Notes: a model not told the origin generated them from the letters alone. Positions 1-64,000 are shown, numbered from the stretch's first letter. The stretch is 64,000 bases of DNA from Convolutriloba macropyga (GCF_964194025.1 NC_134474.1:24490001-24554000), one strand, 5' to 3'. A program made the numbers and translations.

Positions 1-393
1 GAAAGTCAAGATACAAAACTAATCTTAGAACCATGATTTACAGTGGGGGTCGCAAGGGTTACCCAATATGGTTTGCTTCTGCAAATCAGTCCTAAAGGGA
101 ACCATAAATGGAATGCATTTGCACTTTTCTAAGAATTTATTCACACTTCCGGAGATATCATAATCCGTTAATACATGCTGCAAAGATTTTACATCAATTA
201 ATCTAACTCTAATAATAGTTATCTAGAATCATCAGTTTGAACCGAGTATTGATTCACAGCATCATTTCTTTAAGATTCATTTATATCAGTATTGGTAACA
301 TGAATCAATTTAACTTCTGTCAGTTTAATTTGGTAAATTAAACCTTCTAATAATACTAAGTTTTTGTCTTTTACTCGAATCAAAATTCTAACA
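1..393 (-). repeat. 3' LTR of copia element (partial)
   Basis: Matches ~4937-5329 with about 18 substitutions counted by eye (~95% identity). Ends ...attctaaca on +, which is TG.. on the element strand. Confidence 0.95.
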
Positions 394-401
394 CCCCACT
401 C
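394..401 (-). promoter_or_regulatory. Polypurine tract of copia element
   Basis: Minus strand reads GAGTGGGG immediately before the TGTTAG start of the 3' LTR. Confidence 0.75.
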
Positions 402-3400
402 AGACTTGAGCTGATTGCGTAGAGTCTGTTCCCATCAAAACTGCTCTGAATGTTTCCACTTTCGGAACGGCTAAAGACTTTGTGAAGATGCCCGCTGCCA
501 TTTTGTCTGTAGGAACGTAATGAATTGAAATAATCCCATCCTCCGTCTTGTCCCGAATGAAGTGAAACTTTGTCTCGGTGTGCTTGTTCCTCTTGTGCAC
601 GACAAGGTTTTGGCAAAGTCTGATACAACTTTGGTTGTCCTCTCCAATTGCTATTGGATGTTTCTGATGGACGCCAAAATCCTCTAAAAGTTGTTTCACG
701 TAGAGTGATTCCTGTACTGCTGCTGCCATGCCCTGGTATTCTGCTTCTGATGAAGAAAGAGCAACTGTATCCTGCTTCTTGACACCCCAGCTGAGTGCTG
801 CGCCACGTCCGTTGAGCTAGAAGTAAAAACCCGTTGTTGATTTTTTGTCGTTCACATCTCCAGACCAGTCTGCATCACTTTCCCCCACTAAATCATAACT
901 AGACTCTTTTGTGTAAGTAAGTTTTAAACCTTTTGAACCTTGAAGATATCGCAGAAGTCGTTTTCCGCATAGCCAGTGTTGATTGGTAGGTGCGTTCATG
1001 TGCCTGGACAGAATGTTGACTGTGAACATGATGTCTGTTCTCGTCTGTTTGACCAGATGAAGAAGTGATCCAACCAAGCTTCTGTAGATCCTCTGGTCCA
1101 CTTCTTCGTCTCCGTTCTGTGCTGTCTGAAGTTTCAAACTCAAATCAGCTGGAGTTCTTGAGGGTTTGCATTGATCCATTTGAAACCGCTCAAGCATTAT
1201 TTCCATGTAGCGTTCGTGGTCGACTGTGGCTTTGCCCTCTTCTTGTCTGATTCTAAGGCCCCGAAACCAGTGTAGTATCCTTCTCTCTTCCATGTGAAAT
1301 GCTGCCTCTAGTGCCCTCTTGACATCGGAGATCACTGTCATACTTCCTGATGCTACTATGATGTCGTCAACCCAGACCAAGATGAAGGTGTGATCCTCTG
1401 TCTCTGATCTTGCGAACAAGCAGTGATCGTTCCTGCTTCTGGTGAACCCCTGTCTCACTAGAAAGTTTGCCAGCTCTTTGTACCAGTTGTTAGCAGCCTG
1501 TTTCAAACCATAATTTGAATTATTTAGTCAACATACTGACTTCTCCCCATCTGATCCGCGTTTTACAAACTCCTGTGGCTGTTCCAGATACACTTCTTCC
1601 TCGATTGGTGAGTGCAGGAAAGCAGTCTTGACATCAAATTGGTGCATCACATGGCCCTGCTTCGCTGATAGCTGAAGTAGAATCCTGAATGTCTCTGGCT
1701 TACAGGTGGGCGCAAAAGCCTCAAAGTAGTCCAGTCCTTCCACTTCTTTGAAGCCTTTCCCCACATAGCGTGCTTTGTATTTGTCGACTTGATAACTGGG
1801 TCCCAATTTCACTTTGTAGACCCATTTGCCCTGTATGACGTCCCTGTCTGTGGGTGGTCTCACTAGGTCCCAAGTCTTGTTGTCTTGGAGTGCCTTGACC
1901 TCGTCTTTCACTGCCCGGTACCACTGGTCCCATTCGTTAGCTTGCTTGGCTTCGTAGACTGTTTTGGGTTCCACATAGTCCCCCTCAGTCACAGCAAGAT
2001 GGGTCCTGACTTCTCCAAAGAATAGCGGAACATTCCTTGCTAGTGTCCCTCCTCTGGGCTCTGCCCTTTCCGCTTGCTCCAGTGCCCCTTCGAAGAAGCC
2101 AACTGTCTGCGAGAAGTCCTCCGTTTCACTGTCTTCCAGTGACTCAGAGTCTCTGAGACTCCCTCTTGTTGCAGTAGATTCTTCGTCCAGTGCTGCTTCC
2201 TCAACATCTGAGGCATCTTGTCTCAGTGTCGTTTCTTGAGTGTTCACGCTCTCTGCGTCATGCCACTCTTCCTTTATTGCAGTAGATGTGCCCTGCTCCT
2301 CCTTGTTGCCATCGTCTTGATGACCATTATCTGGGTGCCAGATCCCCAGTTGCTGTGACCCCTCATCTAGTAGGTCGGGCGTCTCTATGTTGTCAGGGAT
2401 TGAGCCCACTTTGGATTCCTTGATGATCACATCTCGAACTGCCACAACCGTAAGTGTGTTGGGTACGTCCACCAGGTATCCGTTGTCTCCTTCAGTGTAA
2501 CCCACAAACTTTCCTTCCAATGCCTTGGGTTCAAGTTTGCTGATATCTCTGTCCCGCTTTCTCATGAAGACTGTGCAACCAAAAATAGATAGTTTAATAA
2601 TTGAAAGCTTAGGTTTTATACCTCGCATCAGCTCTGCTGGGCATTTTTCTTCTCCTCGTCTCACAATCAAGTTCCTGATCCTTGTTGCGTGAAGATTTGC
2701 TGCTCCCCACATCATCTTGGGAAGTCCTTAGTCAATGAGGAAACATCTTGCCATCTCCAGCAGTGTCCTGTTGCACCTCTCAGCTAACCCATTCTGTTGT
2801 GGCGTCTCTGGTATGGTCTTCTCCTGTAGAATGCCTGCATCTAAGCAGTATGTCATGAACTGCTGTGAGAGAAATTCCTTCGCATTGTCTTGCCTCAGCT
2901 TCTTTGGCGTCCCCACACTGAGAACAAATTTCTTCAGGCTGGCCAGTGCTTCACTCTTTGCCTTGAGCAAATCCACAAACACAAACTTCGTGTACTGGTC
3001 TGCAAACACAATGCAGAACCGGAACCCTGGCAGTGAATCTACTCTGAAAGGTCCCATCACGTCTGTGAACACCCTCTCCAGCTTCTCTGCTGCTTGGGTC
3101 TCTGCCACTCTTGGTACTGGAGTCTTTGTTATCTTGGCCAATGCACACACATTGCATAAATCATCGAGTTCCTCCACTGTCTCTGGTGCATTCCTGACCA
3201 CATTCACTTGATTCAAATGACCCAATAGTCTGTGCCACTTCCTTGCACTGTCAAGTTTCACGCTGTTGGAACTCATCTTGAATTCTAGCACGCTGCAGGG
3301 TAAGTAAAACAAGTTACTTTCTTGTGTTAGTTTTACCCGAGTTCCCTTCTGGAGTTTCATGCAGCTGTTTCCTTTCTAAAAAGTGAAGCTATGTCCCCAC

Positions 3401-4583
3401 TCCGTGCATCTTGAGACTGATAGGAGGTTTGAAGACTAGTCCGGCACACACAAAACATTCTTGAGCTCGCATTGGAATTCCCCTTTGTTTGAGGGTATGC
3501 TGATTCTCGCACAGCCTCTGCCCACAACTCTGGAAGCCTCTCCGTTGGGATTTCTGACCACTGATTGAATGGGAACAAAGTCCAGGAACGCGTCGAGGTT
3601 TGTCACTATGTGATCTGTACAACCACCGTCCACTAGCATGCCTGCTGTCTTCCACTGGTTAAGAGCCGCCCAGCATTCCTCGTCTGGTGTAGCCATTGTT
3701 GGACCCATTGCCACTGACTCATGTTTGTCTCCATCTCTTTGTCTCTTGCATGCCTTGTCTAGGTGATCTTTGTCACCACATTTGCTGCATTGTGCTGTCT
3801 CCTTCCTCCTGCAGTCCTTGGCAAAGTGTCCAGGGATCCCACACACAAAGCAGTTTCCTTTCTTGGGTCCCTTCTTGAAGTCACGCTTCACTGCCAGTGC
3901 CACTGAACCACTTTGTCCCTTGTGCCTCTGTGCTGTGCTCTCATGGAAGTTCTGCAGCCTTTTCCTCAATTCTGTGAAGTTCGTTGCAGGGTTAAAGCTT
4001 TCCTGTATAACAAAATTTTCATACCTCATTGGCAGACCATTGAGGACCAAGGCGTTGAAGAGGGTCTCTCAGACTGCTTCCCCTGCTTCTTGTAGCCTTG
4101 TGAGCAACTCCTGTCCTCTGATGAAGAAGCTATCCAAATCCTCAGCATCCTCAAGCTGCAGTCGAGCAAGCTGTGCCACCAAAGTCACCACTGTCGGCGT
4201 CTCCACACTCTGAAATCTCTCTTGCAAAAGCTTCCAAGCCTTTGCTCCAACTCCGATGCCGTCATCTCCACACAGTCATGTCTCATCAGCATGAGGGTTG
4301 TTGCATCTAGAGTCAGTGCCAGATGGCACCACACATTGTTCCTTTTCCCCTTGATGTCTGCAACTTCCTTCCCATATGCATCCTTCAGCACCTTATGGCT
4401 CTTCTTTTCATCGTTGCTCGCCACATTGGCTAGTGGTGCAGGCTCTTTAGGTTGCTCCTCTGTCCCAGGTAGTGATTTGTAGAGTCCCTTCGTCTGCATC
4501 ATTGCAACAAATCTTGTGCTCCAGATTGGAAAGTCCTTTGCCTTTCCTGTGTAGGTAAGCAGCTTCACTGTCTGTTGATCCAT
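400..4583 (-). pseudogene. copia gag-pol polyprotein, disrupted
   Basis: Two CCHC knuckles (CFVCGIPGHFAKDC, CSKCGDKDHLDKAC), protease LVDGGCTDH, pre-integrase WHRLLGH..CNVC, integrase D-D-E (TDVMGP/QDNAKEF/GLAERCNRTL), RT (KWVYKVK, QFDVKTAFL, WVDDII), RNaseH (DADWSGD, EDNQS). ORFs 400/817/1528/2728/3436 share one frame separated by premature stops; one frameshift near 4270 in gag. Confidence 0.95.
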
Positions 4584-4699
4584 CGTAGTTTGAGCAGGCA
4601 AAACAGTTGTAAAAAGTAAAGGTACTAAGCAGAAAAGGATTATGACTGTCAACAACAAATTAGTTTTGTTTTAGAAATTAGTTTTAAAACTTAGAAAAT

Positions 4700-4715
4700 T
4701 GCTGGGCCCATAACC
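4700..4715 (-). promoter_or_regulatory. Primer-binding site complementary to the internal (anticodon-arm) part of tRNA-iMet
   Basis: Minus strand GGTTATGGGCCCAGCA abuts the 5' LTR. The + strand TGCTGGGCCCATAACC equals the initiator tRNA-Met anticodon arm (half-tRNA priming as in Drosophila copia). Confidence 0.9.
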
Positions 4716-5329
4716 TGTTGGCTTATGAACTTTCGCAAGCGGAATAAAAGAGTTTTTTTAACTAAGTAGAAAAATTAATTTCTCAAAATGAGAGAATAAC
4801 AAGAATGATATTTTACAGTAGAATTTAGAGATTTACAGGAGAGATCAGATTATTAGATTAAGATGGTGATTTGATTTTGGGGATGAAAAAAGACTCAAAA
4901 ATCAGCTGTATATATATATACCCATTATCAGTGTGAAGAAGTCAAGATACAAAACTAATCTTAGCACCATGATTTATAGTGGGGGTCGCAAGGGTTACCC
5001 AATATGGTTTGCTTCTGCAAATCAGTCGCAAAGGGAACCATAAATGGAATGCATTTGCACTTTTCTAAGAATTCATTCACACTTCCGGAGATATCATAAT
5101 CCTTTCATACATGCTGGCAAGATTTTACATCAATTAATCTAACTCTAATAATAGTTATCTAGAATCATCAGTTTGAACCGAGTATTGATTTACAGCACCA
5201 TTTCTTTAAGATTCATTTATATCAGTATTGGTAACCTGAATCAATTTATCTTCTGTCAGATTAATTTGGTAAGTTAAACCTTCTAATAATACTAAGTTTA
5301 AGTCTTTAACTCGAATCAAAATTCTAACA
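4716..5329 (-). repeat. 5' LTR of copia element (614 bp)
   Basis: TGTT...AACA termini; the right part duplicates positions 1-393. Confidence 0.95.
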
Positions 5330-5789
5330 TCGAACAAAGGTTGACAGCAGTTAACCTTGTATTGTGTTTTTTGTTACGTAACAAATGGAACCTGCCCAGA
5401 GTAGAGTTGCCAGAACCATGTGACCCTTTCTTGACTTTATCCTCGAATTAGACCGTGCTCGACTGAAATAACCTGTGATCTTCGTGAGACGCAAGAGATA
5501 GTGCGATCTTTATGCAACGGTAGCCGTCTCTGATTAGACAAAGCCATACTAAGCTGGCCTCGGGTCAAGACACAGTGCGACCGGGTTTTTTTGCTTCGCA
5601 TGCGATCCGAAATTTTGGAGTAATTTTAGAGCGCTCAACGCTCCCTCTGGATAGATAATCGGCCAGGATTGGACTTGTGCTCAAACTATTCTCTGATAAG
5701 TTTTTAAGTGATCTGAAATGGTATCAAATGTGCAGTTCCATTTTGCAGTACTGAACTTTAGTCTGAATACGGTACCCGGTTTGAATTTT

Positions 5790-6680
5790 TCCGCCCAAAA
5801 TGATGTAAGAGTGGGGCTGCAATGGGAAGATTTTTTAGGAAAATGCAGCTCAAAACTCTTACGTCTTTTTGGGCTGCATTGGGCTTCCAAGAGGGGTAAA
5901 ATGGTGTAAGAGTGAGGGGGTAAAAGACAAATTAACCCCCCACTCTTACATCTTTTTTGGTCTGTCAAGGGGGTAAAACGATGTAAGAGTTGGGGGTAAT
6001 TGAGAAATTACCCCCCAACTCTTACATCTTTTTTGGTCTGTCAAGGGGGGTAAAACGATGAAAGAGTTGGGGGGTAATTGAGAAATTACCCCCCAACTCT
6101 TACATCTTTTTTGGTCTGTCAAAGGGGGGTAAAACGATGTAAGAGTTGGGGGGTAATTTCTCAATTCCCCCAACTCTCACATCATTTTACCCCCCTTGAC
6201 AGACCAAAAAAGATGTAAGAGTTGGGGTAATTTCTCAATTACCCCCCAACTCTTACATCGTTTTAACCCCCTTGACAGACCAAAAAAGATGTAAGAGTGG
6301 TGGGTTAATATGTCTTTTAGGCACTCATTTTTACACCATTTTAACCCCCTTGGAAGCCCAATGCAGCCCAAAAGATGGCTACTTCAGTCAAGGGGGTTTT
6401 TTCTGAAAAGTCCTCCCATTGCAGCCCATTGCAGCCCACTCTTACATGGCAATTTCAGTCAGGAGGGTAATTCCTGAAAAGTCCTCCCACTGCAGCCCAT
6501 TGCAGTCCACACTTACATGGCAATTTTAGTCGGGGGTAGTTCCTGAAAAGTCCTCCCATTGCAGCCCAACTCTTACATTGTTTTACCCCGTCTGAACAAA
6601 TTACCCCCCACACTCTTACATCAACTTACCCCTCATAGACAAATTACCCCCCACTCTTACAACAAAATGGGAGGATTTTA
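5790..6680. repeat. Foldback-like palindromic minisatellite (78-bp self-complementary units)
   Basis: Unit AATTACCCCCCAACTCTTACATC-loop-GATGTAAGAGTTGGGGGGTAATT at 78-bp period. Three units are followed by two inverted units, with the switch at ~6150. Flanks 5866-5935 and 6300-6373 are mutually inverted. Confidence 0.85.
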
Positions 6681-6870
6681 GGGAGGACATTCGACACGGG
6701 TACTACATCTTGTTAATTGTGTGGCCAAATTAATTGACAAAGTTATTACCAATGTGAGTTTTAAGACGCCCTAAATTTTGTTGCGGAGTCAACAAAAACA
6801 ATGGTAATAAAAACAAAAACCAAATGAAAGCAGTCACTTATGTCTAGGTAATCAATTCTAATAAAAGACT

Positions 6871-7795
6871 AAAATTACATTGTTCTACCATCGAGGGTTT
6901 TATGCCAGCCAAGTTTTCTTATGCGTCGAAAAATGCGGGAAGTAAGCAACTCGTGTTTGCGGAAAAACGGACAAGGGTCCATGCTTTCTATATAATTCAC
7001 TTCTGACTCGATTGATATACAACATCCTCCAGGGCAAAGAAGGGGGCCAACAGAACATCGGAGATGTAGAGGATCAGTAAGCCATCTAAATTGCCAGGAA
7101 GAATATGCCGAGAAATATTGATTTAAAAAGTGAGCTTATCAGCCAAAATGCGTGCGAGGGCGGAGACTTGTGCTTACGTACGTGCCGTAAGCAGTTTTCA
7201 CCTTCACCAAATGGTGTCAACCATCTCGTCCGGAGTAGAATTCCAGAACAATTGCAAGAAGCCAAACTCCAAGTGTAGTCATTTCTTTTAAAATCCAAAC
7301 AACGCCATCGATTCTGAGTTGCGTCTGATCCCTGTCGCTCTGTTGAGGAATTTTTCACATTGTCGGCAGATACTCCTTGACGAGTTGTTTCATGAATTAG
7401 ATGACCGTTTGCAGCACATTTTCCACGACTTCAAGCTGGCAGGAATTTGGCTGTCAAACTTTTCTGGTGGTAGGGAATTGAGATGTCGATTAATCGAAAA
7501 ATTATTTGGCGTAAAAGGTATCTCTTTTTCGTGAATGTTGGCGACAGTGGTCAGTGGTCTGGAGTTCAATATCCCATCTGTTTTGACCAAAATGGTTTGA
7601 AACACATCAAGTGCCCCACACTTATGCACGCGTTAACTTGAATTAAAATTACACTGTTCTAGTCTTAAGAGTTTATATGGGCCAAGATTTTTATGCTTCG
7701 AAAATTGCGTTAAATAAGCAACTCGTTTTGGCGTAAATTTGAACAAGATTCAATGTTTTTTTTAATTCACTTCTCACCCGATTGATATACCACAC
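6871..7795 (-). mobile_element. BEL/Pao retrotransposon 3' remnant (integrase C-term/DUF5641-like) between two diverged ~150-bp direct repeats
   Basis: Peptides GILNSRPLT..FTPNNF (7390-7629) and VWILKEMTTLGVWPLA..VKVKTAYGTYV (~7170-7300). Repeats at 6871-7024 and 7645-7795 are possible LTR remnants. Confidence 0.75.
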
Positions 7796-8439
7796 AGTTT
7801 TTTTATGACAGAACACGTGGTCAGAAAATAAACGGAATTTGTTCTTTGACTTTCCTGTGACCATGTCTGGACAATTTGAGCGATCTTTTCCCACACTTTC
7901 GAATAATAGTCAAATTATTTTCAGATTTTGAGAATCTGATCAGATTTTTGTGCCCCTTCGGCTCAGTGGGTTCATAGTATTTGCATCCTACCAAACGCAA
8001 GTGCCATATTTTTACATAATAATTTAATATGCAATGGCTCGTGCTCTGTAACTGGGGGACGCATAACGTACGGGGGCGCAAGCGGAAAAGATCCGAATTT
8101 TGTTTGTGCAAGGCTCTAGTGCAAGCATTTCAGTTTCCAGTCCTTATAATTTGGGTTTCACTGTTCTCATGTGTTGTACTATCAGAGGTGCAATTGGTCT
8201 GGTGCCTCATTTTGCATATTAAAGACAAAAAAAATGGTGAGAGAAATTAAATCGCGGATTTAGTTTTTAGTTAGATTGAGAGAGAAACCGAACGTAAAAC
8301 GTATGTGCTGAAAATCATAATTGATCAGCGTATCCATGACCAGGGAGATGAGTTGTCGATGAACAAAAAGGATCAAGAGAATTGATTAAAAGAGATGCCC
8401 AAGTTCAAGAGCTATATATATGTAAATATTTAGAGTTTT

Positions 8440-8645
8440 TGTGTGTGAGTGTGCGTGATAGCATAAACCTCGGGTTTTACCGTCTTTAAGTGTGTATGTG
8501 TGCGTGTGTTCGTGTGCGCGCGTGTATGCGTGTATGTGTTTGAGTGTATGTGCGTGTACGTATGCGTGCGCGTGTATTTGTGTATGCGAGTTTGTATGTG
8601 AGTATGTGTGCGTGCGTGCGTGCGTGCGAGCATGTGTGCATCTAC
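8440..8645. repeat. Degenerate (TG/CG)n microsatellite
   Basis: Alternating purine-pyrimidine run; overlapping ORFs are low-complexity artefacts. Confidence 0.9.
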
Positions 8646-9328
8646 TGCCACGCATCTATGGCCAAAATAATGGGTAAATCAATTTTCTTCTATTGTAAAA
8701 GAAATTGTTTAGTACACTGTCTGTTTGACAGTCCCCTGGTTTGACTTCAATAGAGGAATTTTTACAAGTTTCAACTCAATATAAGTTGGCTACTGGTGAC
8801 ATCTTTATAATTCCTAAAAGAGATCACACTGATTTAAATTTTCAGATGATCTGAAACGGACCTAATTTCCTGCTCTTTTAAATCTCAAATAACTACCATT
8901 AGTTTTCATAAAATATTCCCAAGTATCAATCTAAAATACCGTCTATTACTTACTGTTATCTAAGCCGATATGAAAATTTTCTTTATATTTGCTTGCCTTG
9001 TAACCTTGGTGGGGCTTTCCTTTGCACACAACCATACTCAGGCTGCAAACGGCGAAGATAGACGTAAAAAGGTTGGGCATCCACTAACTCGGAGAACAAG
9101 ATTGCTTTGCAACATCTGGCACGATTCTGGTTGAATCTTGCAAGACTTTAAATGGTCTTGCAAAACTTTCCCCAAAAGTTTAAAATAAAGTGTTAAACAA
9201 TTGTGTGTACACTGCTGTTATTGTTGGGATTTTGAATTGAGGATGAACTTCTCGACTGGAATTCAAGATAAACTTCGGTTTTTACTTCGAATTCATGAAG
9301 TTCTAATTTTCTGACTAATATTAATTGA

Positions 9329-9863
9329 CCCAATGAACTGAAATTTGGCACACCTTGATAAGAAATGTAAGATCTTGACACTTCTTGCAAAACTTGAAAC
9401 ATCTTGCCAAGATCTTGAAACATCAACATTTCATGGTAAATCTTGATAAGATCTACGTAAGATCTTATCAAGAAAGAACACGAAAATTTCTTGACAGCTC
9501 TCGACAAAATCTTGACAAATCTTGATAATACTTATCATCTTTTCTGATCGCTGGTCGACGTATCTCGTCTTCAGAAAGGAAATCAAAGTCTTCTGAGAAT
9601 TCAACACACTAAATAAAGTTCATGTAAAAGTTCACTTTTGTTAAGAGAGAGTTAAGGTAATAATTATTGGTAAATCATATGAATTAGTGCTAAATTTTGT
9701 TTAAAGCTGCTTTTCAATTTTTACAACTTGGTATATCTTGCCATGTCTTGTTTCCTGGCAGCCATGCAAACATCTTGATATGTTCATGGCAAGTACCATG
9801 TCAAGATTTTGGCAAGATTTAGTATGTCTCTTATCAAGGTGTACCAAGTTTCAGTTCAGTGGG
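9329..9863. mobile_element. Non-autonomous DNA transposon (MITE), CMC/EnSpm-like termini
   Basis: ~35-bp TIR CCCA(A/C)TGAACTGAAA(T/C)TTGG(C/T)ACACCTTGATAAGA, flanked by GA on both sides (2-bp TSD); interior rich in ATCTTG/CAAGAT motifs. Confidence 0.75.
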
Positions 9864-12800
9864 GAACCATTATGTGGACGTTTGTAACAGAACGCAAATT
9901 TAGTTCAAAAATGCTGCAGGATTCGAAAAATCCCTCAGTAAAATTTACGACTCCAGAATTTGGCCAAACGTGAAAAAAGTCCAAACGCTTTTCCCCCTCT
10001 CCTAGTCACACTAAACCACAGTTCACTTTTGTCTACGGTTGCCTTTGCCCACAATTGGAACGAAATGCAAGAAAGCGTTATTGGTGATTAATTACAAAAA
10101 CGTCTTCTACAATACTGATTGTGGCTGTGACTACCCATATCCTGGTTCAAAAAACGATTGAGTCTCTGAATTGAATCTAAAGTAATTACCAAAAAAATTA
10201 GAGCAATAAAGTTTTAGGCTAAGTATATGCTCAAAATCGTAAACAGTGGTTACGTTTAAGTGCTTTTCATGCTTCTCCTCACTTATCTCCACTATTTACC
10301 TAACTTTAATTCATTGTTAATATAAAGGTGACGCCAAAAATTCAGTGACGAGGTACTGTCAGAGTTGTCCACGAAACCTTAAAACAGTCTCAGAAAAAAC
10401 AAATGCAGGGTTGCTAAGTAATGGACTATATAGTGTTTCAAGGATGGAATGTATCTCAACTTAAAAACACAAATTGTAGATCTTGTCTTTTTACATATTT
10501 ATGTGCTATATTGCGACTCATTGTTTGTGAACGGCGTCAAATACAAGTGAAAGCAAAATAGATTGGACGCCTGACCAAGTGGTCGCCTGAGCAAAAAGAA
10601 CTGCAATATTTTTTAGTTTTCTTGTCTTCTGGAAACAATGTTGAAAGCACTTTTAAATAAAAAAAAAGGTCATATATTAAAAGATCTTAGGAGCCCCAAT
10701 TTTAAATAATTTATTAACAACCCGTGAAGCAGAGCGTTTAGTTCAGGATATAAACTGAACTGAAATTTAAACTCTACATTTTTCAGAACCGTTAGGAAAA
10801 TGATAGAATGAAAAGTCGATAGAATGAAACTGATGTATCTGTAGGAAAATGATAGAATGAAACAGGTGTATGTGTGTATCATTTAAACGCATCTCGAAAA
10901 AATTTTCAGATAATTTTTTACTAACTTTTTAAAACTTAAGAATAACTTAGATTATTTTTTAGATTGAAGAAAAAGAGTTGGCTGAGATCACAATTCGAAA
11001 TGTGGTGAGACATGTGGAGCAAAATGTTAGTAATTTTGTTAGTAGATTTGTTAGTAAAAGCACTTATAAACACAGAAATTAAACGAACTGGAACCATATC
11101 GGGTTTCCTAATTTGAAAGTAACTACGACTATTTCATAACTTAGGTTCTTGTATCTTTTCCGCTATTTCCTTCTCCGGAGCGTTATGCACCGCGGGTTTA
11201 TAATTAAATGGGCACCCACTGTGTAGGGGGCACAAATTGAAAAGAATTTTGTAGGGGGCACAAAATGAAAAGATTTTTGTTTCAGGCCGGGGAAATTGCA
11301 AAGAATGCAGTAGAAGCTATGCATGAGTTCGAGAGCGCTAAAAACAAGGTATTTCTTTGATGACTTTTGACGCTGTAACTTTTTATCAAGTCACAAGAGT
11401 AAAAATGAAGTCCGAGTAAAAATGAAGTGACTTGAATGAAACTCTTTTAAGTCTTCAAGTCTTTTAATTTTTCATATTATTGGTTGCAGAAAACTAAAAG
11501 CTCAAGGCAGACTCCTAGTGATAGGTTTGAAAGAAAACGATTTACGGTTTTAAAAAAGGTTTTATAAGCAGTTAAATTCACTATCGAGTATTTATCTCTG
11601 CGCAGAGCTGCCGTCTTTGCCGTTTGAAAAGAAAATGCCTGTTATAGCATAAAAATCTATATAAATTTGTCTTTAATGGATGAGCGCATGTTGTAAAAGA
11701 ACCCTGAGCTGCTAAGAAGTGAAAACAAATCTTAAATCTTTAATAACAGTTACGATGCATTTATCTCTGAGCTCTTGATTAAAGTTTCTTAAGTTACCTT
11801 TCATTGCAAGACTAATAAAAACTAACGGTAATAACGATGAGAACCGTCGGATAGCATCAAGACTGGATTATGCAAGTAGCCATTATATTCTTGTTGATAA
11901 AAATTGTGTGATTGTTCGTTAACGTGCACAACGTGGATACATATTATGCAGAAAATCAACAAATGAATTGCTTGATCTCTAGTTAACACAACATTTCTGT
12001 GTTGGCATTCTCAATTCGTGATATTTCAGACAATCTATCAAATAAACATGGTTTCAACAGCTAAGCGGCCAACAAACTTGGCAAAATGTCGTGTAAATGG
12101 ACTGCTCACGTAAAATATTGCTAAGGAGCAGAAAAACAAGAATCCAAATGACGCAAGCCAAATACTTCGAAACAAATTTTAATCCAGCGAAGATGATGAA
12201 TTTTTATGGAAAATACGGATTCCGGAACCATGCGATGAATACTCTATAGTTCCTTTTCTTCAACTTCTATTCACGATGGTCCTTCAATTCAAATGGCTAA
12301 AACCTATAGTTTTAAGATGAAAAATAAGCCAGGAGGCTCGGTAATGTGCGTTTGCACCTGATGTTCCCACCACGTTCATCCATATTTTTGGCCTAATTGT
12401 CTACCAAATGAGGAACGGAACAAAAAATAAAATCAACTAAAATCATTTAGTAATGTAAATTATGCCAGATTAGTGGGCCAATGAGAACTGTCATTAATAA
12501 GACCACGAGACAAGAAACACAGGATTCAAATAACATCGAAAAACATTTACATCCAAGTTGATTTGTGTTTTTAGAAAAAAACTGCGTAAATACAAAAGTC
12601 AAACAAGCGTCAATTAAAACCTAAATTAAACAAATTAAATTTTTATCTGTAGAAAAAACATGCGACCAGTTCTTTATGCGACTCGGTAAAAAGTAGACAA
12701 ATAATTTTAATTAATTAGATATAAATTGAAATCTTATAAAAGGTTAGTGTTCATTCATACCTCAATATGAAGACATTGAGACTTTCCGTTATCCAGAATA

Positions 12801-15585
12801 TGTCGTACGTCTACTAAAAAAAAATGACAAGTTCCGACGAAAAACAAAAAGAAAAGACTTTTGGAAGAAAAGTTTGTCGAAGGCGTTAAAACCGTAATCT
12901 ATATCGTAAAGAATAAAAAATAAGTAATAGCACCTTCTTTGAACACCAATAAGGAGGTACTTGACCTCCGACTATTGAGACTAAATAAAAAGTACTAAAA
13001 AAGAAAAAAAAGATAAAGTTATGAAATACAATTGTATTTTTCAAAAACAATGAACAAAAAATATTAGCAACTGGAAAATATAAATGGTTGTTTCATTTGT
13101 CAAAAGAAGCCATCGAGATTTGTCAACGTTCAGTATATGTCATACGTCTAAAATCGATAAAGAGACAAAAATAAAAAAATTTAAGTAATTTTTCGCTAAA
13201 AACCGGTATAGCAGCCTTTAAATAAGTAGCACTGCACTAAAATTCGTAAATATGTCCAATTCTGCATTTCAACAACAGTAATTTAATATGCGGCCTGTAA
13301 TTATTGCGAATAGGCAACGAGTAGACAAAACGATCTTGAGGTAAATTTAAAAAAGTCTTTTTTTAAAACATTTGATTTCAAAGTCATAAAAAGTTTTAGC
13401 TCTCAACTGAAAACAGTAAATATTCCTTTGTTCATCCATAGAAGCCGTTAAGACCTGCAATTATCCAAAATTTATAATACGACTACAAAAAGAACGCCAA
13501 ATAAATGTCCAAAAAATGTCCAAAAAATATTTTGTGAAAACTCGTAGCATCCAAGCAGAAAAACCACTATTTAAAACGTGAAACAGCCATAAATATTAAT
13601 TTTTGCACGATAGAAAGATGATGCAATCTGCCTTTTCTGGCCGTAAACTACATTTTGACCAAGAACAAAACCTCAAATCTCAATAATCCATTGTTTTGAA
13701 GATATGTGTACTTAAAATTCAAAACCACCATAAGATTTCGACTGAAAAAATTGGATAAGTTTCCATGAAATTCCATAGAAAACCGATTGAACCTGTCATT
13801 AGTAAACCTTCATTATAATTTTTCTTTTTTGTAATTAACGTGAAAAAAGCAAAAAAAAAGTTTTAAAAGAAATCATCGGCTGATTACAATCCGATTTTTT
13901 TTTGGACAGTAAAAAACAACGATTGAAAAACATTGATTAAAAAAATTTTCCGTATTTTACTGTTTTCAGAAGTAAAACCAACAATATTGTTGTTTTTTAA
14001 CAATTTTTTATCCTTTTCGGCAATGTTGGCAAAAAATTACGTAAAAATCCGGAAAATGTGAACAATAACGAAAATCAGTCAAGTGTTCGCAAACTTTGAA
14101 CATCGATAACGTGGAAAATGATATTCAAAAAAACTTTTTAGTTATATATCCTACACTGGAGGGCTTTCTAATGAAACCACTCACAACCGTGTACGATGAA
14201 TATATAGATTGGCCAAAGATGACTGAACAAAAAACCCGTTCGATCATATGGTTCCTACCCCACTAAAAATTTATTGCGTCGCAATAAAAAATCTCTTCCA
14301 GGAAAACCTGGTGTAAAACTGGCAACAGTCTCTACAGACGCCAGATTTTCTCTGGGCACAAAAATTTGTTAACACTTATTTTCTCGGTTAGATAAGTTTC
14401 CCGAATTCATAACAGTTTCCCAAATTGTGTTAAGAAAACACTTGTAACTCTTTCTAGAAGCGGCGAATATGAAAACAAAGCACTCAATTACGACACTTAC
14501 TTTTTTGGCATTATTGTTCAACCGATTGGTTTACAAGGAAAATAATTCAAAGTCCTTTGTGCAATGAGCTTCTTGGTTTTGCGCTGGTTGTTCTTCTTCA
14601 AATCACCTTCTCGCGTATTGAACTGAACTCTGCTATTAGATAGAAAACAAAAACAAGATTTCATCTCCACGTAGTCAAATCAATTGGTACAATCAATTTA
14701 AAAACTTATTCACAAATTCTCCTGGTCTGTCTTTGAGAACTTCCTGCTTCTGCTCTTTTGAAATTGGAACCAGAAGATCAATTTAAAGGAATAGTTCAAT
14801 GGTCTTAAGAAACCTTCTAAATTTAGCCATAGTAGACAGCAGTTCTACGACACTATTTTTGCTTTTCTTAAATGCTGGTCTCCAAAATCGATTTTAAAAA
14901 ATCCTTTCAAACGAGATCATTTCACCACCACACAACAAAAGAATGAGTGAGTCAGACAACTTCACACTGTGCTACATCCAATGTAAACAAAGCATCTGTT
15001 GGAAAGATGAAAATGCACTAAGTTTAATTCTACAAGTTTATGCTTTATAAATTTATGCTAGAATGTCGATTTGCTCAAGACGAGAACGTTGCATTTAGCA
15101 ATCCGGGATGTATTCGGTCACATCTGAAAATTTCTCAGTCTAACATTTTAGCAGAGTATGTTTTGAAACATTTATGTTAATCTGCTATTTAATTTTGGGC
15201 TCAACTCTCATTCAGAATTTTCTGTCTTCCGGAATAGAATGAAAGCGACTGAAAACAGAGTTATGAAATCGGCTAAAAACTGGAAAAAGGCTTCCCTTTT
15301 AGGTATTTTTGAATTCCTGTGGGTTGGAATACCCTAAAGGACATGAATTATATCTGAATTGTCCCTTATAGACTCATGAATTACTTACAGAATTACCCAA
15401 AATTTGACTAAACTTAAGCAAAACCTTCCAAGAAAGACTTGCGATCTACTTTTCAAAAAGCAGCTTTTAAAATTTGTGTCTTAAAATCCATAGTTTGGTT
15501 AAGTTTAAAAACAAATCGTCTCTACTAGGGCTGGGTTTTGGTTCGACAAACCGCTTGATTCCACAGCAATCATATTCAATTTTAG

Positions 15586-15909
15586 TTGGCGGGAAGCAAA
15601 GAAAAGAAGGGCGGCCTGACTCACTTCTTCCGAACCCTTTTCAGCCATCGTAAAAACAGAAAACTCGCACCCACAGTCAAGGAGGAAGGAAAAATCAAAG
15701 CAGAAAAGGGAAAAGAGGAAACAAAACAAGCAAGCAAAGAAACGAAGCCCAAAAATGCTGTTAGTGGTGATAAAGACAAAAAAGAAACCGTGGCGGCTGC
15801 AACTCAGAAACCAGATGACAAGAAGCCTAACAGCTCTGTTGGCACGACTCCGGCTGCAACGACATCAAAATTGGAAACGAAAGAGACAACTGCCAAAAAT
15901 CAAGAGTGA
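15586..15909 (+). CDS. Probable terminal exon of an unidentified gene (Lys/Glu/Thr-rich tail)
   Basis: Open frame starts directly after a ttttag acceptor (15584-85), with coding-like composition. Candidate upstream phase-0 63-nt exons at 10963-11025 and 11286-11348. Confidence 0.5.
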   Translation: MAGSKEKKGGLTHFFRTLFSHRKNRKLAPTVKEEGKIKAEKGKEETKQASKETKPKNAVSGDKDKKETVAAATQKPDDKKPNSSVGTTPAATTSKLETKETTAKNQE

Positions 15910-17998
15910 ACAAAAAATTAATTTGGAGTAAAAAATGTGAACAGTAGGATTGACCATCAATAATTAGTTTGTCCATCATATGATATTTATATTACCATTA
16001 TCTGAGAAAAAAATTTGCATGAGCTTTTATCACGCAGGCTGATGTAACATTTTTCTCGCGGGGGTTCGTGACTGTCTTAGACTCATTCTGTTATTAAATC
16101 AATTTATGGTAATTACAGGTTTGCGTTTCTTTCAATAAGTTGATATCTGTATAAAAGCTAAACGCAAACATTTGAGCAAACATAATTTACGTTTTACCAT
16201 TAAGGAGACATCCCCGCTCTGAGGCTACATACAACGTGCATCATGGTTTGGGTTCATTTGACATGATGAGTGAAAGACGTAAAACTGTCATAAAAAACCG
16301 AAAACGAATTAAAGAATAATTTGATTGAAGGGCACAATTTTTGCTCCTACCACCAAACATTTTTCAAGTACCATAAAACAGCAAAATAGTCAGAAAAAAA
16401 GAGGGTTTTAAAACCAAACAATGATTTATTAGCTCAGAAAATATTTTCAACTGTGAAAATTGAGTTCGCACAAAATATCGGATGTGCTTGGAGGTGCAAA
16501 ATAATCGGCCAGAGATGACGACAGATGCTTTTTAGCATGCCCTAAATCAGCTGAACATTTACATCACTCAGAGGTTTGAGGAAACAAAAAAAGTTTCTAA
16601 GCCCTTATCTCAGCATGATAAAGCTCTACTAAAAAACCATTAATGATCTGAAATTAGTCCCAAAGAAAGAAATGGGCAGTAATAGTCTGGCCAATATAGG
16701 CTGGATTGAAAACCAAGTGAAAATCTATGGATAATTTTGTTGCTTCGTTTACGAAAATTTATCGCTTCACTTTTATTCACGATAAAAAATGGCAACGTTA
16801 ATGGAGGACAACAGCGATGGAAAAAATGTGAATATCATTTCTCGTTTTCTCGGATTAACGTAACGCATGTCCGCGATGTTGAGCAGTCAGTTAGCTTAAG
16901 AGCCTCATTGCCCAAATTCAAAAAATAATACCTTGAGACTTAATTCAGACTTGTTTATTCCTGTGAGCCGCGATATTTTTAGTTGCTAAATATCTAAACT
17001 TCTAATGGTCTTCTATAGCTACAACCAACTGCAAATGGTCTTCTTAATCATCCATTAGTAATCCAATAAAAATTGCCACTAAAAATTAATCACAATAAAA
17101 ATTAATCACTAAGCAGGCGTTCTTTCATTTCGGTCTAATTTAACTTGTTAACTATCGTGCTTAATAACCGCGGACAAAAGTGACGCGTTGAAAAAGTCTG
17201 ACTAGAAGCCTGGACAAGGGCACCAAAATCTTGTCGCTGTTGTCCACGCTCGCGCATAAACAGGCATCGTGACAAATTGTGCCCGATAAGTTCAAACTTG
17301 AAGCCAATTTAAACAAAACTTGCTTACAGTTGAGATATTGGCGATCGTTTTCCTCAATTATGCAGCTTGCCTGCATGTCATATACTTCACGTAGGCAGCC
17401 TTCAACACGTACCTTGATCTTTTTTTCAGGAGAATATTTCAATATTGGATAGAACACAAGGCATGTTATATATCATGGTTTTTTTTCATTAATCAAATAA
17501 AGCTATGTCTTTTCATCGTCTTATAATTTTATCACAAGGAGTCTTAAATTTCAGTGACATTTTTGAAGTGAAACGACTTGTCCTGCCAGATTCCAAGAAA
17601 CCTCAGACAAACAAGGTATCTAAAGGAGGATTAAAATTCTCCAAATAACATTTCACACCATCGGAAGTTGCTAAATTTTGTTCTGATGTGTTACGTCACA
17701 GCATTTCATTTTAAGCATTATTAATATCAACCTGTAAACTGCGAAAGACCCTTCTGTTCATCAAGTAAGCCAGCTGATTAGCCGCACCACATGTGAAAGC
17801 TACCTCTCCGTCCCAACTTTTAAAATAGTGTTTCGGAAAAGATTACAATTAAAAGACAAGCCCAAAATAGCCTCCTAAATTCCAGTGTTTCCAGATTTTC
17901 TAGTTTTAGCCCCAACCAGTTTATCATTCTAAATGTATCAAGATAATTTATTTAAGTTACACAGTCATTTCGATCGGTAGTGCTGATTGATGTTCACA

Positions 17999-18832
17999 TT
18001 ACTGCGCTGGTTTGTTGACCAAGTAGACTTTGTTGGATTTCAAGACATTGTCTCCAAACTTGTACTCTTGCTGGACACCGTCCCACGATGCTTGCCATCC
18101 TTGTTTCCCGTATCTGGGCTCATTCAGGTACGCAGAGACAACGTAGTTGCAAGCCGAGATCACATCCCAAACTGGGAGTCCACTGCACTCTCGGATTGCG
18201 TTAGCGTAAGGAGGCAGCTCAGTGCACTCCAGCAAGATTGCCTTCACTTTAGGGTACTTTACAAGGGATTCCTTAACAAGTTGTATCATTCCCGGTTGCA
18301 CCTTAGCAACATCAACTTTGTCGCCCGCAGCAACGGCTTCAAATCCGGGGACGTTTTCACACCCGACAACTCTTAGTCTGTCGTCAACGACGCTGAACCC
18401 GCAAGCCTTCTGGAATGCCTCGTTCATCTGGCTGAGTGCAACTCCGTTTGCAGTCATGATGATGATTTCATCAACGGGAGAAAGGGTCGCCTGGATGGAT
18501 TTCAACTGAAGCAGGGAACTCATCACAAAGCACACAGGTTTGGTCTTGATAATGCTCTGGGCAATATCCTGGAAGTAGACCATGAATCCGCAATCACCAG
18601 TGATCACATTCACTTTCTTGGTGTTGATGAGCCAGTTGCAAGATTCTATGAACCTCTGCTGGACAGCAGGGGTCAGCGATCCACTTTGGGCCATTTCGAA
18701 GGTGAACCCGGGGACCACTTTGTAGTAGACATCGTAGCCGTAGGTATCCGGACAGTCGATGTCCCCGCACGCAGGAGGGTAGTCATAGTCCAATCGGATC
18801 ACACCAAGAACGGGAGCTGGTTTCAGACTCAT
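17999..18832 (-). CDS. Alma-family DMSP lyase-like protein (Asp/Glu racemase superfamily), 277 aa, intronless
   Basis: Signature LGVIRLDYDYPP.CGDID.P..YGYDVYYKVVPGFTFEM, both racemase-fold cysteines (ITGDCGFM; LLECTELPPY), VPGFEAVA.GDKVDV, GLPVWD, C-terminal WQ..WDG.Q.EY.FG, as in haptophyte/dinoflagellate/coral Alma proteins. AATAAA on the minus strand at 17947-17952. Confidence 0.88.
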   Translation of the reverse strand: MSLKPAPVLGVIRLDYDYPPACGDIDCPDTYGYDVYYKVVPGFTFEMAQSGSLTPAVQQRFIESCNWLINTKKVNVITGDCGFMVYFQDIAQSIIKTKPVCFVMSSLLQLKSIQATLSPVDEIIIMTANGVALSQMNEAFQKACGFSVVDDRLRVVGCENVPGFEAVAAGDKVDVAKVQPGMIQLVKESLVKYPKVKAILLECTELPPYANAIRECSGLPVWDVISACNYVVSAYLNEPRYGKQGWQASWDGVQQEYKFGDNVLKSNKVYLVNKPAQ

Positions 18833-20397
18833 TGTGTGAATTAAGTTGAGTTTTTGTGTTTATCTCACAAATTTTTTGCTTCAGAGGAAGGCAACTGTTT
18901 TTCAGAGAGACTCTGGCAATACTGATTCCGAGTTCGGTTCTAACTGGCTCTGCCACTCCTATGGTATCACGTTGCCCAGAAGTGCCAGATTTCGCGCCCA
19001 CATATTTGGCACAAGTATCGCAATCCAACGGCAGCTAAATCACGTGGAAGTAGAATTGGTATAAAAAATAGGGAAATACTTTTGCAAGTCAGAACCATGG
19101 AAGCAATGCATAGTTTAGATCACACAGGCAGACAAAATATACCAATTAACGGTTTACCATCAAATTTTATGCCGTTGATATCCGCCTATGTTTTTTGCAA
19201 CCGACACTTATATCAACATCTGCAGTGGAAGATCATTTCTGAGCTCGAAGATATAAACTCCATACCAATTCCACCAATGACATTGTTTGTTGACGAATTA
19301 TCTGGCTAACTTCGCCGGATTGTTTTCAAGTACAATCACGTTGCAACTTATCATTGGTGCAACTGCTATGGTTCTCCAATCGTATAAGCTTTGTTGGTAC
19401 AAAATTAAACCTTGAAAGCTTTCGGCAATTTTCATTGATCTTACTCTTGGGTGACTTATAAAAGTGACTGATAGAAAGCAGTAGCCTTGCATTTTTGCAC
19501 AGCATGGCTACTAAGGTTAAGATGAGAGCAAAGACAGCGTGGGGATACTAACGATTGATCTCAACACTTGAACTCTTTTGAAAAAAAGTTCAATCCTAAA
19601 GAAATATAGAACACTCGAAGCTAATGAAAATAATAATTGAACACCTGGTTCATAAATGTTATGTTTTATATATGGTGACATTAGTGAGAAGTTTCAATTG
19701 AAAAAAAATCTATTTTCTTTTTAAATATTTAATAATAATTTCAGCTACGCAATGAATTTTTTCCGAGATTTTTTTTGACTTCGTTGTTCTTCATAGCGAT
19801 TAAAAATTTTTTGGAGTGGGGTTGACTAATATATGGAGGCAAAGTCGAGCAGTTATCTTTTACCTGCAGAACTTCTCATCTGCACACTGTACACGAAAAC
19901 TTACCCTTACCTGCACGAAAATTTACCTATACATTAATCAGAGTGCAAGGCAAAACAACCATTCCTATTTGAAATAGTGATCATGCAAATTAAGCAATGA
20001 TTCGGATTTAGAACAGGAGGCTAATGTGCATTTGCATGTCGAGTTCCGACCCATTCTTTCAATAGTCTTGTTGACTTTGATGCAATTGAGCAACAGATTC
20101 TCTCAATTTTAAACCAGCTCCCAGCCCAAAATTTTTGGGCTTTCGTTTTTATCGACAATTTAATTCAGTTTGTGTCACATCAGCATTGTATTAAGTTTTT
20201 CAATAACTTTTCTCTGATACTAAACTTTCCCCGCTTTGCAAAATATACTGATCAGCTAAAACCGACTGTTGAACGGAAAAAAGCTAAGGTGTTAAATAGT
20301 TCCTTCCAACGTTGTTGGGTCAAAACAAGAGGTGCTTCATTTTGAAATTATTGAAAAGTAATAGATAAATTTTCAATTGGTTATATTTCAATGAAAA

Positions 20398-22283
20398 TTA
20401 TTTACAAACAGGAATCAGTGCATCATTTAAAGATTTGGATACAAAACTCGGTACAGATTTAGAATCACCGCGAGATACAACTTCTTCAACATGGTGCAGT
20501 TTATGATTACCAGTTTGAACTAACAAACTTGCGATCGGATTTGGTTTTGCCGAGTTTGCAAACAAAATGTCAGTGTACAGAGTATCACCAACCATAAGAG
20601 TCCGTGATAGGTCAATGTTTGTACCTCTAAACTCATATTGAACATGTTCCCACATGTATGGCTCTGGTTTCCCGACGTACGTCGCATTTCGACCTGAACC
20701 GGATTCCACCATTTTGATGATAGAACCTGTTCCACAATTTACTATTTCCGGATTTGAAGTTGGAAGTCTTGCATCGGTGTTAGTTCCAATAAAAACAACG
20801 TCATCACGCACAAGGTAACAAGCCGCAGCTGTCGCTTTTGCGTAGTTAAAGAACCAATCAGCGCCCACTATAACACAGCCAACTGATGGATCTTTCTGGA
20901 AAAACTGCCAATCAGGTATCATTTTCGGCAAGTCGACATCAGAAGCTCCGATTGATTTGAGACCTATTTTTTTAAGTTCTTCGCCTAAAGCTGGCATGCC
21001 AACGTAGAAAACGGTGGTCTTCGATTGGTCCGCTTTTTGATTCATGAGTTTGTATGCATAATAAGCAGCCGAAGAACCGGATGTTACAATGTTTGCAGGA
21101 TTTACAGGAGTGAAGCCGAGCTTCTTGAACTTCTCCGCGTATTGACTGCGAGATTTGGATGAGTTGTTAGTGATAAATAACACCTGACCAAATAAACCAA
21201 ATAGACCAAATAAATTTGAAAAACCACTTTGATTTAAATGCAGCATATACTCATTGCTAAAAAACCCGGTGACCGTTAGTTGCCTGTATTTTCTATGATA
21301 TGAACCCATTTTACCCCCCAAAAACAACATTTAAGCATCTCCACATGTTTATGAAAAATGCTAGGAACGACACCAGATATTTTAAACATTAAAAATATAA
21401 CTACGGATGAAAGGTTCCGAAAGGCGTTCTTAAGAGTTATCCCAAATATGAGTCAGATCGTATTCTTTTCAGCACAACCCATGTAATTTGAAAATCGATC
21501 AGCTTTTTCTATTTATATCCAAAACCCGTTTAAAAGCTAACTAATTCTCTCATTTTGGACACTGTTACTCATGAATTAATAATTTTCATTTTCTTTACAC
21601 GTTGTCATGTAGATGAAATGAAATACGATTTAAACTCAACACTAATTGATAAGATACAGGCGCAGATGATAAGATACACATGCAGACTAGCATGATAAAA
21701 TTTTGATCATAAACTTTGTGCCAGCTCATAACTCTGCAAAACCTAAGCAAAAAAATGTATAAAGTTAGCATCATCCAATACTCGAATGTATCCATGTTTG
21801 CCTTATAGGTGTCTTAATTCGGCAAGAAGTATTATGCTCAATACTAACTTGCTTTTGGTTTTCCAGAAGAAAATTGATGGCGTCAATGGACCCGCCAATG
21901 GGTTTATCACATTCCCACAACACTCCATCGCAATCAAACAAAAATGTGTCAAACGAATCCAGCAAATGCTTTCTATCCGCATCGTCGCTAATCACTTTGT
22001 AGGGCGGCTTGCCACTCGCCATTTTGGACGTATACTTAGATAACAACCGATATTGTTGGTTTGATCGCTGCTTCTCTAGCAGATTATATGCAGTTGAATT
22101 ATAGCAGTGATTACACAAATGTGACCTATAATCACCTTTCAAATCGTATCTGAATTGAGTAATACTTCGTTTGGATATTTTAAACAATTGAACTGTATGT
22201 AAGTATCTAGATGTGGCCATAGATTGCTTGAAAGCAACTGACAACGAGCAACAAATGTAATATTGTACAGAACGTAGACTCAT
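20398..22283 (-). CDS. PGP: Phosphoglycolate/glycerol-3-phosphate phosphatase-like HAD class IIA hydrolase; exons 22283(or 22022)-21849 and 21183-20398
   Basis: FLFDCDGVLW (DxD), FITNNS, VGKP, MVGDTLYTDILF, LVQTG. Phase-0 intron GTTAGT(21848)...CAG(21184). 319 aa from the Met at 22022, or 406 aa from 22283. Confidence 0.9.
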
Positions 22284-22547
22284 TCTAACTGAAAGTTCTT
22301 TGGCTGCTCACAAAACTTTTTTTGAAAATTAGTACCTTAAGCATTAATCATCCGAAATTTATTCATTTACTTCGTTTAATTATTCAAAATTTATATTAAT
22401 TTTATTCAGCTATTCGTAAATTTACAAATTTATTTCAGCTATTAAAGAAGTATTTCAGAAGTCTTGAAATCTATCTAAGAGAGTTCATTTTCAGTACAGG
22501 TCAGACCATCAGCAAGTGAGAACAAATAGCTATCTTTAACTGATTAG

Positions 22548-22745
22548 TTTCAACTCAAAGTCCATATTTCATTAATGTGTGCTGCATAAATGTGTCAGTC
22601 TGGTTGTGGATAAGAATGCAATTAGAATGTTGAACAAAATTAGTTTGGTTGAAATATGGACTTTGAGCCGAAACAAAACTAACTTAGTTCAACATTCTAA
22701 TTGCATGGTTATCCATAACCAGCCTGACACATTAATGTAGCACAC
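22548..22745. repeat. ~70-bp-arm hairpin (MITE-like) whose loop is complementary to an upstream 24-mer
   Basis: 22577-22647 is inverted at 22675-22745; 22548-22571 is the reverse complement (2 mismatches) of 22650-22673. Confidence 0.75.
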
Positions 22746-24200
22746 CTGTATAACAGAAGATTGCATTAACCTAAGCACCACTATCAGCTCGTCTGACTAT
22801 GGTTACAATGAGCAGCGAAAAGCAAAAGGGTCTGAAAGCTGTTCAAAAATTTGTTAACGAACTTAGAACATCGAATTTCAAATCGAAATGCCCACAGATC
22901 TAAATATATAATCAAATGGGTTTTTTTTTGTTCAGACAATTTTGGCCGACCGATATATTCATCGTAAAGAAATGTGATTGGTATCATTAAAAAGCAGGTT
23001 CAGCATAGAATTCGGAATTAAAAAGATTTTTTTTAATTTCGTTGTTTTTCGAGGAGTTATCGAGGTTTAAAGTTTTGTGTGAACAAGTGATGTTTGGCAT
23101 GATTTTGTTCACTTTTTTGTTCAAATTGAGATTTTTTCAATAAAATTATTAATTCAAAGTGATTTTGTATGAAACAATCTTGTTTTTCTAATAGACGAAA
23201 AGCCATAAAAAGGGTAGCTCTGTCTCATAGGGAAGCTTACTACTAAAAAATTCGATTTCTATTTGCGAGCTGATATTTTAAAAACCATTTCATATTTTTT
23301 TAAAAAATTTTTCAAGTCATTTAGAGACTCGTCACTTTTCAAATCTAGGTTCTGTTAATGCAAATCTCATTTACAGTCAGATGATGCCCAATGAACAAAT
23401 AATTTGTTTCTGAGGAATCGCTCATTTTTTATGGCAAGGACTGAGTTTTCGTAATTTTTATTGAAATTTTTATTTTCTTTTTAAGATTTTAATAAAATTT
23501 TCTCTTCCAATGACATAGACTCGTTGATTAAAGGTGATATAGGCTTCCTGAAGAGCAGTAGGCGAACCTATGTAGTAATTTAAGTGGACAGCTAATGGCC
23601 GTTAAGACTTCAAAAATAATATGTTAAAAAAATAAAAATTGATCTGGTTAGCGGTGTCTTGTCTTCTAAGTATTGTCTTTATGACTTGTACGCCACAACT
23701 TTTAATATTTTTTTAATAAATTTTTTTGTTAATTTTTTCTTAGTTTTAGATCCCTTTGTAACCTTATTGCATTATCCTATTATTGGCAATTCCCATTGGC
23801 ATATTGAAGACTTTCAAAAGATCAAATAAAGTTTGCACTGAAAAACTTAGGGCTTTAATAGCCTCGGCACCGTCTTCTCGCCTTTTCTATTGATTTTTTT
23901 CGTTTCTCCTGATTTTACTGATTTCTCCTGTATTTGTTGTCGTTTTTACAGTCAAACGGCTTATTGTGATGAATTTTTGATGATTTAAGAATGAAACAAA
24001 TTATTGCCTTCTCATCGAAGCATAACTTATAATTTGAAATTTATTGAATTCCGTTGAAAGCGATTGAATTGAATGGCTTTGATACTACGAGTTTTCTCAT
24101 AAACTTACTCAATGCAGTAAGTTTATGGCAAATAGCCTTAAACTTTGATATTATTTGTTTTCAGACGTTTTTTTTTAACTTTTAGTTTTTAATGTCCCGA

Positions 24201-27200
24201 AAACTGGGCTTTACGAGTTTACCCCGTTTCTAATTCTAATTTCGTTTTTTAAACTGCTTCAGTTCGTGCTGAATCTGCTGTTTAAAAGCACTTTGAGCTG
24301 AATGAGAGATGAGTAAACCAACCCAGGGAAGCCACAAAGTTCACGCAAATTGTCGAAAAAGCGGCGAAATGAGGTAAAGCAACACAAATTTTTGATCGAC
24401 GAAGTAAAAAAAAGGCAGCAAGAAAAGTCCTGAAAACAATCTAAAGAATTGGATGAAAATATTAGAACTACTCTACCTGGCCAGCAGATCAATTGAACAA
24501 TAACAGCAAAAAATATCGCAAAAGTTGAGAAACTAAAATAAACATAGCTGGCAGATCGCCAGAAAATAGCCGCAATAGCTTTGTCGATCTGCAGTCTAAA
24601 AGATTTAGAAAGACACACTTAAAAAATATTGTTTTCATTGAGAAAGAAGATTTTGAAATCAATTTTAGGAATCTGTATAACTTATTGCTTGTACTAGCTG
24701 CCCAAAAGAACCTTCAATTAGAGTGAAACACTCGCTTGACCTTATCTCTTTGAATTAAAATAAAGAAAAAGTCAATTTCCGAGTGAGGAAGTCGTTTTAG
24801 AGAGTTAGGTAAGTTACGTGTGACCAAAAATTTAATCACGCGAATGAACAAAAAAACTCGCCCTACTTAGAGTAAAAAATGACGTCAAGCACGCAATTTA
24901 TTTAAAATTGCATGAACGAATGATCCAAAAGCAGATTTGAAGTGATTGTGACGTCATATGGTTGTGACAAAATCGTGACGACGAAATAAAAAAACAAGAG
25001 AAGGCCAATAATAGCCTCAGCTATCGCTTCGCGGCTATTAATCAAAGAAACTAAAGAATATAATATTTTTTGGAGCTCTTGAAAATATTACGCTGACAGC
25101 CTAACTTGACCCATTTAAATAAACCCATTAATTCTAGAACACATGTGGAAAGAAGTTCATTGGCCAATTAAGATAGAAATATGACGAATACAAAAAAAAG
25201 AAGCTTGCAAAATTTGAAGTTTCTCAATTTCGCAAAATTAAAAAACTCAAAACCATTTTTTTGTCTCGGGAATCTGTCCTGTACCTTATCTGCACGAATT
25301 TTAAAATATTTATTGTCCCGTAAACCTCAATAAACTTAAAAAACAAAATGAAATGTTGCCTAATTTTGTGATTCTGTCGAAATTCTTTCGGAGGCTATAC
25401 AGTAATCCACTTTAAAGCCTGAAAAAGTTTTATTCGCTCAAAGGTTGAGAAACTAGGAACAGGACCAAAATTTTAAATTATATACAAATGCAAAAATTTG
25501 AGATACTAAAACGTTGAAAAGCATTCCATTGTCCTTAGCAACTCTGAGGTAACATACAATCAAACCCTAGAGGAGAATAGTTCCCCCACTGCGACCAGAA
25601 AAACTGAAAAAATGACAAATATTTTCAAAAAACCTTGAGAAGCAAGCTTTATCAAAAAATTGATAAAATTTATGATATTAATTTATTGCAACCAAATCCA
25701 TTGCCACTAAAAATTATCAGTAACCTATTATCAAACCCTTTGGCCCCTGAGGCTAGAAAATTCAAAATATGACAAAAATTCTCTTAAATCCTTAAAATGA
25801 CCTAACCTTGAATTAGGGCTTTCCCAGCAACTGTGCCACTGCAACTACTTGAAGGACTACTGATCTTCAAACTGATGAGAGGTGCAAATCTGATCCTCCC
25901 GCCAGATTTGCACATCTTATGAAACTTAAAGCCCACTGGGACTTAGCTGTTTATATCGCTTTGAAAGATCAAACGTCATTTAAAAATGTGTGAAAGCATC
26001 TTTAAAAAAAGAAAGAGCACCAATACATTCTAATTCTTAGATTATAAAAAATAGAAGCCCTATAATAGCCGGCTGAGATGAGGGCGGCTAATAATAAAAC
26101 AGCTTAAAATTTCATCGTGAAGTTATTGCGTAAAAAATTGGCTATTATTCTCACGATACCATGCAAAAACATATAATGAAAGGCCTATTGCAACAAAAAA
26201 TTGGAGGAGACGTACTCAGAAACTAATGAAGAACAAAAAAGTTTTCATTCTATTAACAAATGTTCTTCTTTATAATATGCCACGTCCAACTAGACAATTG
26301 ACGAGCCTGATTAGATTCACTTTGGTCAAATTTTCTGAGCAAAAAAGTTTACAAATTGAGACAAGAAAAATCAAAGTGTCAATAAAAAACAAACAAAAAC
26401 AAGATTCAAGCAACTTCCCTAATAACCTCCGAAGTTGAAAATTATTACAAAATTTGTCCAAAACGGCGAAATGACAGAAAACACACCCAGCAGATTGCCG
26501 GAAAATAGCCGCCGTCGATTCCCATAACTACTATTGGGATTGAAAGAACAGATGAAAACAATAAAAACATTGATTTCTGTACAAAAAGATTTTTAAAGTG
26601 CAAACTAATTTGATATCATTTCGTAGTTCAACATACTTCCGTTTATTAGGGAGAGGATACAGGTACGGGCTAGTATCAATATCTATAAGCGTTCAAGATG
26701 GTAACTAAGACTTATAAGAACAAAGCTCAAATAGCGGGCATCTAAAATTGGGCTTCATGAGTTTAGCCCGTTTCTAATTCTAATTTCGTTTTTTTTTTAT
26801 AATGATTCAGTTCGTTTTAAATCTGCTGTTTAAAAGCACTTTGAGCAGAATGAGAGATGAGTAAACCAGCTCAGGGAAGCCACAAAAATTTCACACAAAT
26901 TGTCGAAATAGCGGCAAAATGAGGTAAAGCAAACGAATTTTTCAACGAAGTAAAAAAGGCAGCAAGAAAAATCCTGAAAACAAATTAAAGAATTGAATGA
27001 AATTCTTAGAACTACTCTACCTGGCCAGCAGATCAATAGAACAAGATCAGCGAAAAAATAAGCAAAAGTTGAGAGACTAAAACAATCAAATAAATTAAAA
27101 AATATAATTTATTGGAGCTCTTGAAAATTTTACGCTGGCAGCCAAACTTGACTCATTTAAATAAACCTATTAACCAGAGAACACACCTGAAAAAAGTTTA

Positions 27201-28340
27201 TTGACCGATTAAGATAAAAATATGACAATACTTGAAAAAATTGAAGCTTGCAAAATTTAAAGTTTCTTAGTTTCGCAAAATTAAGTTCAAAACTAAATTT
27301 TTTGTCTCGGGAATCTGTCCCGTAACTCATCTGCAAGACTTAAAAAAGTTTCATTGGACCGTAAACCTCGATAAACTCAAAAAACAAACTTTCAATCAAA
27401 TTGAAAACAATTGGAAACTTTAATGAAATGTTGCTAAATTTCGCGATTCTTCCGAAATTCTTCCGAACCATTTCATTGTCTTGAGAGACTATATAGTAAC
27501 CCAATCTAAATCCTTAAAAGATTGATAAAACAGGACAATTTTAAAGTTTATCAAAAAATGCAAAAATTTGTGATACTTAAATGTTGAAAAGCATTCAATT
27601 AGCCTAAGCAACTCTGCAGTGCCATAAAATAAAACCCTAGAGGAGATTAGTTCCCCCACTGAGACAAGAAAAACCGAATAAAAATATTTTCAAAAACCTT
27701 GAAAAAATGGCAAACTTTATCCAAAAAGTTGATTTATATTTGTGATATTAAATTGTTGAAAGCAAATCTATTGCCACAAAAAACTATCAATAACCTATTA
27801 TCAAACCCTTTGGCCCCCGAAGCTAGAAAAACTCAAAAGATGACAAAAATTTTCTCAAATATTGGCAATTATCAGTTTTTTGTGTTTATGCAGTACCAAA
27901 ACATACAGCTCATAAATAAGTCACAAAAGTAACTATAAATTGTAAGAGACCTTTATCAACTCAGAAAACCATTTTTTCAAGACTAATAAAAAATATCCAA
28001 AAAAAGGTTTAAAAAACGCAAAAAATGCACCATTTTGGGCTCAAAAATTCCTGAAATGACCTTCCCAGCAACAGTGCCACTCTAAGCACTTGAAAGACTA
28101 CTAGAGCCAGCTTTGGGCCTCTTATGAAATTTAATGCCCACTAGGACTTAGCTGTTTATCCCGTTTTGAAAGATCAAACGTCATTAAAAAATGTGTCAAA
28201 GCATCTTTAAAAAAAGAAAGAGCACCAATACAATCTCATTCATGGATTGTAAAAAATAGAAGACCTATAATAGCCAGCTGAGAAGATGAGACCGGCTATT
28301 AATAAAACAGCTTAAAATTAAATCGTGAAATAATTGCGTA
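24201..28340. repeat. Diverged direct duplication (24201-26135 vs 26745-28340), probably larger HINE-family copies
   Basis: Long colinear similarity. Both copies end in AATAGCC..GGCTA(A/T)T, and a family terminus (GCAGATTGCCGGAAAATAGCCGC) lies at ~26490. Confidence 0.85.
24541..25039 (-). mobile_element. Helentron/Helitron2-type non-autonomous element (HINE)
   Basis: Asymmetric inverted repeat AATAGCCGC/GCGGCTATT plus terminal hairpin GGCAGATCGCC. Absent from the paralogous copy at ~27083 (empty site), with no TSD. Confidence 0.7.
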
Positions 28341-29606
28341 CAATGGAAATTTAAAAAACTGCTTTGGAAGAAAACTAATGATCACCAAAATACCTCTCCA
28401 AGTGATACGACAGCGCCCAAATACAGATCATATTCTTCTAATTGTGAAAAAAATTGGCGTATATTTTCTTTTTTAAATTGAATTCTACACCTTCAAATGG
28501 TATCAGTTATATTTTTCTGAATGTAGAGAAAGATTTTCCATGTTTGGTGGAGAACAATAAAACTGCTTGTAATATAATTTTCTAATCACAAAAAATTTTG
28601 GAACCATAGCTTTCGCTTGTGCGCAATCGCATCTCAAAAGTTTTAGGCATTCCAATCTGCAGCGTATTATTCCCAAAAATTCAGACTATTTTTGTCGCCA
28701 GCATCATTTCTTTATTGGTGACTAAGACCAATTTTGAGTCTGAAAATTTTACATAGATTGCTTATCGGAGGCAGGGGTTGAGCTGTCAATCAATGGTCGG
28801 TTAATTGCATGCCTTACATCTCGGCTATGACAACAGGATATTTATCCAGGAAAGCAAGGATTGCGTTTGATTTGCGGTAACAATCTTGCAATTGAAGCCA
28901 TTGGAATATTTGCTATGCAAATTCAGTGATATTTTGATTGATTTAGCCAATTAGAAAAAAAAAATAATAATTGAACCTTCAAAATTACTCAAGTGACCCT
29001 TTCCCCAAATCTTACGTTCCCCTATTTTTTTAAGATGCGTACTAGTCATATCAAAAAATGAGGTGAATTTATCGTTTAAAGTTCATTTATATTTCTGCTC
29101 CCCCAACCTACATCACCTCGCCTGATTCCTTCGGAAATCGGTAAACCTCCGTCCAATAAGTGACCTAATGACTGACTTGGATGTTCCCATGGTCTTTATA
29201 GTGAGGAATTTCCCCATTTATGCGCACAACTTGTCAGATAATGGCGCGAATATCTCACAATAATTACTTTGTCATACAACTTTAATACAAATGGAGCGCT
29301 AAAAATACTGATTGATTCGTGAAATTCAAATGTTCAATAGGGGGGGGGGGGTGGGGGGTACACTTTCACGAGTGAACAGAGCAGTCAAAGGCTGTCAAAA
29401 TAATGCACGAGTGAACAGAGCAGTAAAGGCTGGCTGTCAAAGGCTGTCATACGTCTTCAACTTTTTGTACTAAAAAATTTACGAAAATGTTGAATTCAGT
29501 ACAAACTACAGACAGTCTAAATGAAGAATGACAAGCACGAAATTTGTATATGAAATACATTTTTACATTTATACACGCGATATAAAAATAAGAGTCAGTT
29601 TTATAT

Positions 29607-30731
29607 TTATTCCCAGGCATTCAACGTTCTTGTTCCGCTCATGGGCCTGCTACAGGACGAGCTACCGGGATAATCAGTTATTCCAGCAATATTTTTAGAT
29701 TTTGAGCAGTTCAAAGCATACCTTACAAAATCTCTATGTTCATTTTCCAAAGTATCTTTTGATAGAAATTTAGAGCTTTTCACTTTCTCCAGACGCTGTA
29801 AAATTTTACTATTTTCTTCATCGATTTCCTCAAATTTCTTGGACCTGTTAATTCCAGCACTGTGACATCGTTTGAAGGCCGCTTGTGCTTGCGAGCCGGG
29901 ATAAAGAGGCTTCCGGTGGGGCTTTTTCAGTTTAGAAAGCAATCTTTGGTTTTCTCTGTCAATTTCTCTGGCTTTAAAGGCACTTACACTCAGGTTCTTC
30001 TTATTTGTTCTTCCTTGTTGTTGAAGTCTCAGTTTTCGATTAACTGAGCTAAAGCAACTTTCTTGATCATCGTCATTATCAATTAACAGCACATTTTCCA
30101 AAATTTTAGAAATATCCGAAGCATCAGTTGTCGGGTTAAGGATTTGTCTGCTTGAATTCGGAACTCCTCTAGACGAGGCGCCTGATTTTGGTCGTGTTGA
30201 TATTGAATTAGCTCCTCGTTTTGATTTGCTCACTACTCGTTCACGGGGTAATAAACCCGATGGAAGATTTTGCTGTTTCGGTTTTGCGTACGATGATGAG
30301 TCCTCGGTAACAGACTCATCTGATGACGTCAGAGGTGAGACATCAGTAAGACGCGCTTTCTCATCTTCCTCTTCATCGTAGAGCTCTGAACGAGCAGACG
30401 GCAGTTTGATTCCATTAATAACTAAAGACTCTGAAAACCTATTATCCACTTCATCGTCATCTCTGAATTTCGCACTTCCTGAAGATCCTACAAAACTGTC
30501 TTCGCTTTCGACACCGGATAAAAAATCGTCTTCGTACGCAGCACTTTCCCTCAGAATTTCTGTTTCTAAAGGCCTTGATGATTTTGTAAACGTTTCGTTT
30601 AGGGTCTCAGTCTCGGGTGAATCAAGTCTATCTTCGTCTTCGAAGAATTTGAGATCGATGCTCTTAAAAAGCTCTTTGTCATTGTACTTGCTATTAGATT
30701 CGGTGCTATGATTAGACAGCCTGCTACTCAT
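29607..30731 (-). CDS. CFAP97: Cilia- and flagella-associated protein 97 (KIAA1430/Hemingway family), 374 aa from ATG 30731
   Basis: Acidic Ser-rich N-terminus, then KNLS....AREIDRENQRLLSKL...HSAGINR.K..EEIDEEN.KILQRLEKVK and C-terminal AWE. Splice acceptor ttcttcag 7 nt upstream of the ATG. Confidence 0.85.
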   Translation of the reverse strand: MSSRLSNHSTESNSKYNDKELFKSIDLKFFEDEDRLDSPETETLNETFTKSSRPLETEILRESAAYEDDFLSGVESEDSFVGSSGSAKFRDDDEVDNRFSESLVINGIKLPSARSELYDEEEDEKARLTDVSPLTSSDESVTEDSSSYAKPKQQNLPSGLLPRERVVSKSKRGANSISTRPKSGASSRGVPNSSRQILNPTTDASDISKILENVLLIDNDDDQESCFSSVNRKLRLQQQGRTNKKNLSVSAFKAREIDRENQRLLSKLKKPHRKPLYPGSQAQAAFKRCHSAGINRSKKFEEIDEENSKILQRLEKVKSSKFLSKDTLENEHRDFVRYALNCSKSKNIAGITDYPGSSSCSRPMSGTRTLNAWE

Positions 30732-31549
30732 AGTCGACCTGAAGAATAAATATCGGTGGGTTAACAAACCATTTGCGAACTTCTTGATTTCCTTTTTTAT
30801 GAATAAACAATTTGAAGCATTTTTCGAGCAGTTTTCAGTAGGCCTTTAAATGTGAAACTTGGCTGAAAACTTCAAAACAATCTTGTTTACTTCATTTCAA
30901 CAATTTCTCTGCATTTCTGTGTTGCTTACTTGTTTTCGCTTTTAGTAAGATCAAACACCTATGATCAACTAGAGGATTAAATTTTCAAAGTTAATCCATT
31001 GACTGAAGAAGATGAACATTCTCTGCAAAGTTCTTAAAATTATGTCTGCTCCTTATTTCTTCAATATTCTTCATTCACTAAAGTTTTCTCAATTTGGACT
31101 TGGTCAAAAACAAAACAGTTGTAATTTGTGAGAAAATAGTTTTGCCAATTGCCAAAATATAAAGCAGGACCTAAACAAAACAACTCATATACAAAAAGAA
31201 AAGAGAATCTCTCAAACTAAAAATCACTGCGAAGTGGAATAAGTTGCCCTCTCGAGTTAGAACTTTGAAAACTGAGCCTACACTAAAACGTGCTTTGAAC
31301 GGTTTCCTTTACGATTAATTTGCAAAATAAATTACAATAGACAATGTTCTCTTGAATCTTATTTTTATATCTGGAACCTCGGTGTGATCATTACAGTTAA
31401 TTCAAAATAAATAAATGCAGGGTGATTTGTAAATTGCTATTTTAGCATGCAAGTTTTCGACACAACAGTTATGCTTTCAATTGCCATGTCTCCTCCAGAA
31501 AACTTTTATTTGAAAAAAAACGGTAGGAATAAATCAATCTCACTAACTC

Positions 31550-31910
31550 AAACAAATGCACGAACGGAATCATGCGCATACATTTACGCTCACACTCCCA
31601 CACCGACGAACGTTCACACACACGCATACACATACACTTGCTCACCCCTTCTCCCCGAGTAACACACATGAACGCGTAAACACACATTCAGGTACACAAA
31701 CACTTACAAGGTTCCGAACACAAACAAATGCTCAAACACAGACAGATGAACACAAACAAACAGACACGCACCGAGAAACACACACGCACACAAACACATT
31801 CACGCACACCCTCACACACACAGACATACACGCAAACAAACACCCAGACACTTACACGCACACAAACACACACGCACTCACTTGAGCACAAACACACACA
31901 CACACACATA
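31550..31910. repeat. Degenerate (CA)n microsatellite
   Basis: CA/CG-rich low-complexity run. Confidence 0.9.
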
Positions 31911-33698
31911 CTCCCCTTTTTCAAATTTTTGTTAAATTCGGTAATTCCCAATTGAAAATCAAAGCTAGCCTGTAAGAGCTTCAAAATTATGCTTCATTTT
32001 GCTCGAGAAGCAAAAATTTTGCTGAAGAAAAAAGCCGGCCTCGCATATACAAGTCCCCATCTTGAAAAATTCGGAACAGTCACACAGCGTTAGATAAAAC
32101 CTTCTCTTGCTACAACGTCTGACATAACACAAGTCCTTAAACTGAGCAATGCTGGGTTTTGAATCAAATTTTACATTCAAGATTTAACGGTTTTTGAAGC
32201 GGCTCATCAAACTTGAAAACCAATTCCTTTTTTTGAGTAATCTGTGATTCAGCTGATCACGCTGAGCTCAAATTAACTGAAAAGTCAAAAGTCATAATTT
32301 TGTCAAAACAATGAAATTTTCTGTAGTTTTCACTACTATAACAGAATTATTCTGTAAACTTCAAATAATCAGCTAAGAGCTAAGTTAGGAACAAAAATTT
32401 TCAGAAGGGTCCTAAATTCTGATGTTAATAACTTTTAGTAGCAGCCCCCAAATAAAAAATGAGCTCAGATGTGGTTATTAACATGGATAACTTGGAACAT
32501 ATTTTCTTTTCCTTCGTAAGCACAAACACTCACTTGAATTTTCTACCAATTGCAACTTATCGATCACTTGTTAGACATAATGGAAATAATTGACCACTCG
32601 TCTGAATATCACAAAATATTAATTGATAATAGTTCCTGATCGCTTCGCGGTGTGGTAGAAGATACACTTTTTCGAGAACTTGGGCAGAATCGAACAACTC
32701 GAAATAGAATCGAACATGGGGCTTAAACTACGCATCAAGAACTAATCTCGCTGCTTTCAACCCGTGATCAACAAATTAATTACCCAAATGTCAGAAAAGA
32801 TGAAATAAAAATGAATATTGGAAATAAGTAGGACGAATAAAACTTGGAAACCTCGAAGAAATTAGAAACCTGCAATTCTCTTATAAGGAACACCATTTAT
32901 AAGATTAATAAAAAGCTTCTCATTTCTTCTGAAATTTCATTTTTCGTAACCAAGCATAAATACTTTGAATCCTGTGCATCTTGGGGGTACTTTGGTCACG
33001 TTATCAATTCACAAAAACGCGGCCGACTACGATCGGTCCCAATGAGCTCTGAGAAAATTGGGATCAATCGTGCTTTACGATAGCCAGATGAGGGTGTAGG
33101 ATATCACTAAGGCGCTAAGGTTTAAAAAAGGAACCAAATTTTGGCGAACTTTTCATTTGACTTTAAATAGTAAACTTTAAATTTGTAACCAAATTATGTT
33201 AGAAGCTTTACTTATGAATTCTAAAAAATTCTTTCCATTGTTAGGGGGCTGATGTGAGGGGGGGCGTCAAACTCTAAGAACCGCCCTTCAGACAATGCAT
33301 TGTCTCCAAAAGTTTCGGTGACTCGCAAACTTGGGTCGAGTAAGCCGACAGGCTCTGAGGGAACCTAATGCCCTTCGGGACCAACCTGTTTATCCCGTTT
33401 TTGACGGTGAAAAGTCAAAAGAGTCAGACAAAAAATTGGTCAAGCGCATAAACAGACTGAATGACTAATATAATTGTCACAAACCTCGTTTGAGAGCCAT
33501 TAATAAGTTTGGAATGTTTGATTGCAAAGATGAACGTAACCAATTGTACAAAGCATAACCGCTGCTTTTTAAGAAAAGACCTCAAGATATCAAAAAATTG
33601 AAATTTTTTTCAAAATGGAGGATCTAAATAATATTCTTTAAATATTTTGACTTAAATTAAACTGTTAAACTCGTTGATGAATTGAAAGTCATCACAAT

Positions 33699-36600
33699 TC
33701 ATCGGTCCCCAGATCCAGAATCCTCTTTCGCCACAGAGAAATACTTATCAATAAGAGGATCGGACAGAAATTTGTCCATGATTTCAGCTTTAGCCGCAGT
33801 TAGCACTTCCAATCCTCCGTCTTTGCTAGGGACCATAACACTAAACTGGTCAAGGAATTTTGTCAACATGGTGAATTTCTCCGGACCACCGGATCCCAAA
33901 TCTGCAGCTTTATACCATTCAAACTCAGGGTGATTCCAATTAGTCACAGAGTAGCGAGTTGTATACATCATACTCGCAAATTTCAGTGTCTTATCCATTG
34001 AAATTTTATCAATTGTTGACTGTACGAAATCATGGTTAATAGTCAAAACTCGGTTGCGAATTTTAGCTGCGGTATCAAACATTGTTTCAGACTTCAAATA
34101 ATCCAATGACCATGGCGTATCAATGTTTACAATCATGTTTCCAAAGTATGTCACTGGAACTTTTGGATTACGTCTAAATCTTGAATTACATGCAATCTGT
34201 AAGGGCAACACATTGCCTGGATTGCCGCTGGTTTCAACTTCACCAGCAATAGCATAGGCTCTGAAGAGTAAGCTGATTAGACAATCGTTACTGGATGGTT
34301 CGACGTCTTTTAGCTTTGATTGTTCACGCAACGTGTACACATCCTGTTTCAATTTCCTCAGACTCTCAGGGTCAATTTTGAGGATTTTCGCTTTCCGTTC
34401 ATTTATCATCATATCTTGTAAATACGTGGCAAAACCTTGCTTGTACACGTCATCTGGGATAATGGTGAATTCTGGATGCTCGAATATAGGCTCCTTCCCT
34501 GATGGTGAGTTAACCTCAGTTCTGCGACAGACAACTACCTAAATAAACCATTGGAAGAGTCAAATGTCACAGCCCACGGGCGGCAAAACTGACTATTTGA
34601 TATTTGGTGAGCTCTGCATGGGACTGTGAACAACACTTACGGCTTTGATAACTCAAAATGCAACCATACGTGATTGCATACATATGAGTTTTGTCGCTTT
34701 ACTTATTTGTGCCAATAAATACGCGTAGTGGTGTTTCATAATCTATTCGTGTGAAATACATGTGCGCTCAGAAATTAAAGATGCTGGTTAGTCCGCGGGT
34801 CACTCACCTTTAGTGGGCATATTTTCGGCCATTACTTGTATGTGCTGTTTTTACTAGTAGCATTCCATACAGCAATAGAATTAGCAACTAGTAAAATCGA
34901 AACATAGATCTTCATCGTGCATGATTGGTTACTGCCATTTGTTTAGTTCTGATCAAAACTAAGATATTAATGGTTGCTACACTGATTTAACTCATATTTG
35001 GACACAAAATATATCCATATTAACTTTCAAATTCAATTAATACAAAAATTTCACTTTCATTTTATACAAAAAAAATAGACCGTGCGATAAGATCTTAGAT
35101 GTAATACAGAATGCTGTTATTGTTGAATGGGGGGGGGGGGGGGCAGAAAAAGGGGGATGGTGTCCAAAACCTAGATTAAATCAAAATTGCTTTCATGCCT
35201 TTTGGAGCTCTGCTTGCTCGCCAGCTTCGGTGAACCGTACACTTAGAGTCAACTAAAGCTCTAAGAGAACTGGTCAGACACAATGCCCTCGGGCTTCACC
35301 AGTTAATCACAATTAAAAGAGACAAAGGTCAACTTAAATTATTTCCGAGAAAAAGTTCAAACGGAATGGACACTAAGCTAGGATGGTGCTAGATTCTCCA
35401 TTCAGACCCGTCTCATTTTCGTTTCTAATATTCTTCAGATACTGTCTTCAAACAGCCATTTAAAATAAAATTAAGTTTCCAAGCATTTTTCTGCCAAATT
35501 TATTATAAGTTTTCATTGCGAAAACTACACGTGTACATTTCAAAACAGCTAATTTAGCATAGTTTTTCAAAAAAAATTAAAGCCAAGTTAAGAACCCTAG
35601 CGAAGTATTATAGTAGGTAGAGAAGTTGAAGTCAATTTATCGAGGGCCACATTCAAAAGGTTTATACGATTCTTGGCTAAAACAGTCACCTAAGTGAAAA
35701 ACACGAATGACAACACCAGGATCTTTTCCGTTTATGCCCCCCCCCAGTACGTTATACACCCCCCCCCCCCTTAGATACAGAGTACGTGTCATTACATAGT
35801 AAATCATTATGTAAAAATATTGCAAGTGCGCCTGGGGGTGCAAATAATATATGCACCCACTAAGCTTAGGGGGAATGGTCACACAAACTCAACACCCATA
35901 ACCACAAAAGATGAATCGATGATGGATAAAAGCCAGCAATATTTTTTAGTTGTGAAAACAAAGAATCAAGATAATAAGATTGAGATAGTTGGAAAAGTGA
36001 TAGTATCAATAATCAAAAATCCATTAATACTTGATCAAGACAATGATCTATCAATTTTCATCTTGTCAAGCTTTTAGAACACAAATGCGAGAAATGGGTC
36101 CAGAGAAAAAAAATCGGCTGCCTCGAGATCTCTATCTCTTATATTTGCAACACAAAACGCAAACTAATGATACATTTGGCATGTTTAATTGCAAAACCTG
36201 ATTAGCTTGAAAATACTATTAAATAGAGAAAATGGTATTTTGGCAGAAGAGGACAGCTGAGAACAGGCTACTGTTAATGCACTGCAGACTAAAAAGCCTA
36301 ATGCTGCTCCGCTGCGATTACGCAGAACCAAAATTATTATTATCAAGCTATAACTATAGCTTAATCCACACGTTCAATTCTGAACTGCATTTTTATTTCG
36401 AAACTTTATTGTTTATTTCACATTAAGGAAACATTAAGGAAATTTCTTCAAATATTCCATGAGTTTGTTAACTTGTCCCATAATTTTTAAGCATCACTAA
36501 AATCTGGAATACCACTGTACGGTGACTGAACACGCTACTGTGCTACGGCTACCAGTAAATTGTCGATGTTTGTAAATCAGATTAGGGGAGGAATAACAAA

Positions 36601-39600
36601 CAAAACTAACAGCAATTTTTAACCGCACGAAACTAGAAGCACCAGAATTGAAACCTGATTTTATTGTATTTACGACGCTATACGCCTGAAAGGTGAATTG
36701 ATACAAATTAAAAATTCCTTAGCCAGAAAAAAAGCTAAAATTTAAAATTATATAGTTGCTCAAAGCAGCTGTGAACTTTTTGTATCTATAAACAGTATTA
36801 CACGCCTTTGACCCTACTAAAACAACACAGATACTAGGCAGAAACTCACGGTAATTAGCTTCAGCCTAACAAAGCCATCGATGATGTCAGTCATATTTGA
36901 AAAATCTTACTTTTTCCTCTTCGAAATGAAAAGCATTTGATCTGACTTGATGTGAGAAATCAGCGACAAAGAGGTAAAGCGAATTGATATCACAAAGACA
37001 ATGATGAACACCGTAACTGATGACCATGCCTGAATCATCGGCTAGATTCTGGACGGTTACTTTCAACAGATACTCATCCATTAATTGATCATCGACGTGA
37101 AAGTTCTCCACGCACAGTTTGTAATCAAAGCCTCGAGATTTCAGCTCAGAGAGCGAAACCACGGCTGTGTCCAGGAATTGGACCTGAGCACCTTCATTGG
37201 TCAGATTTACGACCTCTTTTTCGAGATCGATTCTGTAAAAAATACATGGGTAAACTTTGTTGATTCTATCAAGAAATTTTTCTGACTACTAAAAAACCTC
37301 ACTATTTGCTACGGTAGCCGTAGCAAAACCTCACTTCTTTATTCTTAAATTGCTCAACCGTTTCCTTGCTTTTTTATTTATGTGATTAGTCATTTGATGT
37401 TTCATCTCAATGGTATTCATCTCGTTCGAAATCGACCAAAAGTTACCAAATTAACACGACTCTGTTGAAAAAATGGGATCCATTCTGTTTCCCCCTCCGC
37501 TTAGTGGGAATATATGTTTTAAAACCAGCAGCTGTGCATTATTTAATAATGATAATAATCAACATAGCCGGCAGATTGCCGAAAAATTGCCGCGATATAG
37601 ACGCTTGTGGCCTTCCATGAATTGAAACAACTAAAGAAACAAGATAGGCAGATTGAGCAAAAGTCCTTTAGTAGACTAGAATTTTTGGGTTATATACATA
37701 CTGTCAATTTTATGATACACATACGGTCTATAAGGAAAAAACCCTGAAAGAGCTTTTTCAAAACTGATTTTCGAAATCAAAAACTCAAGACTAATACTCA
37801 AGAATTAGGACATATAAGTTTGGCACTACTTAGATGCACACTATTGATCTTTAACTAGTAAATGTTCATTAAACAAAATTCCATAAGTGAGTTCAAAAGT
37901 CATTTTTTGAGTGAGGAAGTCACGCAATTGAACTAAAAGCTGAAATGACGTCACGCAGACAAATTTTAACTGCAAAGCAGTAGAAGTCGCTGAAGTCATT
38001 GAAAAAGTCAGGGTAAGACAAAACAAAAATCTGTTAGACGACGTAAAAAAACATAGTAGGACAAGTCCTGACGTACAATTCAAAACGTTTTCATTGACTA
38101 AACAAAAAACTAGACTTAGAAAGGACTATTAGAGTGAATTGGGAAAACCATTTCTAAAAAAACTCAGATGAAAATTTAAAAAAAAAACAGAAAATCAACG
38201 CCAAAATGGCGCATGTGGACAAAAAATCACTAGCGAGAAATGGAAATTTAGTTGAAACAAAAAACTAGGCGTAGAATGAACTATGAATGGATTGGGGAAA
38301 ACCATTTAGAAAAAAATCCGATCCAAAAAATTGAAAAAAAAACAGTAAAAACCAAAGTGAAATTGCCGCATGTGAACAAAAAACCACTATTGAGAAAGCG
38401 AATTTTTGTTCAAACACCGTTTTCTCACTCTACTTTAAAATTAGAGCACAAAAATTTCACGCCGCAAAACCACTCGCATTTTCGCTCCATTTCCTGTTTC
38501 GGCGTGACCAAAATCACTACTCCAATTTGACTTCAAAAATCAGGAAAATATGTAAACAGATCTTAAAAACAGACAGCGCCCCAACACAATTCAAATTCTT
38601 TGAATTGTAAAAAAAATTAGGAGCGCAATAATAGTCGCCTGGAATTGCTGATGCGGCTATTGATAAATCAGTATTTAGGGTCAAGTCCAGGGGAGTTTTA
38701 AGTCCCTAAGCAGTTTGTCAAAGTCGAGTCTTTTGGTATTACTGCACCTGGAACAGCCACAGATAATTCTCCAGGTACAAGGTCGTTCGGAGTCATATTT
38801 GTAAGTGAAAAATTTGAAGATGTTCATCAGTATCTCCTTGGCTTTGCTGATTTCTAACTAATCGATTTAAGTGTCAAGATGGGCACCCAGTAAATTGGCC
38901 AGTTTTCAAAATGTGAGCCAACTTACAATTGGCTCACATTTTGAGATAGTAATGTGTTATATAACACAATTTGTAACTGCGGGTCATAACAAACACTTGG
39001 GGAAACAGAATAGATCCAAAAGTTGATACACGGATAAGCTGTTAGATTATTCGGGTAGGCGAATAAGGAAAACATGTTACGGCATTTATATGCAAATGTT
39101 TTATTTCTTTTGCTTCTAGGTAATACTTAATATAAGCTACCTGAACAACTTACAATTGGCTCACATTTATCGTTCGACAATGATCAATTTAGAAAAGTGA
39201 ACAACATTTATCAATTTAATTTTTTCAACAAGAATTTTCTGAGCAGATCGATCTTTCGCACAACATGGACTCCCTAAGGTTTCATATGGTGCTTGCGAAT
39301 CTCCAGACAAAATGAATTGGAAAATAACTTGACTACTTGAAGAGCATAATATTGTACCAGATTTGGTCCCTTTATCTTGTCAGCAAATCGACAAGATCAA
39401 TTAATGCATTCTATAATGTTGGCAATCTCTCTGCTTTTATAGCATTCAACAATAAACAAATTATGATTCAACAGCTGAAAGCAATACCTCCCGCTAAGCT
39501 CTGGGTACCGGTTCAGTGTAGCCTCTAATGCTCGCAACAGTTGTTCATCTTGCACTTTGTAATTGTAGAAAAACCAAACATGAAAACGGAATGGAGGCAT

Positions 39601-39702
39601 CATGGTGTCGAAGCAACACAAAGAACTTTCTTTACCATGGTACTCAGAGTGGTTGGAAGCTTTCACCAATGATGAGCTTCTGACAGCAAACTTGCTGGCC
39701 AT
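33699..39702 (-). CDS. BAHD-family CoA-dependent acyltransferase (Transferase family), 458 aa; exons 39702-39488, 37232-36911, 34538-33699
   Basis: Spliced frame is continuous (215+322+840=1377 nt, GT-AG introns, phases 2 and 0). Motifs: YPELSGR (YPLAGR), NEGA, catalytic HCLCD (HxxxD), FEHPEF, NSRFRRNPKVPVTYFGN, VTNW..WYKAADLGSGGP (DFGWG-like), PSKDGGLEV. Confidence 0.88.
37561..38661 (-). mobile_element. HINE of the same family, in BAHD intron 1
   Basis: Starts AACATAGCCGGCAGATTGCCGAAAAATTGCCGC and ends GCGGCTATT. Shares internal GAGTGAGGAAGTC and AAATGACGTCA blocks with 24541-25039. Confidence 0.7.
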
Positions 39703-39744
39703 TTTATTCAATTAAAGAAATCTGAAAATAGGAGTCAAATTCTC

Positions 39745-39856
39745 GGGTCTTTCCCATTATAGCCCCCCCCCCCCCCCCCCATGAAATTATAGCCCCCCAT
39801 TATGGTATAATTACCATGATTTTGGGGGGGGGGGGGGGCTATAATAGGAAAGACCC
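39745..39856. mobile_element. 112-bp palindromic MITE with poly-C/poly-G arms and 8-bp TSD
   Basis: TIR GGGTCTTTCC(C/T)ATTATAGCCCC...; flanks AAATTCTC / AAATTTTC; absent from the paralogous BAHD fragments in the tandem array. Confidence 0.8.
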
Positions 39857-40325
39857 AAATTTTCAATATTTGCCGGCTGCTCCCCTGCCATTAACTACAC
39901 CACTCAGTTCGTTTCAGCGGTTTCGAATCCGTCCGGATATCACGTTTTTCCAGTTACCTTTTATGAACTGCAATATTCCCTAAACTTTATATACCGTTGT
40001 AGTACTTGATTGTCAATGATGTCCCAATAACGAAACTTTCAGCTTTGAAGTCGAAAGAACCTCTTCGCTCATAATATCTAGTAATTCCAGTTAAAACAGT
40101 CAAATTAGGGTTGAGCTTTTGTTAGCTCAAAACAAATCGAAATTTCGAATCTCGCAGTTTACACCTTGGTAAAAGACATGTCAATAGTGAGTTGATTAAT
40201 CAAGTAGCAAAAAAGGTTCCTTTTGTGAATTCCAATTTCAAACCATTTTAATTTGTCTCTAGTCTTCAATTGCGTAGTTCGTGCATACCTGGCAGTAATG
40301 GTTTTGTAATAGAAATAATTGAGCT

Positions 40326-43300
40326 GCAGAGACGAATTGTCAATTAAAAATTAATTTGATGTAAAAAATTAAACTATTTCGAACACTGCGTTCATCGTCA
40401 GGTTTAACGATCAAATAAAATCACTTACAAAGTGTATAAACTTGTCTTAGACTATTGATTTGTAAGAAATGAGTTAAAATAACGAAATTTTGAAATTATT
40501 AGAGTCAAAATCACATTTACATTTTTTAAAATTTTTTACATCAAAATCAATTCAATCTTTATTCCGGAGTTTTTGAAAATCCCGGATGTATTGTTTTCTT
40601 TTCCTGAAAAAATTTTTTTTCTTTAATTCTTATCCGTTGTTTTCTTCTACTTGTTCGCGTTGACAAAACTTCGAATTAACATGTACCAGAATAACTTTTG
40701 AAAGTCAAGTTTTGTATTTGACATAATACTTCAATGACAATTGCCGCCCGGTACTCGTCGCGCCTGTTTAGCTGCGGTTTCAGCTTTTTTATGTAGACGG
40801 CTTCTTTTGTCATAAGTTTTTCAACCCCGCGTCATGCATCTAGGTTCTCCCATTCAATAATGTGCGCTCTACAATAACACTGAACGAGTTGTTGTCCCAA
40901 AGGCGAATCGTTTTTTTGATGCTCCGAAAATCAAGTGGTAATATGTCGGCTGCTTTGGCCAACACAGATGGAATTGCATCCATTACAAGTCACTTTATTT
41001 ACCACATGGAAATTAACACACTCATCAAAAGATGATTTCAGGGTGCGCAAGCAAGTTCTTAGTTTTCTCGATGTGAAAATGAACTGAATATCACACAATT
41101 TTTTCAGTATTCTTGCAAAACTTTGAGTGATATTTCCTCTGTATTGAAAAAAAAACATCGGTTCACTCTGTTTTTCAATACAGAGGAAATACCACTCAAA
41201 GCTCTGCAAGAAGACTGAAAATATTGTGTGATGTTCAGTTCATGGGAATTCACACTCTCATCAAAGGATGATTTCAGGGTGCGCAAGCAAGTTCTTATTT
41301 TTCTCAATGTAAAAATGAGCTCAATATCACAAAATTTTTTCAGTCTTCTTGCAAAACTTTTAGTGATATTTCCTCTGTATTGAACAAAAAGCCTCGGTTT
41401 CAGCTCAATTTTGTTGATATTTTTAGTTGTTTTCAGATGTTGTTCATTTTTGGTGGGTTTGCTGTGACCATTAGCTTTCTGACTATGTTATACAACGTCC
41501 CATTAACAATACTGTTTGACCACTCAGTTGAATATTGATTTTCAGTCCATATCTCAAGATTTTTTTAAGAGCTACATCAAATGATTGCCAGTCACTGATT
41601 GCGTTAAAAAACCTATATACACTCCCCTCAATTATAATTATTTTATGTTTTAATGGTGAACAGCTACGGAAATTTAGGACTATGCCGGTATCTGTCAATT
41701 TTTAATACCAATTGCAGCTAATTTTTCTATCATCATTTACGTTAAATTTCAGATCTAGACATCAGGTCTCCACAACTGTTGGGTGTCTCAAGAGTGAACT
41801 GTAAGTTTTTGTGAAGAAAAGTTGCAAACTCATTGTAATCTAAAGGGTTTCCCTTGACATTGCACAGTCTGTCATCCAAATACCTCATGAACAAATTCAA
41901 CTCCTGTGTGTCCTCTGTTGTACCTTTTTCTGTACAAAACGAACAGATCCATACAACTTCCTTCATGGTCTTATACTCCGTGTCAGTGATACATTGGCAT
42001 TCGGGACGAAACCAACTTTTGCATGATTTGCAGTCTTTACATTTCCCTCGGACTCGGAAAGTAACATCATCGGTTACAATCAATTCACATTCTCTTTATA
42101 TCAGGAATTCTGTTCTCCCTTCCCTCATTTGGTTTTTGCAAGGATTTTTTTTACAAGATTTTCTCCACAAATTTACCAAAATTACCGCTAGTGAAGCACC
42201 CACTGCTATACCGCACGATGGAGTGTACCACATTTCATTACACTTTAGGTAAACATTCGTTACGGCTAGTCCCAAAAGGCTCTTCATAGTTGACGTCGGA
42301 ATCACAAGAACCTCTTTGCTGGAGTACAGTTCTTTAAGCGCAATTTCAATTGCCTCCTCAACCGGCACATTGTTGTACGGAACGGGTGTACCGTTTTTTA
42401 TGTACTTTAGCAAGTCCATAAAGCCTAGCCGGTTGCGATCCAGTTTTTCTGGGACTACGACAAATATTTTCACTTATCTTTCCCTGTTTCAATAGTTGAT
42501 GCAATCAAGTATCGATCTATTTGTCAGCTCTTATTTTTAGATCATTACTTTCTCCATTACAATCCTCAAATTGACTGGCACTAAGGATATCATTTAGTTT
42601 ATCAGAGTAAATTGTCTCTTTCATAACACAAAAACCACTACTTTTATCAAATGTACAGCTAGTGTTTTTTGATTCTTTAAAAATCTTTTACGTTTAGCCC
42701 CTCTGTTCATTGGTTTCTCACCTAAGTTCTTGGCATACCATTTTGCAGACAATTCACATAACTCCTCGCCATCAGTGTTGTTCTCCCTTAACTCACGAAA
42801 TAATCTGCCTACATCCTCAAGGACGTGCACTTTATTAAATTTGTCTCCAACTGGTTGCTTTGGACCTAAAGATAAGACGTCCAGATCAACACTGTACCTT
42901 GTAACATTATTATTATGAAATCATTTCTGCAAAGGTGTGTCCTGTCTGTCAGACAGCTTCGTCAACTTGTCGTGAAGTCTCATATCTCATTTATTTTCTA
43001 ATGCTGAACACAATTGATGGTAAAAATTCTTTTATCACCTTTTCCCTCAGAATGTCCCTATCCTCTTCAAGTTTTTCTTCGAAAAATCTATGGGCTTGTT
43101 CCGCACGAATTATTTTTTTCCTTAAGAGTTTAAGCTGAAGCCTTTAATCCGCTTGTTCTAAAAAACTTCGTTTTTTAATTCGAAAATTCAAGAAATCATG
43201 AATGATATCAATATTAGTACAGTTTTACAAAACATCTATTCGAAATTTTCAGTTTTTTAGTTTATTTGAAGATTTTACATAGTTTAGGTATCGTTCTAAC

Positions 43301-44260
43301 CAGTTGTTATGCCTGAGAATGTATCTGAGCCAAGTTTGTGGTAGATTTTTGTGCCTCACGTAAGCTCGCTCAATGACAGGTGGCAATGAAACCCTATTGT
43401 TCAGCTCCACTCTCGTTTTTGTGCAATTTCTACCAGTCTTACCTTCGCTCTCCCTTCCTCTGTCGTTTCCCGAGGTTCTTCCCATTTTCCTTTTTGAGCA
43501 GAGCTTTCAGGTTTCTTGGTGTCGTAGAACAATGTCCAGTGACTTGATCACACTTGCCTATTTCTGGTGGAGCGCACTTTAGTCTTCCAGCTGTTCTTTT
43601 TGCTTTCGCTTCGATATCAGGTGCTTTGTCACCCTCCGAACTGGTATCCCATTGCTCAACAACTCTTTGGAAAAATCAGGGGTTCCAGTGCGCTGACAGT
43701 ATACTAGCACTTTAAACTTGTTCGTGTTTGTGATCAAGTAGTCTGTCAGCTATTGTACACTGCTTGGTCTGTAGTTGTTCGATTTGTGTCTTGATATGCG
43801 CTTGTTGGTTAGCTCATGCCAACACAACTATGGCAGTCCTTGTTCTCAATCGGCCATTGACCAGAAAATTGTGTTCGTTTCTCAAACAATTTTTTGTAAT
43901 GAGATTTAAAGAAGGTCCAAGGGCTGTTGCTAATGTTTGTCAGAAGTTCCCTCTTTTGACTCTAGTGAACACTTTTTACAGTGTGATGGAATGAGCTGGC
44001 TGCCAAAAATATGAATCATCCTATCAGTAAAGTTTTAGAAAACTAGTAAATTTTTGCGTTCTCTCGCTTTTTTGGGCCCGTTAAAGATCGAATTGTTAAT
44101 GGTTAGGGATGCAGAGAAGAATTATCAATTAAAAATTAATTTGATGTAAAAAAAAATAAAATAGTTTGAACATTTTCCTCGTCAGGTTTAACGATAAAGT
44201 AAAATCATTTACAAAGTGTATAAAATTGTCTTAAACTATTGATTTCTAAGAAATTAGAGT
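40326..44260 (-). mobile_element. Penelope-like retroelement (RT + GIY-YIG), decayed, flanked by ~150-bp direct repeats (40326-40477, 44111-44262)
   Basis: YNNVPVEEAIEIAL, GIAVGASLAVILVNLW, FMRYLDD, HKNLQFTLE, DTGIVLNFRSCSPLKHK, and GIY-YIG-type VVNKVTCNGCNSICVGQSSRHITT; multiple stops and frameshifts. Confidence 0.88.
40369..40407 (-). ncRNA. Minimal type I hammerhead ribozyme-like motif in the Penelope terminal repeat
   Basis: Minus strand: TTAAAC CTGACGA T GAAC-GCAGT-GTTC GAAA TA GTTTAA (stem I, CUGANGA core, stem II, GAAA, UH). Stem III/loop is missing; the second copy at ~44160-44192 is degenerate. Confidence 0.45.
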
Positions 44261-44699
44261 TAACTTGACATTCGATTTTCATTTTTTTTATATATGATGT
44301 TCACATACTAATGAAAAATATTCAAAAATGTTGACAAAGGTGAACAAAATAATTGCCTTTTGATGAACGTAGCGATTTTGTTTTTACAGATTAGTTTGTC
44401 CATGCCTTTTTTTTTAATTGTTAAGCTTTTCTGCAACCTTTTTCCTTCTGTGTTCAAACAACATACTTCCCGTTTGGCAGCCTTTGAGTGAGCTTCACTA
44501 ATTGTCTTCTTTGAGATTCCGTTGTCATTAAATTGTCATTTTGGCTATTTTTCAATGTTTTAAAATATTCTTAACAAAATGTTTCCCCCTATTTGATTTG
44601 TCAATAGATTTTTTTGGTTTATTATTGATTAACCTAATATATTTCTTCTACGCATCCGAGATTAGTTGAAAAATCTCAAGCATTTTTTTGCAAACTGAA

Positions 44700-47600
44700 G
44701 AGTAATGGTAATCAATGATTCTAAGTCAAAACAATCTGAACTGATTGGAGTCAACGGTATTATTTCAAAGTCTGTTCAACATTTTATATGATGTTTGAAA
44801 GAACGTCCCGAACGATTGAACTGTTCACCAACACTGCCTATCTTATATTCCTGCAACGTCAAACTAATAACTGCCGTTTTCCTCTAAAGCGAGTTGCTGA
44901 AAACCATCCAATACCTTGTTGAATTATACTTTTGTCTATTCTTTTTTCAAGCAATATCGCAATAGAAAATCTCAAACTCTCGTTGAGTTGAATCAAAATT
45001 TCTCCTTTTTTGGCTGATAATGTTAATTGGATGGACTTTTTGGGCATTGAATGTCATAATTGCACTCAGAAAACTACAAAAAACAGTTTTGGTAGTACTT
45101 TGAAAAAGACTGCTCTCGCTGATAGGCATATAAACGGAAAATATCACCTTTTTTGTACCTGTGCCCAGTTTTTACAGTAAAATGGTCAAGATAGTCCAAT
45201 GCAACATTTTCAAAAGCTGACGAGGCATTTAACCACTCCTCCAATAAATCTACCATAACCGTTGTTATCGTAACCGTTCTGCTCTGACTTTAGGTAACAC
45301 GTTTTATTTTCACTGGTTCTCAGGCGTTTCGTAAGCCTCGGATCTACATTGTTCACTCCAGAACAAAATTCCCTGAAACATCAAGGCCTCTGATTATTGT
45401 TCTTATATTCATTTCACACGAACATGTCAACTGCTTGATGTCTTCAATAGAGAAATTTTAAATCCTTTTGCAGTGAATTCCCATTAACTTTTGCCTATTA
45501 TAATGGCTTTAAAACCAATAACTCCTTTGTCATTTAGGAAGATTAAGAACTGTAATAAGATGGTGTTTTCCGATTTTCCTTTTTGAGCTTTCATATCTTC
45601 AGTAAACTATCACTGTTTTAGATGCCTGAAGATTTTATTTTTTCGCTAGTTTACTCTCTTGATTACACACTGTAAACGTTTCTGCATTCGGTATTGGTCA
45701 ATTCTCGCAAAAAGCAGGACATTTTAACACATAGTTTTAAAAGACGCATAATTATTCCCTTTTAATAAGAACCTGTGGTCTGTTTTTTTCCAAATTGTTT
45801 TAAGAGGACAGATCAGGGTATACCCTATCCAAATCCATCAAAAACTAAGTTCATTTGCTTTTACCAATCAATTTCTGGTTGCTTCAGTCAAGCCGGCTCA
45901 CTGAACAATTCACATCTCTTGAGTACCTCAATTAATTTGATTCCAATGTCGCTGATTTGTTGATACCTTTCTTTTGATTCCACTGTGAAACGTCAGTTGT
46001 ATTTGGCATCTCTCTTACTGGATTGGTTACAAATCATTGTTTTCTACGAGTGCAGCGTTTCGTGCACTGCATTAGTAGAACAGCTCTAAATGAGTCTGAA
46101 CAGAATTGAAACTTTATGTCGCAGTTCATGTTCCTTGACAATCTGTACCTTCAACAGGACCACAGAACTGAAAATGGCGGTTCCAAAACAGGCATTGATA
46201 GATGTATCATTGATGCTACTCTGCACCTTCTGAAACCAATCCTGAGCCAGCTAAGTAGTCTTTGGGTTGAGAACGTAGATATACCAGCGCAGACAAATTG
46301 TCTTCAAATGCGTCAGCAATCCCATATAACGCTGTATTGTTTTTTGCCGTTCAAACGTATAATCTTTTGATGCAGGTTTCGGCTAAAACTAAAAGTTGAT
46401 TCTTCCACAAAATTGACAATGCTTCTTCACCAAGTGTCAGCTCGTTGTTCCTATGTTGTTCATCTTTTGATCGAGATGCCTTTAGAATGTCTTCTCATTT
46501 GATCAGTGAAGGCAGCAAACGGTCTGACTAGGTAAAACACTGAAAGCATTAATGACAAAATCTTCCTCTGAGGTGATGGTTCTTCGAATTCTCTGCTGCT
46601 TCGTCTGCGCACACAAGATCTAAATCAGTAACAATCCAGTAGAGTACAAGCAATGAAGATCCATATGTATTAGTATCAGTTTTGACATGCTTTGTATTGC
46701 TGATCGACCGCAATTTTCAGGAATTTCGTTTAAAACTACATCTTTGTTATCATTAATCAATTGCACTTGAATTAGGAAATTGGTTGCATCAACTTCATTG
46801 CAACGAGAATCATTTCGTTGTAACTGAATCTCCCTCACCTCACAGCAAATATTTGGCAAAATGCAGAATTTCAACTCCAAATTTTTGACCCTCGTTTTAA
46901 TTTACTTGAACAAATTCGTTATTTCTTGAGCTATATAAATGCCTCATGCAAATTATATCCTGTTCGTTATTTGGTGTTGGGGGCAAAATGGTCTAACATC
47001 CTCTGTCAGGGTTTTTACCGAAAATTTGCCAAAAGTTGTTTCAATAAACCTATGAAATAGATCGGATCCTGCTTGTTAATTGTCAATTGCGCCCAATTTT
47101 TTTCAAACTTTGGAACCAGCAATGAAAACGCGTCTCAGTTGGCGGGATTTATCCAGGCCAAGCAACGGCAAAAGTCATTCTTTTCCTGAAAGTGTCTTTC
47201 ACTTCGGTTCCATCTAGTGTTTTACAAATTCTTTTTTGACATGTACATCTTTCTATTGCTTATACAAACGTTTCTGATGCAAACTTTTCAACTTTTTTTC
47301 AAGTTTTGATCCTCAGAAGAAAAATGACCCCAACCCCAGTTTTAGTTGTTAATTATGTTTGTTTCTGGCCCACTCCATAGCATCCCCGCGTTGTACTACT
47401 CAGCTGAAAATCTCATTTTACTCAGCAGCATTTTCTCTCCTTGCAGTTTTTTTTCAATTGTCTGACGAAGTTGATTTTGGAGTAATATTTTTCAATATCT
47501 TGGATCTCAGCCTCTTTCACTTCTTCTGTGGAAGCAAAATGACCAAAGATTTGTTTCTTGCCGTCATCTTTTCTGAGACTACCCATCTTTAACTCGAACT

Positions 47601-48650
47601 GTGAGAAGTCTCCTTTTGTCCGGTAAAATTTTGCTAATTTCTAAAACCGTGCTCCGTTTATTCCAGCTGTGTGGAGGATAAAATCGGTGCCTCAGGTTCA
47701 AAAGTTCTCACGAAACACGCGTTGCGCGATGAGTGAAGTCGTTGATCCGCTATCACGGAACGATAATGTGATCAGCCCGTAACCAGCGCTCTGTACTGTT
47801 ACAGAAACTATCTGGAGAGAGCTTGCAACCCTGTCACTCTTGTTTACTGTTGCTCCGCTTTAATTGACTGCGTTCTTAGCCTCGTCTATTTAATTTTCTG
47901 TTCATAGGAATCGATTGTGCTTCTTGACATAACTTTTTACATTTTACGCGTTGACGTCAGATTATTTGATTTAGAGTTGTTTGCACAGACATTCGTAACA
48001 AAAGCGTTTCTTTCTCACCAATTGGCGGTTGCTCACATACAACCACAGAGTTTTAAAGCCGTGTGCTTAAAAACTTTTTTCTGCATTTGGGTTCCTACTC
48101 AACTTTCATTTTCTTGTTTTCTAAGGTTACATCAAATTCCTGTCTTTAGTCCCATAGTCATTTTAAATCAATAACCTCCTGAGCCAGAATGATAGCGTTT
48201 TGCTTTCAATTGAAGCATTTATTTGAGCGAAAACTCAAATGATTGAAGCCATGCTTCAGCTTGCTTCAGCGTTAGCTAATTTTTTCCAATGATTATGACG
48301 GGTGTGCAAACGCCCCGTTTGAATGGGTTTTTGGTTTTACTGCCCTCAAATTGAGTCTTCTTATGTTTTTTCCCGAGTATGCTAGCCATATTTAGCATAA
48401 AGTTGGTGCTTTATGCTCCCATTTTCTCGTGCAGACTTAGATAGACGGATCGAATTTTTGCTCCATTTTTGATCAGCCGGACGTCTTTTTATGATACCAT
48501 CATTCAGTATTGGGATAGGAAGTAACTGCAGAAAACTGGCAACTTCGTTAATCTGGCTGTTTCTTGCTTTGATTTTGTTGACTGCATAATTGCCTGCAGC
48601 CATTTGATTTTCTGAGTTTAGCAATCCATTGTGCTTCGTGGCTTACCCGG
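44700..48650 (-). mobile_element. BEL/Pao retrotransposon, heavily decayed internal region
   Basis: Remnant peptides DSGSTTS (protease, ~47740), PQRKILSLMLSVF..PFAAF (RT/Pao, ~46550), MVDLLEEWL.ASSAFENVALDYLDHFTVK (integrase, ~45200), PLTPISSD (~44745). Confidence 0.8.
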
Positions 48651-50894
48651 TAATAACGCACGCATTTGATTTTCAAATATTTTTGTTTAAATATTCGTAA
48701 CATAAGATTTGCTTTTTCTGTGCTGCAAACAGATCATTTGCATCCATGTGTCTGAATAAGGGAAATTGTCAATTTTTATGAGTGCTATCGGCTAGCAGAC
48801 TGTAATTACTCTACATTTGTTTCTTTTCGTACAAAATTGAAACCGCCTTGAAGTGTCACGTAATTAAGTATTGTTTATGCCTAATTCTATTCTGTTGCTT
48901 ATTATCCATTCAGAGTCCTTTGAAACCTAAAAACCCTTCACGCATAAAAATTGTTCTTGATAACCTGTTTTGAAACAATATGAAAACAAGCTAGTCTTCT
49001 TCTTTATCACCTAAAAAGAGTAAAAAGAGCAAATACTTTTCAAAGAAAATTTGAAAGCAATTTTACTTCAGCCCAATACAGAAAAGGCTTTGAACGCAGA
49101 TCACCAATTTAGGTGCGCTCTTTTAAAGGAACTGAAAAGACATATAAAATTAGTGAGAAGTTTTCAAACCTGATAAATCGTGGCGCTTTCAAGCTATGCA
49201 TTGATGATAAATAGGATTTGTTAACTGCGAAGATTCAGATTGTAATTGTTAGCTGTTGAATGACGCTGCTTTATGCTGACTTTGATTGATATGATTGGTT
49301 GCTCTTCTGTTCATGTTTGCTTTGCTTGCTGACTTCAATTTTCTTTTTGATCTGCTTTTTGAATTTTTTACTTTAATTTTTCTCAATGGGACTTTGAATG
49401 ATGATATTCCTCAGTTGGTGTTTTCATTAACTTTTTTATTAGATTGATTTGCAGTCCGTTTTCATTTTTTTCAACATCCGAGGACCAGAGGTCACTCCTG
49501 GTATTTTAATCAAGTTTCTTTAATATTGCAGTGCTCGAGGCTTAGCCGGCATTCAAGAAATTTTTTTTTATTGTTTACCGCATTTATCAATTTCTGAGTG
49601 TGCCTCAATTACAAATTATGAGTGTGCCTAATTTAGAAAAGAAATCAACAAGTTAAGACACTGCTGACCACAAAAACAATGACTACACAAAAACTTCAAT
49701 CGAAACTCCTTCTGAGACGTTTTTTTGCAAAACAAGTACTCCCTAAAGTTTTGTTTGATTCTTGCAAGTCTGCAGAGCGAATGAATTGTCCAATAATATT
49801 ACTACTAGTAATTTCGAGTCCAGTTTAGTGTAATTTGCACTCTTAGTTGATCGATGCTTGGATATGGACAATTCTGATCAATATATATCAGTATTGTCAA
49901 CTAGCTAACAATTATCTTATTGGGTTTGCCGTTTACCTAACGTTTGTTTCTATGTTTTTTTTTGAAATATTTGTCTCTGTTCGTGTTCGTTAAAGTTTTT
50001 TGTTTCTATCTTGTAATTTTTCGGCAATTTGGTTTTGACCTCGTTATTGAGTTTTTCATGCCTTCTTTACGTTTGTTGCTCCTCTGAAGGCTTTTCTGAA
50101 ACGTTTTAGAGCAACATGTAACCTTAGCGTTTGCAATTCCGTATTAAAACGTTTGAGGTGCTGGATTGTCTTTTGAGTTGTTGCGGTTGCCCTCACGTTT
50201 GTCCATTGCTTCAACCTCCTGGACTTGCTCTGCAAATTTTGATGAAATCTTTTACTTGTAAATGTCGGCCAATTATTGTCAATTTTCCTTTCAAGTTCAC
50301 TGGCTAGCCGAAGTTGTTTTTTGGCAAATCTTTTTGGTTGGATCGTAACTTTTTTCAGTTGCTGCAGTTGTTTAGGGAGCTTTTTCCTTCCGAGGAGAAT
50401 AACCGAATGATAGAGGACCATTAATTAGTTAGATCGATTAGCTGTTCAACGACGCTGTTTTCTGCTGGCTTTGATTGACATGATTGGTTGCTTTTCTCTT
50501 CAATATATGCTTTGCTTGCTGATTTTAATTTGTTTTTTGATCTGCTTCTTGAGTTTTCTACGTTAAATTTCCTCAATGTGGTTTTGGAACATTTTTTTTG
50601 TTTTTTTACCATATTTATCAACTTCTGAGTGTACCTCAATTACATATTATGAGTGTAACTCATTTAGAAGAAAAATCAATTTTTTAAAACACTGGTGAAT
50701 GCAAAAAACAAATTCAAAACAAAAACTTCAAGTGAAGATCCTTCTGAGTGGATTTTTTTTGCAAAACAATTACTCTCTAACGCTTTATTTGATTCTTGCG
50801 AGTCTGCAGAGCAAATGAGTTGTCCAGTAATTTTACTACTTGAACAACTTATAATCAACTAACAGCTGGTTTTTTCATATTTTCATTAATATGG

Positions 50895-51480
50895 TGAGAT
50901 CAACTACTGCATTCTGTAATGTTGGCATTGTCTCTGATTGGGTAGTATTAAGCGAGAAAAATTTTATAATCCAACAATTGAAAGCAATACGTAACGCTAA
51001 GATTTGGGTACCGGTTCAGAGTAGCTAATTTTGTGTGTAACAAATGTTCTTCTTTCATTTTGTAATTATAGAAAAACAACTTAAAATCAGCATGAAGGCA
51101 TTAAGTTTTGTAATCTACACATATAACATATATCACACTCGCAGTAGTCGGAAAATGCAACAATTTGATAAACCTTCGACAAAAAATTGTCTCTCTTTTT
51201 TACTCAATGCGAAGAAAGGATCAAAAATGAGTAATGCTGTTTTCGATATGTAACGGCTACTCTCTTGTCAATGACAGGGGAGAATTACACAAATTTCTAT
51301 CAGATTATCAACTCGGGTTTAGTTTTTTAAATAGTTATATGCAATGTACTGTAAATTACTTCAGCGCTTCTGCTTCTCATAACTAATCTTTCAGCTTGGA
51401 ACTCAATTTTATTGCTTGAATAGGAATCGCAAAAAATTTTATGCATAAGAACCCAATTTTTGCTTGAGTTTTACAATAAT
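50895..51480 (-). pseudogene. BAHD 5' gene fragment, copy 1
   Basis: Colinear with 39390-40130 (intron-1 start, exon 1, upstream region); GGGTACCGGTTCAG at 51006. Confidence 0.8.
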
Positions 51481-54400
51481 TCAATATCTTAATAGCAAAA
51501 TCAAAAATCTCAAAGTCTGTTCTTTGAAAAAAGTCAATCATAAAAAAACGAGTATTGAACTGACTAACCAGTCAATCACCAAAAGTGCAGAAATGCTTAT
51601 ATATTTCGCTTGGGTATTCGAAATGTTAACAAATCTAAGTATTTCTAGTCTTCAATTGGATTCGATGACACCAATATGAAACCAGCCAAGGCTTCGTTCA
51701 GGGTGAGAGAACTCTGTGCTTCGCACAAAATTTTTTTTCTTGGTTATTTCTTTTTTCAACTAAGGTTAAAAAGGTATGTACAATTAGTTAAAGTTGATTT
51801 ACAGAAGCAGAAAACAGTAAAAAAATTTACCGCTACAGATAATGTGATTAAAAAAGCACTTAATATCATCTTAATGGAAAAACATCAATTAGTTTTAATT
51901 GAGTTTCGATAACTTTGCAAGCTCTTTTTGTTTTGTTTTTCACGTGGTTTTACTTGTCAAACTGCATCTTTGGGAGACTGGATACAAACTTGGGGAAAAA
52001 TTTCTTTGAACTCTTTTTTTCTGATATTGCGATGTCTCGTATGGTGCCTCAAAAACATTATACTCATCGCAAAATTTTAATGGCATACCAAATATGCTTT
52101 CTTTTATTCGATTTGAGCGTGTATTGTCAATTTGGTATAGAAATCCGTAAATCGCGCTTGCGGGGCATTTATGATTTGGTGAAAGGGAATTGGTTCATTC
52201 TCACTTCATGTGTGAAACTCACGTCCTGGGTTTTCCTCCTCCCAAAAAGGTAAGAGTACGGCTGCAACAGTAGAAACAGAGAATAAACCCTTAAGTTCTA
52301 ACATTAATTTACCTCCCCTGACAGACCAAAAAGATGTAAAAAAGGGAGGTATTGTTTGTCCCTCACTCTTGCATCGTTTGACCTCTTAGCAGACTAAAAA
52401 TGCAAGAGCCTTGAGCTTCAATTTCTTAAAAAATCTTTCCCTTGCGGCCCCACTCTGACATCATTATACACCTTTCACCACCCCATCATACCCTTTCACC
52501 ACCCCACCTTTTACGCCCTCTGCGCAGCCCCATTTTACACAATTTTAGCCGTTCTCATCATGTTAGCCCCTACTCCGACAACATTTTATCTCAATTCGAG
52601 GCGCTAATCTTACATTGTATAACCCCAATATTCATGGAGTGATAAACTTGAACCTAAATTCAATTTTCAACTCGAAATTTCAATTTTCAAGAGTGCCATC
52701 AGCTAGCGCACTGTGATTGCTTAAAATCTGTTTCTTTTTTTTACAGATTTGAAACCAGCTTGAAGTGTCAAGTATTCAAAACCAGTTCCTACTTAATTCT
52801 TTTCGCCGCTGATTTGTCTTTAAGAGTGCTTTGAAAGCTAAAAACCCTTCACGCATGAAAGTTGTTCTTGATAACCTGATTTGAAACAAAATCAAAAGAA
52901 GCTGGTCTTCATCTTTATCACCAAAAAAAATAAAAAGGGCTGACACTTTTTATTAAAAAAGGAACGCAATTTCAGCTCAGCCAATTACAGAAACGCAGAT
53001 CAACTGTTTGGGTGGGCTCTTTTAAAGGAATTCAAAAAAAACATATGAAATGAGTGAGAAATTTTCAAACCTGATGATCTGTGGCACTTTCATGCTATGC
53101 ACTAATGATGAAATATGGCCTTCAAATCATTTTTCAAAAAAACCTATCCGCATCATAGAACTATAAAAAAGATCGCACATCAAGCTAACGCTCACTTTGC
53201 ACTACCTATAAAAATTTTTGAACGTTAATTATCTCTGAGTCAGGTATTGGCCATTGATCCACTATAGCGATGAACATTGAAGACCTCTCTGGTTATTCGA
53301 GATGTTTTCTATCAAAGATGCTCGACTTCAAATTCATTATAATGCAGCACCCTGAAAATCTAACGGCTTTTTAAAAACCAGCTTTTGCTAAGAAATCGCA
53401 CCAGTCCTCAACACTTAATTGACGATCACTTGAACTCAACAACTCGAGAAATTACCATGCTTGTTTGGTTCAAAGTTGGTTTCTCTTCCAGTGCTTGATT
53501 ACAAAGCGAGCTGTTGATTACTTTGGTGATAGAAGTCGTTGATTTTACTGGCGCAGTTGGAGAAATCCTTTTTCTTTGGGGGTTCTGTTACATGTTCACT
53601 TGTCTGAAAACAAAAACTCATTGGTTTGAGGGAATCCTCTGAGTTTTTTGCGCAATTTGCAGTCCAGTTTAGTGTTATTTGCGCCCTTAGTTGGTCGATG
53701 CTTGGATATGGACAATTCTGTTCTAAAATCTATCAGTGTTGTCAAGTGGCCAACAATTTTCATATGGGGTTTGCCGTTCACCTAACGTTTGTTCCCGCAC
53801 TTTCGATGCTTTTTTTAAATAATTGTCTCTATTCGTGTTCATTAAGGTTTTTTGCTTCTTTCTTGTAAGGTTTCGTTGCTTTCTTGTCTTTAGTCCAATA
53901 GTGTTGTAGTTTGAAAGCACTTTCATCTTAGATTTTTACCAACTTCGACTAATTGGTTTTGACCTCGGAATGCAAAAAGGTTCTGACCTCGTTTTTCATG
54001 CGTTCTTCACGTTTGTTGCTCCGCTGGAGTTTTTCTGAAAAGTTTTCGAGCAATATGTAACCTTAGCGTTTGCAATTCCGTATTAAAACGTTCGAGGTGC
54101 TGGATTGTTTTTTTTGAGCTGTTGCGGTTACCCTCACGTTTGTCCTTGCTTCAATCTCCTGCACTTGCTCTGCAAGTTTTGTTGGATGAAATCTTTTACT
54201 TGTTAATGCAAGCCAATTATTGTCAATTTTCCTTTCACATTCACTGGCTAGCCAAAGTTGTTATTTGACAAATCTTTCTGGTTGAATTGTAATTTTTTTA
54301 GTTGCTGCAGTTGTTTAGAGAGCTCTTACCTTCGGAGGAGAATAACTGAATGATAGAGGACCATTATATTGTTAGATTGATTAGCTATCGAAAGACGCTG

Positions 54401-54682
54401 TTTTCTGCTGACTGTTGTTGACATGATTGGTTGCTTTTCTCTTCAATATTTGCTTTGCTTGCTGACTTTAATTTGCTTTTTGATCTGCTTCTTGAGTTTT
54501 CTACGTTAATTTTTCTCAATGTGGCTTTGGATGATGATATTCATCATTTGGTGTCTTCCTTAACCTTTTCATTGGATTGATTTTATTTTTCAACGTCGGA
54601 CTACCAGAACTGGTATCTTAAGTGAGGTTTTTTAATATTGCCGTAATCGAGGCATTGATTTTTTCATATTTTCATTAACTTG

Positions 54683-55270
54683 GTGAGATCAGTTACTGCA
54701 TTCTATAATGTTGGCATTGTCTCTATAATGTCTATAATCCAACAATTGAAAGCAATACGTACCGCTAAAATTTGGGTACCGGTTCAGAGTAGCTAATAAT
54801 CTGTGTAACAAATGTTCCTCTTGCATTTTGTAATTATAGAAAAACAACTTAAAATCAGAATGAAGGCCTCAAGTTTTGTAATCAACAAAAAGAACATTGG
54901 TTATCATCGCTCTCGCAGTAGTCGGAAACTGCTACAAAATGATAAGCCTTCGACAACCCGTTTTCTCCCTCTTTTTATTCCCTGCGAAAAAAGGATGTTT
55001 TTTGATATGGAAGGGCTACTCTCTTGTCAATGACAGGGAAAAATTACACCTCCCAATTCATTTGGTTGTTTCAATTCTATCAGGATATCGACTCTTTCTG
55101 GTTTAGTTTTTAAATGGTATTATGCACTGTACTGTAAATTAATTGTGCACATCTGGTTCTCAGTGAATCCCCGTAACTATTCTTTCAGCCACCAACTCAA
55201 TTCTTTCGCGTGAAAAAGAATTGCAAAAAATTCCATGCTTAAGAACTCAAATTTTGCTTGAGTTTTACAA
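54683..55270 (-). pseudogene. BAHD 5' gene fragment, copy 2
   Basis: Minus translation FFYNYKMQEEHLLHRLLATLNRYPNFSG vs gene FFYNYKVQDEQLLRALEATLNRYPELSG; donor GTATTG retained, ATG lost. Confidence 0.85.
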
Positions 55271-58200
55271 TAATGCAATATCTTAATAGCGAAACCATAA
55301 TCCTCAAAGTCTAATTTTTGAAAAAAGTCATTCATAAAAGAAATCGAGAGTTGAACTGACTAATCAATCACCAAGAGTGCAGAAATGCTTATATATTTCC
55401 CTTGGGCATTCCAAATGTCAACAAATCTGACGTGTTTTTAGTGTTCGATTGGATTCGATAACATCAATATGAAACTAACCAAGGCTTCGTTCAAGGTGAG
55501 AGAACTCTGTGCTTTGAACAAAACTTTTTTGCTTCTTTATTTCTATTTTCAAACAAGGTTAAAAATATATGTACAACTATTAAAAGTTGATTTACAGAAG
55601 CAGGAAATAGTAAAAAATTACCGCTCCAGATAATGTGATTCAAGAAGCACTGTATGTTAGCTTAATAGGAAAACATCAATGAGCTTTAATTGGGCTTTGT
55701 TAATTTTTCAAGCTCTTTTCGTTTTGATTTTCAGGTGGTTTAACTCGTCAAAATGCATCTTTGGGAGACTGGATATAAACTTGCGGACAAATTTCTCTGA
55801 ACTCTGAATTGCGATATCTCGTATGGTAACACTAAAACATTATATTCATCACGAAATTTTACTAGCATACCAAATATGCTTTTTTCTAATCCATTTGAGC
55901 GTGTATTGTCAATTTGGTATAGAATTCAGTAAATCGCGCATGCGTGGCTTTTATGATTTGGTGAAAGGGAAACGGTTCATTCTCACTTCTTTTGTGATAC
56001 TCACGTCCTGTGTTTATTTTTCCTCACAAAAAGGTAAGAGTATGGCTGCAACAGTGCAAACAGAGAAAACACTCCTAAGTTCTCACATTATTTTACCTCC
56101 CCTGAGGGACCAAAAAGATGTAAAAATAGGGAGGTATTTTTTGTCCCTCACTCTTGCATCGTTTGACCCCCTAGCAGACTAAAAATGCAAGAGCTTTGAG
56201 CTTCAATTTCTTAAAAAGTCTTTCCCTTGCGGCCCCACTCTGACATCATTATACACCTTTCACCAACCCAATTTTACGCCCTCTGCGCAGCCTCCTTTTA
56301 CACAATTTTAGCCGTTCTCAATATGTTAGCCCCTACTCCGACAACATTTTATCTCAATTGGAGGCGCTAATCTTACATTGTATAACCCCAATATTCGTGG
56401 AGTGATAAACTTGAACCTAATATATGTGTGAAATTTCAATTTTTATGAGTGCCATCAGCTAACGGACTGTGATTGCTTAACATCTGTTTCCTTTTTTACA
56501 CATTTGAAAACGCCTTGAAGTGTCACGTATTTAAAAACCGTTTACGCCTACTTCTTTTCCTTGCTTATTATCCATTCAGAATCCTTTGAAATCTTAAAAC
56601 TCTTCACGCATGAAAGTCGTTGTTCAGGATATCCACATTTGAAACAAAATCAAAACAATCTAGTCTTCATCTTTATCACCTCAAAAATTAAAAAGGACCA
56701 ACACTTTTTAAAAAAACACAGAACGCAATTTTAGCTCAGCCTTTACAGAAACGCAGATCAACTAATTGGAGGCTCACTTCTGAAAGAATTCAAAAAAGAA
56801 CAGATGAAATGAGTGAGAAATTTTCAAACCTGATGATGCGTGGCACTTTCATGCTATGCACTAATGATGAAATATGGCCTTCAAAACTTTTTTCAAAAAA
56901 ACCTATCCTTATCATAGAACTATAAAAAAGAACCCACATCAAGCTAATGCTCACTTTGCTCTACCTATAAGTAAAAATTTTTCAACGCTAATTATCTCTG
57001 AGTCAAGTCAGGTATTGGTCATTGATCCACTATAGCGACCAACATTGTAGACCACTCTGGCGATTCGAGAAGCTTTCCATCAAAGATGTTCAACTTCAAT
57101 TTCATTTTGTTTCCGCAACTTGAAAATCTAACGGTGAATTAAAAACCAGCTCTTGCTGAAACATCAAACCAGTCCTCAACACATAATTGACGATCACTTG
57201 AAGTCAATAACTCGAGAAGTTACCATGCGTGTTTATTTCAAAGGTTGCTTCTCTTCCAGCGCTTGATTAAAAAGCGAGCTGTTGATTACTTTAGCGTTAG
57301 AAGTTGTTGATTTTACTGGCCCAGTTGGAAAAATCCTTCTTTTTTGGGTTTCTCTTAGATGTTCACTTGTCTGAAAACAAAAATTCATGTGTTTGAAGTA
57401 ATCCTCTGATGTTTTTTTTGTGCAATTTCGAGTCCAGTTTAGTGTAATTTGCGCTCTTAGTTGATCGATGCTTGGATATGGACAATTCTGATCAATATAT
57501 ATCAGTATTGTCAACTAGCTAACAATTATCTTATTGGGTTTGCCGTTTACCTAACGTTTGTTCCCACAGTTTCTAAGTTTTTGTGAAATATTTGTCTCTG
57601 TTCGTGTTCGTTAAAGTTTTTTGTTTCTATCTTGTAATTTTTCGGCAATTTGGTTTTGACCTAGTTATTGAGTTTTTCATGCCTTCTTTACGTTTGTTGC
57701 TCCTCTGAAGGCTTTTCTGAAACGTTTTAGAGCAACATGTAACCTTAGCGTTTGCAATTCCGTATTAAAACGTTTGAGGTGCTGGATTGTCTTTTGAGTT
57801 GTTGCGGTTGCACTCACGTTTGTCCATTGCTTCAACCTTCTGGACTTGCTCTGCAAATTTTGATGAAATCTTTTACTTGTGAATGTCGGCCAATTATTGT
57901 CAATTTTCCTTTCAAATTCATTGGCTAGCCGAAGTTGTTTTTTGGCAAATCTTTCTGGTTGGATTGTAACTTTTTTCAGTTGCTGCAGTTGTTTAGGGAG
58001 CTTTTTCCTTCCGAGGAGAATAACCGAATGATAGAGGACCATTAATTAGTTAGATCGATTAGCTGTTCAACGACGCTGTTTTCTGCTGGCTTTGACTGAC
58101 ATGATCGGTTGCTTTTCTCTTCAATATATGCTTTGCTTGCTGATTTTAATTTGCTTTTTGATCTGCTTCTTGAGTTTTCTACGTTAAATTTCCTCAATGT

Positions 58201-58517
58201 GGTTTTGGAACAATTTTTTTGTTTTTTTTTACCATATTTATCAACTTCTGAGTGTACCTCAATTACATATTATGAGTGTAACTCATTTAGAAGAAAAATC
58301 AATTGTTTAAAACACTGGTGAATGCAAAAAACAAATTCAAAACAAAAACTTCAAGTGAAGATCCTTCTGAGTGGATTTTTTTTGCAAAACAATTACTCTC
58401 TAACGCTTTATTTGATTCTTGCGAGTCTGCAGAGCAAATGAGTTGTCCAATAATTTTACTACTTGAACAACTTATAATCAACTAACAGTTGGTTTTTTTC
58501 ATATTTTCATTAATATG

Positions 58518-59120
58518 GTGAGATCAACTACTGCATTCTGTAATGTTGGCATTGTCTCTGATTGGGTAGTATTAAGCGAGAAAAATTTTATAATCCAACA
58601 ATTGAAAGCAATACGTAACGCTAAGATTTGGGTACCGGTTCAGAGTAGCTAATTTTGTGTGTAACAAATGTTCCTTTTGCATTTTTAATTATAGAAAAAC
58701 AACTTAAAATCAGAATGAAGGCATCAAGTTTTGTAATTAACAAAAAAACATTTGTTATCATCGCTCTGGCAGTAGTCGGAAACTGCAACAAAATGATAAG
58801 CCCTCGACAACCCGTTTTCTCCCCTTTTTATTCCTTACGAAGAAAGGATGTTTTTTTTATATGGAAGGGCTACTCTCTTGTTAATGACAGGGAAAAATTA
58901 CACCTCCCAATTCATTTCTGTGTTTCAATTCTATCAGGATATCGACTCTTTCTGGTTTAGTTTTTAAATGGTATTATGCACTGTACTTTAAATTACTTTT
59001 GCACATCTAGTTCTCAGTGAATCCCCGTTACTGTTCTTTCAGCCTGTAACTCAATTCTTTCGCTTGAGTAAGACTTGCTGAAATACTTGCATGCTTAAGA
59101 ACCAAATCCTGCTTGAGTTT
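58518..59120 (-). pseudogene. BAHD 5' gene fragment, copy 3
   Basis: Same block; GGGTACCGGTTCAG at 58630. Confidence 0.8.
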
Positions 59121-62100
59121 TACAATAATTCAATATCTTAATAGCAAAACCATAAACCTCAAAGTCTATTTTTTGAACAAAGTCAATCATAAAGGAAAAT
59201 GAGAATTGAACTGACTAATCAATCACCAAAAGCGCAGAAATGCTTTTATATTTCCCTTGGGCTTTCCAATTGTCAACAAATCTGACGTGTTTCTAGTGTT
59301 CGATTGGATTCGATAACACCAATATGAAACTAACCAAAGCTTCGTTCATGATGAGAGAACTCTGTGCTTCGCACAAAGCTTTTGTGCTTGTTTATTTCTA
59401 TTTTCAAACAAGTTTAAAAATAGATGTACAATTATTAAAAGTTGATTTACAGAAGCAGGAAATAGTAAAAATTTACCGCTCCAGATAATGTGATTAAAAA
59501 AGCACTGTATGTCAGCTTAATAGGAAAAGATCAATTAGTTTTTGTTGAGTTTTGATAATTTTTCAAGCTCTTCTTCATTCGCTTTTCACGTTGTTTTACT
59601 TGTCAAATTGCATCTTTGAGAGACTGGATATAAATGTGGGGACACATTTGTTTGAACTCTTTTTCTCTGATATTGCCATATCCCGAATGGTAACTCAAAA
59701 ACATTATACTCATCACAAAATTTTACTGGCATACCCAAAAATGCTTTCTTTTATCCCATTGGAGCGTTTATTGTCAATTTGGTATAGAAATCCGTGAACC
59801 GCGCTTGCGTGGCATTTATGATTTGGTGAAAGGGAAGCGGTTCATTTTCACTTCATGTGTGAAACTCACGTCCTGGGTATATTTTTCCTCAAAAAAAGGT
59901 AAGAGGCTGGTTGCAACAGTAGAAACAGAGAAAACAACCCTAAGTTCTCACATTGTTTTACCTCCCCTGACAGACCAAAAAGATTTTAAAATAGGGAGTT
60001 ATTTTTTGTCCCTCACTCTTGCATCGTTTGACACCCTAGCAGACTAAAAATGCAAGAGTTTTGAGCTTCAATTTCTTAAAAAATTTTTCCCTTGCAGCCC
60101 CACCCCTACATCATCATACCCCTTTCGCCGCCCCAATTTTGCAAGGTTTTACGCCTTCTTCGCAGCCCCCTTTTACACCATTTTAGCCGTTCCCAACATG
60201 TTAGCCCCCACTCTTACATCATTTTATCTCAATTGGAGGCGCTAATCTTACATTGTATAACCCCAACTTTCATAGAGTGATAAACTTGAACCTAAAATAT
60301 GTGTGAAATTTCAATTTTTATGAGTGCCATCAGCTAGTGGACTGTGATTGCTTAACAACTGTTTCCTTTCTTACATGCTTGAAAACGCCTTGAAGTGTCA
60401 CGTATTCAAGAACAGTTTCTACTTAATTCTTTTCCGCCGCTGATCTTCCTTTCAGAGAGCTTTGAAAGCTGAAAACCCTTCACTGTAAATTGTAAGTTGA
60501 AAGTTGTTCTTGATAACCTGATTTGAAACAAAATCAAAACAAGCTAGTCATCATATTTATCACCGAAAAAATAAAAAGAGGTGGCACTTTTTTTAAGAGA
60601 AGGAACGCAATTTTAGCTCAGCCCATTACAGAAACACAGATCACCTGTTTGGGTGGGCTCTTTTAAAGAATTAAAAAAAACAGATGAAATGAGTGAGAAA
60701 TTTTCAAACCTGATGATCCGTTGCACTTTCAAGCTACGCACTGATGATAAAATGTGGCCTTCAAAATTTTTTCCAAAAAACTGAATCAGCATCATATAAC
60801 TGTGAAGAGAACGCACATCAAGATAATGCTCACTTTGCCCTACCTATATGTGAAAGTTTTTGAACGCTAATTATCTCTGAGTCAGGTATTGGTCACTGAT
60901 CCACTGTAGCGATGAAAATTGTAGACCACTCTGGCGATTCGAGATGGTTTCCATCGAATATGTTCGACTTCAGTTTCATTATTTTGCTCCAACCTGAAAA
61001 TCTAACGGTGAATTAAAAACCAGCTCTTACTGAAACATCGCACCAGTCCTCAACAGTTGATTGACGATTACTTGAACTCAATAACTTGAGAAGTTACCAT
61101 GCGTTTTTAGTTCAAAGGTTGCTTCTACTCCAAAGCTTGATTACAAAACGTGCTTTTGGTTGCTCTGGCGTTAGAAATTGCTGATTTTACTGGCCCAGTT
61201 GGAGAAATCCTTTTTTTTGGGGTTCTGTTATATGTTCACTTGTCTGAGAAGAAAAATTCATTTGTTTGAGTTAGCTTTCTGATGTTTTTTTGTGAAATTT
61301 TTGCTCCAGTTCAGTGTAATTTGCGCTCTTAGTTCGTCGATGCTTGGACCAGGACGATTCTGTTCCAAAATCCATCGGTGATGCCAACAAGCTGACAATT
61401 ATCATTTTAGGTTTGCCGCTTACCTCACGTTTGATCCCGCACTTTCTTTGCTCTTTTTTGAAAAATTTGTCTCTATTCGTGTTCAATGAGATTCTTTTAT
61501 TTCTATCTTGTAGGGTTTCTTCGCTTTATTGTCCTTAATCCAATGGTGTTGTAGTTCGTAAGCATAGATCTTGATTGGCATAGATCGTGTAAGCATCAAA
61601 GATTTTACCAACTTCGACTCAATTGAAGTTTGTTTGCAACTTGGTTTGGAACACCATATTGAGTTCTTATGCGTTCTTCACGTTTTTGCTCCGCTAAAGA
61701 TGTTTCTGAAACGTTTTAGAGCAACGTTTAACCTTAGCGTTTGCAATTCCTCCGTATTAAAACGTTCGAGGTGCTGAACTGATTTTTGAGCTGTTGCTGT
61801 TACCCTCAATTTTGTTCATTGCTTCAATCTCGTGGACTTGCTCTGCAATATTTGCTGAATGAGTAATTTCACTTGTAAATGCAAGCCAATTATTGTCAAT
61901 TTTTGTTATAAACTCACTGGCTAACCGAAGTTGTTTTTTGACAAATTGTTTTGGTTAGATTGCAACTTTTTTCAGTTGCTGCAGTTGTTTAGAGAGCTCT
62001 TATCTTCGGAGGGAAATATTTTAATGATAGAGAACCTTTAATCGGTTAGATAGATTAGCTGTTGAATGACGCTGTTTTCTGCTGATTTTGATTGACATGA

Positions 62101-62644
62101 TTGGTTGGTCTTCTATTCATGTTTGCTTTTCCGCTGACTTTAATTTGCTTTATGATCTGCTTCTTGAGTTTTCTACTTTATTTTTTCTCAATGGGCTTTG
62201 TTGATGATATTCCTCAGTTTGTGTCTTCGTTGACTTTTTCATTGGATTGATCTGCAGTCTGATTTCATTTTTCAACGTCTGAGGACCAGAGGTCACTCCT
62301 GGTCCCTTAATCGAGTTTCTTTCATATTGCCGTGCTCGAGGTTTAGCCGGCATTCAACAAACATATTTTATTGTTTTTCACATTTGTCAATTTATGAGTG
62401 TATCTCATTTACCAAATTAAAAGTGTACCTCATTTAACAAGATTTCATAATTTAAAACACTGCTGACCAAAAAAACAATAACAACTCAAAAACAAACTCC
62501 AAATAAGTTTTTTTCCGACCGTAATGCCTGACGTTTTATTTGATTCTTGCCAGTCTGTAGAGCAAATGAATTGTTCAATTTTTTTTCGTTTTGAATAACT
62601 TAGAATCAACTAACAGTTGGATATTTCATATTTTCAGCAAACTG

Positions 62645-62870
62645 GTGAGATCATTTACTGCATTCTATAATGTTGGCATTTTCTCCGGTTGATCAGTATT
62701 AAGAGATCAAAAATTTATAATCTAACAATTGAAATAAAAAAGCGTACAGCCAAAATTTTGGGTACCGGTCTAGTGTAGCCAATATTTTGTGTAACAAATA
62801 TTCTTCTTCCGACTTTTAAATATAGAAAAACAACTTAAAATCAGAACGAAGGCATCAAAATTTGTAATCA
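62645..62870 (-). pseudogene. BAHD 5' gene fragment, copy 4 (truncated)
   Basis: GGGTACCGGTCTAGTGTAGCC at 62760; ends at a deletion junction ~62870. Confidence 0.75.
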
Positions 62871-63419
62871 TTGTATAGAATTCCGTAAAATTGGTATAGA
62901 ATTCTGTAAATTGCGAATGCTTGGCATTTACGATTTGGTGAAAACGAAGCAGTTCACTCTCACTTCACGTGTGAAACTCACTCCCGGGATTTATTTTTCA
63001 GCCCAAAATATGTAAGAGTAGGGCCGCAACAGTAGAAACAGAGAAAGTTCCCCTAAGCTCTTGTATCATATTACCTCCCTTGACAGACCAAAAAAATGAA
63101 AGAGTGGAGAGGTAAATGGTTTTTTGGCGCTCACTCTTGCATCATGTTGCCCTCTTGGCAGCCCAAAAGCGCAAGAGCTTCGAGTTGCAAATTCCTAAAA
63201 CATCTTCCCCTTGCAGCCCTACACTTACATCATTATTCGCGCCTTCGTGGCCCCACTCTTAAAAAATTTCACGCAATTTTCGCATCCTCACTTGTACACT
63301 TTTAGCCGTTCTCAACAAATTAGCCCAAACTCTTGGATCAATATACACCAATTGGAGGCGCTAATCTTACATTCTTTTAACCCCAATACTTGTGGAGTGA
63401 TAGCCTTGAACCTAAAACA

Positions 63420-64000
63420 TTTGTATCTTCAGTCGGCTCTCCTTAGTAATCTCCAGACCATTAACTCCTGTCCAACTTGATGATTCATCTATATGAATAA
63501 AGTTGGTCACCCCCTGTGAAGAAATTACCCATCATTTTTACATCAACTTACCCCCTTGACAGCTTAATTCTTGCATTAGTTTACCCCTTCTCAACAAATT
63601 ACCCCTTCACCCTCACACCATTTTGCATCCCAATTTTAACCAGGCGGCAGCCCATGCGGCCCAGTCTTCATTGACCATGTTAATTGGGGTGTAATTTCTC
63701 AAAAATCCTCAAATTCCAGGCTATCGCAGCCCACTATTTCATCGCAGTTTTGGCCAGTGGGTAAATAATCAAAAACCTCCCAATTAAACACGTTGAAGCC
63801 TACACTTACAGCGCAATTTTGGCCAGGCAGTTTCATTCCTCAAAGTTTCCACTATTACAGCCTACTTTTCCATCTGCATCGCAATTTTGGCATGGGGTTT
63901 TTCCTCAAAAGGCCTCCCATTGCAGCTCATTCCCAGTCGCATTTTAAGCCATGGAGTTGTTTCCCTGAAGTTTCTCCCATTGCAGCTGGCTCCTACACCG
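63420..64000. repeat. Degenerate arm of the foldback minisatellite family seen at 5790-6680
   Basis: Shared motifs CATCAACTTACCCC, CAAATTACCCC, CCTCCCATTGCAGC as in 6400-6660. Confidence 0.7.

Follow-up and report, generated by a model that had tools for sequence, protein, structure and literature searches.

The stretch of DNA analysed here (the window) comprises 64,000 nucleotides of pseudomolecule C7 of the photosymbiotic acoel Convolutriloba macropyga (C7:24,490,001-24,554,000), and contains no N. The genome of this species spans 1,175.98 Mb, with 15 pseudomolecules (PMC13650328), and its symbionts are Tetraselmis, according to a preprint (bioRxiv 10.64898/2026.03.06.710013). At ~24.5 Mb, on the minus strand, lies a single-exon gene encoding a 277-amino acid homologue of the Alma family of DMSP lyases (DMSP-lyase homologue, DLH; Table 1). 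Both canonical catalytic cysteines are present in its product; in a 62-sequence alignment, the glutamate preceding the second of these (E202) is invariant, and C203 and T204 are at least 90% conserved.

The genes nearest to the DLH gene are those of an animal. A HAD/PGP-like hydrolase gene and a BAHD-type acyltransferase region (33699-39702) share the strand of the DLH gene, and a CFAP97/Hemingway exon is found further along the window; the Ty1/copia element at the other end is probably degraded. At 17137-17258, ~0.7 kb downstream of the DLH gene, a contig skips 120 bases (ends AT..AT) in all three DNA-like sequencing runs, likely an insertion/deletion polymorphism or a haplotype difference.

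Base composition sets the open reading frame (ORF) apart from its surroundings, with a GC content of 0.50 and 0.48 in the two 500-bp bins that cover it, vs. 0.33-0.38 in the flanks, and a third-position GC content (GC3) of 0.60, vs. 0.35-0.40 in the adjoining host exons. The orthologue of Symsagittifera roscoffensis type has a closely similar GC3 (0.61), and as the high value is common to both genes, it represents a maintained property of the gene rather than a sign of recent arrival. No A-run longer than four residues, the trace that a retrocopy might leave, was found downstream of the DLH stop codon.

An initial annotation, made from the sequence, had described an intact, intronless ORF of 277 amino acids with a GC excess over its flanks, the motifs GDCGF, ECTELPP and RLDYDYPP..GDID, a downstream AATAAA, and a setting of animal genes and retroelements. 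The ORF was confirmed at 17999-18832 (no strand had been given), as was the GC excess (0.50 vs. 0.35-0.37); all three motifs are present in the translation, and domain matches verify the HAD/PGP-like gene, the CFAP97 exon and the Ty1/copia element. The AATAAA hexamer also exists, but the sole poly(A) tail seen lies ~120 nt further downstream, at 17828.

Table 1. Features of the window (positions counted from its first nucleotide)
Feature	Position	Strand	Basis
Ty1/copia element	817-4658	minus	gag zinc knuckle, Pol beta-barrel, integrase, RVT_2 in two pieces, over several ORFs
3' UTR, ~171 nt, to observed poly(A) site	17828-17998	minus	untemplated T run in a contig of run X5
AATAAA hexamer	17947-17952	minus	sequence; not adjoining the observed poly(A) site
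CDS, Alma-family DMSP-lyase homologue (DLH), 277 aa, single exon	17999-18832	minus	ORF, ATG to TAA, no internal stops
Cys203 codon in ECTELPP, second canonical catalytic cysteine (= Alma1 C265)	18224-18226	minus	sequence
Cys81 codon in GDCGF, first canonical catalytic cysteine (= Alma1 C108)	18590-18592	minus	invariant column, 62-sequence alignment
5' UTR, ~69 nt, to apparent transcript 5' end	18833-18901	minus	X5 contig ends and adapter
HAD/PGP-like hydrolase, host neighbour, two exons and intron	20398-22283 (20398-21330, 21771-22283)	minus	Pfam Hydrolase_6, Hydrolase_like on both ORFs
CFAP97/Hemingway ciliary protein exon, host neighbour	29607-30767	minus	Pfam PF13879, E 3.8e-11
BAHD transferase exon	33699-34448	minus	Pfam Transferase, E 5e-13

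Transcription and constraint

Evidence of transcription comes from a run of 2016 (X5), which belongs to a separate study under the same organism code and is catalogued as 'DNA?'; no available run is catalogued as RNA. Word depth in X5 reaches 11,000-33,000 only at ~17,700-19,000, amounts to ~100-140 over the HAD exon, with ~0-10 outside it, and is near zero elsewhere. The boundaries of the covered segment are sharp, depth falling from above 10,000 to 0-5 beyond 17828 and being zero from 19006 upward. Directly before 17828, one X5 contig contains 23 untemplated T residues (plus strand), corresponding to a minus-strand poly(A) tail, and two contigs run into Illumina adapter after 18901. Given the exon-only coverage, the poly(A) tail and the adapter, we read X5 as RNA-seq-like. 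Its coverage, so read, reveals a DLH mRNA that is unspliced, polyadenylated, ~1,074 nt long and far more common than the transcript of the neighbouring gene, contig depth being a rough measure of expression. The HAD exon near the DLH gene is also transcribed in X5.

Comparison of the window gene with the S. roscoffensis-type orthologue yields a dN of 0.148 and a dS of 1.87 (ratio 0.08), and seven of the eight allelic single-nucleotide polymorphisms in the runs are synonymous. The gene is under strong purifying selection.

An Alma-family gene of the host

DLHs have been defined by a racemase domain together with two cysteines, one in a DCGF or NCGF and the other in an ECTE or ECTQ context (Shemi et al. 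2023, PMC10349084). The window protein contains GDC81GF and EC203TE, and its racemase domain is matched, in both cases below threshold, by Pfam PF01177 (E 1.5e-3; 18.8 bits vs. a gathering threshold of 31) and PRK07475 (E 2.3e-45); the best folds in the PDB are those of Glu/Asp racemases and arylmalonate decarboxylase (probability 1.0, TM ~0.5). It is nonetheless placed outside the glutamate/aspartate racemases (PF01177 sensu stricto), given its 18.8 of 31 bits and a TM of 0.42-0.54 at 10-18% identity, and outside bacterial PRK07475 (NF005679), against which it scores 154.9 bits vs. a cutoff of 231 and has ECTEL rather than ECS[LMV]L.

Eight of the ten DLH-discriminating motifs of Shemi et al. 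(Table S1) were compared with the protein by simple identity counts, without the authors' STREME thresholds, and the best ungapped matches (12/14, 9/11, 8/10, 7/9, 7/11, 5/7, 5/11 and 4/9), five of them close and three weak, agree with its membership of the DLHs. On most motifs, PRK07475-type controls fall behind the window protein; they equal it on EAKGVSGIT, equal or surpass it on ILTANSKSLKP (up to 8/11) and, in one case, equal it on PPYADAL. In a search with an AlphaFold model of the protein (pLDDT 94.6) against Swiss-Prot AlphaFold models, Alma proteins occupy the first ten places, including ALMA6, ALMA3 and ALMA7_EMIHU (47% identity, TM 0.93-0.95), and Symbiodinium Alma (P0DN22) superposes over 274 residues with a TM of 0.94 and an rmsd of 1.3 Å at 40% identity; glutamate racemases remain below a TM of 0.5 in the same search. 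A PDB sequence search with the window protein returned no match at E up to 10, no Alma structure having been solved. Within the Asp/Glu racemase superfamily, the protein falls in the Sym-Alma/Alma3-7/coral subfamily; it lacks an N-terminal extension. The cysteine contexts, the motifs, the structure match and the tree described below bear out the assignment to the Alma-type DMSP-lyase homologues that the initial annotation had proposed.

An ORF that is intronless, far richer in GC than its flanks, and related mostly to algal proteins might be symbiont, prey or bacterial DNA misjoined into the host assembly. The read data speak against this, as the DNA depth over the gene (64/30/67 in three DNA-like runs from two samples) is similar to that of the flanks (53-97), with no coverage break of the kind that a chimera would produce and no gap in the window, and host genes lie as close as 1.6 kb or less. 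The gene also has copies elsewhere in its own genome, where a search with the window protein gave 26 exon-level matches, on C1, C5, C7, C9, C13, C15 and C607, representing at least eight DLH loci. Intact intronless paralogues are found on C15 and C9, along with a 97%-identical copy on C607, while C5 contains two multi-exon paralogues and others lie on C1, C13 and C15. Joining five exons of the C13 gene, across introns of 4.9, 0.7, ~33 and 15 kb whose ends are of GT/GC-AG type, gives exactly its RefSeq protein. Misjoined foreign DNA would not be expected to have paralogues on five other chromosomes, interrupted by spliceosomal introns that reach 33 kb in length; nor would one expect orthologues with the same GC3 (0.61) on chromosome-scale scaffolds of S. 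roscoffensis, the grouping of all acoel sequences in a clade of their own (100/100), or the rejection of an alphaproteobacterial sister group (p 0.009). Contamination is effectively excluded, its likelihood being close to nil, and we estimate the probability that the gene is a host-encoded, expressed member of the Alma family at about 0.97. The initial annotation had likewise taken the gene to be encoded by an animal, had guessed at a photosymbiotic acoel as host, and had pointed to Symsagittifera, all of which proved correct.

NCBI names for C. macropyga paralogues (C15, C9, C13) are LOC142352850, 353064, 346237 and 351956, and RefSeq labels acoel DLH genes solely as 'uncharacterized protein'. 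One of the multi-exon paralogues occupies C1:19,656,598-19,661,052, and two more, plus a fragment, occupy C5:59,699,349-59,782,323; several of the C1 and C5 exon matches contain in-frame stops in a six-frame search, and some of these copies may therefore be pseudogenes.

At least six named S. roscoffensis genes belong to the acoel DLH clade; the six named proteins fall in clusters at 82% and 58% identity and are encoded on chromosomes of 62-85 Mb. The cluster of the closest orthologue (P0002) comprises four NCBI-named proteins on three S. roscoffensis chromosomes. In an S. roscoffensis-type assembly (ENA ERZ25071366 ctg22275l, 294,905-319,472; L013/L014), this orthologue is present twice, as 99.9% identical, inverted copies ~11 kb apart. 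When 8-30 kb of the window were compared with loci of S. roscoffensis type (L013-L015, L036-L038), only low-complexity matches emerged, the available flanks (6-8 kb) being too short for such long-intron genomes.

Placement in the family and possible donors

Domains for phylogenetic analysis were drawn from 327 proteins (two database searches) and from bacterial loci; Alma1/2 and Tetraselmis sequences were left out. Since a quick free search with 108 rows missed a better tree, our conclusions rest on a careful 69-row maximum likelihood (ML) tree, in which the DLH ingroup is separated from PRK07475-type bacteria (outgroup) by a split with 100/100 support. The window protein lies inside the DLH clade, apart from PRK07475. 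All eleven acoel rows constitute one clade (100/100) with three subclades, and the window gene is found together with S. roscoffensis LOC134844896-type sequences and metatranscriptome transcripts.

Such acoel-type DLH transcripts (P0003/P0004 clusters, L121), 75-80% identical to the window protein, occur in JGI metatranscriptome 3300018986, ERR1712027 and ERR1712226, datasets that we take, from their numbers, to be Tara Oceans. Their presence suggests that pelagic acoels express a DLH gene in open water.

The sister of the acoel clade is a 25-row clade (97/81) containing Acropora, Porites and open-ocean plankton, one of the plankton sequences being derived from a Tara Oceans metagenome; the link between the two clades reaches only 89/37. 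This proximity raises the question of whether acoel and coral genes share a single origin, be it an old animal gene that was widely lost, a transfer between animals, or one common donor. A forced acoel+coral grouping is not rejected by the AU test (p 0.30 with 69 rows, 0.78 with 108 rows), and both groups possess intronless copies of ~277-300 amino acids with the tail W..WDG..Y.FGDN..LVN. However, the ML tree nests corals within the plankton-containing clade and leaves acoels outside it, and the AU test tolerates a grouping of acoels with dinoflagellates equally well (p 0.29). Published metazoan records of the gene, moreover, are limited to Scleractinia and Corallimorpharia (PMC7783167, PMC10349084), so that vertical descent would need very many losses. 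We consider a shared origin improbable. The coral-independent acquisition envisaged in the initial annotation is what the ML tree shows, although acoel+coral monophyly withstands the AU test.

From the patchy distribution of the gene, we infer a horizontal origin. The trees favor a donor among eukaryotes and a gain independent of corals, the latter corresponding to the best tree, though not significantly so. The DLH family would have been gained in the acoel lineage before Convolutriloba and Symsagittifera diverged, a marine protist being the most likely source, by horizontal transfer. Two specific donors were considered and set aside. An alphaproteobacterial source (Roseibium-type DLH-like genes, 46-49% identity) is rejected (AU p 0.009), while the Tetraselmis symbiont is disfavored by inspection, as DEP domains, an internal insertion and ECTELPHFSAP characterize the published DLHs of T. 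striata and T. suecica, which lack the W..WDG tail of the acoel proteins. No DEP domain was found in the candidate 'ECTELPH' representatives.

The search also brought to light full-length genes of DLH rather than PRK07475 type in marine alphaproteobacteria (L039-L044; e.g. L041:1462-2325, on a 287-kb contig of Roseibium sp. MMSF_3544). Their hosts are one Roseibium isolate and metagenome-assembled genomes assigned to Salaquimonas, Alphaproteobacteria and Pseudomonadota. The encoded proteins share 42-49% identity with the acoel protein, contain DCGF and ECTEL, and in five of six cases the W..W.G tail (L044 ends before it); together with two further sequences they form a clade of their own. In published work, bacterial homologues are regarded as inactive and used as an outgroup (PMC10349084). 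Sister to this alphaproteobacterial group (97/91) is P0146, a DLH homologue of 316 amino acids recorded both in a 'viral metagenome' (UniRef A0A6C0AVL0) and on 0.22-3 µm Tara scaffolds; the contigs that carry it reach 182 kb, and it may be an Alma-like gene encoded by a giant virus.

Predicted function and relation to known systems

Alma1 and Sym-Alma convert DMSP to DMS and acrylate, a reaction that requires two cysteines and has been proposed to proceed by proton abstraction beside the carboxylate, followed by beta-elimination (PMC10349084, PMC5395565). We propose that the window gene encodes a cytosolic Alma-family DMSP-lyase homologue, in which Cys81 or Cys203 would remove the alpha-proton from DMSP that the Tetraselmis symbionts supply, and that beta-elimination would then free dimethyl sulfide and acrylate in host tissue. 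Judging from its family, the protein is probably a DMSP lyase. The literature searched gave no value for DMSP in C. macropyga itself. For S. roscoffensis, a 2014 review (Bailly et al., PMC4183113), citing van Bergeijk and Stal (2001), describes an animal rich in DMSP, DMS and acrylic acid, whose symbiont exhibits no DMSP-lyase activity in culture, and leaves open whether the lyase comes from the worm or from bacteria.

A genuine host gene of the Alma family need not encode a DMSP lyase. Its racemase-type active site with two cysteines could act on some other small carboxylate, for example by racemization, isomerization or elimination of a different symbiont-derived or dietary metabolite, the lyase activity being contributed by bacteria, a source that Bailly et al. 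explicitly keep open. Activity has been documented only for Alma1, Alma2 and Sym-Alma (PMC10349084, PMC5395565). In the paralogue assays of Alcolombri et al., activity beyond that of Alma1 was confined to E. huxleyi Alma2 and one Symbiodinium protein, and proteins of A. millepora and P. antarctica, as well as other E. huxleyi paralogues, were inactive (PMC5395565); the closest named relatives of the acoel clade (Alma3/6/7 at 47% identity, corals at 51-54%) are among the inactive proteins. The family is also large and diverse (1607 representatives at E <0.001), making sub-functionalization plausible, and the presence of at least eight paralogues in one genome suggests diversified roles. Against this, the active Sym-Alma superposes closely on the acoel protein, with both cysteines and their contexts conserved, and a lack of solubility might explain the negative assays. 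A bulk metabolic enzyme would be in line with so high a transcript level, and the metabolites reported from S. roscoffensis, together with the inactivity of its alga, are in keeping with cleavage by the animal. We regard a function other than DMSP cleavage as less likely than lyase activity, though not remote.

On the preferred interpretation as a DMSP lyase, the abundant transcript of a host Alma-family gene would make the worm itself the likely source of the DMS and acrylate released. A highly expressed, conserved gene of this kind is the obvious candidate, in concrete molecular terms, for the lyase activity that was measured in S. roscoffensis and was absent from the cultured alga (PMC4183113).

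Two papers restrict Alma-type DMSP-lyase genes, among animals, to corals (Scleractinia and Corallimorpharia; PMC10349084, PMC7783167), and in the literature searched no paper ties acoels to such a gene, beyond the 2014 review in which the question is posed (PMC4183113). Acoels are thus the second animal group known to harbor Alma-family genes, adding a new, photosymbiotic phylum in which the family is both expressed and expanded. They also provide a tractable laboratory animal for studying what DMSP cleavage by the host does in symbiosis, defence or oxidative stress, and a possible case of convergent gene acquisition by corals and acoels. The most far-reaching interpretation, to which we give somewhat less than an even chance, is that photosymbiotic acoels gained an algal-type DMSP lyase horizontally and independently of corals, and expanded the family, and that the worm's enzyme makes DMS and defensive acrylate. 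If true, one enzyme family was recruited twice by animals farming DMSP-rich algae, and the DMS and acrylate of 'mint-sauce worms' come from the worm rather than the alga or bacteria, which would answer the question left by van Bergeijk and Stal (2001).

Several characterized or annotated groups can be compared with the acoel protein. The bacterial PRK07475 proteins (NF005679), its best NCBIfam match, share its superfamily, length and DCGF cysteine, but possess ECS[LMV]LPPY and a different N-terminal motif, lack the C-terminal tail, and have been reported to be without DMSP-lyase activity (PMC10349084). Alma1 and Alma2 of E. huxleyi have the superfamily, the two catalytic cysteines and DCGF in common with the acoel protein, at 24-28% identity and a TM of 0.76-0.80; Alma1 differs in having IECTEAGGF rather than ECTELPPY and internal insertions, and in lacking the W..WDG tail.

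Sym-Alma (P0DN22) is closer, exhibiting the same fold, both catalytic cysteines, a single domain of ~280-300 amino acids and a C-terminal ...WDG...Y.LGDN. In contrast to the acoel protein, which has GDCGF and ECTE and no leader, Sym-Alma has SDCGF and ECTQ and an N-terminal leader of ~30 amino acids, and a third active-site cysteine has been reported for it (PMC10349084). Sym-Alma is biochemically active, whereas the acoel protein is a predicted lyase.

The highest similarity to named proteins is to Alma3/6/7 of E. huxleyi and to the coral 'DMSP lyase 7-like' proteins of Acropora and Porites, relatives with no demonstrated DMSP-lyase activity (PMC5395565). The coral copy examined is, like the window gene, a single exon in an animal genome, and the DLH family has expanded in the host genome of Acropora (PMC7783167) as it has in C. 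macropyga. The acoel clade, however, stands outside the clade of corals and plankton, and some acoel paralogues contain long introns, either acquired or retained. The two cases also differ in host phylum (Xenacoelomorpha vs. Cnidaria) and in symbiont (Tetraselmis vs. Symbiodiniaceae).

Follow-up and report, generated by a model that had tools for sequence, protein, structure and literature searches.

The window analysed here, a stretch of 64,000 nucleotides on chromosome 7 of the marine worm Convolutriloba macropyga, an acoel, contains on its minus strand a gene of three exons that are spliced via two GT-AG introns (Table 1). The spliced coding sequence has 1,377 nt, corresponding to 458 codons plus the stop. 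The donors are GTATTG (intron 1) and GTAAGA (intron 2), and the acceptors are TTTTTTACAG and TTTATTTAG, respectively. A first-pass annotation of the locus had read three exons into a clean frame of 458 amino acids, and indeed, the junctions 39488/37232 and 36911/34538 were reproduced with their GT-AG borders. It had also described the gene as easily missed, but RefSeq already contains it as LOC142342714, though only as an "uncharacterized protein." The RefSeq isoform X2 (P0001, 408 amino acids) shares the 39488/37232 junction and the 34538 acceptor with our model, and its alternative donor between 37061 and 37060 removes residues 130 to 179, including HxxxD. The gene lies on a 75-Mb chromosome scaffold, next to a HAD hydrolase gene and to an exon with a match to CFAP97/Hemingway, a family of cilia proteins; no terpene cyclase or P450 adjoining it was seen within the window. 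LOC142342714 was present in three DNA runs and in the RNA-type run X4. A search of the worm's own genome with the repeat in intron 1 gave 9,991 first-look candidate copies; those that were scored were found on many chromosomes with identities of 82 to 91%, and the depth of the DNA runs over the repeat reached about 2 × 10^6.

Table 1. Features of LOC142342714, numbered from the first letter of the window
Feature	Coordinates	Strand	Evidence or remark
5' UTR, 19 nt	39703..39721	-	Follows the trans-splice acceptor AG (39723-39722)
Exon 1, coding; residues 1-71 plus 2 nt; ATG at 39702	39488..39702	-	X4 contig end at 39488; same junction in P0001
YPELSGR, residues 66-72, end of exon 1; R72 split across intron 1		-	Translated motif
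Intron 1, GT..AG, 2255 nt	37233..39487	-	Low X4 depth except in bins over high-copy repeat
Dispersed host repeat, ~1.1 kb, inside intron 1	37561..38660		Own-genome copy search
Exon 2, residues 72-179, with predicted catalytic HxxxD	36911..37232	-	Single X4 contig spans 36908-37232
HxxxD codons, H149-C-L-C-D153	36989..37003	-	Direct reading of exon 2
Alternative donor AAA/GTAACC, isoform X2	37060..37061	-	P0001 compared with spliced model
Intron 2, GT..AG, 2372 nt; high-copy repeats at ~35560-35960 and 36160-36360	34539..36910	-	Splice model and depth
Exon 3, coding; residues 180-458; stop at 33701-33699; C-terminal BAHD domain	33699..34538	-	PF02458; X4 contig start at 34538
DLGSG codons, D392-L-G-S-G396, putative DFGWG-equivalent loop	33888..33902	-	Direct reading; family consensus ADLGxGxP
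3' UTR, approximate	33582..33698	-	End point estimated from 957-nt X4 contig, 178 nt beyond 33760

Run X4, which we infer from the genome note to be the poly(A) RNA-seq of the project, behaves like RNA. Its depth was 226, 113 and 115 on the exons versus 0 to 17 across most intronic sequence, apart from a few bins at the intronic high-copy repeats, where it was higher. The X4 contigs end at 34538, 36908, 37232 and 39488, and 36908 is equivalent to 36911, since the three bases GTA are common to the start of the intron and to exon 3. Thus, the RNA contigs stop exactly at the junctions that had been proposed for this check. The contig covering 39488 to 39723 continues into 19 loose letters that, together with the genomic AGA, form the final 22 nt of the acoel spliced leader as published; the 19-mer occurs 2,036 times in the genome, whereas a control was found 0 times. 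The acoel spliced leader at the 5' end of X4 contigs demonstrates that the worm itself expresses LOC142342714, and since one full-length X4 contig covers exon 2, the form bearing HxxxD is expressed.

To which family the product belongs was addressed by profile, motifs and fold. PF02458 (Transferase) matched colinearly over the three exons, with profile positions 4 to 73 in exon 1 (16.5 bits), 87 to 176 in exon 2 (20.1 bits) and 187 to 430 in exon 3 (50.7 bits, E = 1.4e-13); exon 3 alone passed the gathering cut-off of 22.7 bits, and the full-length paralogue P0083 scored 121.7 bits. The Pfam assignment suggested at first pass is borne out by these matches. So is its motif set: HxxxD (H149 to D153), YFGN (residues 310 to 313) and the DLGSG variant of DFGWG (residues 392 to 396) were all read in the spliced protein, along with YPELSGR. 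DLGSG occupies the homologous column and is a relaxed DFGWG in which F is replaced by L and W by S. The aligned non-acoel homologues (consensus DFGxGxP) also have no W, and therefore, the strict DFGWG of plants is not family-wide. Exon pieces, the RefSeq isoform X2 and paralogues served as queries in the similarity searches, and the fold was predicted for the family member P0086, which is 34 to 36% identical to the LOC142342714 protein, in its place. The AlphaFold model of P0086 (pLDDT, 91.7) matched EpHTT and HCT-type BAHDs best in the PDB (TM, 0.78/0.85), and all of its top 50 PDB matches were BAHD-fold proteins. The acoel-family profile matched HCT-type structures with an E value of 3e-23. 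With 458 amino acids and the fold of its relative P0086, the protein is predicted to be a monomer of about 50 kDa with two CAT-like domains. Taken together, these findings support LOC142342714 as a gene for a BAHD/PF02458-type acyltransferase in an animal genome, with an enzymatic activity that is predicted from the sequence.

The product would be a two-domain, acyl-CoA-dependent BAHD acyltransferase, probably located in the cytosol. By analogy to the family, His149 of HxxxD would deprotonate a hydroxyl or amine group of a small-molecule acceptor, and the deprotonated acceptor would then attack the thioester of the acyl-CoA. The DLGSG loop may be the structural counterpart of DFGWG.

LOC142342714 is not alone in the genome of C. 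macropyga. At least 14 paralogues are distributed over eight chromosome-scale scaffolds and one unplaced contig, some of them in a tandem array, and 38 exon-level matches to the gene were found. None of the 14 complete exon-2 homologues contained a stop, and HxxxD was kept in 13 of the 14; the C10 subclade has HxxxxD. On both sides, the frames of the paralogous second exons end at splice-like signals (apparent read-through of a polypyrimidine tract/acceptor and an apparent GT donor), as expected with common exon borders. The paralogues are deeply diverged, with identities of 29 to 53%. Beyond this genome, the three-exon structure with identical intron positions, as well as HxxxD, was found in contigs of three other assemblies (L035, L036 and L069). 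Neither DNA similarity to the C. macropyga genome nor copies of the spliced leader were found in L035 and L069. A fourth assembly, which holds P0006, was compared by its UGGT gene, which is 78% identical to that of C. macropyga, and therefore, this assembly comes from a close acoel relative. L038, the only homologue from a protist that was looked at, carries no intron where acoel intron 2 lies. Thus, the BAHD genes form an old acoel-specific family of at least 14 copies, tandem array included, with intron positions common across species. The gene had been called old and domesticated before, and this description fits the spliceosomal introns with their host repeat, the spliced leader, the multigene family and the cross-species intron positions.

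In an exhaustive phmmer scan of 1.84 billion protein representatives, 81 hits were obtained, and about a third of the distant ones carry names. All hits below an E value of 1e-10 were acoel-type or without a name, except for P0016, a fragment that is hard to place and that fell into a non-acoel clade in the tree. The next named hits, at 24 to 31% identity, were from Pythium (an oomycete), Basidiobolus, Syncephalis, lichen ascomycetes, Ceratiomyxa (an amoebozoan) and Selaginella (a plant); the nearest named fungal and protist relatives had E values of 4e-9 to 1e-7 at 26 to 31% identity. No animal or holozoan besides C. macropyga and no algal sequence was among the named hits. Scans with a clade-specific pattern gave weak negatives: no relative was found in prokaryotes, and only the acoel-type contig already known was found in metagenomes. 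In the trees, for which plant BAHDs from a search with the distant-hit alignment were used as references only, the acoel clade had 100/100 support and a long stem (about 1.3 changes per site). Neither its sister nor the backbone was supported, and the acoel clade was not nested inside a supported donor clade.

We consider it likely that LOC142342714 is a functional nuclear gene of C. macropyga that encodes a BAHD acyl-CoA-dependent acyltransferase of the old acoel-specific family. The chromosome scaffold, the host repeat in the intron and the spliced leader on the mRNA show that the gene is integrated in the host genome and expressed. As to the origin, we give a little better than even odds to one ancient uptake from a eukaryote outside the animals that predates the split of the sampled acoels, with introns gained and copies duplicated afterwards, and ancient transfer is favoured over vertical descent. 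The horizontal acquisition proposed in the first-pass annotation is thus a candidate origin: no named animal homologue was found, but neither was a donor clade, and PF02458 is also present in fungi and Amoebozoa, which keeps ancient vertical descent with losses in play. Orthologues broadly present across animals and holozoans had been named as the observation that would refute the acquisition; none were among the named hits, with the limit that names are attached to only about a third of the distant ones.

If the gene was inherited vertically, an early ancestor of eukaryotes or of opisthokonts must already have had PF02458, which was then kept toward the acoels, where it diverged fast and expanded, and lost in most other animals. 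We regard this as unlikely, though as the most serious alternative. It agrees with PF02458 relatives in fungi, Amoebozoa (Ceratiomyxa), an oomycete and plants, with an acoel clade that is nested in none of these on an unsupported backbone and with an entirely host-like gene structure. However, many independent losses across holozoans and animals would be needed, not one of the 81 hits is from a named animal or holozoan other than the worm, and apart from an unsupported placement, nothing ties the acoel clade to fungi, which are the nearest opisthokonts.

The protein could also have the BAHD fold without being an acyltransferase. It might work as a lyase or an isomerase, as the BAHD-fold enzymes EPS1 and COSY do, or be a binding protein with no catalytic activity, or LOC142342714 could be drifting to loss of function. 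Indeed, both EPS1 and COSY turn up in the structure and profile searches, DFGWG has lost its W, RefSeq isoform X2 has no HxxxD and the C10 subclade deviates in this motif. Moreover, of the three differences seen between individuals in exon 2, two (E178K and T131I) are non-synonymous, and together with the isoform, they may indicate a relaxed constraint on this copy. But HxxxD is present in LOC142342714 as in all but one of the paralogous second exons, exon 2 with the motif is on one full-length RNA contig and, whichever measure is used, true acyltransferases are the nearest relatives. Therefore, we consider a loss or change of activity improbable.

Far less probable still is that a plant or the green-algal symbiont Tetraselmis donated the gene recently, as in the case of whitefly BtPMaT, a gene that Xia et al. 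(2021) reportedly traced to a recent acquisition from within the plants and that has a detoxifying role. Tetraselmis lives with C. macropyga, plant HCT-type enzymes are the best solved-structure matches and the AU test did not reject a clade of acoels plus plants (p = 0.119). However, identity to the plant sequences compared is only 23 to 29% (28% to Selaginella), the named hits include no alga, the plant clade does not include the acoel sequences (96/93 at the plant-containing node), the paralogues are numerous, deeply diverged and spread over many chromosomes and the intron positions are common to other species. The whitefly analogy drawn at first pass was thus not sustained: the acoel genes form a deep clade of their own on a long stem, with 24 to 31% identity to the nearest outside hits, which makes a plant transfer of this kind unlikely. 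An artefact, either contaminant DNA from an alga or a fungus or a dead pseudogene with chance frames, has nothing but the unusual taxonomic distribution in its favour and is ruled out, with a probability close to nil, by the chromosome-scale scaffold with animal-type neighbours, the host repeat inside the intron, the acoel spliced leader on the mRNA, the intact frame with its Pfam match and the recovery of the gene in X4 as well as in three DNA runs.

BAHD enzymes account for much of plant and fungal specialised chemistry. With the plant clade V BAHDs (HCT/HQT, EpHTT [9wts], Selaginella HCT [6dd2] and agmatine coumaroyltransferase [7cys]), the acoel family shares the Pfam family, the two-domain fold, HxxxD at the domain interface, a length of about 450 amino acids and the R..P..YFGN block. 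It differs from them in its DLGxG instead of DFGWG, in its separate, fully supported clade, in its animal host and probably in an acyl donor other than hydroxycinnamoyl-CoA; identity in structural alignments of the P0086 model is 17 to 22%. The fungal and protist PF02458 proteins (Basidiobolus ORX97077, Syncephalis KAI9598635, Pythium TMW68127, Ceratiomyxa and TRI101) resemble the acoel family in a relaxed DFGxG, but a sister relationship has no support, and the intron at the intron-2 position is missing in L038. Whitefly (Bemisia tabaci) BtPMaT1/2 are plant-derived phenolic-glucoside malonyltransferases (PMC9599486). Like these, the acoel genes are BAHD genes encoded and expressed in an animal genome, but they belong to an ancient family of at least 14 members with cross-species intron positions and without an identifiable donor. 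According to PMC10548852, which cites Burkhardt 2022 and Scesa 2022, octocoral terpene gene clusters contain acyltransferases; these are animal-encoded as well and serve specialised (defensive) metabolism, and the likeness, one of description and not of BAHD assignment, is a lead only.

A paper describing an acoel BAHD family was not found in our literature search, and the only animal case documented besides acoels is that of the recent, plant-derived whitefly genes. The acoel family, old, expressed and multi-copy, is a new enzyme class for animal metabolism, in a lineage that is key to early bilaterian evolution and to animal-alga symbiosis, and it lends itself to testing ancient gene transfer against differential loss. 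Most likely, it serves specialised or detoxifying small-molecule metabolism, a substrate class suggested by the relatives; roles in the detoxification of algal metabolites or in making a defensive ester, as proposed at first pass, are speculation. Convolutriloba is known for toxins among aquarists, and the BAHD genes are concrete candidates for the chemistry of the worm. An unlikely further reading is that acoels have a BAHD toolkit that is confined to their lineage, was acquired horizontally and has expanded to at least 14 genes, some in tandem, for plant-like acylation of small molecules. If true, this toolkit may modify metabolites of the algal symbionts or build the Convolutriloba toxins, and it would parallel the whitefly case independently, on a far larger scale and from a far earlier date.

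The first-pass annotation had proposed that LOC142342714 (minus strand, 39702-39488, 37232-36911, and 34538-33699) splices from three exons to a 458-aa BAHD acyltransferase and had suggested a check against the Pfam transferase profile; both held. At both junctions (39488/37232 and 36911/34538), the donor is a canonical GT and the acceptor a polypyrimidine tract with AG, the spliced exons amount to 1377 nt (458 codons plus stop), and exons 1, 2, and 3 match positions 4 to 73, 87 to 176, and 187 to 430 of PF02458 (Transferase, BAHD family) in colinear order, exon 3 alone with 50.7 bits (E = 1.4e-13; gathering score, 22.7). The protein contains YPELSGR (66-72), H149-C-L-C-D153, YFGN (310-313), and DLGSG (392-396) and, as judged by eye, has no obvious hydrophobic signal at its N terminus. 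A search with the C-terminal exon recovered the RefSeq protein XP_075250348.1 (100% identity), encoded on a scaffold of 75 Mb on which the window spans C7:24490001-24554000; the gene is thus already annotated, yet neither named nor discussed, and a literature search on BAHD genes in acoels found no paper. RefSeq isoform X2 (408 aa) has the first junction and last acceptor in common with the spliced model and uses an internal donor (AAA/GTAACC at 37061/37060), by which residues 130 to 179, HxxxD included, are lost. This isoform without the catalytic motif is a prediction and a caveat on the LOC142342714 copy.

The locus is present in four runs of one study; the project libraries comprise HiFi, Hi-C, and poly(A) RNA-seq from three specimens (PMC13650328). 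Exons and introns were evenly covered in three runs. The small fourth run, X4, has an RNA-like profile, and we infer it to be the RNA library: exon depths were 226, 113, and 115 versus 0 to 17 over most of the introns, rising in a few bins over high-copy repeats. The proposed exon borders agree with this run: X4 contigs stop exactly at them (34538, 36908, 37232, and 39488), 36908 being equivalent to 36911 because three bases, GTA, are common to the intron start and exon 3. Since a single X4 contig covers all of exon 2, the HxxxD-bearing form is expressed. Past 39723, the exon 1 contig carries 19 letters absent from the genome at that place. On the gene strand and with the following genomic AGA they read TGTGATAAACTTATTAAATAGA, the last 22 nt of the published spliced leader of the acoel Symsagittifera roscoffensis (PMC9911081), which are identical in the two species. 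The 19-mer occurs 2036 times in the C. macropyga genome versus 0 times for a control. Therefore, the mRNA is trans-spliced at the acceptor ...tattttcag/a, 19 nt upstream of the ATG, and this is possible only by the worm's own nuclear machinery. A long G homopolymer with a repeated ...ctataat... motif (39760-39790, minus strand) lies just upstream of the trans-splice site.

Intron 1 contains a noncoding, dispersed repeat of ~1.1 kb (37561-38660) with an internal 157-bp duplication (38100-38416), probably a nonautonomous transposon; a first look at the genome gave 9991 candidate copies, and those scored lie on many chromosomes at 82 to 91% identity. High-copy segments are present in intron 2, too. 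Among the neighbors, CFAP97/Hemingway is a cilia-protein family; a 277-aa ORF at 17999-18832 had no Pfam match. Contamination or an assembly artifact was ruled out by the spliced leader on the mRNA, the host repeats in the introns, and the neighboring genes.

Features of the window and genomic sites of the BAHD family
Feature	Position	Strand	Basis
Copia-type LTR retrotransposon	817-4658	minus	several ORFs: zf-CCHC, Pol_BBD, gag-pre-integrase, rve, SH3_retrovirus, RVT_2
HAD-superfamily hydrolase gene (two ORF pieces) and CFAP97/Hemingway-family exon	20398-22283 and 29607-30767	minus	Pfam match
Open frame	33699-34448	minus	ORF listing
Open frame	36887-37162	minus	ORF listing
Open frame	39397-39711	minus	ORF listing
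Trans-splice site	39721-39723 and upstream	minus	leader-bearing X4 contig
Family matches	scaffolds C1, C9, C10, C11, C12, C16, and one unplaced contig		protein search of genome
C9 family sites	array at 6.17-6.37 Mb; further sites at 18.2 and 65.5 Mb		protein search of genome

LOC142342714 belongs to a family of BAHD genes in C. macropyga. The genome contains 38 exon-level matches to the protein (29 to 47% identity), and a search with exon 2 gave 14 complete homologues, all free of stops. HxxxD is kept in 13 of them; the copy on scaffold C10, LOC142348466, has HYQVCD instead. At its two ends, each frame runs out in an apparent GT donor and an apparent polypyrimidine tract/acceptor that is read through, which is what common exon borders among the paralogues would predict. 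The C10 branch (33.02-33.06 Mb; LOC142348466 [P0083] and P0086) is the most divergent: its HYQVCD (HxxxxD) is conserved between two species, an insert of acidic, low-complexity sequence is present, and introns are far more numerous, with at least 7 exon pieces spread across 40 kb. On C16 (44286081-44290329), three exon-3-like fragments recur every ~1931 bp in head-to-tail order and may represent either partial copies in tandem or repetition of one exon.

Homologues on three contigs of other public assemblies (L035, L036, and L069) have the same three exons, interrupted after ...GR and ahead of the ...KPSG.P.F.HPE block, and HxxxD is retained in every one; DNA comparison of these contigs with C. 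macropyga revealed no similarity. A fourth sample has an orthologue of the C11 copy (60% identical) next to an intronless UGGT gene that shares 78% identity with its C. macropyga counterpart; the sample is therefore a fairly close acoel relative. A marine metatranscriptome contains a 462-aa transcript 65% identical to the C10 copy. Introns and duplications are therefore older than the divergence of those species. The UGGT gene (~1560 aa) is one uninterrupted ORF in C. macropyga (C3:55196258-55200796) and in the related acoel (L071:11050-15729), an unusual structure for so large an animal gene.

When 1.84 billion cluster representatives were scanned exhaustively with phmmer, only 81 matches had E ≤ 1e-3. 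Those below 1e-10 were C. macropyga copies or exon-sized predictions, and most of the latter were inspected and bear the acoel signature; the one exception, the fragment P0016 (E = 1.5e-15), was placed by the tree in a clade outside the acoel type. This clade, which holds some of the stronger non-acoel matches, includes a PF02458 gene (P0034; E = 3e-8) without the acoel intron 2 position on a 1.5-Mb contig (ENA ERZ26167977) that is AT rich (27% GC), gene dense, and eukaryotic with short introns; its source is a protist or an early-diverging fungus. The named ones among the next matches (E = 3e-10 and weaker, 24 to 31% identity) were from Pythium oligandrum, Basidiobolus, Syncephalis, Ceratiomyxa, the ascomycetes Bacidia and Chaenotheca, and Selaginella, plus a metagenome protein on a dense, intronless contig; no animals were among these. 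Searched with a clade-specific pattern, JGI metagenomes yielded a single contig, which was already known, and 185,579 prokaryote genomes yielded none.

In maximum-likelihood trees (85 rows, quick; 64 rows, careful; LG+C20), the acoel-type sequences group in one clade (100/100 support) whose stem is ~1.3 changes per column long, plants and Dikarya fall into separate groups, and the backbone is without resolution. Of the proposed old, domesticated acquisition, a real, old, and domesticated BAHD gene stands (host introns and repeats, spliced leader), but the horizontal origin is not established by the trees. One ancient acquisition is slightly favored, because the family is apparently absent from other animals and holozoans, a partly tested point; vertical descent with many losses is rather unlikely. 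A tree constrained to keep acoels and plants together was worse by 23 log-likelihood units but passed the AU test (p = 0.119). A recent transfer into an animal from a plant or alga, as in the whitefly, is very unlikely.

Against solved structures, the family profile matched hydroxycinnamoyl-type BAHD transferases (E = 3e-23) and fungal TRI101 (2e-8). The AlphaFold model of P0086 is confident (pLDDT 91.7, pTM 0.91), and its top 50 structural matches are all BAHD-fold proteins; it resembles EpHTT, HCTs, and agmatine coumaroyltransferase with TM scores of 0.74 to 0.78 by query and 0.79 to 0.85 by target. Since HxxxD is conserved across the family, standard BAHD acyl transfer is most likely its activity, in which a His-assisted acceptor hydroxyl or amine would attack the acyl-CoA thioester; an identity of 20% is too low to predict donor or acceptor. 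An N terminus without an obvious signal would fit a cytosolic enzyme, like other BAHDs. Between individuals, two of three exon 2 differences in the run comparison are nonsynonymous (E178K and T131I), and a second assembly has Y to D in exon 3 of LOC142342714; these differences are further caveats on this copy. Detoxification and specialized-metabolism families show such expansion into tandem arrays, and it is a reasonable idea of the first-pass annotation that the enzymes may act on algal metabolites or make defensive esters in this photosymbiotic acoel. The gene is a new and well-supported animal member of a known enzyme family, to which the paralogues in fact add an entire acoel subfamily.
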